A DNA stretch of 64,000 nucleotides from Scenedesmus sp. PABB004 (taxonomy: Eukaryota), in contig JABVCE010000041.1 in NCBI GenBank assembly GCA_014905635.1, positions 124,001-188,000 of the forward strand, written 5' to 3'. The notes under the pieces were generated by a model, which did no database searches, was not told where the DNA came from, and saw only the letters and a program-made list of their open reading frames with translations. Shown here piece after piece: positions 1 to 64,000 of this stretch; within the stretch, counting starts at the first letter, position 1; the number at the start of each line of letters is the position of its first letter. A program made the position numbers and the translations under genes.

Positions 1-1290
1 ACGCTGCTCGCGGCGAGCGACGTCGTGGGGCTGCTGTTCTTCGAGCTCCTGTTCCCCGCCTTCACCGCGCTCTTCTCCGCGCTCTTCACCTTCCCCAACG
101 ACTACCGCATGCTGCTCAAGGAGCGCGCGAGCGGCATGTGAGCGCGGCGGCGCGGCGGCACGCGGGGCCGCGCGGGAGGGAGGGAGCGCGGGGAGGGAGG
201 GCGCAGGCGCAGGCGCGCGCGCGCGGCGCGCGGCGCGGCGCGCCGCCTCTCCCCGCCGCCGCCCGCCCGCCCGCCCGCCCGCCGCCCGTCGCTCGCTCAC
301 CGCCCTGCCCTGCCCCCCTCGGCCCTCCCTCCCCCCTCTCACCCCCCTCACTGCACCCGCCCCAGGTACCGCGTGAGCGCGTTCTACCTCGCGTCCGCGC
401 TGAGCGACCTGCCCATGGACTGCGCGCTGCCGGCGATGTTTGTGGTCATCATCTACTTCATGGGCGGCCTCCGCCTCACCGCGGCCGCGTTCCTGGGCAA
501 CCTGCTCGGCCTCGTGCTCAACGTGCTCGTCGCGCAGAGCATGGGCCTCCTGCTCGGCGTCGCGTTCATGAACCCAAAGACAGCGCAGACGGTGCGGCGC
601 CGACGCGCGGCGGCGGCGGCCGCGGCTGGGGCTGGCTGCGGCGCGGGGCTGGCTGCGGCTGGGGGCTGCTGCCCCCCACCCGTCACCCCCTCACCACCGC
701 CAACCACCCCCGCGCCCCCCCCCCCCCCCAAACCCCAAACCCCACCCCCCAGGTCGCGAGCATTATCATGGTGCGCCCCGCGCGCCGCGCGCCGCCTCCG
801 CGCCGCGCTGCGTTGGCGCGGCGGCAGGCCCCGCCGCGCCCCTCACGCCCCCCCCCTCTCCCTCCACCCCCCCCCCCCCCCCCCCCCCCCGCCCCCCCCC
901 CCCCCCCCCCGCCCCCCGCCCCCCCCCCCCCAGCTCGGCTTCATGCTCGTGGGCGGCTACTACGTGCGCGGCATCCCGGCCTGGATCGGGTGGGTGCGCT
1001 ACACGAGCTTTGTCTACTGGGGGTTCAACCTCCTGGTCAAGATCGAGTTCAGCGGCGCGACCTACTACGCCTGCGGCGCCGGCGGCGGCCTCGCCGGCGC
1101 GGGCGGCGTCGCGCACACGAGCGAGAGCGCCGCGCCGTGCGCGCCGCTGCCAAACCTGCAGGCCGCGCTGCAGCTGCCGACCGACCCGGGCGCGTCGCCG
1201 GCGCTCGAGATCGGCGTGCTGTTTGCGATGCTCGTGCTGCTGCGCACGGCCGTGTACTACGTGCTGCGCCACAAGACCAAGGCCGCGTGA
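1..1290 (+). CDS. ABCG-family (ABC-2 type) transporter, C-terminal membrane domain; 5'-truncated by window edge. Exons approx <1-137, 366-591, 753-770, 934-1290
   Basis: Spliced translation gives MLLKERASGMYRVSAFYLASALSDLP...IIYFMGGLR...FMLVGGYYVRGIPAWIGWVRYTSFVYWGF, typical of ABCG permease domains. GT-AG introns restore the frame; TGA ends at 1290. Confidence 0.9.
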
Positions 1291-2393
1291 GGCCGCTGCT
1301 GCCGGCATCACGCGCCGACGCGCGGCGCGGGCCGCGCGGCGCGCGCGGCGTGCGGGCCGCGCGCGCGCGCGCGCGCACACCCCCTATTGCTGGCCTGGCA
1401 CAATAAGCCCGCCACCGCGCGGGCGGCAATCGACTTGAACCACGTGGCGTTGATCTCTGGCGTCGGCTGGCCGCCGTTGGCACGGGCATTCCCGCGCGCC
1501 GCGGCGCCGGCGCCGACTGCCTGCCTCCCTGGGTGCGCCCGCAGCACTGCGCACTGCGCACTGCGCTCGTAGCGGCAAGGCGGGGGCGGCGGGGGCGGGC
1601 GTGGACCTTCTTGCACATTAGGCGGGAGGGCGCGACGCGGGGGTAAAGGGCCTCGACCCCTGATGCGCGGTGTGGCGTGGCGAGGCGTGCGCGGCTGCGC
1701 CGACGACGCCGCGCCCCGGCTGTCCTCAGCGCGGCAGCGCCGCGAGTCGCAGCGAAAGCCCGGGATCGACAGCCAGGGCCGGCCAGGTGGTGCCGAGGCG
1801 GAGCGCGGCGGGACCGGGACGTCGCTGTGCCGCCGCTGCGTCGGCGCCGCCGCCTGCACGCAGCAGCAGCGCCTCCGCTCCCTCACTTGCGACGCAAATC
1901 GCGACCGCACACCCGCGACCCCCAGCGCGCCCCCACGAGACGCAGCGACCTCGCTGCAGCCGATGCTGTCGGCCTGCTCCGCGCGCGGCTGACCGCCCGC
2001 TTCACTGTCCGCACACTGTCGGCGCCCGGAGCTGCGGCGGAGCGCGCGCAATGCCCGGGCTGGGCGCGCAGGGCCGCAGGCCGGCCGGCGCCGCGGAGCC
2101 TGCCGCGGGCGGGCCGCGAGGTGCGCGCGGGCGTGCCAGGGCGCTCTGCGCGGTCGGGCGGCGGCCAATGGGGCCGCGCGGTCTAGGGCGCGGCAGCATC
2201 CGCGCCCTCCACCGCCAGCACGGCGCGCTGGGGGCCCCGGGGCGGCCGCTCAATGGCGCGACGGCTGGGCCGCGCTGGTCGTCGCACCTGAGCGCGGCGA
2301 GGCACCGCCAGGAGCCCCCGTCGCCGCGCCGCGCGCCGCCGCCCGCCGGCGCTGCTCACCCTGGCCCCGCGCCGCCCGCCGCCCGCCGCGCAG

Positions 2394-5300
2394 GCCTGAC
2401 CAGCGCGGCAGGGCCCTCCCTGACGAGCAGGCGGGCGCCCCGGCGGCCCGCACCCGGCGCTGGGCAGCGGCAGCAATGCATTGCTGGGGTGAGCGCGCGC
2501 TGTGGCAGCGGCGGCAGCGGCGGCGGCGGCAGCGGCGGCAGCGGCGGCGGCGGCAGCGGCGGCGGCGGCGGCGGTGCAGCCCGGCCGCGGGCGGGTCGCC
2601 AGCGCCGCGCCGCGCCGGCGGCGGCGCGCAGCAGCAGTGTGGGGGATCAGCAGGGGGCGCGGCCGCCGCCGCGCCGCGTGCGTCGCGCGCCGCTCACCTG
2701 CTGCCCGGCCGCCCGCCCGCCGTCGCCCCCGCCGCGCCGCCGCAGTCGTCCTACTACCCGCCTGGCAGCCCGCGCCCGCTGTCTGAGCTCATGGCGACGC
2801 CGCAGCCGCCTCCGGGCGCCGCGAGCCCGCCCCCCGCCTCGCCGCCGGCGCGGCCAGCGGCGGCCGGCGCGCCGGGCGCGGCGCCGGCGGCGCCCGCCGC
2901 CGCGCACAGCGCCGCGGCACGCGGCGGGGGGCCGCCGCCGCGCGGCGGCGCCGCCAGCGCCGCCGGCGGCGCGCCGGGCGGCGCGGTGAGCGCCGCGCGC
3001 CGCCCGGGCTCGTCGCCTGGGCCGGGCACGGGCCTGGGCGGCCGCCTCGCGGCGCCGCACGTGCCCGCGCCGGGCGGCGGCGCCGGCCCCGGCGCGTCGT
3101 CGGTCGGCGCGGCGGGCGTGCCGCACCCCTTCACCGAGGCGCCGCCGTACGAGGCGTTTGAGCCGGGCGACAGCGGCTTCAGCGCGCCCACGAGCGCCGA
3201 GGTGGTGACCAGCTCCAGCGGCAGCGTCATGGTCAAGCTCAGCGCCCACTTCAGCGGCCAGGTCGGCGATAAGGTCCTCGTCTGCGGCGGCTGCAAGGCG
3301 CTGGGCAACTGGGAGCCCGACGCCGCGCCGTCGCTCACGTGGGGCGAGGGCGACGTCTGGACGGCCACGCTGGAGCTGCCGCCGGGCACGTTTGAGTTCA
3401 AGGTGCGCCGCAGGACTCGCTGTCGCCGCCACGGCCGCCGCCGCCTGGGCGCGGGGGCACGCACGCTCACGCGCCGCGTCGCCGCGCCGCAGTCGGTCGC
3501 GGTCAAGCCGACCGTGCCGCTGGAGACGCTCGTGTGGGAGCCGGGCAACAACCGCCGCGTCGTCGTGCCGCGCGTGGGCGGGCTGCCGCCGGGCGGCGAC
3601 GAGCTGGACCTGGGCCTGGGCCTGCTGGGCGGCGAGGAGGAGGAGCAGCCCGCGGCGCAGCTCGTGGAGACGAGCGGCGGCAGCACCATGGTCAAGCTCA
3701 CCACCACCTACACCGCGGCGTTTGGGGAGTACCTCAAGGTGGGACAGGGGCGCGCCGCAGGGTTCCGTAGCACGGGGTGTTGTTGACCGGGGGCCGAGGG
3801 TGCACGCCCTGGGGCGGCAGCCCGGCGCGCCGCCGACGCGCGCCGCGCCGCGCCGCGCCGCGCCGCGCCGCGCCGCGCCGCGCCAGGTCGTGGGCGGGCC
3901 CGCGGAGCTGGGCGCGTGGGACGCGGGCGCTGCGCCCGCGCTCACGTGGGGCGAGGGCGACGTCTGGACGGCCACGCTGGAGCTGCCCGCGGGGGAGCAC
4001 GAATTCAAGTACGTGGTCGTGCGCCAGGACGGCCGGCTGGAGTGGGAGCCGGGCGAGAACCGGCGCATCCACGTGCCCCTGCCCGGCCTCGCGGCCGCGC
4101 TCGCGGCGGCCAAGGCCGCGGTCGCCGCGGAGGAGGCGGACGGCGCCGACGGCCGCGCCCGCGCCGCGCCGCCGGGGCGCAAGCTCAGCCCCGCGGAGGT
4201 GTACAAGCGCCAGGAGGCGACGGAGCAGCTGGAGCCGTGGCAGCACGTGGAGCGCGAGGCCGCGGTCGCGGCGGCCGCGGCGGCGGGCGACGGCGACCCG
4301 CCCGCGGCGGCCGCGGGCGAGCCGGCGCCGCCGGCCGTGCCCGCCGGGTGGCGCGAGGTCAAGTTTTCGACGCGCTTCAAGGCCGCGTTTGGGACGTTCC
4401 TCAAGGCCGTGGGCGGGCCGGAGCCGCTGGGCGCGTGGGACGTCGACGCCGCGCCGCCGCTGCAGTGGAGCGAGGGCGACGTCTGGAGCGCGACGCTGCT
4501 GCTGCCGCCGGGGCAGCACGAGTTCAAGGCGAGGGAGGGGGGGGGGGGGGGGGGCGCCGCGCGCTTCACTGCGCCCTGCGCGGCCGCACGCCGACGCCCG
4601 CCGCCGCGCTGACGCCTGCCGCGCTGACGCCCGCCGCCGCGCTGACGCCTGCCGCGCCGACGCCCGCCGCCGCGTCCGCGTCAGCTGATGGTGGTCAACG
4701 CGGACGGCACGTTTGACTGGGAGGCCGGCGACAACCGCACGGTCAGCGTCGAGGCGAGCGCGGCCGCGGGCGAGGCGCCCGGCAGCGTGCTCGTCACGGA
4801 GTGCGAGTACGGCGCGACGGGTGTGACGTCGAGCGTGTGGGCGTCGGTGGACGAGGTCGAGGCGGCGCCGGCGCCGGCGGAGGAGGCCGCGGCGCCGGAG
4901 CAGGCGGCGGCGCCCGCGGCGCCGCCGGCCGAGGCGGCGCCGGTCGCGCCGGAGGAGTGGTACGCCGCGCAGCGCGCCAGGCAGGCCGAGGCGGCCGAGG
5001 CGGCCGCGGCGGCCGCGGCGGCCGCGGCGCCGCCGCCGCCCGCGCCGCCCGCGCCGGCCGCGCCGCCGGCGTCGCCGGCGCCGCCGCGGCCGCTGCAGCC
5101 GCTGGACGCGGTGGTCAAGGTCTTCAAGGACCGCTTCGCGCCGCGCCCGCGCCCGCCCGCGCCCGCGCCGGCGGCGGCGGCCGACGCTGGCGCCGGCGAG
5201 GCGTCGCCGGCGGGGTCGCCGACGGGCTCGGCCGACGAGGACGGCGGCGAGGCGGGGCTGGGCGGGCGCTTTGCGTCCGTCATTGCCTCGCGGCGCGGCG

Positions 5301-6806
5301 GCGAGCCGGGCGGGCCGGCGGTGCTGTTTGTGGACCCGCCGGCGCCCGGGCCGACGCCGCCCTGGGAGCAGGTGCCCGAGGGCGGCGCCAGCGCCGCGCC
5401 GGAGCAGCAGCAGCCCGGCGGCGCGCGCGGCGACGGGGGCGACGCGCCGGAGCGCTTTGCGTCCCAGATCGCGGCGGCGCGGTCACGCCAGACCTCGCCC
5501 GTGCGCGGCGCGCGCGACGCCGGCGCGCAGCGCGGCAGCTGGCGCGCGTCGCCCACGCCGCCAGAGCCGGCGCCAGAGGCGCCCCCCGCGGCGCCCCCCG
5601 CCGGCCAGGAGGGCGACCGCTGGGCCGGCTTCAACTGGCGCCGCAGCGAGCCGGAGCAGCAGCAGGAGGCGCCACGCAAGAGCGGGAGCTGGAACCTGTT
5701 TGGCTGGGGCAGCAAGGCCGAGCCCGAGGCGCCCCCGCAGCGGGAGCAGCAGCCGCCGGCGGAGGACCGGTGGGCCGGCTTCAACTGGCGCCGCGAGCAG
5801 CCGGCGGCCGAGCCGGAGCCGCCGCGCCAGGCTGAGCAGCAGCCGGCGGCGGAGGACCGATGGGCCGGCTTCAACTGGCGCCGCGAGCAGCCGGCGGCCG
5901 AGCCGGAGCCGCCGCGCCAGGCTGAGCAGCAGCCGGCGACGGAGGACCGATGGGCCGGCTTCAACTGGCGCCGCGAGCAGCCGGCGGCCGAGCCGGAGCC
6001 GCCGCGCCAGGCTGAGCAGCAGCCGGCGGCGGAGGACCGGTGGGCCGGCTTCAACTGGCGCCGCGAGCAGCCGGCGGCCGAGCCGGAGCCGCCGCGCCAG
6101 GCTGAGCAGCAGCCGGCGGCGGAGGACCGATGGGCCGGCTTCAACTGGCGCCGCGAGCAGCCGGCGGCCGAGCCGGAGCCGCCGCGCCAGGCTGAGCAGC
6201 AGCCGGCGGCGGAGGACCGATGGGCCGGCTTCAACTGGCGCCGCGAGCAGCCGGCGGCCGAGCCGGAGCCGCCGCGCCAGGCTGAGCAGCAGCCGGCGGC
6301 GGAGGACCGATGGGCCGGCTTCAACTGGCGCCGCGAGCAGCCGGCGGCCGAGCCGGAGCCGCCGCGCCAGGCTGAGCAGCAGCCGGCGGCGGAGGACCGA
6401 TGGGCCGGCTTCAACTGGCGCCGCGAGCAGCCGGCGGCCGAGCCGGAGCCGCCGCGCCAGGCTGAGCAGCAGCCGGCGGCGGAGGACCGGTGGGCCGGCT
6501 TCAACTGGCGCCGCGACTCGGCAGACGAGCCCGAGGCTGAGGCCGGGGCGCCGCAGCAGCGCCAGGATGCTGAGCCCACCACCGACAGGTGGGCCGGCTT
6601 CACCTGGCGCCGCAGCGACGACGGCAGCGCCGCCGCGGATGGCGGCCGCCCCGTGTCGCCCAGCTGGCGCGCGCCCAGCCCCGTGGGCGAGCCCAGCAGC
6701 AGCAGCAGCAGCAGCGAGCCCAGCAGCGGGCGCTTCTCCAAGTTCACTGACGGCAGCAGCTGGCGCAGCGCCTCGCCGGCGCCGCCGCCGCGCGAGGCGA
6801 CCGCGC

Positions 6807-6841
<35 letters not shown>

Positions 6842-9469
6842 CCGCGCTGGGAGCGCACCTGGAAGCGCGCGGCGCCCGAGCCGGAGCCGGAGCCCGCGCC
6901 CGCGCCCGAGCCGGCGCCGCGGCGCGACGAGCCCGGCGCCGCCGCCGCGGGCGGGCGCTTTGCCGGCTACGTCGCGCGGGGCGGCGGCGCGCGGGGCGGC
7001 AGCAGCTGGGACGCCAAGGAGGCGGGCGGCGGGGGCGGCGACTACCTGTACCAGCTTGGGCGCAGCGACTACAACACCAACGTCGACGCGGGGCAGAACA
7101 GCGACATGATCGACTACCTCTTCACAGGTGTGTCGGCGGGCGCGTGGGTGGGTGGGTGGGTGGGTGGGCGTGTGTGTGTGTGTGGGTGGGCGTGTGTGTG
7201 TGTGTGTGTGTGTGGTGTGCGGGGGAGGGGGGGGGACAGAGGGAGCGCAGAGGGAGGGGCACAGGGGGGAGGCGGGCCCACCGCGCGCCGCCGCCGCCGC
7301 TGACGCGCCGCACGCCCGGCGCCGCGCCCGCAGGCAACGTGCTGGGCCACAAGACCGACATCGCCGACGGCAGCCTGCGCGGGTGGGAGGCGCGGACGCT
7401 GAACAACATCGTGGGCGACTACTACATCGCGCCCGTCTTCATGGAGCGCGTCGCGGTGAGGGGGGGGGGTGGTGGTGCGAGCACCGGGCGCCGCCGCCGC
7501 CGCGCAGGGCCCGCCACGCGTGCGCCGCGCTGCCTCGTGGCGAGCGGGGAGGGGGGCAGGGGGAGGTGGTGGGGGCGCCCCGCGCGCGCCGGCGCCGCCG
7601 CCGGCGGGCGTGCAGGCGCGCGCGCGCGCCGTTTCTAGTCCTCGACAAGTCCTTGACAAGTCCTCGACTGCCCCCCCCCCACCCCACCCCCCCCACCGTG
7701 CCAGATGCACATCACCAAGAACTACCTCGCCGACCAGGGCGCCATCGACGCGAGCAGCAACGTCCCCCTCATACTCGGCATATGGGGGCCAAAGGGGTGC
7801 GGCAAGACCTTCCAGGCGCGGAGCCGCGCGGCGGCGGGGGCGGCGCCCGCGCCGCGCGCGGCCGCGCCGCCGCCCCCTGCCGCGCCCCCTCCCGCACGCA
7901 CCGCGCGCGCCCTCACCCACCCGCCCGCCCGCCCCCCAGACCGAGCTGGCGTTCAAGAAGCTCGGCGTGCAGCCGGTCGTCATGAGCGCGGGCGAGCTGG
8001 AGAGCGAGAGCGCGGGCCAGCCGGGTGCGGCGCGCGGCGCACGGCGCGCGGCGGGGCCGCGCGAGCGCGCGCGTGCTGCACCCGGCGCCGCGCGTCACGC
8101 GCCCGCTCGCCTGCCGCGTCGCGCCGCGTGTGCGCGCCTCAGGGCGGCTCATCCGGGAGCGCTACCGCAAGGCGGCCGAGCTGGGCAAGGTGCGGGGCAA
8201 GCTGAGCTGCCTGCTGATCAACGACCTCGACGCCGGCATCGGGCGCTTCGGCAACACCCAGGCGCGGCGGCGGCGCCGCGGCGGCAGCGGCGGCGGCGGC
8301 GCGGGCTTGCGCAGCCAGCGGCTGCTGCGTGCCTGTGTGGGCGCGCGGCATGCCCCTCTCTCTCCCTCTTGCTCTCCCTCTCTCTCCCGCCTCCCTCACT
8401 GTCTCACCCTCACCCCCCCCCTGGCCCTCCCTCCCTCCCCTCCCTCCCCCTCCCGTCGCAGTGCACGGTGAACAACCAGATCGTGATCGGGACGCTCATG
8501 AACATCTGCGACGACCCCAACCGCGTCTCGCTCGGCGCGGGGTGGCGCGAGAACGACACCATACGCCGCGTGCCCATCATCGTCACAGGCGCGCGCGCCG
8601 CTTGCGCCGCCGCCGCCACGCCGCCTTTTGCACCCCTCACAACCCCCTCAAACCCTGCCCACCCTTAACCCCTCTGCCCCCTCCCTAAACCCTGCCGCCC
8701 CCCCCCTCCACCCACCCAGGCAACGACTTCTCCACCCTCTACGCCCCCCTCATCCGTGACGGCCGCATGGACAAGTTCTACTGGACGCCCAGCAGGGACG
8801 ACATCGTCGCCATCGTGCACCAGGCGCGCCCGCGGCGCGGCCAGCCGCGCGCGCGGCGGGCCGGACGGCGCGCGCCGTCGCGCTGCCTCCCACCCTCTCA
8901 CCCGCGCCCCCTCCTCTCCCGCGCCGCGCCGCGCCGGTCCGGTCCCCCCAGATGTACAAGGAGGACGGGCTGTCGCGCGGCGACGTGTGCGCCCTGGTCG
9001 ACACGTTCAGCAACCAGGCGCTCGACTTTTTCGGCGCCCTGCGCGCGGCGACGTACGACGGCCAGATCCGGGAGTGGATGGCCGACGTCGCGGGTGCGGC
9101 GCGGCGCGGCCTCGACGCGCTGCACCGCCGCGCCGCCGCGCCTTGGCTGAGCGCCCGCCCGCCTGCCCGCCCGCCCGCCCGCCCGTGGCGCGCCGCCCCT
9201 GGCGCGCAGGCGCGCCGCTGCACGCCGCGGGCAGCGGGTCGATCAGCGAGGTCAACCGCCGCCTGCTGAGCCAGCAGGGCGTGCCCGAGTTTGAGCCCGC
9301 GGCCATCAGCCTCGACGGCCTCGTCGCGGAGGGGCGGCGGCTCGTCGCGGAGCAGGAGCTGGTCAACAGCAGCAAGCTGAGCGAGGCCTACATGCGCGGC
9401 GTCGCGTGGGGCGAGCGCGACGCGGCGGGCGGGTGGGCCAGCAGCAACGAGACCTCCCTCGACGACTGA
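2394..9469 (+). CDS. Multi-exon fusion protein: probable transit peptide, 3x CBM20, low-complexity linker with 30-aa repeats, Rubisco activase-like AAA+ ATPase. 5' start uncertain (may lie near 2168)
   Basis: Three CBM20 copies (LG[N/A]W..AAP.L.W.EGDVW.ATL.LP.G..EFK...WE.G.NR) at about 3226-3570, 3685-4080 and 4350-4760. One open exon (4685-7127) runs from CBM20 #3 into the Rca N-terminus. Rca motifs across exons 7334-7455, 7705-7815, 7940-8024, 8143-8261, 8462-8588, 8720-8823, 8952-9093, 9210-9469: VPLILGIWGPKGCGKT (Walker A), MSAGELES, CLLINDLDAG (Walker B), TVNNQIVIGTLMNI, TGNDFSTLYAPLIRDGRMDKFYW. Confidence 0.88.
5761..6514 (+). repeat. Coding tandem repeat, 90-bp unit (EDRWAGFNWRREQPAAEPEPPRQAEQQPAA), 8 full copies plus a partial ninth
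   Basis: Units start at 5761, 5851, 5941, 6031, 6121, 6211, 6301, 6391 and 6481, nearly identical and in frame. Diverged motif copies occur near 5615 and 6583. Confidence 0.97.
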
Positions 9470-10337
9470 GGCAGGGCCCGGCCGGGCGCGGCGGCGGCGC
9501 TGCACGGCGCGGCGGCGGCGGCGGACCGGCGCGGGGGGCGGCGAGGGCGGGGCGGGGAACAGGCGGGCCGGCGCGCGCGCGCCACTTTTGATCAACCTGA
9601 CTCGGCAGCGGCGGCGGCATTCGCAAGGCGGGTGGGCCGCAGTCGGGGGGCGCCCGGCAGCAGGGCGCGCCCTGGGTGCCTGCTCTGGTCAAGAAATCGG
9701 GCCGCGGCGGCGCCGCGGCGCGCGCGGTGCCTGCCTGGCGGCGGGTGCGGGCGGCGCGTGCCGCTGCTGGTGGTATGCTGGGCTGTGTGCTGAGACAGGG
9801 CGGCCCTGCGTGCACCAAAGGGTTCTGGGCTGCGGGCGGGTCGGACCGGACGCCACGGCAACCGCGGCGTGCCCGGCACGCACCCTAAACCGCCAGCCGC
9901 CGCCGGGCAGCGACGACCAGTTCACGCCCCGGCCGCCTCAGCAGCCACCGTGCCGCCGCCGCAGAGCGCGCGCCGGCCTGCCCCGCCGCAGCGCGCCGGC
10001 CCTCCTGCCCCGCCGTCGCCTGCGCTCGGCGCCCCGCCGCGCGGCCCCTGCGCTCGCGCACGCGTCCGTGCCGCCCGCGACCAGGCCCGCCAGCCGGCAG
10101 CCCGCCCCAGCACCGCGCCGGTGCGGCCACGCGAGCAGCGGCGGCAGCGGCCGCCCGGGGCGGGCTGCTCTGCAGGCACTGGCGGAGCTCTGATGGCCGT
10201 CCCGTGAGCAGGCAGCGCCCGCAGCGCCCCCCGCGAGGCCCGCCGCGGCTTGACGCCGCCCGCCGCGCCGCGGGCAGCAGCGGCGGCGCAGCGGCGGGCA
10301 GCGGCCCGCGCGCCCGCGTCGCCGCCGGCGCGTGGCC

Positions 10338-10775
10338 ATGGCGCGGCCGGCGTCCGTGGGCCGCAAGGCGGCCAGCGAGACGGAGGACGAGCTGCTGCAG
10401 CGCCGCATCGCGCACGCGCAGTGGCTGGCGGGCCTGCTGTCGGAGCCGGGCTCGACCGCGTCGCTCACGGTCGGCGCGTACGGCGCGCTGCTGGACGAGC
10501 TGCTGCTGGACGTCGCGGTGGAGGCGCACCGCGAGGCGCGCACGGGCGTGCTGCCGCCCGCGCCGCCGCCGCCGCGCGCGCCGCGCCCGCCGCCGGCGGG
10601 CGCGACCGACGCGTTTGGCCAGGTGCACCCCGGCAGCGCGACCGACGTCGTCGTGTGCATGAACTGCGGGCGCAAGGCCGCGGCCGGCCGGTTCGCGTAC
10701 CACCTCGAAAAGTGCCTCGGCAAGGGCCGCACCCAGGGCGCCGGCGCGCGCACGTCGCGCCGCACCGGCGCGTGA
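10338..10775 (+). CDS. SGF11: SAGA deubiquitination module subunit Sgf11 (single exon)
   Basis: Helix LLDELLLDVAVEAHR followed by the Sgf11-type zinc finger CMNCGRKAAAGRFAYHLEKCLGKGR. Confidence 0.88.
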   Translation: MARPASVGRKAASETEDELLQRRIAHAQWLAGLLSEPGSTASLTVGAYGALLDELLLDVAVEAHREARTGVLPPAPPPPRAPRPPPAGATDAFGQVHPGSATDVVVCMNCGRKAAAGRFAYHLEKCLGKGRTQGAGARTSRRTGA

Positions 10776-10847
10776 CGCGCCGCGCGGCGGCTGGCGCTGC
10801 CGGGCTGGCCCAGCTGGAGCTGGAGCAGCGGCGGGCAAGCGCGCGCA

Positions 10848-10852
10848 TGTAA
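10848..10852 (+). promoter_or_regulatory. Putative chlorophyte polyadenylation signal TGTAA for SGF11
   Basis: TGTAA about 70 nt after the stop in otherwise AT-poor DNA. TGTAA is the known chlorophyte poly(A) signal. Confidence 0.55.
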
Positions 10853-11907
10853 CGAGGCCGTGGTTTACTCGTGCGCGCGTCAGGTCTGGCCAGCTCCTTC
10901 GCGCCCCGCCGCGATGCCCTCGCCCCGCAGTCGCAGCATCACATCATGTGTGGTGATGCGTGTGTGTGGTGATGCGTCGCATCATGCGTATGATGCAAGC
11001 TAGCATCACGGCGCTGTCCGCATGTGTGTGTGGGCGTCACAGCTGTGCAGCAGCCGCAGGTATACACACTGTGAGCCGCCGTCAGAGGCGTGCGCGCGCC
11101 GCGCCGCGTGCACGCAGTGCCCGGCTGCACAGCGAAGGTTGTGTTTTGTCGGACGTCCTGCCCCAAAACGCGATGGCGCACGGGCCATCGCCCACATGCA
11201 GCGCCCGCCGCCGCGGCCACGCCCCACACCTCCCGCCCCCCTCCCCTCGCCGCCGCTGCATTCACGCGTCCCGACTCCCTCGCTCTCCTGCGGTGCAGCA
11301 CATCGCAAGACACGAGCCGCCGCTATGGCTGCCGCGCCGCGCGCTCGCTCCGCATGTTTGGCCCAAGACCCCCCTGCCAGCGGCGAGCAGCTCGCCGCTG
11401 GGTGCGAATGCAAGAGATGCTGCCTGCCTGCCCCTGCGCAGGCCCCCGCTGCGAGGCGCCCGCGGTGTCCCTGCATTTGTTGGTGCGTGTGCGCGCGGTG
11501 CGCCAGCCGCCGCCAGGCCCCCGCTGCCCCTGGCCGCCCTCAGCGCCCCCCCCCCCGCCTGTGCTCCGTCGCCCCCAACTCTTCCAGCAGCCCGCCGCGC
11601 CGCGCGGTGAGCACGCGGCAGCGGCGGCCGCCGCGCAGATTCAAGTGCGCCCACCAAACCATTCCGGTGATGCGGTGCGCGTGCGAGTGCGCCCCCGGGC
11701 AGTGCTCGTGCGCTGGTCAACGTGACTAGTCAAATCAACTCAAGGCTCAACCCTGGGTTTGCTGGACAACTCAGTAATCAACCCTGGTGGTGGACAGCAG
11801 CAACGCCGGCGCCCGCAGCGGCGGCACGCGGCAGCAACAACACTGCACAGATCGACCGAACCAGCGCGGGATGGGCGCGCGCGCGCGCATGCGAGCTGAC
11901 CCCCCGC

Positions 11908-13425
11908 TCAGTTGGCGCGGCTCCACCAGCTCTTGTCATTGCACCAGCTCGGCGGCTTGACGGCCTTGGAGCTGCCAGGTGGGTAGTCTGACGCCTTGAA
12001 GCCGTCCACGCTGTACTGCGTGGCCCACGGGCGCACGAGCATGCCGAGCGGCTTAAACGGCCGCCCGTTGGCGCGGTTCCAGTCCTGGTTCTTCTGCCAC
12101 TGCTCCTTGGTGGTCTTGATCCTGCGCACCCGCCCGCGGCGGCGGCGCGGTGGTCAACGGCCGCGCCGCGGCGGGGTCCCTGGGCGCGGCTGGCGCGCGC
12201 CGCGCGGCGCCTCACATCCAGTGGCGGCTGTTGGTCACGGGCGGCCCCGGCAGCGTGTGGTCGAGGTCGGGCTGGGGCAGGCCGTCGGCCTGCGGCGCGG
12301 CGGCGCGCGGCACGCCGCCGCGTCAGCGCGCGCCTCGTGCGTGCCCCAACTGCTGCTTCCCGGTCCTCCTCCGTGCTGCCCTGCCGCCCTGCTCCCACCC
12401 GCCCTGCCCTCCTCTCGCCCCTGCCCGCCCCCGTGCCGCTCACCCAGCACTTAACGAAGTACATGTAGACCGGCGCGCGGGGGCGTGAGCCCTTGCCGTT
12501 GTACCAGAGGTACTTGCCCTTGTAGGGCTCGACCTTGACGTCCAGCGGCGTGGGGCAGTCCTTGGGGTCGCACACGTCGGTGACCTTCCACATCAGGTCG
12601 TGGCTGTGGTCCTCCGTCCAGATGGACAGGCACACGTCCTGCCGGGGCGCGGGCGGCCGCGCGGCGGCGTGAGCGCGCGTGTGCTTGGCGCGCGCAGGCG
12701 CACGCCGCGCCCCGCGGCGCACCTGGCGGCACCAGCGGTCGAGGCCAAACTCCTTGAACCAGTACGGGTGGATGGCTGCGGCGGCGGGCGCACCGCGCCG
12801 TGCCGCGCGTGAGGCCCCCGCGGCGGGGCCGCGCTGCGCGCGCCGTGGGCCGTGGGCGCGTGCGGTGCGCTGCGCCGCCGCACCCGCGTTGGCGGTCCAG
12901 TAGGCGTTGAAGCTGTAGCAGCACGCCACGGGCATGGGGGCCTTGTTGCGGTAGTACAGCGGCTGGTCGGGCAGGTCGTAGTAGCTGCGTCGGCGGGAAG
13001 GGTGTCGGGCAGGCGGTTGCGGGAAGGGTGTCGGGCAGGCGGTTGCGGCGGGTGACGCCGCGAGCAGCGCCGGTGCCGCGCCGCGCGCGCGGCGGCGGCC
13101 GCGCGGCGGGCGCGGAGCGCCACCGCCCGCGGCGCGCGTGGAACATGCAGCCAGCGAGCGGCCGGCGCCTGCGGCGCGCCGGTGGCGCCTGAGAGCGCGT
13201 CGGGCGCGGCGTGTGATGGGCGCACCTGAACTGGACCTTGAAGCGCTCGCCGAACGGGATGTCGCGCTGCTTCACCTCGTACCCGCGCTGACTGTTGACG
13301 CGGCGGAGGGAGTCCTCGTCGCGCGGCAGCCCGACGCGCAGGTTTGGGAGCTGCCCGAGCGCCCCTGGCACCCACGCCGCCGCCAGCAGCGCCAGGACCG
13401 CGGCCGGGCCCGCCAGCCGCGTCAT
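11908..13425 (-). CDS. Secreted Trp/Cys-rich protein, possibly double-psi beta-barrel (expansin/barwin/RlpA-like); about 6 exons
   Basis: Signal peptide MTRLAGPAAVLALLAAAWVPGALG. Coding exons give ...PVACCYSFNAYW..., DVCLSIW...WKVTDVCDPKDCPTPLDV (resembles the DPBB VTDxCxxC...D motif), ending ...WWSRAN*. Confidence 0.6.
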
Positions 13426-13766
13426 GGCGCCCCGCGCGCAGCCCCCGGGGCCCTGGCTGCGCCCGAGTGCGGGCTGTGCGACTGGGCTGCTGCGCGGCGC
13501 GGTCGTGCGGTGCGCGCGGAGGGGCGGGAGGAGCAGCGCGAGGTCTGGCGCGTCCACGGGCGTCGACGGGTGGCGACAGGGCCCGGGCGAGCGGCGACAG
13601 CCTGACAGCAGCGGCGGCGAACCCTGCGCTCCGGTGACGCTTCGCCGCCGGCCCCGCGGCTGAGCCACATCTCGCTGGCGCTGGCTTCTCGGGACCGACA
13701 CAGCAGACCACGGCGATTGGGCCGCCGCCCCCGACCTCCCCTCGCGGCTGGAGCGCGGCAGCAGCG

Positions 13767-14783
13767 ATGCGGCGGAGCCGGCCGTGTCGGCGGCTCTCGG
13801 TCGCGCTGTGCTTGTGCCTGGCGGTGGTGATGCAGTGCGCTGCCTACCCCGAACTCTTCGACTCGCTGTACAGCCTCCAGTGCTTCAAGCAGCCCGAGGG
13901 CGGCCGGCAGTATGGCTCGCACGGCGCGCCGGAGTGGAGCGCGTGCGTTGCTGCTGCTCTCCACGGGCCGGCCTCCAGGCTTCTGCGCCAGGCGGGGCAG
14001 CTGTCAAGCTGGGGCGGCAGCGGCCCAGGCGCCCGGCGCGGGCCGCGCGCGGCGGCAGCAGCGGTGCCGGCTGCCGACCAACCGCCCACAACCGCCGGCT
14101 GCCCGCCGCCGCCGACCCCGCTCCTCCGCGCGCGCAGAGCGGCGGCCAGCTTTGTGGTGGCGCCGGAGGCCTCCCCCAGCACTCCCGTCACGCGGGTCGT
14201 GGCGGGCGGTCGCTACGGCGTAACGGTCAGCTTTGCCAGCCCCCGGCACGCGCTGGTGTTCACGAGCGACGGCGCGCTGGCTACAGACCGGCCGCGCGCG
14301 GCGGCGGGGCGGCCTTGGTGCGCGCGCACCGCGAGGCCGCCGCGCGGGCGTGCCAGCCGCGCAGCGCGCACGCTGCTGACCCTGCACCGCCCCGCGGCGA
14401 CCGCGGCCGCACCAGCCCCAACCGCCTGGCGTTTGGCCCCGCTGGCGGCTTTGCACCGAGCCGGACGTTCCGTTTCACACTAGAGGTGCCGCAGACGGGT
14501 GCGGCGCCGCCCCGCCGCCCGTACGGGCGGCTCGCCCTCGCTGCACACACCTCGCTGCCTGGCGGGCAGGCCGACCGCCGCCGCCGCCGCAGTGCCCTGG
14601 AGCGGCATCGTGGACCTCACGGCGGTGTCGGCCACGAGCGAGGTCGGCACGCTGAGCGTCGGCCGGCTCTCCCTGCCCGTGGACGCAGCTGGCAGTGGGT
14701 GGTCCCCGTCGCCGCCGCCGCCGCCGGCGCTGTCGTCCCCGCCGCCGCCGGCGCCGCTGACATCGCCGCCGGCGCCGTCATCC

Positions 14784-14814
<31 letters not shown>

Positions 14815-14954
14815 TGCCGCCGATGGGCTCGCCGGGCAGCCCCCCGCCCGGCAGCAGCGCGGCGCCCCGGGCCGCCGGCGCCGGGCGCGGCGGCTTGGGG
14901 GGCCTGCCGCTGCCGCCGTGGCTCAGCAGAGGCGTGCTGCCGCGGGGGATGTAA
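13767..14954 (+). CDS. Secreted protein of unknown function with Ser/Pro-rich (HRGP-like) tail; multi-exon
   Basis: Signal peptide ...LSVALCLCLAVVMQCAA/YP, beta-rich exons (GRYGVTVSF, TFRFTLEVP, IVDLTAVSAT), then SPPPPP blocks; TAA ends at 14954. Divergent from the previous gene across about 340 bp. Confidence 0.6.
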
Positions 14955-15038
14955 CCGCTGCTTACCGCGCAGACTGCCAGCGCACGTGGCCGCGCCGCCA
15001 GCGCACCAAGGCCCCCGCCGCGCTCACAGCAGCCGCCC

Positions 15039-18000
15039 TCACTTCTCCGTCAGCTCCCGCACGCCGCGCCAGTCGTGCGGCGCCGCGTAGCCGTGGGCAG
15101 CCATGACCGCCAGCAGCGTCACGCTGGGCCCGTCCTCCACGCGCGCGCCGGCCGCGTCGGTGCGCGCCGCGGCGCACACCTCGAGCGCGACGCGGGCGGC
15201 CGGCCAGTCGCCCGCCAGGTACAGCTGCGCGGCCGCGGCAGCGGTGCCGGCGGCGGCGGCGGTCAGCACGCCGGCGCCGCTTGCGGCTGCAGCCCGCCCC
15301 CGTGCACCGCGTGACAGCCGCACCGCAAAGGCCGCGTCAAAGGCCTCCTTGAAGGCCCAGGTCAGGCCCCAGCTGCCCGCGACCACCGGGTTGTCCTCCC
15401 AGTCGTCCTCGCATTCCAGCGCCAGCAGCGCCTCAGCCGCGTCGACGCCGCCCGCGTCGCCCTCCAGCTGCCCCGCGGCCGCCACCACGCTGCTGCGCGC
15501 CGCGCCCGCGTCGCCGGGCAGCACGGAGAGGCTGCGCCGCGCCCCGGGCTGCAGCGCGCCGTCGGCGCCGCGCGCCGCCGCGCCTGGCGGCGCCGGCGCG
15601 CTGCGGCTCGCCGCGAGGCGCCGCGCCGCCGCTGCCGCTGCGGGCAGGTCCAGGTCGTACGTGAACAGGCCCAGCGCCTGGCTGCTGCCCTTGACCGTCA
15701 CGCAGTCGACCTGCCGCACCTGCGCGACACAGCGGTCCGACGCGGCGGTGGCGGGCGTGGGACGCAGCGCGCGGCGCACGGTGGCGCGCGGCGGCCGAGC
15801 CGGGCAGCGGGGCGGGGGCTGGCCGGACCTTGGCGCGCACGGCGGGGGAGAGGCAGTCCACAAAGTCCCGGCTGAGCAGCAGCGGCACGCCAAACTGCTT
15901 CGTCGCGGCCTCGAGGCGCGCCGCGAGGTTGACGTTGGGCGACAGGTAGCTGGCGTCGATCTTGTACTCCGAGCCTGGTGTTTGTGTGTGTGTGTGTGGG
16001 GGGGGGGGGGTCCGCGTGCGAGTGAGGGTGGTGACAGGGGAGGGCAACGGACAGGCCCGCCGGCGGCGGCGGCGGCGGCGGCGCGGGCCGGCACCGATGG
16101 CGCCCTCGATCGCCCAGCCGACGTGGAGGCCGAAGCCCATCTGCACGCTGAACCCCGGCATGCGCGCGTTGAGGTCCGGCCGCGCCGCGTAGCGCGCGAG
16201 CGGCGCCGACACGCGGATGGCGACCTGGCGCGGCGCGCACGGCGCGACGGCGCGGCTGAGCGCGCGCGAGGCCACCGCCCGGGCGCGGCGCCCGCCGGCG
16301 CGGCGCGCTGCGCCACGTGCTGCACGCCGCGCACCTGGACAACGACAAAGGCTGCGAGTGCGTTGTCAGCGATGGTGTGTATGATGGCCGCCTTGGCGGC
16401 GCCGCTGAGCGGCATCGACCGCACGCTGCGCAGGCCCATCACCGCGCGCCGCAGGCCCGGCGAGCTCGCGCGGCCGGGGCTTGCGCTGCCGCCGGCGTGG
16501 CCCCCGCCGCCGCCGCCCGCGCCGCCGTCCGCCGACGCGCCGCCGCCCAGCAGCGACAGCCCGCCACCGCTGCCCGCGCGCGCGCGCGGCGGGGGCGGGC
16601 CCAGCATGCCGCTCGCGGCGCGCTGGAGCGTGAGCTGCTGCTGCAGCACGCTGCTGAGCTCCTCAGCGGCGCTGCCCGCCGGGGAGCCAGGGCCGCCGGG
16701 GGCGCCGCCGGCCAGGCTGGACAGCCGCGCCGGCGACGCGGCCTGGCTGCCGTCGGCGCTCGGCAGCGACGAGCCGCCGGCGCTGCCCGGCAGGCTCGTG
16801 CCGGCGCGGCCGGGCTCATCGCCCTCGTCGCTGGCGTCGGCGTCGGCCAGGCCCGGCCAGTGCAGCGTCGTCGTGCGCTGCGGGCGGCCGGGGCAGGCGT
16901 GAGGCGCGCAGCGGCACAGCTGCGCGCGCTGCGGGCGGGCCCGGCCCCGGCCGGCAGCGCTCACCAGCCGGCTGCCCGCTCCCGCGCCGCTGCCGCGGCT
17001 CGGCGCGCCGCCGCCGCCGCTGCTGAGCGCGCTGACGTCCCGGTCGTCCAGGCCCTTGGGCAGCTTCCACACCTGGCCCGGCGGCGCGGCGCAGCGGCGG
17101 TCACGCGCGTGCGCGCGCGGCACGGGCAGTGCCGGTCCGCGCACGGGTGCGCCGGCGGCGGGCGGGCCGGGCGCGCCCCGCGTCACTGTCCCCCCAACCC
17201 CCCGTCACCAGCAGGAAGGCGTCGCCGATGTTCTTGTTGGCCGCGCCGCCGCGCGCCGCGACCGCGCCGTGCACGAGGTGCGCGAGCGTGTTGACAAACT
17301 CCATCACGCCCTCCTGCAGCACCTCGGTCGTGTCAGTGAAGCGACGGATGTCGCAGAACCCAAACACAGCAACCTAAAGCCGCGTGCGTGTGTGGGTGTG
17401 GGTGTGTGTGCGCGCGCGGGCGGGTGACCGTCGGCGCCCGCCGACGGCAGGCGCATGCGGTGCAGCGGGCGCGGGCGGGCACAGGCGGCGGGCGCGGCGG
17501 CGCGCGTCGCGACATCGCGCACCGTCTTTTTGCCCGGCACGATGGGGTTGAGGTCGCCCTCCTTGCGTATGTTTTCGGCAATCACCTCCGCGCCGGCGTC
17601 GCCAAAGCCGACCGCGAGCAGGGCGCAGATCTTGTAGATGCTCTGCTCAAGCAGCCGCGTCTCGTAGTGCCCCTGACCACCGCACTCGGCCTCGCCGCCA
17701 GCGGCGCCGGCCGCGCCGCCGCCGCCGCCGAGCGCCGCGCGCACGGCCGAGGCGCGCGCGAGCAGCTGGCGGCCGAGGTGCGCGGCCGCCGCGCCCGCGG
17801 CGCTCATGCCCGCCACGGCGCCCACCGACAGCCGCTTCGCGCGCGCCACCAGCGCCACCGCGCCCGCGCTGCGCCGCGCCGCCGCGCCGGCGTGCAGCTG
17901 CGGCCCCGCCGCCTCCGCGCTGGGCGCGCCGTCGCCGCCGCCGCGCCAGGCGGCGTGCGGCGCATCGTCCTCGGCGCCGCCCGCCACCGCATGCACCTGC

Positions 18001-20724
18001 ACCGCCGGCCAGAGGCGCAGCTTGCTCAGCTGGCTGGGCCGCGCGGCGCCGCCCGCCGTGCCCGCAGACCAGGAGCCGTGGCTCGCCTCCGCGCCGCCAC
18101 TCCGCTCGGCCGCCGCGCTCGCGCGCGCGCCGAGCGCGTGCGCGCCGCCACCGCCCGCGCCCTCGCCGCCCGCTAGGCTGTGCTGCGGCGGCGGCGGCGG
18201 GTGCCGCGCCGCGGCCTGCATGAGCGGGTCATCTGCCATCTCGCGCACGCGCTCGACCATGCGCTGCACGGGCTGCAGCACCAGGCGGAACGTGTCGGCG
18301 TGGATGAGCATCGCGCCCGCGCCCAGCAGGGCGGCCAGGAAGAGCGTGCGCGCGATGCCGTACACCGACTGCGGCGCGGCGGCGCGCGGCGGCGCGCAGC
18401 GGTGAGGGGCGCTGCTGCTCCCCCCGCCCCGTGCCCCCCTCCGCCCTGGCCGCCGGCGTCCTGGGGGCCCACCTGCGCGCGCAGCGCCCATTTGACGTCC
18501 AGCAGCACGAAGCTGTGCAGCGGCGCGCAGCCCGCCGCGATGAGCGCCCCGGGCCGCCACCCGCCGCGCCGCTAGGTGGCGCCGGGCCGAGCTCGCCCGC
18601 GGCCAGGGCGGCAGCTGCCGCGGCGGTGTCGAGGTGCCGCGGACCGCCGCCGGCGCGCGGCGCGCACAGCCAGCTGGTGTGGGCGGCGGCCTGCAGCTCC
18701 AGGTAGCGGCGCTGGCGCTGGTGCGACGGCACGGCGCTGCCCGGCGACACCTCGTCGCCGATGGCGCTGCGGACGTACGTCGTGTTGGCCACCACCAGCG
18801 CCAGCACCCGGCCCGTCGCCTGCCCCGCCAGCTCGTACTGCAGCGACCCGCGGAACGCCTGCGGCACGCGGCGCACGGCGACACGGTGCGGGGCTCAGCT
18901 TGGGTCGCCCGCGCGGCGCAGGGCGCGAGCGCCAGCCGCCGTAGCGCGGCGGCTCCAGCGCGCGTGCGCGCGCGCGCCTCGAGGCTGCTCGCAAAGGCGG
19001 TGCTGTTGGCGCCCGCCGCGAGCGCGGTGCCGTGCAGCATGGCGAGGCCGCCGAGCGCGAGGGGCGTGGCGCCGCCGTTGATGCCGCTCGTGATCTCCAG
19101 CGCCGGCAGCACCACCAGCATGGCCAGCACGCCGGTGATGACGCGCTTCATGGTCAGGTCTGCGCCCCCAGGCGCACGGCATGCGGCGCGTGCTTGTGTG
19201 TCACGCCCAGCGGCGCCGCGCGGCGCGCGGCGCTGCGGCGTGGGCCGGCAGCCCCGCCGGCCCCTGAGCCGCGCCCGCGCGGCGGCCGCGCACCCGACAG
19301 CGCCTGGCCCACGCGCGTGTGGGTGCTGCCGTAGGGCACCAGCACGCGGGCCTCGGCCGCGGCCGGCCCCTCGCCCGGCGCGCCGCCGCCCTCCTCGGCC
19401 GCGAGCGCGGCGCGCAGGCGCTGCCGCGCCTCGAGCTGCCGGAAGAGCTTGATGAGCTGCAGCTGCCGGAACAGGCGCACCATCTGCCCGGCGTCGCGCG
19501 CGCGCGGCCGGCCGCGTGAGCGCAGAGCACCCGCGCGGCACGGGCGCGGCACGGCGCGGGCGCGGGCGCGGCGCCCCCGCCGCGCCGCGGGCGTCCGCGC
19601 CCCACCTTGGCGGCGCGGCCGGCCTTGCTGCTGATGAGCGCCTGCGCGCCCGCGGCCACGAGGTAGCTGTCCGAGTCGGAGAGGTCAACGTACTCCTGCG
19701 CGCGCGCGCGTGTGCAGGGAGGAGGGGAGGGGGTTTCGGCCCGCTGCAGCCAGGGGCGGGGGGGGGGGGGGGGCCGCCGTGCGCGGGGCCGCTGCGGCCG
19801 GCGCGCGGGGGCGCCGCCGGCGCGGCGCGCGCGCGCGCGCGCCTGCGTCGCGCCGAGCAGCAGCGCGGCGCGCAGCGCGGGCAGCTCGAACGCGAGCGAC
19901 GCGACCGCTATGGTGTCGAGCAGGAAGTAGAAGGACGGGAAGAACCCGGGGCGCACGAGGCACGACAGGCCTGCGCGCGGCGGACAGGGCGCGTGGCCGC
20001 GCCCGGCGGCGCACGCGGTCGCGCGCGGTCGCGCGTGGCCGCGCGCGGCGTGGCGCGTGGCGCGGCGCGGCGCGCCCCGGCCGGCGCCCCGCTGCGCGGG
20101 CGCACCGATCTCGAGCGCGAAGACGAGCAGCAGCGCGAGCGTGACCGCCTCGCAGCCGAGGTCGGCGGACGGCGGCAGCAGGGCGTACTTGGCGTCCTCC
20201 TGGAAGATCACAAACAGCGTCATGCCCACCAGCGCCCACGTCGTGCCGGGCGCGTCCAGCGCGCGCAGCAGCGCCACGCGGCGCGCCGCCCAGCCGCGCC
20301 GCGCGGCCGGTGGCGGCGGCGGAGGTGGCTGATGTGGCGGCGGATGCGGCGGTGCTGCGTCCTCGCAGGTGGCGGTGGGCGGCGCGGGGCTGCAGCAGGG
20401 GCTGTGCTGCTCCGGCTCTGGCCGCTCCGCGCTGAAGCTGACGGCAGCCACGCGCGCTGGCGCGCGCAGCAGCAGGTGGTCCAGCGGCTGGGCCGCCGGG
20501 GCCGCCGACCACGGCTGCTGCTCCTGCTCCTGCTGCGGCAGCGGCAGCTCCTGCCGCTGTCGCTGCCGCGGGGCGGCCGCGACGACCCCGGCAGCGCTCG
20601 GCTCGCGCGCCTGGCTGCCCTCGGCGCTGCTCCGCAGCGCGCCGCCCGGCAGCGGCGCCAGCTTGGCGTGGCTGGTCGGGGTGCTGCGGAGCAGCTCCGA
20701 CACGCTGGGCCTGGTGCGCTGCAT
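15039..20724 (-). CDS. Class III adenylate cyclase with N-terminal ion-transport (voltage-sensor-like) domain; many exons
   Basis: TM segments (FVIFQEDAK, FFPSFYFLLDTIAVASL) and an Arg/Lys-periodic helix (KAGRAAK|MVRLFRQLQLIKLFR). Cyclase motifs FGFCDIRRFTD, ANKNIGDAFLL, GFGLHVGWAIEGAIGSEYKIDASYLSPNVNLAARLE. C-terminus YLAGDW...DGPS...DWRGVRELTEK. Confidence 0.9.
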
Positions 20725-21142
20725 CGCAGGCGGCGTTCTGCCCGCCGCGCGCGGCGCCGCTGCTCGCGCGCCGGCTGCGCTCGCGGCCGAGCTCTCTGCT
20801 GACAAGCCCTCGCGACGGCGCGCAGCTCGTTGCAGCGATCCGGCAGCCAGGAGCGCGCCCTGGCCTCACCTCTGGTGCGCGGGCGGCGGCCGCGCGAAAA
20901 CGCAGCCGCTGCTGCACCGCCCCGGAGCCATGCTGTCGCTGCGGGCTCGTCCACCTGCGCGTGCGCACGCACGGCCTGATCGGCGTGCCGGGGGAGGCCT
21001 GATCAGGCTTCGGGGGCGGCCGATCGGCGCCGGCTGGGCGGCGGGCTGCTTCGCGGGCTGCCGCGCGGGCTGCTGCCGGGCGCCAGGAACGAGCTGAGAG
21101 AGCGATGATCAGGCTCCGTGGCGCGGTTGCGGAGATTCTCCC

Positions 21143-21822
21143 GCAGGGCCGCCTGCGCGGCAGCGTCGCATTGACCGCCCGGCTCCGACTTTGACCGGGT
21201 CACGGGGCGACCGGCCAGCGCTGCGCTGCCGCCCGCAGCCACGCCGTTCGTTACTCTGCCGCCGCTGCGGCGGCCGCCGCCGCTGCGTCAGCCCCGCCCG
21301 CCGCCGCTGCCGCCGCCGCTGCGTCAGCCCCGCCCGCCGCCGCTGCCGCCGCCGCTGCCGCCGCCGCTGCCGCCGCTGCCGCCGCCGCCGCCGCCGCCGC
21401 CGCTGCCGCCGCCGCCGCCTGCGGCCGTGACGGGCTTGTACTTGTGCGACGTGGTGCGGTTGAGCAGCTGCTTGACCTGGTTCTGGTGCAGGCAGGCCAG
21501 GAACTCGGTGAGGGTGAGCGTCTTGCCGCTGTTCAGGTCGCTCGTGCCAAACACCTCCTCCAGCTTGGCGTCCAGCTCCGCCCGCCCGTAGCGCAGGTAC
21601 ATGATGCGCAGCGCCTCCTCCAGGCTGATCGCGCCCGCGCCGGCGCGGTTGTGCATCACAAACTCGACCACGTTGAACAGGCCCCGCGGCTCGGTGCCTG
21701 ACGGCGGCCGCGCGGCACGGTGCAGGCGGCGGGGCGGCGGCGGCAGCAGTCGCACGGCGCGGCGATGCGGCGGGGGCGTCGACGTGACGTCGCGCAACGC
21801 AGCAGCCGTGCGGCCGCTCCAG

Positions 21823-21853
<31 letters not shown>

Positions 21854-22264
21854 CAGCACGGCGCGCACCCGCGCTGTCCTGGCGGCAGCGGTGGTAGAGG
21901 CGCTGGAACTCTGCCCAGCTGATGCAGCCGTCGCAGTCCTCGTCAACCTCCCAGATCAGGTCGTCAACCTCGCCGCGCTTGGGCTTGTGCCCCAGCGAGC
22001 TGAACACCTGGGCGCACGCGCGGCGGCGACACATCGACGCTCTCGCGCGCTACGCGCACGGTGCTGCGGGCAGCGCGCCGGTGCCGCCGCCGCCACGCGG
22101 CCCTCTTCACAGCGCCCGCACCGCGTGCAGCTCCTCCGGGTCCAGCTGGCCGTCGGCCTTGGTGTCCAGCGCGGTGAACGCGCGGCGCAAGTCCTCCGCC
22201 TCGTTCTTGCGCGCGTCCGCGGCGGCGCTCGCGCGCTGCCGCGGACGCCATGGCACCCCACGCC
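21143..22264. repeat. Direct segmental duplicate (about 1.1 kb), copy 1; partner about 33243-34356
   Basis: Exons and 3' flank are almost identical between copies; introns differ by several indels. Confidence 0.92.
21324..22251 (-). pseudogene. Frameshifted copy of the EF-hand gene at 33424-34343
   Basis: Near-identical to the other copy, but ccgcggcg (22217-22224) replaces a single base, a net +7 nt. The ATG at 22251 then reads MASAAARERRRGRAQ, out of frame with the EF-hands. Confidence 0.65.
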
Positions 22265-23455
22265 ATGGCAGGGCCAGTTCCGGGCGCCACGGAGCCACTG
22301 GCCAGCTGCGCGGGCCGTCAGGCGGTCCTGCGTGCGCTGCATGGTCGATGAGCGCGTGCTGCGCGCGCAGCAGCGGCGCGGGGAGTGACCGTGCGGAGAA
22401 CGCCCGAAAAGCAGGTGGAACGCGTGGAGTGGTGCTGTCGGCAGCCGCGGCAGCGGGCGGCCTCTTGAGAGCCGGCGGCGGGCGGGCTGCCCGCGCGGCG
22501 CAGCTGCGTCCAGCGAGCGGCCAGCCGCCGGTGGGCGCCCCGGGTGAGGCGGCCAGCGCCCTTCGTGCTGCACCAGGGCGTCATGCGAGCCAGGAGCAAG
22601 GTATTACGCAGCACGCGTCGCTTCCCAGCCGCTTTGAGCGGGTGCACCGGCGTCCATCAGCCGGCGCGCCGCGCCGGCGCCGCCTGCAGGCGCTTCGCAT
22701 GGCCGAGGCGGCACCGGATTGCGCATCTCCAGGCTCAACGTAGCCTATTGGTGCCCCCTAACGGCCATTACGCGCCGTGGTCGTCAGGTCGTCGCGCAAC
22801 TTTTGATCGTCCTCACGCGTGACGGGGTCGTCCCAAGGCCGCACGCCCGCTAAAAGCGGCCCTCCTGGTGCCCTCCGGCTCACTCGCGCGCCAACACGGT
22901 CCCCAGCCCCGCCCGCGGCCGAGCAGCCGCCCGTAGCTGCAGCCGCCCCTCGCGCCCGCGGCGCCGTTCGTCGCGTGGGCCCCTCGGTCAGCTCACGCAC
23001 CTGCTTTTGAGCAGTTGGGCGCAGGCCCGGTGCGTGCAGCGGCCCCCCGCGCGCGCGCGCGCGCGCGCGTCACCGTCGCCCGGGCCGGGCGCGCTCGGGC
23101 GCCCGGCCTCTTGCCGGCGCGCCGCAGCGCGCGGCGCCCGCGCCCCGCGTGCTTGGGAGGCAATGGCGTAGCCGCCCGCGCGCTGCCGCATCGCGCTGCA
23201 CGGCGATCGCCGAGCGGCCGTGGGCGCATCCATCGTCGATGCGCCCGTTCTGCCGGCTCCTCCGTGCGGCAGCGCCCGCCCGCCGTCCAGCGGCTGGCGC
23301 GCCATGGTAGCACCCACCTTGCGGACTCGCGTCGCGCCGCTGCGGGTGTCACCCGGCGGCGGCGACCACCCAACGCCGCCCCCGACCACCCAACGCCGCC
23401 CCCGACCACCCAACGCCGCCCCGCCCCGCCGCCGCCGCGCCGCACAGGGAGCGGC

Positions 23456-26400
23456 ATGGCTACCCGGCGCGGCACGCTGCTGGCGCTGCTGCTGGTCTCT
23501 GGCCTCGCGGCGGCCACGGCGGCTGCGCGGCCCCGGCCGGGCGCGCGGCCCGCGCGGCGGCGGTGCCGCGGTCGACCTCGTCGTGCGGCGTCGCCGTGTG
23601 CTTCTCCATCGACGAGAGCGGCTCCATCGGCACAAACAACTTCCAACTGGTCAGGAACTTCGTGGTCAACGTCATGAACGGCATCGCCGCCCAGACCCCG
23701 AGTGCGGCGCGCGCGGCGCGGCCGCGCGGCCGCGCGCGCGCGCGCGGCTGAGCGAACAGGCGCGCTCGCTCACGCCCCGCTCCCACGCTGGCCCGCAGCC
23801 TACCAGTTTGGTGCCGCCGCGTTTGGCGACGAATCTCGCTACGTTGCCGGTGGGGCACGCCGCGCGCACGGGCGGCGTGGGGAGCGGTGGCGCGGGGCGG
23901 CGCGCGCACGCCCGCGGGGCGGCGCGGCGACGCAAGCCCGAGCGCCGCCTGTGCTTCACGCCGCAGGAATGAGCACGATGACCAGCAACCTGGCCGCCTC
24001 GGTCAACGCCATTACGAACATGCCGTATGCCGCTACCAGGACCAACATGGTACGCCCCTCTCAAGAGCGCGGCAGGGTCGGGGCTGGTGCCCGCCGGCCG
24101 GGCCGCTGCTCGCCGCCCGCGGCCGCTCACGCCGCCCGGCGCCGCAGGAGGGCGGCGTGAGGTACTGCTTCAACAACGACGCCTCCTTGGTTGGGGGCGC
24201 GACCACCCCGCCCGGCGCCGGCATCCTCACGACCGCCAGCACGGGGCTGCCGCGCATCCTCATGCTGCTGACCGACGGCGAGCCCAATCAGCAGTACAAC
24301 AGCCCCTCCATTCCCGGCGCAGACTGCTGCTCCAGCTCTGGTACCACCTGCTGTGCACGAGACAGCAACAACAATTGCATCAACTCTGCAAGCAACTGCT
24401 TTCGAGACGGCGTAAAGTACAGGGGTGCGCGCGTTGCAGGCAGCGCCGGACTGCAGCGCCGCGCACCACCGCGGCTGCACACTGGCAGCGCCCGGGCTCC
24501 GCTCATGCGCGCGCGCCCTTCGCCCCCGCCCTGCTGTGCAGCCGACGTTGCCAAGAACGCTAGCATCACGTTCATCAGCATCGGCGTGGGCGTCTCGCCA
24601 AGCCAAGCGGCCTGGTTGTCGGTGAGCGGCGCGCCACCCCCTTCGCGCTCGCGGCGCCGCCCGGCGCTGCAGCGCTGCCGGGAGCAGCACGGCGGCAAGG
24701 GCCGCCGCGCCGCGCACCGGCCAATCGCGCCGCCGTGCCGCGCCGCTGCGCGGCTGCAGAGCATATCGGACAAGTACTACAACGTCGCCAACTTCTCCGC
24801 CCTGGCGGCCACGGTCGCGGACATTGTGCGCGGCGTGTGCACGGACGCGGCCGTGGTCAAGAGCGTGGTGCCGTCTGCGACGACGCTGGGCAACTCCCTG
24901 ACGTGGACCGTGACCATCAACAACGCCGGCCTGTACGCCATCACCTCGGGGGTCAGCTTCACCGACACTCTGCCGGCTGGCGTCACATACAACTCGGCCG
25001 TGGGGGTCGTCCCAGGGACCGGCGCACCGACACGTGAGCTGCCCGCGCGGCCGCGCTGCTGCGCGTGAGCTCGGGTCTGGCAGCACCCACCGCCGCCGCG
25101 CCGCCCGCAGCAACCTGCGCGTACAACAGCGGCACGAGGAAGCTTGCCTGCAACATCACGTCGGGCAGCTTGGCAGTTGCGGGGCAGTGGCAGTTCGTCT
25201 ACCAGACTTTGGCCACCGACGCCGGCAACCAGACCAACGCGGTGGAAATCACCACGAACCCCGACGGCAACGACAACAATGACAACGCCGCCGCCAGCGC
25301 CATCACCACCCGCACATGCGCGCGGAACTCTGTCAACGCCACGACCGGCGCGGCGCAGCAGTTCCCCTGCGGCACGGGCTCGCAGTTCAACACCGCCAAC
25401 GCCAACAGCACCACCGTCAACCAGGCCACGTGCTGCACGGTGCGCGGCGGCAGGCGGCGGCGGCGCGCGTGGAGGCGGCAGGCGGCGGCGCGCGCGCCGG
25501 CAGGCGGCGGCGCGTGCTTCTGCCGCTTTGTTGCCCGTCGACGCTGCCACCGCCGCCGCCGCGTCCCCGCAGAGCCTGCCCGACATGACCATCACCAAGA
25601 CCGCCTCGGCGACTTCTGTGTTCATTGGTGACCTGATCAGCTATACGCTGACCGCCACCAACTTGGGCCCGGGGGCTGCTTCCAACGTCACGGTCACCGA
25701 CACGCTGCCAGCTGGGCTGGACTTTGTGTCTGCTGGGTCGCCAGGTGCGCGCAAGCTGGCAGCCTTGCACACACACGCTCGCACAGCCAGATGTGCTCCC
25801 CGACCGGCCCCAGCTCTGCTGCAGCGCGCTGAGTGCACGCCCCGCACCCGTCCGGCTGCTGCCGCAGGCTGCTCAGCTGTCGGGCAGGCTGTGACTTGCG
25901 GGCCCAGCGCCGCCGTGGCTGCTGGCGCCAACGTGACGTACGTCGTACAGGCCAGGGCCATCACGGCGGGCACCAAGAACAACCAGGCACGCGTGTCTGC
26001 CAACAACGACTACGACCCCACCAACAACGGCCCCAGCGATGTCTCCGTGACCGTGACCCAGACCTGCGCGCGCAACTCTGTCAACGCCACGACCGGCGCG
26101 GCGCAGCAGTTCCCCTGCGGCACGGGCTCGCAGTTCAACACCGCCAACGCCAACAGCACCACCGTCAACCAGGCCACGTGCTGCACGGTGCGCGGCGGCA
26201 GGCGGCGGCGGCGCGCGTGGAGGCGGCAGGCGGCGGCGCGCGCGCCGGCAGGCGGCGGCGCGTGCTTCTGCCGCTTTGTTGCCCGTCGACGCTGCCACCG
26301 CCGCCGCCGCGTCCCCGCAGAGCCTGCCCGACATGACCATCACCAAGACCGCCTCGGCGACTTCTGTGTTCATTGGTGACCTGATCAGCTATACGCTGAC

Positions 26401-29400
26401 CGCCACCAACTTGGGCCCGGGGGCTGCTTCCAACGTCACGGTCACCGACACGCTGCCGGCTGGGCTGGACTTTGTGTCTGCTGGGTCGCCAGGTGCGCGC
26501 AAGCTGGCAGCCTTGCACACACACGCTCGCACAGCCAGATGTGCTCCCCGGCCGGCCCCAGCTCTGCTGCAGCGCGCTGAGTGCACGCCCCGCACCCGTC
26601 CGGCTGCTGCCGCAGGCTGCTCAGCTGTCGGGCAGGCTGTGACTTGCGGGCCCAGCGCCGCCGTGGCTGCTGGCGCCAACGTGACGTACGTCGTACAGGC
26701 CAGGGCCATCACGGCGGGCACCAAGAACAACCAGGCACGCGTGTCTGCCAACAACGACTACGACCCCACCAACAACGGCCCCAGCGATGTCTCCGTGACC
26801 GTGACCCAGACCTGCGCGCGCAACTCTGTCAACGCCACGACCGGCGCGGCGCAGCAGTTCCCCTGCGGCACGGGCTCGCAGTTCAACACCGCCAACGCCA
26901 ACAGCACCACCGTCAACCAGGCCACGTGCTGCACGGTGCGCGGCGGCAGGCGGCGGCGGCGCGCGTGGAGGCGGCAGGCGGCGGCGCGCGCGCCGGCAGG
27001 CGGCGGCGCGTGCTTCTGCCGCTTTGTTGCCCGTCGACGCTGCCACCGTCGCCGCCGCGTCCCCGCAGAGCCTGCCCGACATGACCATCACCAAGACCGC
27101 CTCGGCGACTTCTGTGTTCATTGGTGACCTGATCAGCTATACGCTGACCGCCACCAACTTGGGCCCGGGGGCTGCTTCCAACGTCACGGTCACCGACACG
27201 CTGCCAGCTGGGCTGGACTTTGTGTCTGCTGGGTCGCCAGGTGCGCGCAAGCTGGCAGCCTTGCACACACGCTCGCACAGCCAGATGTGCTCCCCGGCCG
27301 GCCCCAGCTCTGCTGCAGCGCGCTGAGTGCACGCCCCGCACCCGTCCGGCTGCTGCCGCAGGCTGCTCAGCTGTCGGGCAGGCTGTGACTTGCGGGCCCA
27401 GCGCCGCCGTGGCTGCTGGCGCCAACGTGACGTACGTCGTACAGGCCAGGGCCATCACGGCGGGCACCAAGAACAACCAGGCACGCGTGTCTGCCAACAA
27501 CGACTACGACCCCACCAACAACGGCCCCAGCGATGTCTCCGTGACCGTGACCCAGACCTGCGCGCGCAACTCTGTCAACGCCACGACCGGCGCGGCGCAG
27601 CAGTTCCCCTGCGGCACGGGCTCGCAGTTCAACACCGCCAACGCCAACAGCACCACCGTCAACCAGGCCACGTGCTGCACGGTGCGCGGCGGCGCGCTGT
27701 GCGCGCTGCGGCGGCAGTCGGCGGCGGCGCGCGCGGCGGCGGCAGGCGGTGGCGCGCGCTTCTGCCGCTATGTTGCCCGTCGACGCTGCCACCGCCGCCG
27801 CCGCGTCCCCGCAGAGCCTGCCCGACATGACAATCACCAAGACCGCCTCGGCAAGCACTGTCACTATCAACGACCAGCTCAACTTCACGCTGACCGCCAC
27901 CAACGGTGGTCAAGGTTCTGCATCCGGCGTCAGCGTCACGGACACGCTGCCTGCCGGGCTGCAGTTTGTGACGCCGCTCCCGACAGGTGCGCGCGAGCTG
28001 CAGCGCCGTGCGCACACGCGGCTGGGCGAGATGGCTGGCTGCCCGGCCGCACTGCTGCTGCGCCGCCCCCTCACCGCGGACCTCGTCCGGCTTCCGCTGC
28101 AGGCTGCTCGGCGAGCGGCCAGGCGCTGATCTGCGGGCCCAGCACCGTGGCGGCGGGCGCCAGCGTGGTCTACGTGGTGCGTGCCAAGGCCGTCGCAGAC
28201 GGGACGTGGAACAACAGCGCGCGCGTGTCTGCGCCGGACGACTTTGATCCCACCAACAACGGCCCCAGCGTGGCCACCGTGTGCGTGCGCAAGTCGTGCG
28301 CGGCCAGCTTCGTCAATCAGTGCGGCACGTTCACCGCCGGCTGTGGCGGCACGGTGAGCTGCTCCTGCCCCTCGAATCTGATCTGCAGCGGAGGCACGTG
28401 CACCACCCCGCCGCCCAACCTGTTCAACGACGTCTCGATCACCATGGCGGGGCCGGGCTTTGAGGCGGCGCCAGGCCAGCCCTTCAACTTCACACTCACG
28501 GTCGCAGCGACGGGCACCCAGGCCTCCTCCAACGTCGTCGTCGTGAACACCTTGCCGGCCGGGGTGGAGCTGCTGACGACCCCGCCGGGCTGCACGCTCA
28601 GCGCGCCCGTCCTCACGTGCAACCTCGGCCTGCTCCAGGTGTCGGAGACGCGCACCATCACCCTCACCGTCAAGGCGGCCCAGCCCGGGAGCTTCACCAA
28701 CAGCGCCGAGGTCTCTGCGTTCTTGGACGTCGACCCGACCAACAACAAGGCCAGCGCCACCGCAGTGGTCAAGGGGGTGAGCGCTGCGCGCGGCGGCGGC
28801 GGCGGCGGCGGCGCTGCAGGCGGCAGCCGCTGGCAGCCGGATCCGAAGGGTTGGGGCGCCCGCCGCGGGCGGGACGCAGCCCGACGCGCTCGTCCCCACT
28901 GCTGAACCGCAGAGCGCCGACATGGCCATCACCAAGACCGCCTCGGCGAGCTCGGTGCTGATCGGCAACCAGCTCAACTACACGCTGACCGCCACCAATG
29001 CGGGCTCGGGGCCGGCGACCGGCGTCGTGGTCACTGACACGCTGCCGGCTGGCCTGCTGTTTGTGTCTGCGACCCCGTCGAGTGCGCGCAAGCTGCGGCG
29101 CGGCTGGGCAGGCTGGCTGGCGCTGCAGCACCGCCGCAGCGCTGACCACGTGCGGCGCCGCCGGCGTGGCCCTGCCTGCCGCCGCAGACTGCTCGGCCAG
29201 CGGCAACAAGGTGACGTGCGGGCCCAGCAACGTGGCAGCGGGCGCCAGCGTGGTCTACGTGCTGCGTGCCAAGGCCGTCGCAGCGGGTGTACAGAACAAC
29301 AGCGCGACCGTGTCCGTCCCCGGTGATACCAACACCACCAACAACGGCCCGAGCGTGGCCCCCGTGACCGTGGTCCGCACGTGCGCGCAGTACCAGCCCG

Positions 29401-32103
29401 ACGGCTCGCCCTTCAACTGCACCGGGGGGACGGTGCCAAACACCACGGCCGCCAACAGCACCAGCCCCAGCCAGGCCGCTTGCTGCACGGTGCGCGCACG
29501 CCCGCGCGCGGAACGCCCGCGCCCGCAGCGGGGCGCGCCAGCTCAGCCCGGGCCCGCGTCGGCGGGCGCTGGGCTGACGCGGCACTACTGTACCGGCTTC
29601 CGCAGGGCGCTCCTGTGCCCGACATGTCAATCGCCAAGACCGCATCCGCGACGTCGGTGTCGGTCGGCGATGAGCTGACCTACACGCTCACCGCCACCAA
29701 CGAGGGCACGGGGCCGGCGACGGGCGTCATCGTGAACGACGCGCTGCCGGCCGGGCTGCAGTTTGTGACGCCGCTCCCGACAGGTGCGCGCGAGCTGCAG
29801 CGCCGCCGTGCGCACACGCGGCTAGGCGTAATGGCTGGCTGCCCGGCCGCCACACTGCTGCTGCGCCGCCCCCTCACCGCGCACCCCGCCTGGGCTGCCC
29901 CGCAGGCTGCTCGGCGAGCGGCCAGGCGCTGACCTGCGGGCCCAGCGCCGTGGCGGCAGGCGCCAATGTGGTCTACGTTGTGCGTGCCAAGGCCATCGCG
30001 GCCGGCGCAACGGCCAACTCAGCGACCGTGTCCGCGCCGGGGGACACCAACCCGGGCAACAATGGCCCCGTCGTCGCGCCCGTGACGGTGTGCAGGACGT
30101 GCGCGGCCAACTTCACCAACCAGTGCGGCTCCTTTGACGACGGCTGCGGCGCGAGGCTCAACTGCAGCTGCCCGACCACGCTGCCTTTTTGCGTCTTGGG
30201 CCTCTGCAGCGGCTCGATCGGGCCGCAGGCGGGCGGGGACGTGTCGATGACCAAGGACGGCCCCACCCGCCAGGTGGTCGGCCAGGTCTTCAACTTCACG
30301 CTCACCGTGCGCGTGGAGAGCCTGGACGATGCGCAGAACGTCGTCATCACCGACACCCTGCCCGACGGCCTGACGCTCGTGGCCGTCACGCCACGTGCGC
30401 GCCGCGGGCGCGGCGCCTGCGCCCCCTCTGCGCCGCGCCCGCCGCTGCAGCCGACCCACCCGCCCGCCTGCCCGCCGCTCGCGCGCCGCAGTCACCGGCT
30501 GCACGGTCAGCGCCAACAGCCTCACCTGCGCCATCGGCCGCCTCGCCGCGTCGGGCCCGCCCTACGTGCTGACGGTCAGCGCCAAGGCGACACGCGCCGG
30601 CGCGTTCACCAACACCGCACGCGTGAACGCGACCGACGACCTCAACCAGGCCAACAACGTCGACACCGCGACCGTGACCGTGGTGGGTGACCGTGACCAC
30701 CGGTGGCGCCGCGCGCCGCCCCGTGCGCTGCCGCGTGCGCTGCCACACGCGCGGCCCCGTCGCCGCCGCGCGCGCCGTTGCCCGCCCCGCCGCCGACGGC
30801 GCACTGCTCCCCTCTCCCCCTCCCCCCATGCGCAGGTCGCCGGCGTGTGCTGCTCGCCCAGCGGCAGCTGCCGCGTGGTGGCTCCGACGGCGTGCACTGG
30901 GACGTACAAGTTCAACGAGACCTGCGCGACAGCCCAGTGCACGCCCGTGGGGCCGGTCACGGGCGCTTGCTGCGCGGGCAGGGCCTGCACCGACAACTCC
31001 ACGCGCGCCGGCTGCGACCAGGCGGCCGGCGTGTTCAAGCCCAACGAGGCCTGCACGGCCGACCTCTGCGGGCCCCCGCCACCGGCCCCCGCGGCGCGTG
31101 CTGTGCGCGCAGCACGTGCGTGGCCAACACCACCGCAAGGTCATGCGCCACGCGCAACGGGACGTGGGCGCAGGACGCCGAGTGCACGGTCGCGACCTGC
31201 CCCTCCGCCCTCGGCGCGTGCTGCCTGGCCGGCGCCACCGGCAGCTGCACCGAGCTGCGGCGCAGCCAGTGCGTGCGCCAGGGCGGGAGCTGGAAGCGGG
31301 GCAAGACTTGCGCGCAGGCGTCCTGCACGCCGCCGCCGACGGGCGCGTGCTGCGACGCCAGCTTTGGAAAGTGCTCGGTCACGAGCGAGGCGAGCTGCAC
31401 CAGGGGCAACTGGACGCAGGGCGCGAACTGCACCGTCGATGCCTGTCCCCAGGCTTTCTGCACCCCCGACTGGCGCATGTGCACGCCGTGCGTCGGCGCG
31501 GGCTGCAAGGACCCCTGCTGCTCCCAGACGAGTGCGTGCAAGCCCGTGCAGGGCCCCACCACGCGCTGGTACGCCTGCAAGCCAGGGGAGGGCTGCCGGG
31601 GCGAGAACCAGCCCTGCGGCGAGTGCGCCAACGGCGGTGTCTGCTGCGACGGCCTCACCTGCAAGGTGTGACCGGCTGGTTGCTCGCCCGCACGCCGCGC
31701 GCCAGCGCGCGCGGCGCCCACAAGAGGCAGCCGAGCCTGCGCTCGGCAAGGCTGCTGCCGGCGAGCGCTGACCGCCCGCTGCCGCCGCCGCCGCGCTGCG
31801 GTCGCACTGCGCGCGGCGCAGTGGGACCACAAGGGCAAGGTCGGCGTGTGCAAGAAGCCGTTCACCTGCAAGTTCAGCGGCGACTCGTGCTCCTCGGCCA
31901 CAGAGTGCTGCCCCGGCACCACGTGCGGCGCCGACGGGAAGGTCCGCGACTGCAATTGCAACGCCAAATGCGACAAGGACGATACGGCCTGCGAGGAGAA
32001 GCGGCGCTCGGAGTGCAAGGAGCAGTCGGCCCTTGTCGCAAGCGCGGTGGTGCCCGCACCGAGCGGCGCGCTCGTCCAGGTCGGCCGCGACAGCAGGCGC
32101 TGA
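23456..32103 (+). CDS. Large secreted adhesin-like protein: VWA, 9x DUF11-like Ig domains, Cys-rich GACC repeats; two apparent 1-nt frameshifts
   Basis: Signal peptide MATRRGTLLALLLVSGLAAA. VWA MIDAS IDESGS, TNM, LLTDGEPN, ISIGVG. Repeats of D[M/V].I.K..S......G..L.YTLT.TN.G...A..V.VTDTLP.GL start near 24841, 25580, 26328, 27076, 27822, 28428, 28918, 29620 and 30238. GACC/GVCC repeats at 30836-31450; TGA ends at 32103. Confidence 0.82.
25317..27850 (+). repeat. Intragenic tandem repeat, about 748-bp exon+intron unit, about 3.4 copies
   Basis: The acceptor/exon start agagcctgcccgacatgac recurs at about 25571, 26319, 27067 and 27813 (spacing 748, 748, 746). Introns are nearly identical too. 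Confidence 0.95.
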
Positions 32104-33242
32104 GCTGAGCAGAAACGTACAAATAAGGTCTAGTGTGTGGATTGGGCTGGAGCGCACGCACGCGGCGCGAACCGGGCAGCCCGGCTGCCCGGCGGCCCCA
32201 GCGTCAGGCGTGCTTGGCAGGCCCTCATAACTGACGGCCGCCTGGACCGCACCAGCGCGCTGGCCTGTCGCACTGCACCTGCGTTAGTTGACCCCCGCAC
32301 ACAACGCATGCCAGAGGGCAGGGGGCTTGATTTGCACTGCCCGCTGCCTGGGGCATGGCGCCCGGCGCCCTCCCGGTCCCTGCTCCGGATGCGCCACGCC
32401 GCAACGCACCAAACGCACGCTGCTCGTTTCCACCGCCTCGCGTGGCCGTGCTCGCCGACTTCACCCTCCACAGTGACGCACCGCGTGCAGGCTGCAGGCC
32501 GCCGCTGCTGAGCCGACGTGTTGATGATAAAAGCGCCGTGGTCAGGCTTGACACGCCTGCTCACTCGCGGCGCGTGCGTGTGTGTGTGTGTGGTGGTGGT
32601 GGTGGTGGTGGTGGTGGGGGTGGTGAGGGGTGGGGGGGAGCTCGGTTGCTGGTGGCGGGGCTGCTGGGAGGGGCCCTCATAAAGCCGCGCGGCCTCAGCT
32701 CACGCTGCTCGTGGCCACGCCTGGCGTGCCCGTGCTCGCTGAGCCTATTAATCAGTGCCGTGGGGGCGCGCGCAGTGCCTGCTGTGCTGCGCACGCCGGG
32801 CGTGCAGCGCAAGCCTGGCCCCTGCCCCTCAGCGTGTTGCACACAAAAAGCCACCGCCTGGTGCGGACGCGCGCATGGATTTGCTCGCAGCGGGCTGCAG
32901 CGAGCGCCCGAGGTGGTTGCCGTTGCCGCACGGGTTGACGACAAACGCCCATGTGCGCCCGGCCCACCTTCAATAAGGCACACACCTGCTTCTCGGGGCT
33001 GTCGCGCACTCCACAATCTGCCCGACGCCCGATGCGTGCAGCGTTGTTGAACGCATGGGGCGCGCCTGCCCCGGAACGGAGTGACAAATGAAGCGCCGAG
33101 CCAAACTGGCTGATCTGATGCCTGCCTGCGTTTTCCCGCTGCAGCTCGTCGGAGACCGCGCTACCTAAAAAGCAACGGTAACACTGCGCTGACCACCCTC
33201 TGCAAAAGCGCCGCCGCCGCGCGGAGGTTGCGCAGCGTGACT

Positions 33243-34356
33243 GCAGGGCCGCCTGCGCGGCAGCGTCGCATTGACCGCCCGGCTCCGACTTTGACCGGGT
33301 CACGGGGCGACCGGCCAGCGCTGCGCTGCCGCCCGCAGCCACGCCGTTCGTTACTCTGCCGCCGCTGCGGCGGCCGCCGCCGCTGCGTCAGCCCCGCCCG
33401 CCGCCGCTGCCGCCGCCGCTGCGTCAGCCCCGCCCGCCGCCGCTGCCGCCGCCGCTGCCGCCGCTGCCGCCGCCGCCGCCGCCGCCGCCGCTGCCGCCGC
33501 CGCCGCCTGCGGCCGTGGCGGGCTTGTACTTGTGCGACGTGGTGCGGTTGAGCAGTTGCTTGACCTGGTTCTGGTGCAGGCAGGCCAGGAACTCGGTGAG
33601 GGTGAGCGTCTTGCCGCTGTTCAGGTCGCTCGTGCCAAACACCTCCTCCAGCTTGGCGTCCAGCTCCGCCCGCCCGTAGCGCAGGTACATGATGCGCAGC
33701 GCCTCCTCCAGGCTGATCGCGCCCGCGCCGGCGCGGTCGTGCATCACAAACTCGACCACGTTGAACAGGCCCCGCGGCTCTGTGCCTGACGGCGCGGCCG
33801 GCCGCGCGTCGCAGGCGGCGGGGCAGGTGGGGCGGCGGCGGCAGCAGTCGCACGGCGCGGCGGCTGCGGCTGGGGGCGTCGACGTGGCTTCTCGCAGCTG
33901 CTACGTAGCAGCCGTGCGGCCGCTCCAGCGCCCCGGCCGCCGCCGCCGGTGCGCAGCGCGGCGCGCACCCGCGCTGTCCTGGCGGCAGCGGTGGTAGAGG
34001 CGCTGGAACTCTGCCCAGCTGATGCAGCCGTCGCAGTCCTCGTCAACCTCCCAGATCAGGTCGTCAACCTCGCCGCGCTTGGGCTTGTGCCCCAGCGAGC
34101 TGAACACCTGGGCGCACGCGCGGCGGCGACACATCGCCGCTCTCTCGCGCGCCACGCGCACGGTGCTGCGGGCAGCGTGCCGCCGCCGCCGCAGTGCGGC
34201 CTTCTTCCCGCCGCCCGCACCGCGTGCAGCTCCTCCGGGTCCAGCTGGCCGTCGGCCTTGCTGTCGAGCGCGGTGAACGCGCGGCGCAGGTCCTCCGCCT
34301 CGTTCTTGCGCGCGTAGCGCTCGCGCGCCGCCGCGGACGCCATGGCACCCCACGCC
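33243..34356. repeat. Direct segmental duplicate, copy 2; partner about 21143-22264
   Basis: Direct sequence match to copy 1, about 12.1 kb upstream. Confidence 0.92.
33424..34343 (-). CDS. Calmodulin/centrin-like EF-hand protein, 3 exons, Gly-rich tail
   Basis: MASAAARERYARKNEAEDLRRAFTALDSKADGQLDPEEL|VFSSLG...EVDDLIWEVDEDCDGCISWAEF|...DRAGAGAISLEE...DLNSGKTLTLTEF, i.e. EF-hand loops. Confidence 0.85.
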
Positions 34357-34956
34357 TGCGCCGGCCGCGCCCGGGCGCAGGGCCAGCCCCGGGAGTCTCG
34401 GGAACAGCTGCGCGGGCGGCTCGGCGCGGTCAGCCGCTGCGCGCAGCGGCGGCGGCGTCGGCTCTGCGGCGCGCTGGAGCGCGCTGTGCGTCCGTGGATG
34501 TGCGGCCTGCTGCGCGGCCTGTTGTCGGCTGCGGGCTCTGGAGGCGGCGCACGCACACATGCGGCGAGGGCGGCGCGTGCGCCGGCCGTTGCGCAGGGCT
34601 CTGCGCCGCCGTGTGCGCGCAGGAGAGACACGGCCAAGCGACCCGGCCAAGCGACCCTTCACCAACCAGCTCCGCCCAGCGCCCACCCAGCCGGCAGCCG
34701 AGCGCTCTCGCCACGACGGCGGCGGTAGCAGCAGCGCCCGCCAGCGCTGCCTGCCCTGACGGCGCGCACGCTCACGCTCCGGGTGCCGCGGTCGGCTGGC
34801 GAGTCCGTGAGGGTGCTGCGAAGGGCGTGGCAGCGAGCAGCGCGGCGGCAGCGCAGCCGCGGCGGCGGGCGTCGCCGCTGCTCGCGCGCAGCAGCCCGCG
34901 GCTGCATGGCTGGCGGGGGGCGTGCCGCGCGCTGGAGCTGACAGGTCGCCTCCGCC

Positions 34957-37900
34957 ATGGGGGGCATCAAGAATCGGGATGAGAAGCGCAAGGCGGCCAA
35001 GGTGTTCAGGTGCGCCGGCGTGCGCCCGCTGCTGCTGCCGCGCCGCCGTCCGCGGCTTCACAGGCCGCGCGACCAGCAGCCGGCACAGCCTGCCGCTGCT
35101 GCCGCCGCTGCCGCGGCTGCTGCCGCTTCCGCTGCGGCCGCTGGGACTGCGTCCTCGAGGCTCCCCGCTCCGCCACGCAGCTCCGGCGGCGGCGGCGGCG
35201 CCAAGGGCCCCGCGGTGCTCGACAAGCGCGGCACCGAGGAGAAGTGCCCGCACTGCGACCGCGTGTTCAAGCAGAACAACCGACTCAAGGAGCACGTGGC
35301 AAAGCACCATGCTGAGCTGGCGGCGCCCGAGCCGGCGCCCAGCGGCAAGCAGGTGAGGCGGGCGCGCTGCGCACGCCGCGCCCCGCGCTGTGGCGGCGCA
35401 GACTGCGCCAACCGTGCTGCCGCTCCGACCTGCCGCAGGCGAGCGCAGCCAGCACCAGCAGCAGCAGCAGCGCAGCAGCGGCGGCGCCCGCCACCCGGCC
35501 CAGCTCCGCCAGCAGCACGGCGGCAGGCAGCAGCACCGCCGCCAGGCCACCCGCGCCGAGGGCCGCGGTGGGTGCAGCGGCGGCTTGCGCAGCGGCCAGC
35601 GCTAGCGGCGCTGGCGCAGGCAGCGGCACGTTTGACGTGGGCAGCCGGGGCGGCTATTACACCGAGAAGTCGCCGAAGCTCATGCTGCACGAGTGGTGCG
35701 GCCAGGCGAAGCGGCCGCGGCCCAAGTACAAGGCGGTGCCGGTCGACGCGGCGCGGGGCGGCAAGGGCTGGCGTGGTGAGCGCCTCGTGCCGGGGCACGT
35801 GCGCGCCTCTGCCGGCCGGCGCTCCGCGCCGCGCGCACCTTGAAGCCGCGCCACGCGGCCTGGATGGTGACGGCCGCCGCCGCCTGCCGCGCGCGCAGCC
35901 CGCGTGGTGCTGCCCGACCCCAAGCTCCCCGGCAGCGACAGGGACCTGGTGGTGTGGCTCGACGCGGCGCACGCCGCGGAGGGCGAGGAGGAGGCGCTGC
36001 AGCGCGGGGCCGTGGCGGCGCTGCAGGTGCGGGGCGCGGCGCGCCTGCGCGCTCGCGCCGCGGTGCGCGTGCGAGCCCGGCCCGAGCCCAGTCCTGAGGG
36101 CACCCGCGCCGCCGTCGCGCCGCAGGCGGTCGCTGGCGACCGGGGACTGGACTACGTGCTCCCGCAGCGCTACCGGCAGCTCTGGCGCGACATGCAGCAC
36201 CAAGCCGAGGAGCGCGCAGAGCAGCAGCGGCGTGCGGCGGCCGCGGCCGCGGAGCGCCGCGCGCGCACGACGCGGCTGGCCTCGAGCGCGCGCGCGCCGG
36301 TGGCAGTGGTGATGTCGGAGCAGCAGCGCGCGGCGGTCGAGGGGCTCATGGCTGAGCTGGCGCTGAGCGAGCCGCCCCAGGGCGGCGCCGTGGCGGGCGG
36401 CGCGCCCGGCGGGGAGCCCGAGCACGACGCCGCTGCGGCGTCGGGCCTCGTGGACAGCCTCGTGCGGGCAGGCTTCAGCGCAGCCGACTCGGCGGCGGCG
36501 GTGCGCGCCGTGGGCACGCGCGCCGGCGCGGACGCCGCGGCCGACGCCGCGGCCGCGACCGCCGCTGCGGCGTCGGGCGGGCGCGGCATGACGCGCGTGC
36601 TGCGCGCGCACGACGGGCTGCAGCCCTACCTCGACTGGCTCTGCCTCAGCCTGCCCGTGGAGCGCCTGCCCGCGCGCTACCGCCCGGGCGGCAGCAGCGG
36701 CACCGTGGGCGTGCTGCGCGTGAAAAACCCTGGCGGCGGCAGCGGCGGCGGCGCGGCTGGCTGCGCGGCGGGCAGCACAGCGAGCGACGACAGCGACGGC
36801 GAGGACGCGTGGCAGCACGACCCGGCAGTGAGCGCGCTCGTGGCGTGGGGCTACCCCGCCGCCCACGCCATGGACGCGCTGCAGGCGCACAGCGGCCGCC
36901 TGCTGCCCGCGCTGTACAGCCTGCAGGCCAGCCTGGTGTCGGGCGCGGCGGCGGCGCCCAACGACAGCGACGGCTGCGCCTTTGCTGCGGGCGACGCCGG
37001 CGACGGCGTCGGCGCGGGCGCAGTGCCCGCGGCGTGGTGCGACGAGGTGGAGGTGCTGGCGGCCATTTACGGTGACGAGCTGGACGCCTCCGTGCCGGGG
37101 CGGCTCTCGCTGAGCGTGGATGGTGGCGAGCTGGTGCGGGACAGCCGCGGCCTGTACACAGCGCTGGCCACCTGCGGCCGCTGCCTGCGCCGAGCGCGCC
37201 CGCCCCTGCCGCCGCTCCCGCGCCGCGCAGGCGGGCGGCGGGGGGCTGCAGCTGCTGGTGTGGTGCCCCTGCGGCGGCAGGGCGTACCCGGACGCGGCGC
37301 CGCTGCTGGCGCTGGCGTGCGACCAGCTGGCGGGCGGGACGCTGCTGCACCTCACCGCGGGCCTGGCGCGCGAGGCGCAGGGCCTGGTGGGGGAGGCGAT
37401 GATCCACGAGCTCGCGGTGCGCCTTGCCGAGCTCCTGGAGGCCGCCGGCGACGGCAGCGGCCTGCCCACAGCGCTGCCGCCGCCCTTTGACGCTGCGCCT
37501 GGCGGAGCCGAGGGCGGCGCCGAGGGCGACGCCGAGGGCGGCGCCGAGGGTGGCGACGGCTACAGCGACGAAGCGGCGGTGCACGCCGCGGCCGCGGAGG
37601 CGCTGCTGGCAGACGCGGGCAGCGGCGGCGCGGGCGAGCGCGGCTCCAGCGGCCGGGCGCGCCGGCCGCGCGCGCGGCAGCACGCGGCGGCGTTGCCGCC
37701 GGAGCAGGCGGCTGCGGAGGCGCGCCGGCTGCGGGAGCACTTTGAGCGGCTGCAGGTCGCGCCGGGGCACGCCGGCATGCGCGCCGCGCGCGCGCGCCTG
37801 CCCGCGGCGGCCTGCCGCGCCGAGGTGCTGGCCGCCGTGGCGGCGCACGCCGTCGTCGTCATCAGCGGCGCGACGGGCTGCGGCAAGTCGACGCAGGCGC

Positions 37901-40900
37901 GGCGCGCGCGCGCGGCGGGCGCCCCTGCTGGCGCGCGCCGCGCCGCCACGCAAGCGTAGCGTCTCACGCGCGCCACCCTCGGGCGCGTGGCCCCCCCCCC
38001 CTGCCCCCCGGCGCGCGCCGGGTCAGGTGCCGCAGTACCTGCTGGAGGCGGGCGCCGCGGGGGGCGGGCCGCCGCCCTACGTCATCGTCGCCCAGCCGCG
38101 CCGCATCGCCGCGGTGGGCCTCGCCACGCGCGTCGCGGACGAGGTCGGCGACGCGGCGGGCCCGGGCGGGCTGGTGGGGTACAGCGTGCGACTCGACACG
38201 CGCGCGGGGCCGCGCACGCGCCTGCTCTTCTGCACCACCGGCGTGCTGCTGCGCCGCCTGGTGGCCGACCCGGAGCTGGCAGGTGCGCGGCGCGCGCCGG
38301 GCCGCGGCTCGAGCATGGGGTTGGGCGCTGCTTGACGCTGCATCGCCACGCGGCTGCGCTGCGCTGCGCTGCGCTGCGCGCGGGCGGTCAGCCGACCAGC
38401 TGACGAGCGCGCGGCGTGCGGTGCCGCCGCCCCTCCGCGCGCCAGGCGTGAGCCACGTCGTGCTTGACGAGGTCCACGAGCGCAACCTGGACAGCGACCT
38501 GCTGCTGCTGCTGCTGCGCCGCGCGCTGCTGCAGCCGCGGCGCGCCGGCGGCCCGCCGCCGCCCAAGGTGCTGCTGATGTCCGCCACCGCGGAGGCGGAG
38601 CTGTTCGGGCAGTACTTCAGCGCGCCGGGGCGCGGCGCGCTGCTGCAGGGCGGGCCGCAGAGCGCGCGGAGCGCGCCGCCGCGCGCGCTGGGCGTGGCGC
38701 TGCTGAGCATCCCGGGGTTCACCCACCCCGTGCGGCAGCTGTGGCTGGAGGACGCGCTCGCCGCCACCGGCATCGTCGTCGGCCGGCAGAGCAAGTGCGC
38801 GGCCCGGCGCGCCGGCCGCGGGCAGCAGGCCAGCGGGCAACGCCTGCTGCCCCCGCCCCATCTCAAACCCCTGCCCCGCCTGTGCGCGCGCGCAGGTACG
38901 CGAAGAAGCGGCGAGCCAAGGGCGGCGGCCCGTCGGCGCGCGGCGGCGGCGACGACAGCGACGGCGATGACGACGACGGCTCTGCGTATGAGGGCCTGGG
39001 CGAGCTGGAGGGTGAGGGCCGCGACGACAGCGACGCGGCGGTTGCGGGCCCGCAGCAGCCGCAGCGCCAGCGCCCGCAGGCGGCGGCGGCGCAGCGCGGC
39101 CGGCCGCAGCCCGGGGGCCGCGCGCCGCCGCAGCCGCAGAAGCAGCAGCAGCAGGCGCAGCGGGCGCCCCAGCCGGGCGGCGGGCGCGGCGGCGCGCTGG
39201 CGGAGCTCGGCGCCGACGCGCCGGCGGGGGTGTACAGCGAGGAGGTGGGGCGCAGCCTGGCGCTGGTTGACCCGGCGCTGATCCACTATGAGCTCATCGA
39301 GGCCCTGGTCGCGACACTCGCGGCGACGCAGCGCGCGCACGGCCCCGCGGGACTGCTCAAGGCGCGGCGCGCGCCGCGCTGCACGCCGCGCCTGCTGCCC
39401 TCGCCGCTGGGCTGGGGGCGCCCGCCGCTCGCTCACCCGCGCGCCGCGGCCGCCGCGCGCTGCGCGCCGCGCCGCGCGCAGGGCTGGGCCGGCGCGCCGC
39501 CGGGCGCGGTCGAGGACGCCGCGGCGGAGGGCCAGGGCGGGGCCCTGGGCGCGGTGCTGGTGTTCATGCCTGGCGCGCCTGAGATTGACCGCCTCGTGCG
39601 CCTGCTGGCGGCCAGCCCGCGCCTCGCGGCCGCGGCGGGGCACGGCGGCGTGCGCGTGCTGCCGCTGCACGGCGGGCTGCCGGCGGGCGTGCAGGCGCGC
39701 GTGTTTGAGCGCCCGCCGCCGGGCGTGCTCAAGGTCGTGGTCGCCACCAACGTCGCGGAGACGAGCCTCACCATTGACGACGTCACGGTCGTCATTGACA
39801 CCGGCCGGCACAAGGAGATGAGGCGAGCGGGACACGCCGCCGCACCCGCGAGGGAGACGGGAGGGGGGAAGGCAGGGAAGGGGCGCCCCGCGCGTGGCTC
39901 GCCGGCGCGGCCCCCGCGCGCCACCTCCTGGCGCGGCCGTCGCTCGGCGCGGACCCGCGCGACCCTGACCTGCGCCGCCCTCCGCCGCGCCGCAGCTACG
40001 ACCCGTCGCGGGGGCTGAGCCGCCTGGAGGAGACGTGGGTCAGCCAGGCCGCGGCGGCGCAGCGCCGCGGCCGTGCGGGGCGCGTGGCGCCGGGCAGCTG
40101 CTACCGCCTCTGGCCGGCGCGCATGTGGGGCCGCCTGGCGGCGCAGCAGTCGCCCGAGGTGCTGCGCGTGCCGCTCGCGCAGCTCTGCCTCACCGCCAAG
40201 GCGGCGCTGGACGCGGCGGCGGAGGCCGAGGGCGCGCCGCCGCCGGCGCTGAGCGACGCGCTGTCGGCCCTGCTCACGCCGCCCGCGCCCGACGCGGTGG
40301 CGGAGGCGCTCGGCGGCCTCGCCCAGCTGGGCGCGCTGGCGCCGGACGCCGCCGGGGGCGGCGAGGACCTGACGCCGCTGGGCAAGCACCTCGCCGCGAT
40401 GCCCATGGACGCCGCGCTGGGCAAGGCGCTGCTGCACGGCTGCATGCTGCGGTGCGGCGGGGCAGGGGGTGGGGTGCGGTGGGGGGCGCTGCCCGCCAGC
40501 GCGGCATCGCCCGCACCTGGCGCGCGCGCGCGCGCGCTCGCTGATTGCAGCGCCGCCGCACCCGTCCCTGCCCTCCCCGCAGGTGCGCCAGCCCGCTGCT
40601 CACCATCGCCGCCGCGCTGGGCCACGGCCGCCCCATGTGGGTCAACCCGCCGCCCGACAAGCGGTCCGAGGCCAACGCGGCGCGCCGGGCCCTTGCGCCG
40701 CAGGTGCGGCGGCGCTGCAGAGCCGCGCCGCGCCGCGCCGCGCCCGCTGAGCGCTGCCGCCGCGCCGCAGGCCTACGCGCAGCGCAGCGACCACCTCGCG
40801 CTCGTGGCGGCGTTTGACGGCTGGTCTGCCGCGCGCGCGGCCGGCGGGCGCGGCGCGGGGCGGGAGTTTGCGCAGGCCAACTTTGTGTCGGAGCAGGTGG

Positions 40901-42000
40901 GCCAGCGGCGCGCGGGGCGGGCGGGCGGGCGAGCGGGCGGGCGGGCGGGCGGGGCCCACACCCTGTGGGCCGCCTCGCTACCGCCACCGCGCGCTCACCT
41001 CGACCCCCCCCCACACACACACACACCCTCCCTGCCCCCTCGGCAGGTGCTGGAGGCCATCGCCAAGGGCCGCCTGGACTACGCCGCCACGCTGGCGGGG
41101 CGCGGCTTCCTGCCCGACTGGTACGTCGACCACCTGCGCGCGCGCCAGCAGGGCGGCCCGTCGCGCGACGACGCCGCCGCGGGCGCGCCGCCGGGCGCGG
41201 CGTCGTACGGCCGCGCCGCGGTGGCGCGGGGCGCGCCGGACGAGTTCAGCCACAACGCGCGCATCGTCAAGGCCGCCCTCGCCGCGGGTGCGCCGGGTCA
41301 ATCGGAGGGAGCGGGGCAGCCGCCGCGCTGGCGTCGCGGCACGCGCTTGGTATCGCCGCACGCGCTGGCGTCGCCGCACGCGCTGCTTGCCGCCTGCTCA
41401 CCCCCCCCCCCCCCCCCCCAGGCTTCTACCCGCGCGTGCTGCGCGTCGAGGCGCCGGTCAAGTACACGCAGGTCGCGGGCGGCGCGGCGCGCGTGGAGGC
41501 GGACCCGGGGTCGATCAAGCTCTTTGAGCGCGCCCTCGGCCGCGTGTGGGTGCACCCCGCGAGCGTGTGCTTCACCGCGGGCAGCTACAGCTCGGGTGCG
41601 CGGCGCGCAGGCGCCGTGCGCGGCGCCGTGCGCGGCGCTGTTCGCGCCGGCGAGGCCGCCTCCGACCCATCCCCCCTTGACCCCGCGGCGCGCAGGCTGG
41701 CTGGTGTACTCGCAGCTCGTGGAGACGAGCCGCGCGTTTGCGCGCGAGGTGAGCATGGTCCCGGTGTGGTCGCTGCTCGCGTTTGGCGGGGAGCTGGAGG
41801 TGCTGCACGACCAGGGCCTGCTGCTGCTGGACGGGTGGGCCAAGTTCAAGGCGCCCGCGCGCGTCGGCGTGCTCATCAAGCACCTGCGCGCCGCGGTCGC
41901 CTCGCTGCTGGCGGCCAAGGTCGCCGACCCCAGCCTCGACCTCGCGGGGCAGCGCGTGGTCGAGGCCTTGCACGCCCTGCTCGCAACGGACGGCTTCTGA
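34957..42000 (+). CDS. DEAH/RHA-family RNA helicase (DHX57/DHX29-like) with N-terminal C2H2 finger and dsRBD-, UBA- and RWD-like regions
   Basis: CPHCDRVFKQNNRLKEHVAKHH; GATGCGKSTQ|VPQY; QPRRIAAVGLA; FCTTGVLLRRL; DEVHER; MSAT; ATNVAETSLTIDDV; QRRGRAGR; LTPLGKHLAAMP; VWVHPASV; TGA ends at 42000. Confidence 0.92.
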
Positions 42001-43939
42001 GCGCGCGCGGAGGTGCGGGCGCGGGTGCCCAGGAGCAACCGCTCGGTTGCAGGGCGCGGCCGCAGCGCCGCCTGGCCGGCGCGCCGGTGGTCTTGCTCAC
42101 CCGCCCCCCCCCCCCCCCCCCGCGCAGGTGCAACTCTGGCCACCACACCGGCCGCGCCAGCCGCCCGCCTCGCGCGCTGCCGCTCAGCCAAAGAACGGGT
42201 GCGCCTGGCCGCCACCGCCGCCGAGCTGGATGTTGGTCTGCTTCACCTGCGTGTTGACCGTCACCGGCTGGGCCGCCACGACGGGCTGCGCGGCCACGAC
42301 GGGCTGCGCGGCGACGACCGGCTGCGCGGCCACGACCGGCTGGGCCGCCACGACCGGCTGCGCGGCCACGACCGGCTGGGCCGCCACGACCGGCTGCGCG
42401 GCCACGACCGGCTGCGCGGCGACGACCGGCTGCGCGGCCACGACCGGCTGGGCCGCCACGACCTGCTGCTGCGCGGGGGGCGTGATGATGATGATCGGCG
42501 CCGGCGCGGGTGCCGGCGCGGGCGCGGGCGCGTGGAACTTCCTGCGAGCGGCGGGCGAACGCTCTCGGTCGGCGCCGTCGCTGCGCTGCAATGCGCCGCC
42601 GCCGCCGCTGCGGGCCCTCGGCGGGCGCGCCGGCGCTGGTGTGAGCCCTCCCCATGCCCCGCTCACTCCCAGAGCCCGCCGAGCAGCCGGCGGGGCACCG
42701 GCGCCTCGCCGGCAGCGCCAAAGCGCGCGGCGCCCGCGGCGGCGCCGTGGGCCCCCGCCAGCGCCAGCAGCGCCACGAGGGCGCGGATTGCGGAGCGAGA
42801 GGCCATCGCAGCGCGGGCGGGGCTCGCGACGTGGACTGCGGGCCGCGGCGGGTCGGGCGGTCGCTGGCGGCGGGTGCGAAACGGCGGGCGGCGCTGCGCG
42901 CGTGGGCGGTGGGCAGCAGTGTGCGGCTGCCAAAGCGCCCCGGGGGCTGCTCCCTTTGCGCTCAGCCCGCGGCGGCGGCAGGTGGCGCGCGTGAACCGCT
43001 TCGCTCAGCCCCGGCGCCCGGCGAGGTGGGCGCGGCCCTTAAACTCGCGGCGCTTGCGCTGCGGCTGCTGCGTGCAGTCGGTTGCAAGGCCGCGCGGCGC
43101 ACCGCGCCGAGCCGGCCCACACCGCACGCAGTCAGGCTCAGTCGACGGCGCGGGAGCGGCCGCCGCACTCTCGCGCCAATGTCGCGACCGCTCAGGCAAT
43201 GTGTGCGGCAAGCGCGCGGGTCTGGCGCGTGCCGCCACAGCGCTGCCGCCAAGCCAGGCGAGCCGGGGCCTCCCAGCTTGGCAGCCGGCACCCTCGAGGG
43301 TGCCGGACACTCGCCCGCGCGCCGCGGATGCAACGGCCTGCTCGGGGCGCGCAAGCTGCGGTATGCGACGCAGTCAGGCTGCAACAAGAACAACACACGC
43401 GCACAAGCCAGGCGGCGGGCCGAGCAAGGCCCGTTGCCCTGCGGTGGGCGGCCCGGGCAGCGCCGGCCCTAACCAGCTGGCGCTGCGCGGCAGAGGCGTG
43501 CAGCGGCGCCGGCAGCGCGTGCAAGCAGCCTCGCACAGAGGCCGGATGCGCGCCATGCGCGAGGCGACCCAGAGTCACCTGGGCCAGATGACTGCGCGGC
43601 GCGCAGCGATACACAGAGCAGCAGTCAGGCGCAGGGGTGCTTTTCAGCTGTGGTGTAACTATCTTTGTCTTTTCAGCGCCGCGCCGCGCGCGCGGGCAGC
43701 CCAAGGCAGTCCATTGGCAACAAAGACAGCACTGCTCAGCAGGAGGGGGGAGGGTGCAGCACAAGGTGCCGCGAGGGAAGAGGCGCATGACGGAGCAGCA
43801 CGACCGAGCAAAGCAGCACGCAAGGCAGAGCCTCAAACAAAGGAATAGTACTCTCGCCGCCGGCGCCTGCTGCGCGCCGGCGCGGCCGCCCCGCCCCGGG
43901 GGCTGACGCGCGCGGCCGCGAGCAGGCGGCGGAAGATGA
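41673..43939. repeat. Inverted duplicate, left arm; partner 61741-64000
   Basis: Its reverse complement matches 61741-64000 with scattered SNPs and indels. Confidence 0.95.
42184..42806 (-). CDS. Small secreted precursor: signal peptide, RRLL, (AP)n, (VVAAQP)11, ending AHPFFG*; 2 exons; copy 1
   Basis: MASRSAIRALVALLALAGAHG...PRRLLGGLWE|KFHAPAPAP...; one GT-AG intron restores the frame; 18-bp coding repeat. Confidence 0.8.
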
Positions 43940-46900
43940 AGCCGCTCCGCTTCCAGAGGCCCATGGCCTTCATGACGTCGAGCTTGTTGGCCGCCGTCTT
44001 GACGCCCCCGCTGCGCGTGCGGCAGTGCGCGACGACGGCGTCCCACATCGTCTCCGGGTCGCACTCGCGCTGGTACTCGCGCGTGGGCAGGAAGAGCACG
44101 CGCATGGGGCTGGGCGCGGTCGTGAGCTTGCGCGCCTCGATCGCGACGTCGCGGCCAGCGCCGCTGGCGCCCGAGGCGTTGGTCCCCAGGTTTGCCTGCG
44201 CGGCGGGCACACGCGCGTGGGCGCGCGGGTGGCTGGCGGGCTGGCAGGGCTGCTATGGCGCCCAGCGCGGCTGGGCGCCGTGGGAGGCGTGCTGTCAGTT
44301 GCTGCCGGGGGGCCGCGCGCCGCGCTCACCATGACCAGCTGGTGGTTGATGGCCTGCTGGTCGTCAAACTTGATGTGCAACTTGCGCTGCATGTGGCTGA
44401 GCATGTGGCGCAACACGGAGCAGGTGTTGTCAGTGGCGTTGATGAAGGCGAGGCCCATGCACCCTGCGGCGCAGCGGGGCGCCGGCGGCGGGGGTGGTGT
44501 GGGTGGTGTGGGCGGTGATGCGTGGGCAGAGCGCCCTTGCAGATGCGGGCGCGGCCAGCCACCGCAGGTGCGGCCACGGCCTGCAGCGATCGCCGCGGGT
44601 GGGCGGCCGGCGGGCGCCGCGGCTGGCGAGCGCGGGCGCGGGTGCGTGGGCGCGTGGGTGCGCGCACCCGCTGCGTTGAAGAGGTCGTACGTCTCGTGCG
44701 GGAAGGTGCCCTGGCTGAAGACCATGTCGTAGCCCGCGGCCTGGCCCTGCACGCGCGCCTCGACGTCGGTGAAGGCGTCCTTGAACCAGATGGCGTCCAC
44801 GTCGCTCAGCATCACGGGGATGCCCGCGCTCACAATCTCATACAGCACACGCGTGCGCTCAAGCCACACGCTGCGCGGCGGCAGGCGGGCGCGCCAGGTC
44901 AGCCACGGGCGCGGCTGCTGCGGCACGGCTGCCGTTGAGCCCTGCGGGGCTGCTGCGCCCTCGCCGCGCACCGCTGCACCGGCTGAAGCGCCCTGGCCGC
45001 CGCTGCTGCTCTGCAGCCAGGCTGCCCTGGCTGAGCCGCCGTCCGCGGCGCCGCGCCCGGCGCGCGCGCGCTGGTCGGCGCACCTGTACTTGACCTCGTG
45101 GCGTTGGCTGTCGATGATCGCCCACGCTGGCGGCTGCAGGCCGGGCATGTCGAACACCGCGGGCCCCCGCCCGCGCACGATGCCCTTGACCGCCTGCACG
45201 CTCTCGCCCTTGGTCACGACCAGCACGCGCGAGAGGTCGACGTGGATGGCCTCCAGCCAGGCCAGCCAGTTCTGCAGCACCGCCTCGTAGCCGTTGCTGA
45301 CCTCAGTCACGATGATGGGCTGCACCTTGCCGCTCGCGGTCGACACCTGGATGGCCAGGTCGCGCAGCTGACCCATCACGTCCGGCGCCTCCAGCCACAA
45401 CGGCATCACTGCAGCAGCGCGTGGCGCGGGCGCGCAGCAGCGCGTGGCGCGGGCGCGCAGCGGCGCGCACGCACTGAGCAGGGCGCATGGCAGACCTGAC
45501 CTGACCGCTGGTGCAGCCCACGCCGTCCAGCCTCTGCCCCCCCCCCTCCCGCAAGCAGGCGCAGCACGCGTGCCCCGCACCGAGGCCGGTCTCCGAGCGG
45601 TAGTCAAACGCCTCCAGCGCGTTGGTGATCTCCCTGTCAATGCTGCGGATGGCCTGCGCCAGCGCCGGGTCCGGGCCGAGCCACGCGCTCTGCAGCAGCG
45701 GCAGCCCCGGGCAGCAGCTCAGCGGAGCGGGGCGCGAGCGAGCCGCGGCAGGCTGGGCACCGCGGGGCGCGCGCGGTCCGCCGCCGTGCCAGCCTCCGCC
45801 GCCGCGCCAGCCTCGCCGCACCCCACCTGCCAGCGGTTGACCTCACACTTGTTGACGTCGATGGCGCTGGCCGCCCGGCTGACGGCGGCTTCGTCGTAGG
45901 GGATGCCGGCGTTGATGAAGAGCGTGCGGATGGCGCCGTGGATGGTGCTCGCGTCACAAAAGTCCTCCAAGCTGCGCCCGCAGGCGCGCGGCGTCAGACA
46001 TCTCCACATGGGGCCGCCGGTTGCTGTGTGGCCGGCGCTGGCTGCGCCCAGGCTGTGCCGCACTCACCGCGTGATCGAGTAGCGCCCGCTCACGCCCAGG
46101 CCGTTGCTCGTTGCCCACTTCTTGGCGTTCATGTTGACCGCCGCCCACGTTTCAGCCGCCGCTCGTGAAAAGTTGGATGTGTGCAGCTCCGTGTCAGCGT
46201 ACTCGTCTCCTGTGCGAGCGGCGGTGGCTGGGCGCCTGCGCCAGCTGCGCCCGCGGCCGGCCGTGGCAGCTGCGGCAGCCGCGCCCTCACCTGTCAGGGT
46301 CTGGATGTAGTGCCGCTGGAACGGCATCGTCGTGCGCAGGTTGGTGCTGTTGAGGTTGCTGAGCGCCACGTCGCGCCCGTCACGCACTTGGTGGACGACG
46401 TGAAGGTTGGGGAACACCTGCCGGGAGGCGTGCGGCTCAGCGCGGCAGCACGCACAGCTCCTAAACCCTGCCGCACGCACGCACCTCCACCAGGAACGGC
46501 AGCGTGAAGATGGCCTGCGGCTCCTTCCACGCCCACACGGTCACGTCGTCCGGCACCGCCGCCAGCATCTCTTCGGCGGCCTGCGGTGCGGCGGCGGGCA
46601 GCACCTCGCACCGCGCGCACATGCGCTCGCTGCCGTTGGCCGCCAGGACGCCCGCGCGCGTGCGCCAACCGCGCCGCCCACCTGCTTGTGTCCCCGCAGC
46701 AGCTGCCGGCGCACGCCGTCCGACAGGTCGGACAGCCGGTAGCCCGCGGGCGAGCGCCGCGTCTCCCAGATCAGCCCCTCCTCGGTGCCTGCGGGCGCGC
46801 CGCGCGTCGGCTGCTGAGCATGGGCACGGTCAAGGCGCCGCCGCCTCTGGCGCCGCCCGAGCCTGCTCCTGGCGCCGCCCAAGCCTGCTGGCGCCGCCCG

Positions 46901-47301
46901 CTGCCGCTGCTGCCACCGCTGCCCAGCCGCTGCTGTGGCGCTGCCCGGGCAGCGCGCGCCTGGCAGTCCGAACGCTGCCGTGTTCTTCACGTTGTCGATG
47001 AAGATGCGTGAATCAAACTCCTCGTTGGTGTCGGGATGCATCCACACGCCCGCCGCCTCCAGCAGCCGGTGCACCGTGCGCGTGCCCGAGCCTGCGCTCG
47101 CCGGGACGGCGGTGACCCTCGCGCGCCGCTCACGCTGCGCGCCGCGCAGCGCCCCTGGCGCGCGGGCAGTACCCCGAGACTCTCGTCACCTGCGGTGCCT
47201 ACGATGACAACCACGCGCTTGTCCGCTTTGCCGCCTGGGGCCGCCGCCGCCGCTGCGGCCGCGAGCAGCAGCGCGCCCGCCAGCGCGCCCCAGCGCGCCA
47301 T
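43833..47301 (-). CDS. Secretory-pathway sulfotransferase fused to a nucleotide-diphospho-sugar transferase (GT77-like)
   Basis: Signal or anchor, then VIVGTA|GSGT (5'-PSB loop), WAWKEP, VRDGRDVALS (3'-PB). C-terminal half SNGYEAVLQNWL, ERTRVLYEIV..G..VMLSDVDAIWFKD (DxD), CMGLAFI, DDQQAIN, AHC, K...MK..GLW. Confidence 0.78.
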
Positions 47302-47622
47302 CGGCCTGCGCGCCGGCCTCAGCTACGCATGGCTGAACCACGCCGTTACCGCATGCTGGCGCAGCGCCGCGTTGCGCGCACGCGAGCGCGGCCGCGTTTG
47401 CGCGAATGCGTTTGCGGCGGTCGAGCGCAGCGGGCAGCGCGCCGGGGCTAGGTGAAGAGATGTCGAAGCTATGACGGTGAGCGGAATGCGGTGAGGCTGC
47501 AGCCAGGAGCTCGCGGCCTTCGCTGGCAGCCGGGCGGCCGCGCCCGCGCCGTCTTCGGCGCGGCGGCCGCGTGGGCGGCGCGGGCCACGCGTGGGGCGCC
47601 GGCAGCTGCCAGGCACGTCGCT

Positions 47623-49324
47623 TTACGCCTCACGCTCCTTGGAGACCCAGTGGGACACCATGATCGAGTCGAACACGATCTGCCCGAGGTGCGCCAGCAC
47701 GCATGGCACGACCGCGGCGCCCACCGCCGCCTCGCCCAGCACTGGCGCGAGCTTGGCGCACACGGTCACCGCGACCGGCAGCGTCTTGACGGACGCGACC
47801 AGCAGCACTGCGCGCCGCACGTCCCGACCCGCGCGCCCCGGGCCGCCCAGCTGCAGCAGCCTGCGGGGGCGGCGGCGGGTGCCACACGCTCGGCGAGCGC
47901 CAGCGTGCGCAGGGCCGCCCGAGCGCGCGCGCCCGTCGCCGGCGCGCCTGGTGGCGGTCAAGTTCAGCGCAAGGAACGTTGCGTGGATTCCGATGCCGGC
48001 AGCAGCTGTGCACAGCAGGGCGGCCGCGTCGAGCGCGACTCGCTGGCTGACGGCCTTGCTGATCTGCATCCACGGCACCAGCGCCAGCAGCCCCGCGGCA
48101 ACGTACGAGAGCAGCCGCTTCCGCGCGTCGATCGCCTGCGCAGCGCCTGCCAGAGCAGCGCGCAGCGCGGGGCTCGGCGGTCAAATGCGCAGGCGACAGG
48201 CGTCGGCGCCGCATCGGCGCGGCGCCAGGCGTCGGTGCCGCGCGGCGCGGCGCAGCGCCGCCGCACCTGGCACGAAGCCTCGGATGGAGGCGCCCAGCAG
48301 CGTGGGCAGCAGGATGGTCTGGCACAGCTGCGCGAGGAGCGGCAGCGGCTCGAGCACGAGCCCCGCCGCGCCCGCGGCCTGCGCGGCGGGCGCCGCCGCG
48401 AGGACGTGGGGCAGCAGGAAGGGCATCGTGAAGATGCCGAGAATGTTTGACGCCACCGTCAGCAGCAGCGCGAGCGACACGTTGCCGCCCACTTGCTGCG
48501 CGCGGGCGGATGCGGGGCGCGGAAGGTGGGCGCGGGCGCCCGCGCGGGGCGGGGCGCGGCGCGCGCCGCCGACGCCCGGCGCCGCGCCTGCGTGAACGTG
48601 ACGCCGCTGGAGAGCGCGGTGGGCATGGAGCAGAACACGCCGAGGCCCAGCGCGAGCGTGGACGGCTGCAACGGCAGCCGCACGACCAGCAGCCCGAGCA
48701 GTGGCGTGAGGAGCAGGATTGAGAGCAGGCCGTACGCGATCGCGCCCCGCGCCGACAGCGCGGCCGCCGCCTCCTTGCGCCGCAGCTGCAGGCCCTGCGC
48801 GCGGCGCGGCGCGGCGCAGCGAAGGCCGTGCGCGGCCGCCGCGCGCCGCGGCGCGTGCGCCCGTCTGGCCGCGCCGCACGCGCCCTGTGCCGCACCTGCA
48901 CCACGAAGATGCCAAACGTCGTGATCGCTGGGACCTGCAGCCCCGCCGCCGCGACGCCCAGGCCCGGGCAGGCCGCGCCGAGCGCCATCGCGGTGAGCAG
49001 CGCAAGCGGCAGGAAGTGCGCCTGCGCAAAGGCCGCCACCGCGGCCGCCCAGCCAGCGACTGCTGCAGGAGGGCCCCCGGCTGCGCCGCCAGCCGCCGCA
49101 GCCGCGCGCCAGCAGCGCCGGAGCGCCGCAGCAGCGGCGCCCGCCCGCGCCGGCGCGGGCCACGGCGGCGCCGCGCGCGTGCCCGTCCGCGAGGCCTGCA
49201 GGCGCCATGCGCGGCAAAGCGCAGCGCCGGAGGCACGCCGCGGCGCGCACGGCGCCGCTGCTGCCGCCGGGCGCGCCGCCGCCGCTGGGCGCCCCGCCGA
49301 CAGGGCGCGTTGCGGGCTCGCCAT
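47623..49324 (-). CDS. BASS4: Plastid bile acid:sodium symporter family protein (BASS4-like)
   Basis: Transit-peptide-like N-terminus; HFLPLALL..., FGIFVVQ|GLQLR, FCSMPTALSSGVTFTQ|QVGGNVSLALLLTVASNILGIFTMPF, PWMQISK, VKTLPVAV, HLGQIVFDS. Confidence 0.85.
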
Positions 49325-49612
49325 GACGCGCATGTGAGTCGTTACGATCTCGGGAGGGCTGTTCTGGTCGGTGCGAAGGGGTCGCTCCACGCAGCAGCAG
49401 CAGCAGCAGCGCTGGCAAGAGCCGGTCAAACGATGGCGTCGCTTGGCTGCTCGAGCGCGGCCAGCTGCGCGCGCGCCGGCCGACTCGTCGGCCTGCCGAC
49501 GACGGCGCCGAGCCCTCACGGCCGCCGCCATTGCTGCTCACCGCTGGTGACGCGCCGCTGGGGGTCCAACGTGGCGGTCACAGGCCGCGGTGAGCGGCGC
49601 GCCGCCCGCCGC

Positions 49613-49642
49613 TCAGCGCGCGGCGCTGTCCAAGCGCGCCCG

Positions 49643-49729
<87 letters not shown>

Positions 49730-50398
49730 CTCGCCGCCGCCCTCGCCCTCGCCGCCGCCCTCGCCCTCGCCCTCGCCCTCGCCCTCGCCCTCGCCCTCGC
49801 CCTCGCCCTCGCCCTCGCCCTCGCCCTCGCCCTCGCCCTCGCCCTCGCCCTCGCCCTCGCCCTCGCCCTCGCCCTCGCGCTCGCTCGCCGCCGCCGCGGC
49901 GAGCGCGGCCACGTACGCGTGCTGCAGCCAGAGCAGCAGGGACCAAAACCCCAGCATCAGCGTCCAAAACTCCACCTGCTCGCTCAGCTGCGCCGCTCCA
50001 GTCGCGGCCTGCTCGCTCAGCTGGGCGGCTCGCTGCGCGCGGTTGCGGCGGCGTGTTGCCGCAGCGGCAGCTCCCACGGCCCGCCTCTGCTCTGCGATCG
50101 AACGCGTAACCAGGTGCGCCGGCAGCGGCTCGCCCGGGTGCTGCGGGCGCGCGGCGCGCGGCGCGGCGCGGCAGGGCTCGGCGCCGACCGCCTGCGGCAG
50201 CGGCGTGGCCGCCGCGCGCGCGCGCAGGGCGCAGCTCACGCTGCCGGCGTAGGCGGCGGCCAGCTCGGGCTTGCGGTCGCTGTACCACCGATCGGACACA
50301 GCGTCCACGGTCCTGTCGCGGCGGCGAGGGTGAGGCGGCAGGGTCGAGGGCAGCGTGTTAACAGCAGCCGCGGGCGCAAGAAGCTGCGGGGCGCGAGC

Positions 50399-50466
<68 letters not shown>

Positions 50467-52997
50467 AGCGGCGCCCACCTGTCGGCGAGGCCGGGCGGCA
50501 GGCCCCTGAGCGCGAGCGCGGTGCGGCCCATGGACGAGCCGGCGCCGTACTGGCTCTCCGCCAGGTCCGCCACCAGGTCGTCCTCGTCCTGGTCCCAGCA
50601 AGCGTCGACACCCAGCTTGGGGAACGCCGCGCTGAACTCGGCCTCCAGCTCGCGGCGCTGCTGGACGTCTGTGCACAGACGGCGACGAGAGCGCAGCGGG
50701 CTCAGCGGCGACGACGGGGCGGTGCCGCCCGACCCGCCCCGCGCAGCGCGCAGCACGCTGCGCGCAGCCCCGCGGCCCGGTGCTCACTCTCGGCCGTGAG
50801 CGGCGTGAGCAGCTCCGTGGCGGCGCGCACGGCCTCGGGTCCGATGCTGGCCAGGTCGAACAGGCTGCCCAGGCCGGGCAGGTAGCTGGCCACGCTCGCG
50901 CTGCTCAGCAGCAGCGGGGGCAGGCCGCTGGCGAGGAGCCCGTCCACGCGCGTGGGCGCGCAGAGCGCGACGTAGCCGCGGCGGGCCGCGGGCATGTCCT
51001 GCCAGAGGCCGACCGACGCGCGCTGCGGGAGGATGCGGGTGAGGTAGGCCTTCGGCCCGTTGGTGTCCTCCGCGCAGAGCGCGGCCAGCTGCGGCGGGCA
51101 GGGGCGCGGCGACGGCGGCGTCGGCGCTGCGGCGGCCGCACGCGCGCCCAGCACGCGCCCAGCACGCGCGTGCGCAGCGCGCCGCCGCCGCGGCCGGCAC
51201 GGCCCCCGCCCCACCGCCCCACGCACCAGGCCCGCGGGGCCGCCCTTCTCCCCGCTCATCCACTCGCCCACGCTGCGCCAGTGGTTGCGCAGCCACCCGC
51301 CCACGCCGGCCCAGATCGCGACAGCGCCGCGGCCTGGTGCGAAGGGAGGAGGGACGGGGGCGGGGCAGGGGGAGAGAGATGTTGACGCCAGGGGGGGGGG
51401 GGCTGCAGTGGGGCAGCAGCGCTGAGGCGGCGCCCGCGCGGCGCGCGCAGCGGCGCCCCCCGCCGCACCGCGCCAGAGGCAGTAGTCGCCGGGCGAGGTG
51501 ATCGCGGTCACCTCCCAGAACGCGGCGACCTGCAGCGCGTTGACCGGGTCCGTCGCGAGGCGCTGCAGCGTCATCACCTCGCCGAGCTGCATGTTGACGA
51601 AGCATGGGGCCGTCAGCAGCATCGACTTAAAGTCGTACCGCTGCAGCGGCGACTCGGCGCCGCCCCTGGCGGCAGACGGCGCGGCACGGCGCGACGCGTG
51701 TGGGCGCGCGGCGCAGCGCCCAGCGCGCGCAGCCGCCAGCAGCGGCGCAGCGTGGCCGCGCGTGCTGCCGCGCGCCGCGGCCGAGCGCCAACGCGCAGCG
51801 GCGCGGCGGCGGCGCGGTGACGCACTTGGACCTGGGGTCGAGGCGCACGACGACCGTGGCGGTCGTGAACACCTGCTCCGCCGCCGCCGCTGCCTCCATC
51901 TCGAGCGCGACAACCTGCGCCTCCGTGGCCGCCGGCAGCTGCGCCTGCAGCTGCGCGAGCGCCTGCCGCGCGGCAGCCAGGCGCCCGATCGGCTCCACAA
52001 ACTGGGACCAGCGCGGGCCGTTGATGCTGCCCCGCCTGGACTGACTGGCCTCGGCCAGGGCAACGCCCAGGGCAACGCCCGCGTCGCGCACCGCTGACAG
52101 CGCTGCTGCCAGCTGCTCCGCCGCCGCTGCGAGCACCGCGGCCTTTGCATGCTCGAAGTCCAGCGCGATCTTGAGCACGCGGAGCGTGTGGTCCTTTGTG
52201 AGCGCGAAGAGCACATCGCCATCCTGCTCGATGAGCAGGCGCTGCCGCTGCCAGATGATGCTGCGCAGCGGAGCGCCGCGGAGCGCCGGGCCGTCAGAGG
52301 GGGCCGGGCCGTCAGAGGGGGGCGGGTATCATGACGGGCGGTCCGGGGGGAGGAGGCGAAAGGGTGCCCCGCGGCCGTGCAGCGCGGCCGCGCAGGCGCC
52401 TGCGCCGCACGCCGCGGCGGCGGCCGCTCACCAGCGGAGCATGAACTCCCAGTCGCCCTCGCCACCGTCGGCCACGGTGACGCTGATGGGGAAGGGCTCG
52501 GCGCCGTCCTCAAACACCTCGCGCAGCATGCCCGCGCGGTCCTCGCGGTCCTTGCGCGCGTCGCCGCGCACGCGGCAGGAGGCGACGTTGGCCACGGCCT
52601 CAGAGCGGGCCGCCCAGGGGTGCTTGTAGAAGGGCAGGAACGACTCCTGGGCCAGCTGGGCGCGCGTGGCAGGGCGGAGGGCGAGCGTGAGGCGGGGGGC
52701 GCGCGCGCCGCGCGCGACGCGCGGCGGCGCGCGCAGCGGCGGCGCGCGCAGCGGCGACGCGCCCGCCCGCCGGCGCACCTCAAACTTCATCTGCGACGGG
52801 CAGGCGCTGCGCAGGCGCTCGAAGAAGCGCTCCAGCTTGCCGTTGCCGGGCAGCCGGTACGCCAGGTAGGCGTCCGCCAGCATCGCCAGCATGGCGTCGT
52901 CGCCCCGGCCGAAGGCGGCGACGACAAGCTCGTAGAGATCGCCGTCCGTGATGGCCACCCAGCAAAGGACCTGCCACTGCAGGGCGGTGAGCGCCAT
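49613..52997 (-). CDS. Hypothetical multi-exon protein with C-terminal hydrophobic helix and (EG)n/Gn tail; family not recognised
   Basis: A series of protein-like minus-strand exons with splice-like borders (MALTALQWQVLCW..., QRYDFKSMLLTAPCF..., GPKAYLTRILPQR..., EFWTLMLGFWSLLLWLQHAY). Exon joins are only partly resolved. Confidence 0.55.
49645..49877. repeat. Compound microsatellite (CCG)n followed by (CCCTCG)n
   Basis: Directly visible; reads as Gly and Glu-Gly runs on the minus strand. Confidence 0.95.
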
Positions 52998-54155
52998 GGC
53001 GGCGACGTCTGGCGGCGGTCGGGCGCGGCGACGGCGCGGCAGGTGCGGCGTGAGCCGGGCGCCACGCCGGGGCGGTCGCGGGGAGGGGACGGCGTGCAGG
53101 GTCTGCGACTAGCCCCCAGGCCAGGCCCGCAGCGGCGACGGGCGCGCCGCGGCGCTGCGTCGAGCGCGCGAAGCAGCGGCGGCGCCGGCGCCGCAGCGCG
53201 CCCCCCGACGCGCCAGCGCACCCTTGAGCCTAGACGCGGGGCCGGGCGCGTGCCCAAATGATCGGCAGGCGGCTGTGCGGCGGCTCGACGAGGCTCAAAG
53301 GTGGCGGCGGAGAGCGGAAGTGATCGCACCGGCCGCGACGGCGCTCGTGCGCCCTAGGAGCGCGCCTGGTTGCGCGGAGTGCTCTTCCAAAGCGCGATCG
53401 ACGCCGGGCTGCGCGGCGGGTGCTGCAAGGGCGGGTGCGTCCGCCAAACCGCAGCCCGCGCCGCGCCGGCCTCGCAGCGCCGGCACGCCCGCACGGGCCC
53501 AGCAGCAGCAGCAGCAGATCTGGCTGGTTGGCCAGCCGGCAGCTGGCCCCTGGCCCAGGAAAGCGCGCACCCAGGCGCCGCCGCCGCCCGGCAGCGCGCG
53601 CCGCCGCCGCCGCGCCGCGCGGTCACGCGTCCTGCGCCACCGCCCTGGAGTCAGGGGCGGCCATGTGACTGGCCCGCGTCACTGCTACCTGCAACCGTCA
53701 CTGCCGCCTGCCTCCGTGCGTCGGCCAGCCTGCGCCGTCGCGCCGTGCGCGGCCGCGCGGCCGACTGCGCGCGCGCGCGGCTGCGGCCAGGCTGCGCACG
53801 CGCGCGCGTCTTACACGGCGCGCAGCTGCTGCCTGGCCCGGCGGCGCGGCAACTCAATGCCCCGCCAGACTCGCCTGCCCGCCACCGCCAATGCGCGCCA
53901 CCGCAGCACGCCCTCTTCATGCCAGGCTGGCGCGCTGCGGCGTGACCGCCTTGCGCCGGTGGCTGCCCGTGCTGCGCACGCTGTGGTCGCTGTCGTTGCC
54001 GTCGCCGCTGCCGTCCGCGCCGCCGCGCCCGCCGCCGGCAGTCGGCGGCGTGGCGCTCGCGCTCGCGGGGTCAACCGCCGGCCACGCTGCGTCGGCCACG
54101 CGCCGGCGCCGCCTGCGCGCCCACTCCCAGCCCAGCCCAGGCGGGCGCAAGGCGC

Positions 54156-54650
54156 TCACTTCCAACCCATCTCGTGCAGCAGCATGCGCATCTCGCGCGG
54201 CAGCGGCGCCACGACGGTGACGGGCCGCTGGCGCGGGCGGAGCAGCACCACTTCGCGGCAGTGCAGCAGCAGCGGCGCGGCGCCGCCGTCTCCGCTGCCG
54301 CCGCCACGCTCCCCCGCCGCCGGGTCGGCGGCCGGCAGCTCCGCCTGGTCCTCGCCGCTGCCGTCGGCCGCCGCCAGCGCGGCGCCCCAGGCTGCGCCGG
54401 CGCCCCAGGCTGCGCCGGCGCCCGGCGAGGCAAAGCCGCCACGCACGCTCAAGCCGGACAGCGCTGACCCCAGCATCAGCCGTCCGCTCAAGCCCTGCGC
54501 GCGCGGCAGGTCGCTCGCCGCCGCGGCGGCCTCCAGCGCGTCCAGCAGACCCTCGCGGTGCTCTGCCAGGCCGGACGCGTTGTCCAGCGGCTTGGCGGCG
54601 GCGGCGGCGGCAGCGAACAGCAGCAGCGCGATCGCGGCCGTGCGGCGCAT
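54156..54650 (-). CDS. Short ORF with signal peptide; possibly chimeric or a gene fragment
   Basis: MRRTAAIALLLFAAAAAAAKP signal peptide. The end, LHCREVVL...VTVVAPLPREMRMLL, loosely resembles RluA-family pseudouridine synthase C-termini. Confidence 0.4.
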   Translation of the reverse strand: MRRTAAIALLLFAAAAAAAKPLDNASGLAEHREGLLDALEAAAAASDLPRAQGLSGRLMLGSALSGLSVRGGFASPGAGAAWGAGAAWGAALAAADGSGEDQAELPAADPAAGERGGGSGDGGAAPLLLHCREVVLLRPRQRPVTVVAPLPREMRMLLHEMGWK

Positions 54651-54741
54651 GGTGGCGACGCCTGGCGCGGGTTGGTGGCGACGCCTGGCGCGGGTTGGTG
54701 GCGACGCCTGGCGCGGGTTGGTGGCGACGCCTGGCGCGGTT
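54651..54741. repeat. 23-bp tandem repeat x4 (ggtggcgacgcctggcgcgggtt)
   Basis: Directly visible; abuts the ATG at 54650. Confidence 0.9.
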
Positions 54742-55048
54742 CGGCGCTATGAGCGATGCCCGGCTTGACCCGGCTCGCCGGCTCCCCGCGAGTGACCGGG
54801 CTCCCCCCGCCACTGGCTCCGGTCGCACCGCACGCAGACTTGCACGCTGCACGCAGCGCGCGCGACCGAGCTGCAGACCCTGGGCGCGGCCAGGCCGGCT
54901 GGGGAGCGCGGGAGCAGCTGCCCGAGCGCCGCGGCTCGCGCCAGCCCACGCACAGCTCGCAGAGCTCGCGATACTGATTCTGGAGCTTGTCGGTCACTGC
55001 GCCAGCCGCCCACGCCGCCCGGCACGCCGGACCGCCGCCCCTGCCAGC

Positions 55049-57980
55049 ATGGCTCTGGCGCCGCGCCGGGCTCTGGCGCTCCTGGCAGGCGTTCTGCTGT
55101 CGCTGCTCAGCAGCGGCGCGGCGGCACCGCAGGCGCCGTTCGTGGTGGAGTACGAGCCGAGCGCGGCCGCCGCCGTGCGCGGCGCGCTGCAGGCGCAGGG
55201 CTTCCGCGTGCTGCGCGACCACCGCGACTTCAACCGACTCGTCGTCGCGGCCGGCGCGGCAGCGGCCACCGCGTCCACGGCCAGCGGCGCGGCCGGCGCC
55301 GACCTGGAGGGCCAGCTCGCGGGCGTGCCGGGCGTGGCGGGCGTGGCGCGCGCCGGCGTGCGCAGCCTGTTCCCGCAGCCCGTCGTGGCGGCCAGCCCCG
55401 CGCCGGGCAACGCCAGCGAGCAGTGCAGCGCGGACGACGGCAAGCTCGGCCCCGACGCCGACCTCGCGCGCGAGGGCGAGGGCACGCCGTACGGCATCAA
55501 GCTGGTGCAGGCGGACGACCCGGTCATGGTTGACATCAGCCGGCGCCACGCGGGCAAGGTGCTCTTCTGCGTCATTGACACGTGAGCGTGGTGGCGGCGG
55601 CGGCCACGGCGGCGCGGGAAGGGGCGGTGGGGGCGCGGGGGTGGCGCGCGGGGAGCAAGGGGGCCCGGGGGCTGCCACGGCGTGCACTCGACCGCCCCCC
55701 CCCCCCCCCTGCTCTGCTCCTGCCCCGGTGCCCCGGCGCGCAGCGGGCTGGACCGCACCAACAAGGACTTCCCCGCGACCGTGTCGGGCTGCACCCCCGG
55801 CTACCCCAACGGCGACGTGACCGCGCCGTTCAACTACTGCTACCCCTGGGCCGAGGACAGCAACCGCCACGGCACCCACACCTCGGGTGGGCGCCACCGC
55901 CGCGCCACAGCAGCCGCGGCCGCGCCGGCCCCTAGGGTGCGCGCCACGGCTGACCGCGCCGCCCGCTGGCCGCGGAGCAGGCACAATCGGCGCGGTGCGC
56001 AACGGCGTGGGCGTGGTGGGCGTGTCTGCCGAGGGTGCAGCGATCTATCACTACAACTTCTTTGGCCCCAACAGTGAGCCCGCGCAGCGCAGCGCCGCGG
56101 CACCCCACCCGCTGCCGCCGCTCAACCCCCGCCACGGCCGCCGCCCGCCGCGCCTCCGTGCCCGCAGTGGACGCCAGCGACGACCTCGAGGTGGAGGCCT
56201 GGCGGCACTGCATCGCAGAGCTCGACGCGTGAGCCGCGCGGGCGGGCCGCACGACGCGCCCGCCCCCACGCGTGCGGACGGCGCCGGCGCCGGCGGCGGC
56301 GGCGGCAGCGCCCGCCCTCGGCGCTCAGACAGCCACGCGGGCCCGCGCTCCACCCCCCGCCCCGCGCGTGCCGCAGGCGCCGCGCGTCGAGCGGCGTGCC
56401 TGACATGAAGCTCGTCATCTCCATGAGCTACGGCAGCGCCGCGGACACCGAGTTCAGCCGCTCCGCGATCAAGGCCCTCGCGGCGGCGCGGCGCGACGTG
56501 CTGTGGGTCGCCGCGGCGGGCAACAGCGGCGACAACTCCACGCACTTCCCCGCGGGCTACGACGAGGTCATCAGCGTCGCCGCGGTCAACTGGGACGGCG
56601 CCGTCGCAGACTTTTCGACCTTCAACGCCGACGTGGAGCTCGCGGGGCCGGGCGTGATGACGCTGAGCACCATCCCCCTCGCCATGAGCAACGCGTCCGA
56701 GTACCACGCGCGGCCCTACGCCGCCGACGTGCTGTCCGTGTCGCCGCAGCTGCCCGCCGTGGCCAGCGACGGCGGGTTCTTCAACCGCCCCGCCGTGGCG
56801 CGCGTCGAGGGCGCGCCGGCGGGCACGCTCACCGCGGAGCTCGTGGCGTGCGGGCTCGCGCAGGAGCCGTGCGCCGGCGCGGCGGGCAAGGTCTGCCTCA
56901 TCCAGCGCGGCAACAACACCTTCTGCGACAAGGCGCGGCCCGCCCCGCGGCGGGCCAGGGCGCGCCGCCGCGCGGGCGTGGGGCCGCCGCGCCGGACCGA
57001 GCCGACCCGCGCCGCGGCCCCGTCCGCCGGCGCCGCGCGCAGGTGGTCAACTGCGCTGCCGGCGGCGGGGTGGGCGCCATCATCTACAACCGCGACGACG
57101 TGCCCGACTGCGAGCGCCTGGCGGGCGTGTCCCTCGGCCTCTGCGACGCCGACGCCCGCCCGCCTGCGGGCTGGCCGCTCGCGGTCACGGTGACCGCGCG
57201 GCAGGGCGCCGCACTGCGGGCCGCCATCGACGCGGGCACGGGGCCGGTCAGCGCCACGCTGCGCGTGACGGACGTGCCGCCGCAGCCGGAGATCGGGCTG
57301 GACCTGCTCAGCGGCACCAGCATGGTGCGCGCCCGCGCGCGCCCGGCAGCGACCCGCCGCCCAGCCGCCGCGGTCGGCCGGCCCCGCCACCGCCACCGCC
57401 GCCGCGCCGCACTGCCCGCTGGGGCCCGCAGGCCTGCCCCACCGTCGCTGGCGTGGCCGGCCTGGTCTGGAGCGCGCACACCGAGTGCAGCTCGGCCGAG
57501 ATCCGGCGCGCGCTGCAGGCCACGGCGTACAAGCCGGCCGGCCCGGCCGCCGGCGCGAGCGGCGCGGGCGAGCGCGACGAGCACTTCGGCTACGGCATCG
57601 TCCAGGCGCGCGCGGCGCACGAGTGGCTGCTCGCCAACCCCTGCGCCGCCGAGGGCGGCGTGCAGGTCGCGCTGCGCTTCACCACGGTCGGCGCGCCGGC
57701 GACCGGGGACGTGGCCAGCGCAATCGGCGTGCGCGTCGAGGTCACCGATGGCGCGACCGGCTCCCCGGTCGCCGGCCAGCGCGTGGCGCTGCTGGTCGAG
57801 CCCAGCCGCAAGGCCGTCGCGTGCCGGTCCTACGCGCTGACCACCAACACCGCCGGCGTGGCCACCACCAGCTGCACCCTGGCCGAACCGGCCTCGGCCA
57901 AGATTACGGCGCGCGCGGTCGGCGGCATCGCGCGCGGCGCGTCGGCAGTCGGCACCGTGCCCGCGGCGGCTGGGCGGTGA
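55049..57980 (+). CDS. Secreted S8 subtilisin-like serine protease with PA domain
   Basis: Signal peptide and prodomain; catalytic Asp CVIDT|G, His HGTHTSG|TIGA, oxyanion Asn AAAGNSG, Ser SGTSM|ACP; PA insert GKVCLIQRGNNTFCDK|VVNC...GAIIYN. Confidence 0.92.
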
Positions 57981-58350
57981 GAGCGAGCGTGAGCGCAGCC
58001 CTGCATAAGGGCGACGCTGATGGGCTGAATTGGGCGTGAGGGAGTGGGGCGCTGGCCGGTGCTGTGCAAGCACCTGGGCAGTGCGGCGAGTGCGGCGAGT
58101 GCGCACCGCGTCGCACGAGCAGCGGGCGGCCGTCACGACGGGTGACCCACCTCCTCCTCCCGCTGCTCGTCGCCCGACGCGCTTCCCGAGCTCCGCCGCG
58201 ATCGACTCCGTGCGCGCCGGCGCAGCCCGACCCCGCTCGGGCGCTGCAGGGAGCGAAACTGCCAGCAACCGCTGCCGCCGTCCTCGCCAGCTGGCGCGCG
58301 GGCGGTGCCAGCGATGCTGGCTCTGGAGCCAGTAGAGTAGCTGAAACGCC

Positions 58351-61300
58351 ATGCTCGTGCAACGGCAGCGCCCGGGGTGGCGCACTGCAGCGCCGGCGGC
58401 TCGGTGCCAGCTTCTGCTGCTCGTTGTGCTGCTGCTGCGCCGCGCCAGTGGCCTTGAGTTCGAGATCCGGGTCCCGCCGGGAGTGCAGACGAAGGGGGAG
58501 GACGCCTACGTCTGCACCACGCTGCAGCTCCCCGACGACCGCCCGCTGAAGCTGGTCGGCGTGGAGCCGCTGGCGCACGCGTCGGTCGTGCACCACATCC
58601 TGCTCTTCGGTGCGCGCGCCGCCGCCCGCCGCTGCAGCCTGCTGCCGCTGGCCTGCAGTCTGCCGCCGGCAGCCGGCCGGCGGCTGCAGCCTGCTGCCAC
58701 CGGCAGCCGGCTGCAGCCCCGCGCGCGCGTGGCTGAGCGCGCGCCGCCCGTGGGCGCAGGCTGCGACGTGCCGTATGTGCAGCCCAAGCCCGGCGAGCAG
58801 GCGGCGTGGGACTGCCGTTCGGCGCCCACGTGCGGCGGCGCGGCCGAGACGGTGCTTTATGGCTGGGGCTCCAACGCGCCGCGCCTGGACCTGCCCGCGG
58901 GCGTGGGCTTCAGCGTCGGCGCGGGCAGCGCCGTGACGTGGGTGGTGGCTCAGTTCCACTACCTCGCCGAGCGCCCGCCCGGCGACGCGTCCGGCGTGCG
59001 CCTCAAGTGAGCGGCCGCCGCGCACGGGCGATCGCCGGCGGCGGGCACCGGCCGCCGCAGCGCCGACGCCCCGCCCTCCGCCGCGCGCGCGCAGCCTGCA
59101 GGACGCACCGCTGCCGTTCAGCGGTGGGCTGCTGTCCTTTGCGAGCCGCTTCACCATCCCGCCGCGCAAGGCGCACCACGTGGTGTCCATTGACTGCTGC
59201 TACCGGGGCTTCCAGCCCCTCACCAGCTTTGCCGTGCGCGTGCACACGCACACGCTGGGCCGTGCCGTGTTCATGACCAAGGCTCACGCCGCGCCGGGAG
59301 GTGCGCGCATGCGGGCGACGCGGGGCTCGGGGCTGCCCGCGCGGCGGGCCAACCCCACCCTCCCTGCCGCCCGCCCGGCAGGCCACGGGCACGTCGTCGC
59401 CGCGGCGGACCCCCAGCAGCCCCAGGGCTTCCACCCTGTCGCGTCGGCCGTGCTCTGGCCGGGCGAAAGGCTGACCGTGGCTTGCGACTTTGACTCCAGC
59501 GACATGGCGGCCCCCGTGTCGGCAGGGCCGACCCACGCACACGAGATGTGCAACATGTGAGGCTGGGGAGGGGGGGGGGGGGGCTCAGCCCCAGCTTCGC
59601 GCGAGCCCTAGCCTACCGACCCGCCGCACACCGCCGCACACCGCTGCACACCGACGCGCCACGCGCCGCCGCCCCCCCCCCCCAGGTACCTCATGGTCTA
59701 CGGCGCGCTGCCGCACAGCGAGATGTGCGACGACGGCGCGTCGCTCGCGGACGAGGCGGCGCCGGGCAACATGCGCCGCGCGTCGGTGCTGCTGCCAGAC
59801 CCCTTTGTGCTCTGGGCGCCGCCCGCGCCCAGCACGCTCCTCAACCAGGTGCGCCGCGGCGGCCGCCGCCGCGCCTGCGCCGCGGCGCTGCGCGCCCCTG
59901 CCACGGCGCGGCCCCCGCTCGGTCAGGCTCAGGCCCGACCCGGCGCCGCTCGTGCCCCCGCCGCCGCCGCCGTCGTGCAGAGCGCGGTGGGCAGCGCAGC
60001 GTCCGTGGCGGTCGGCCCGGACGGCACGCTGTGGGCGCTGTTCCGCGGCGACCGCGTGTGGGCGGGTCACACGTTTGACGCGGACGACCGCGTGCTCTAC
60101 AAGGACGCGCTGCGCGGCGACGTGGTGGTGCAGATGCACGCAGACACGGGTGCGCGGCTGCGGGGGCGCGGCCGGCGGCAGGGCGCCGCGGCCGCCCAGC
60201 GGCGGCCGGCTGACGCGGCGTGCTGCCGCTGCACCTGCAGGCAAGGTGCTGCGCCACTGGGGCGGCGGCGTGTTTGTGCTGCCCCACGCGCTGGCGGTGG
60301 ACCGCAACAACAGCGTGTGGGTCGTCGACGCGGGGCGGCACCAGGTGCTCAAGTTCTCCGCCAGCGGGCAGCTCGAGCTGGCGGTCGGCAAGGCCTTCAA
60401 CCCTAGCAATGCGCGCTCCCTCTGCAAGCCCCGCGACGTGCGTTGCGCAAAGCCGCGGCGGCGGGGCCGGCGGCGGTGTGCGCTTTGGGGGGCAACCCCA
60501 GGCGCTCAGCCCGGCCATCGCTCAGCCCAGCCGCTGCCGCCACGCCGCAGGTGGCGGTGCTGAACGACGGCGGCTTTCTGGTCAGCGACGGCTGCAGCCC
60601 GCGCGTGGTGCGCTTCAACGCGGACGGCTCGCAGCACAGCGAGCTTGCGGTGCCCGCGGGGCGCGGCGCCGCGCCCGTGCTGCACAGCCTGGTCTTGGAC
60701 GAGTGCGACGGCCTGGTCGAGGTGGCGGACAGCGCCAACGCGCGCGTTCATCGCCTGCACCTGCCGACCGGCCGCCTCAAGAGTGAGTTGGCTGCCCCAC
60801 GCCGACCGGACCTCAGGGGGTGCGCCCCGGGCTTGTGCGCTGACGGGCCCACGCCGCACTGCGCGCGCCGCGCAGGCACGGTCCAGCTGCAGGAGCACGG
60901 CAGCGTGCGCGCGCTCGCCAAGGGCCCGTACGGGCGCACGATCGCGCTCGTGACGGTGCGCGAGGGCGAGGACGCGGCGCTCGTGGACGTGGGCGCCCCG
61001 GACATCAGCTGGCGGCTGCCAAACAGCAGCGCCCTGGCGCCGCACGACCTCGCGCTCGGCGCGGCGGCGCTGCCGCTCACGGGCGCGGGCGACCGGCTGC
61101 TCGCGGTCACGCTCGCGGCGCTGTGCCCTGGCTGCGGCCCGCTCGCCAAGTACGTGCTGGTGCCCAGCAGCTTTGAGCCCGAGGCTGCCAACGCCGCGTT
61201 GGCACCGCCTGCAGCTGCCGGCGCCGCGCGGCCCGCGCTCGCGCACCGGCATGCCGACGGCGCCGACGCGGGCGCCGGCGGCGTGCATGCGGGGGCGGCG

Positions 61301-61720
61301 GACGACGCGGCCGACGACGCGTCGGTGGAGGCGCGGGAGGCGGCCGCCGACGCGGAGGAGGCCGCGGCAATGGCCGACCCGGAGCTCGCGGCGCGACTGC
61401 GCGAACGGCTGGCGCACGTGCGAGCAGAGCTGGCCGCCGCGCGCGCGGGCGACGGCGCAGAGGCGGAAGCGTTCCGCACCCTGCGCCCGGGGCCGCGCCA
61501 GGCACGCAGCGCCGGCGGCGCTTTGGCCGCACTCGTGGCGGTGAGCGTCGCGCTCGGGCTGGCTGCAGGCGCGCTGGCCATGAGCGCCCTGCAGCGGCAC
61601 GCGCTGGCACCGGGGGGCGCGACTGGACAGGAACGGGAACCGCCGTTGTCTGTTGGCGGCGGCGACGCTGCGGCGCGCGCGGACGAGGGCGTGCGCCTGC
61701 TTGACGGCGGCCGGGTATGA
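58351..61720 (+). CDS. PAM: Peptidylglycine alpha-amidating monooxygenase (PHM + PAL/NHL + TM)
   Basis: CuH ligands VHHILLFG and QFHY; CuM ligands VHTHTLG and EMCNM|Y. NHL repeats (FVLPHALAVD...WVVDAGRHQVLKF, LCKPRD|VAV, VSDGC). TM ALAALVAVSVALGLAAGAL. Confidence 0.92.
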
Positions 61721-62865
61721 CAGGGCGACTCGTTGTGGCGTCATCTTCCGCCGCCTGCTCGCGGCCGCGCGCGTCAGCCCCCGGGGCGAGGCGGCCGCGC
61801 CGGCGCGCAGCAGGCGCCGGCGGCGAGAGTACTAATCCCTTTGTTTGAGGCTCTGCCTTGCGTGCTGCTTTGCTCGGTCGTGCTGCTCCGTCATGCGCCA
61901 CTTCCCACGCGGCACCTTGTGCTGCACCCTCCCCCCTCCTGCTGAGCAGTGCTGTCTTTGTTGCCAATGGACTGCCTTGGGCTGCCCGCGCGCGCGGCGC
62001 GGCGCTGAAAAGACAAAGATAGTTACACCACAGCTGAAAAGCACCCCTGCGCCTGACTGCTGCTCTGTGTATCGCTGCGCGCCGCGCAGTCATCTGGCCC
62101 AGGTGACTCTGGGTCGCCTCGCGCATGGCGCGCATCCGGCCTCTGTGCGAGGCTGCTTGCACGCGCTGCCGGCGCCGCTGCACGCCTCTGCCGCGCAGCG
62201 CCAGCTGGTTAGGGCCGGCGCTGCCCGGGCCGCCCACCGCAGGGCAACGGGCCTTGCTCGGCCCGCCGCCTGGCTTGTGCGCGTGTGTTGTTCTTGTTGC
62301 AGCCTGACTGCGTCGCATACCGCAGCTTGCGCGCCCCGAGCAGGCCGTTGCGTCCGCGGCGCGCGGGCGAGTGTCCGAGGGTGCCGGCTGCCAAGCTGGG
62401 AGGCCCCGGCTCGCCTGGCTTGGCAGCGGCGCTGTGGCGGCACGCGCCAGACCCGCGCGCTTGCCGCACACATTGCCTGAGCGGTCGCGACATTGGCGCG
62501 AGAGTGCGGCGGCCGCTCCCGCGCCGTCGACTGAGCCTGACTGCATGCGGTGTGGACCGGCTCGGCGCGGTGCGCCGCGCGGCCTTGCAACCGACTGCAC
62601 GCAGCAGCCGCAGCGCAAGCGCCGCGAGTTTAAGGGCCGCGCCCACCTCGCCGGGCGCCGGGGCTGAGCGAAGCGGTTCACGCGCGCCACCTGCCGCCGC
62701 CGCGGGCTGAGCGCAAAGGGAGCAGCCCCCGGGGCGCTTTGGCAGCCGCACACTGCTGCCCACCGCCCACGCGCGCAGCGCCGCCCGCCGTTTCGCACCC
62801 GCCGCCAGCGACCGCCCGACCCGCCGCGGCCCGCAGTCCACGTCGCGAGCCCCGCCCGCGCTGCG

Positions 62866-63488
62866 ATGGCCTCTCGCTCCGCAATCCGCGCCCTCGTGGC
62901 GCTGCTGGCGCTGGCGGGGGCCCACGGCGCCGCCGCGGGCGCCGCGCGCTTTGGCGCTGCCGGCGAGGCGCCGGTGCCCCGCCGGCTGCTCGGCGGGCTC
63001 TGGGAGTGAGCGGGGCATGGGGAGGGCTCACACCAGCGCCGGCGCGCCCGCCGAGGGCCCGCAGCGGCGGCGGCGGCGCATTGCAGCGCAGCGACGGCGC
63101 CGACCGAGAGCGTTCGCCCGCCGCTCGCAGGAAGTTCCACGCGCCCGCGCCCGCGCCGGCACCCGCGCCGGCGCCGATCATCATCATCACGCCCCCCGCG
63201 CAGCAGCAGGTCGTGGCGGCCCAGCCGGTCGTGGCCGCGCAGCCGGTCGTCGCCGCGCAGCCGGTCGTGGCCGCGCAGCCGGTCGTGGCGGCCCAGCCGG
63301 TCGTGGCCGCGCAGCCGGTCGTCGCCGCGCAGCCGGTCGTGGCCGCGCAGCCCGTCGTGGCCGCGCAGCCCGTCGTGGCCGCGCAGCCCGTCGTGGCGGC
63401 CCAGCCGGTGACGGTCAACACGCAGGTGAAGCAGACCAACATCCAGCTCGGCGGCGGTGGCGGCCAGGCGCACCCGTTCTTTGGCTGA
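62866..63488 (+). CDS. Small secreted (VVAAQP)11 precursor ending AHPFFG*, copy 2; exons 62866-63005 and 63131-63488
   Basis: Intact ATG, GT-AG intron and stop; same protein as copy 1. Confidence 0.8.
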
Positions 63489-63672
63489 GCGGCAGCGCGC
63501 GAGGCGGGCGGCTGGCGCGGCCGGTGTGGTGGCCAGAGTTGCACCTGCGGCGCGGGGGGGGGGGGGGGGCGGGTGAGCAAGACCACCGGCGCGCCGGCCA
63601 GGCGGCGCTGCGGCCGCGCCCTGCAACCGAGCGGTTGCTCCTGGGCACCCGCGCCCGCACCTCCGCGCGCGC

Positions 63673-63977
63673 TCAGAAGCCGTCCGTTGCGAGCAGGGCG
63701 TGCAAGGCCTCGACCACGCGCTGCCCCGCGAGGTCGAGGCTGGGGTCGGCGACCTTGGCCGCCAGCAGCGAGGCGACCGCGGCGCGCAGGTGCTTGATGA
63801 GCACGCCGACGCGCGCGGGCGCCTTGAACTTGGCCCACCCGTCCAGCAGCAGCAGGCCCTGGTCGTGCAGCACCTCCAGCTCCCCGCCAAACGCGAGCAG
63901 CGACCACACCGGGACCATGCTCACCTCGCGCGCAAACGCGCGGCTCGTCTCCACGAGCTGCGAGTACACCAGCCAGC
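63673..63977 (-). pseudogene. Duplicated last exon of the RNA helicase with a mutated splice acceptor
   Basis: Encodes WLVYSQLVETSR...LATDGF*. The acceptor cgcag|gctgg of the original reads cgcaagctgg here (change at 63978). Confidence 0.6.
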
Positions 63978-64000
63978 TTGCGCGCCGCGGGGTCAAGGGG

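Follow-up and report, generated by a model that had tools for sequence, protein, structure and literature searches.

The 64-kb window analyzed here (64,000 nucleotides of Scenedesmus sp. PABB004 DNA) carries on its plus strand a gene of at least 13 exons, at approximately 2394–9469. Its single gene model joins three CBM20 domains, a disordered tether of approximately 700 aa rich in Ala, Pro and Glu, and a complete Rca-type AAA+ module. The gene is nuclear, from a chlorophyte with very GC-rich DNA that is probably a sphaeroplealean, and its predicted product would be approximately 1,700–1,800 aa long. The features of the locus are:

2394..2488, + strand: upstream coding exon, 3′ part, ending ...CIAG; GT donor at 2489, junction colinear with the transcript-derived ortholog P0282
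2489..2745, + strand: intron (GT-AG) with a GGC-rich microsatellite
2746..3402, + strand: exon with an Ala/Pro/Gly-rich N-region, then the N-terminal part of CBM20 #1 (~3229–3402); Pfam CBM_20 4.3e-9, 80% identity to P0282
3493..3738, + strand: exon with the C-terminal part of CBM20 #1, an acidic spacer and the N-terminal part of CBM20 #2; colinear with P0282
3887..4528, + strand: exon with the C-terminal part of CBM20 #2 (3887–4078), a spacer and the N-terminal part of CBM20 #3 (~4352–4528); Pfam CBM_20 4.7e-22 in two stretches
4685..7127, + strand: long exon with the C-terminal part of CBM20 #3 (~4685–4800), the disordered tether and the Rca-like N-domain (7007–7127); no stops, GC3 signal, match to P0015
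5716..6516, + strand: tandem array, 8.9 copies of a 90-bp unit with 97% matches; 30-aa units, each with one DRWAGFNWRR
5621..6620, + strand: all 11 copies of DRWAGF[N/T]WRR, including one degenerate copy on each side of the array
7334..7455, + strand: exon with the end of the Rca-like N-domain and the start of the AAA+ module
7705..7815, + strand: exon with Walker A (GPKGCGKT, ~7786–7809)
7940..8024, + strand: exon with pore loop 1
8143..8261, + strand: exon with Walker B (LLINDLDAG, ~8211–8237)
8462..8588, + strand: exon with pore loop 2 at its start (Cys codon 8462–8464) and sensor 1 at its end
8720..8823, + strand: exon with the arginine fingers (PLIRDGRM)
8952..9100, + strand: exon with the Rca helical subdomain and sensor 2; PF21228 1.6e-17
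9235..9469, + strand: last exon, in which the helical subdomain ends, followed by the C-terminal tail and a stop codon at 9467–9469

At the 5′ end the preliminary description needs correction: P0282 supports an additional intron (2489–2745), preceded by a further exon that ends at 2488. In-frame ATGs at 2051 and 2168 are candidate start codons; the ATG at 2791 was ruled out, because the ortholog alignment reaches further upstream. The N-terminus is rich in Arg, Ala and Pro with few acidic residues, and is compatible with a putative plastid transit peptide. The least certain part of the model is the last-exon junction (GC donor 9101, acceptor 9234). The neighboring genes lie well outside: that of an ABC-2 transporter ends at about 1287, and that of Sgf11 starts at ~10335.

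Two PF00686 matches on exon pieces (36.5 and 78.0 bits) exceed the Pfam gathering score of 23.3 bits, and the match in piece 2791–3402 (4.3e-9) covers profile positions 3–65. An intron interrupts each of the three CBM20 domains, whose two parts rejoin in frame over GT/GC-AG junctions. The ortholog P0282, 80% identical to the window gene, matches PF00686 in two stretches (82.7 bits), and its glucan-site Trp residues (LGNW, vW and W-E-x-G-x-N) align with the solved CBM20s 7czj and 1ac0. The same Trp residues are kept in all three copies of the gene, and the CBM20 region is predicted to bind starch. A Tetradesmus CBM20 protein of 1501 aa (P0283) was considered as a fused ortholog and ruled out, since it lacks an Rca part and the match is confined to a single CBM20-like region.

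The preliminary description had placed the CBM20 domains, a linker and a complete Rca-type AAA+ module in one gene, which is corroborated by the Pfam matches, the in-frame junctions and the spliced-model alignment. It had further argued that the fusion does not depend on a guessed splice, and indeed exon 4685–7127 encodes, in a single reading frame, the last part of CBM20 #3 together with the tether and the N-domain of the ATPase. The translation of 4685–7126 comprises 814 aa with no stops, and with Met at residues 2 and 808 only. As the local DNA is 70–89% GC, with ORFs of 650–760 aa also in other frames, long ORFs alone are no evidence, and it is the codon-position signal that counts. GC by codon position is 0.81/0.66/0.96 in 4685–7126, compared with 0.72/0.55/0.98 in the other exons and a flat 0.83 in the introns; GC3 is 0.93–0.99 in each 150-codon window of the exon, and both this signal and the reading frame are unbroken on both sides of the 90-bp array. 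Residues 59–103 of the relative P0015, part of the Rca-like N-domain, match 7007–7129, within this exon. The conserved N-domain (SSWDAKEAGG...) starts at 7007 and, since the sole upstream Met in the exon is residue 2, a stand-alone Rca-like product would have no possible start. The gene is presumably transcribed as one mRNA. The transcriptome of a relative contains separate fragments only, with P0282 covering the CBM20 part and P0010/P0001 the ATPase part, which neither support nor refute a fusion in that species. The near-identical 90-bp array could have been mis-sized by the assembly.

Pfam searches with 12 exon pieces returned no match for five and chance-level matches for two, mostly short Rca exons, and the AAA+ module was therefore confirmed through alignment of the spliced model, which is colinear with 9 of 19 Rca-type proteins at 63–83% identity over 281–400 aa. 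Piece 8952–9098 matches PF21228 (1.6e-17). Walker A, Walker B, sensor 1, the arginine fingers and sensor 2 are conserved; the N-domain Trp and the PF21228 helical subdomain are present, as is the N-domain signature of the green-algal Rca-like family (SSWDAKEAGG...DYLYxLG...IDxLFTG). The pore-loop-2 position is encoded as Cys (8462–8464), where Tyr is found in all four canonical Rca rows and a non-aromatic residue in all nine Rca-like rows aligned at that column. According to published work on tobacco Rca, mutation of this Tyr (Y188A) abolishes activation whereas ATPase activity is kept; its replacement by Cys renders the label "activase" in the preliminary description doubtful.

In a midpoint-rooted tree from a quick search, the module sits in a green-algal Rca-like clade of 19 rows (SH-aLRT 98), apart from canonical Rca (20 rows, SH-aLRT 98). 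The earlier suggestion that the module is nearer to the Rca-like paralog than to canonical Rca holds with respect to this separate algal clade; the land-plant Rca-like clade, presumably of the At1g73110 type, did not group with the algal one in this tree. The PF21228 scores of Rca-like relatives are 49–79 bits versus ~130 for canonical Rca, and P0015 aligns with Arabidopsis Rca at an E-value of 3.6e-88. Sphaeroplealean algae also keep canonical Rca (P0079, P0087). No dedicated functional study of the Rca-like family was found in the literature searched, where the eight papers mentioning At1g73110 appear to deal with omics or with unrelated topics.

The tether (residues 61–770 of exon 4685–7127) is composed of 21.4% Ala, 18.2% Pro and 11.8% Glu, and is net acidic (112 Asp and Glu vs. 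80 Lys and Arg), unlike known basic linkers. AlphaFold2 predicted no secondary structure for 365 aa of it (mean pLDDT 47.7), and the repeated Trp/Arg motifs, or stickers, have no predicted helix. All 11 copies of DRWAGF[N/T]WRR lie in the tether, with no further copy in a six-frame translation of the whole 64-kb window, and array units 1–8 differ at just three sites. Degenerate stickers and GRFA/SWR motifs occur on both array flanks, as far as the ATPase N-domain. The tether contains [GDSNE]R[WF][AS] 16 times and [SGNP]W[RK][SAR] 13 times, and neither count was reached in any of 2000 composition-preserving shuffles. At least two of each motif family were found in 3 of 285 sequences (284 fetched proteins and the gene model), namely the gene model itself and the C-terminal tails of two canonical Rca proteins: P0079 of Tetradesmus obliquus, which has 1107 aa, and P0090 of one relative, which has 1023 aa and lies on a 3386-nt contig. 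P0124 and P0087, two long models of canonical Rca, were rejected as sticker carriers; their N-terminal extensions contain no stickers, and they may be merged gene models. A Trypan_PARP match on exon 4685–7127 (E 0.0043, 17.5 bits vs. a cut-off of 100) was dismissed as low-complexity, and a search of the ESM Atlas with the repeat region gave no usable match.

When the 17 W[RK] sites were scored by the published scheme for the Chlamydomonas-type Rubisco-binding motif, the maximum was two of six; the sticker lacks the heavily weighted aliphatic residue at +4. Its core, RWAG[F], is similar to the RWAG[M] at the N-terminus of canonical Rca from chlorophytes. This N-terminal region is described as required for Rubisco engagement, with Trp16 named in one reference, and canonical Rca as a pyrenoid-matrix protein in Chlamydomonas and Ulva. 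The motif types common to the tether and the Rca tails suggest a candidate for a lineage-specific pyrenoid or Rubisco-binding sticker.

According to the published accounts, CBM20 together with a disordered region bearing Rubisco-binding motifs constitutes a starch-matrix tether in Chlamydomonas and Chlorella, and such tether proteins are predicted in other lineages (Crans et al.). The comparison with SAGA1/SAGA2 drawn in the preliminary description is apt. A still closer parallel is PMST of Chlorella sorokiniana, reported to have one CBM20, a disordered region and six Rubisco-binding motifs and to link the condensate to starch in vitro. In all three, as in the gene described here, CBM20 stands at the N-terminus, and a long region with a repeated short motif comes after it. 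The gene differs from them in its three CBM20 domains, its different sticker (two of six in the Chlamydomonas scheme) and its C-terminal Rca-like AAA+ module; the known starch-matrix tethers have no AAA+ ATPase, and the likeness is one of architecture. EPOS1/LCI9 of Chlamydomonas is described as a multi-CBM20 protein of the pyrenoid periphery that shapes the starch sheath; it has two CBM20 domains, and the published passages on it mention neither a sticker tether nor an AAA+ module.

With respect to the motor, green-type Rca (PDB 4w5w, 3t15, 6z1d) has in common the AAA+ fold family, PF21228, the Walker motifs, the Arg fingers, sensor 2 and the N-domain Trp, whereas the module here falls in a separate clade, has Cys for Tyr in pore loop 2, and is fused rather than stand-alone. 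The green-algal Rca-like family (Coccomyxa P0018/P0019; rhodanese-fused P0024/P0025) shares its clade, N-domain signature and non-aromatic pore loop 2, and accessory domains are frequent among its members. Among the matches listed, the other full-length or sizeable members of this family are stand-alone proteins of 404–505 aa, have an N-terminal extension in which Pfam recognizes no domain (P0023, P0026), or are fused to a C-terminal rhodanese; in the gene here, N-terminal CBM20 domains and a tether replace the simple transit peptide. Cyanobacterial Rca-SSUL (carboxysomal Rca-like/ALC) also has an Rca-type motor fused to an accessory module (PF00101 with PF21228), and the SSUL module recruits the cyanobacterial Rca to the Rubisco compartment. 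That module is a folded, C-terminal RbcS-like domain, in contrast to the N-terminal CBM20 domains and linear motifs here, and PF00101 had no match in the 12 exon translations. P0079 of Tetradesmus obliquus and P0090 carry the same motif families as the tether (GDRW[AS]xY or GRFASY; SWR[SA]xP) in a Ser/Ala/Pro-rich tail, but C-terminal to a canonical-clade motor, without CBM20, and interspersed with a folded-looking unit of ~60 aa (weak Rho_N match).

No second CBM20–Rca protein was seen: the pairing occurs in none of the 120 long Rca proteins listed (precomputed Pfam), 16 of which have a rhodanese, and CBM20 was found near Rca in none of 80 metagenome loci (tblastn). These loci are mostly intron-less picoalgal or cyanobacterial ones and did not extend to the closest intron-bearing relatives (e.g., the 80.9-kb contig behind P0011), so their lack of CBM20 says little on near relatives, and conservation of the architecture is unproven. 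The longest of 150 library representatives has 927 aa, and the nearest full-length relatives (404–505 aa) are stand-alone. In line with the preliminary description, the literature searched contained no account of a CBM20–Rca fusion.

The uniqueness of the combination among the proteins and loci searched (120 long Rca; 80 metagenome loci), together with the 97% self-identity of the 90-bp array, would fit an artefact, in which the assembly was mis-joined through the array or two transcription units were read as one, and no fusion protein exists. We consider this very improbable, given that frame and GC3 continue across both sides of the array, that degenerate stickers and GRFA/SWR motifs flank it on both sides up to the ATPase N-domain, that there is neither an in-frame stop after CBM20 #3 nor a Met before the conserved N-domain, and that the neighboring genes are distant (to ~1287 and from ~10335).

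A fusion protein might instead act on starch granules without any relation to Rubisco, its Trp-rich repeats binding glucan or another partner and its AAA+ module remodeling starch-metabolic proteins or granule-surface complexes. Such a role appears rather unlikely: the same motif types are found on the tail of a Tetradesmus canonical Rca, the client of which is Rubisco, the family retains both the N-domain and the helical subdomain of Rca, and CBM20 with a disordered sticker region is, from the published accounts, a known tether format. It is favored by the three CBM20 domains, which point first to starch, by the absence of the canonical pore-loop Tyr, by the failure of the repeat in the Chlamydomonas motif scheme, and by the lack of an assigned function for the Rca-like family in the literature found. 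The preliminary description had instead proposed a true starch-anchored activase that reactivates inhibited Rubisco at the pyrenoid periphery. Although the module has a complete set of AAA+ motifs as well as the N-domain Trp and the helical subdomain, P0015 aligns with Arabidopsis Rca at 3.6e-88, and cyanobacterial Rca-SSUL is itself an activase with a condensate-recruiting module, this is improbable in view of the position of the module outside the canonical clade, the replaced pore-loop-2 Tyr (the equivalent Y188A reportedly abolishing activation in tobacco) and the canonical Rca also kept in sphaeroplealean algae (P0079, P0087).

The reading that we prefer, and hold to be about evenly poised between right and wrong, is that of a pyrenoid starch-matrix tether with CBM20 domains, a sticker tether and an Rca-like motor at the interface of the starch sheath and the Rubisco core. 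The CBM20 modules would fix the protein on the pyrenoid starch plates, and the Trp/Arg stickers of the tether (11 copies of DRWAGF[N/T]WRR and scattered GRFAS- and SWR[SA]xP-type motifs) would extend into the Rubisco matrix and engage it through weak, multivalent binding, as in SAGA1/2 and PMST. Assembly of the AAA+ ring, as expected in the family, would bundle approximately six tethers, equivalent to 18 CBM20 domains and 66 core stickers, and would thereby place an ATP-driven remodeler at the starch-matrix interface. The plastid and pyrenoid location, the binding of starch and Rubisco, the hexamerization and the substrate of the motor are what we infer from sequence. A more speculative version, which is rather unlikely, is that sphaeroplealean algae have a Rubisco-binding sticker of their own, derived from the N-terminal Trp motif of Rca ([G/D]RW[A/S]G/x[M/F/Y], often with SWR[S/A]xP), that canonical Rca would enter the pyrenoid by means of its sticker-bearing tail, and that the gene would encode an ATP-controlled hexameric starch-matrix tether.

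Pyrenoids have evolved repeatedly, and each pyrenoid lineage seems to have its own Rubisco-binding sticker. Published accounts describe stickers in Volvocales, in Chlorella and, as a recent addition, in Ulva; the gene and the Tetradesmus Rca tail provide a testable candidate for another large green-algal order. Within the literature and databases searched, this is the first AAA+ motor in a starch-matrix tether, and its presence suggests that active remodeling of the sheath attachment or of peripheral Rubisco is possible. An ATP-controlled hexameric tether would, if true, be the first structural element of a pyrenoid to consume energy. The gene also provides a starting point for functional work on the Rca-like paralogs, and its modular parts (CBM20, sticker array and motor) are relevant for building pyrenoids in crops.

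Because a GC content of 70-89% across the first 12 kb of the window opens every frame, long open reading frames are no proof of coding there; the gene model is based on frames by coordinate, in-frame GT/GC-AG junctions, and colinearity with homologs. The two neighboring genes are clearly units distinct from the fusion gene. The transporter gene contains a proline-rich intron-like stretch (~600-930), and Sgf11, a subunit of the SAGA-complex deubiquitinase module, has no relation to the fusion gene.

Features of the gene model and its neighbors
1-1287, + strand, ABC-2/ABCG-type transporter gene, 3' part (PF01061, 5.9e-15)
?-2488, + strand, upstream exon, colinear with P0282
2746-3402, + strand, exon, model
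3493-3738, + strand, exon, model
3887-4528, + strand, exon, model
4685-7127, + strand, long exon, model
7334-7455, + strand, exon, model
7705-7815, + strand, exon, model
7940-8024, + strand, exon, model
8143-8261, + strand, exon, model
8462-8588, + strand, exon, model
8720-8823, + strand, exon, model
8952-9100, + strand, exon, model
9235-9469, + strand, last exon, stop codon 9467-9469; its junction is the least certain of the model
~10335-10769, + strand, small Sgf11 zinc-finger gene (PF08209, 4.7e-14)

From ATG 2791 the model encodes 1664 aa with no internal stops; starting from the in-frame candidate ATGs 2168 or 2051 it would encode 1786 or 1825 aa. P0282, a transcriptome-derived ortholog of the CBM20 part from a related alga, shows 80% identity to model residues 111-327 and is colinear with the model at three junctions, one of them new (donor 2489, acceptor 2745). 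The left limit of 2394 set in the preliminary description falls within the upstream exon. P0282 ends in an apparent retained intron, and the ATPase part is found in the same transcriptome as a separate fragment (P0010) starting at a Met equivalent to residue 808; neither of the two speaks for or against a fusion in that species. GC-AG donors, typically cagGCGCG, are used in 6 of the 12 model introns (window 3403-9234), an unusually high share, as judged from homology-guided junctions. A GGC/GGCAGC microsatellite (periods 9, 15, and 24 bases) occupies 2504-2625 within the first modeled intron, and a GT/GGGT-rich simple repeat (7128-7223) lies right at the donor of the intron after the long exon.

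That CBM20 domains and an Rca module reside in one gene model was confirmed by Pfam matches, in-frame junctions, and homolog colinearity. A Pfam run on 12 separate exon translations detected CBM_20 in 2791-3402 (4.3e-9) and, in two stretches, in 3887-4528 (4.7e-22). PF21228, the helical subdomain of Rca, matched 8952-9098 (1.6e-17), with a weak second match in 9236-9466 (0.099); the long exon gave a low-complexity match only, and among the short exons five had no match and two matched at chance level. Each of the three CBM20 domains is interrupted by one intron, with halves joining in frame, and the conserved Trp residues of P0282 line up with the solved CBM20 structures 7czj and 1ac0. The spliced C-terminal 390 aa are colinear with Rca-type proteins: six stand-alone ones of 404-505 aa share 63-65% identity with them over 379-400 aa, and three fragments share 79-83%. 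For the relative P0015, matches to Rca structures of Arabidopsis, tobacco, and Nostoc range from 3.6e-88 to 1.1e-79. By tblastn, this is the only Rca-type locus in the 64-kb window.

The fusion had been placed within a single exon (4685-7127), and this held. The translation of 4685-7126 runs for 814 aa with no stops. Its codon positions 1/2/3 have GC contents of 0.81/0.66/0.96 (remaining exons 0.72/0.55/0.98; introns flat at 0.83), every one of nine 150-codon windows has a GC3 of 0.93-0.99, and the N-domain conserved across the Rca-like family starts inside this exon, at 7007. A phase scan finds that same frame over ~3900-6600, the signal weakening from there to the exon end. Met occurs only at residues 2 and 808, with none between the third CBM20 and the N-domain in the long exon; a separate Rca-like protein would therefore need an unseen 5' exon to start. 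A mis-join is argued against because sticker-type motifs flank the tandem array on both sides and reach the N-domain. A single gene encoding CBM20, tether, and ATPase is very probable.

The tether is rich in A (21%), P (18%), E (12%), and R (10%) and acidic in net charge (D+E 112 vs. K+R 80); AlphaFold2, run as a single sequence on 365 aa of it, predicted no secondary structure (mean pLDDT 47.7). It includes a 90-bp unit in 8.9 copies at 97% identity, and because units 1-8 differ at just three sites the array is young or homogenized; its copy number may be mis-assembled. DRWAGF[N/T]WRR occurs 11 times, with GRFAS-type and SWR[SA]xP-type motifs on each flank. Under the published Chlamydomonas scheme, as set out in PMC7673724, the best score over all 17 W[RK] sites of the model was 2/6: the tether repeat is not the Chlamydomonas motif.

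Similar motifs occur in the C-terminal tails of two canonical Rca proteins. P0079, the canonical Rca of Tetradesmus obliquus (1107 aa), has a tail of 600-700 aa (residues 401-1107), as does the relative P0090 (1023 aa; residues 416-1023), whose 3386-nt contig suggests an intron-less, transcript-like source. Both tails hold both tether motif families (GDRW[AS]xY or GRFASY, and SWR[SA]xP), and among 285 sequences (284 fetched proteins plus the model) only P0079, P0090, and the window protein contain at least two of each. In five of the six region-by-motif tests, none of 2000 composition-preserving shuffles attained the observed counts, and in the sixth one did; these figures overstate significance since the patterns were set post hoc. 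In these tails, which terminate in ...SRW, W/R motifs alternate with a repeated folded-looking ~60-aa unit (weak Rho_N/SAP-like match); the literature searched yielded no description of a long W/R-motif tail on canonical Rca. The sticker core RWAG[F] is similar to a segment at the N-terminus of chlorophyte canonical Rca (RWAG[M], RWSAM, or RWKGM). That segment includes the Trp that aligns with the one in the N-domain, and Rubisco engagement by Rca requires the N-domain. A relationship between the sticker core and this N-terminal segment is only a hypothesis, drawn post hoc from five residues.

In a maximum-likelihood tree of 59 rows (quick search, SH-aLRT support, midpoint root), the module lay within a green-algal clade (19 proteins, support 98) including Coccomyxa, Chloropicon, and rhodanese-fused forms. 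Canonical Rca of cyanobacteria, chlorophytes, and streptophytes formed a separate clade (20 rows, support 98), as did land-plant Rca-like proteins (6 rows, support 99), presumably of At1g73110 type; the tree gives no resolution of the branching order among the three. The AAA+ part had been considered nearer the Rca-like paralog lineage: it does fall outside the canonical clade, but the land-plant Rca-like clade is separate too. PF21228 scores ~130 bits in canonical proteins and 49-79 in members of the algal Rca-like clade. A C-terminal rhodanese is present on 16 of the 120 long Rca-type proteins among the matches listed, in some with a WW domain too (P0024, P0025, P0031-P0033, P0039, P0041, P0053, P0055, P0057, P0058, P0075, P0077, P0078, P0084, and P0138); P0024 and P0025 share the Rca-like clade with the window module. 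Rhodanese proteins belong to the pyrenoid matrix of Chlamydomonas and Chlorella.

The alignment shows the module to have kept Walker A, Walker B, pore loop 1, sensor 1, the arginine fingers, and sensor 2. At pore loop 2, the Tyr kept in 4/4 canonical rows is Cys in the window protein, and each of the nine Rca-like rows that align at this column has a non-aromatic residue. In tobacco, Y188A retained ATPase activity and lost Rubisco activation (PMC5437159). With its motifs intact, the module probably has ATPase activity, and with the Tyr absent the label "activase" is unjustified.

PF00686 was found in none of the 120 Rca-containing proteins of 568-2000 aa among the matches listed, many cyanobacterial members of which carry an RbcS-like domain, and Pfam found CBM20 in none of 13 Rca-type proteins checked. 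In a 1.84-billion-protein library, the 150 best-matching representatives were no longer than 927 aa; the CBM20-side search returned three proteins, none with an Rca part, and tblastn matched neither CBM20 part nor tether in 80 metagenome loci (965 kb; distant relatives). No account of a CBM20-Rca fusion was found in the literature searched (main texts, few subscription journals), and in two papers on Rubisco binding, mentions of Scenedesm- occurred in reference lists only. The nearest known proteins, SAGA1/2 and PMST, are CBM20-plus-sticker tethers; in the window protein the AAA+ motor on the tether is a new element. Overall, the earlier interpretation is supported in part. The protein is best read as a pyrenoid starch-matrix tether with an Rca-like ATPase, and a pyrenoid-tether function has about an even chance.
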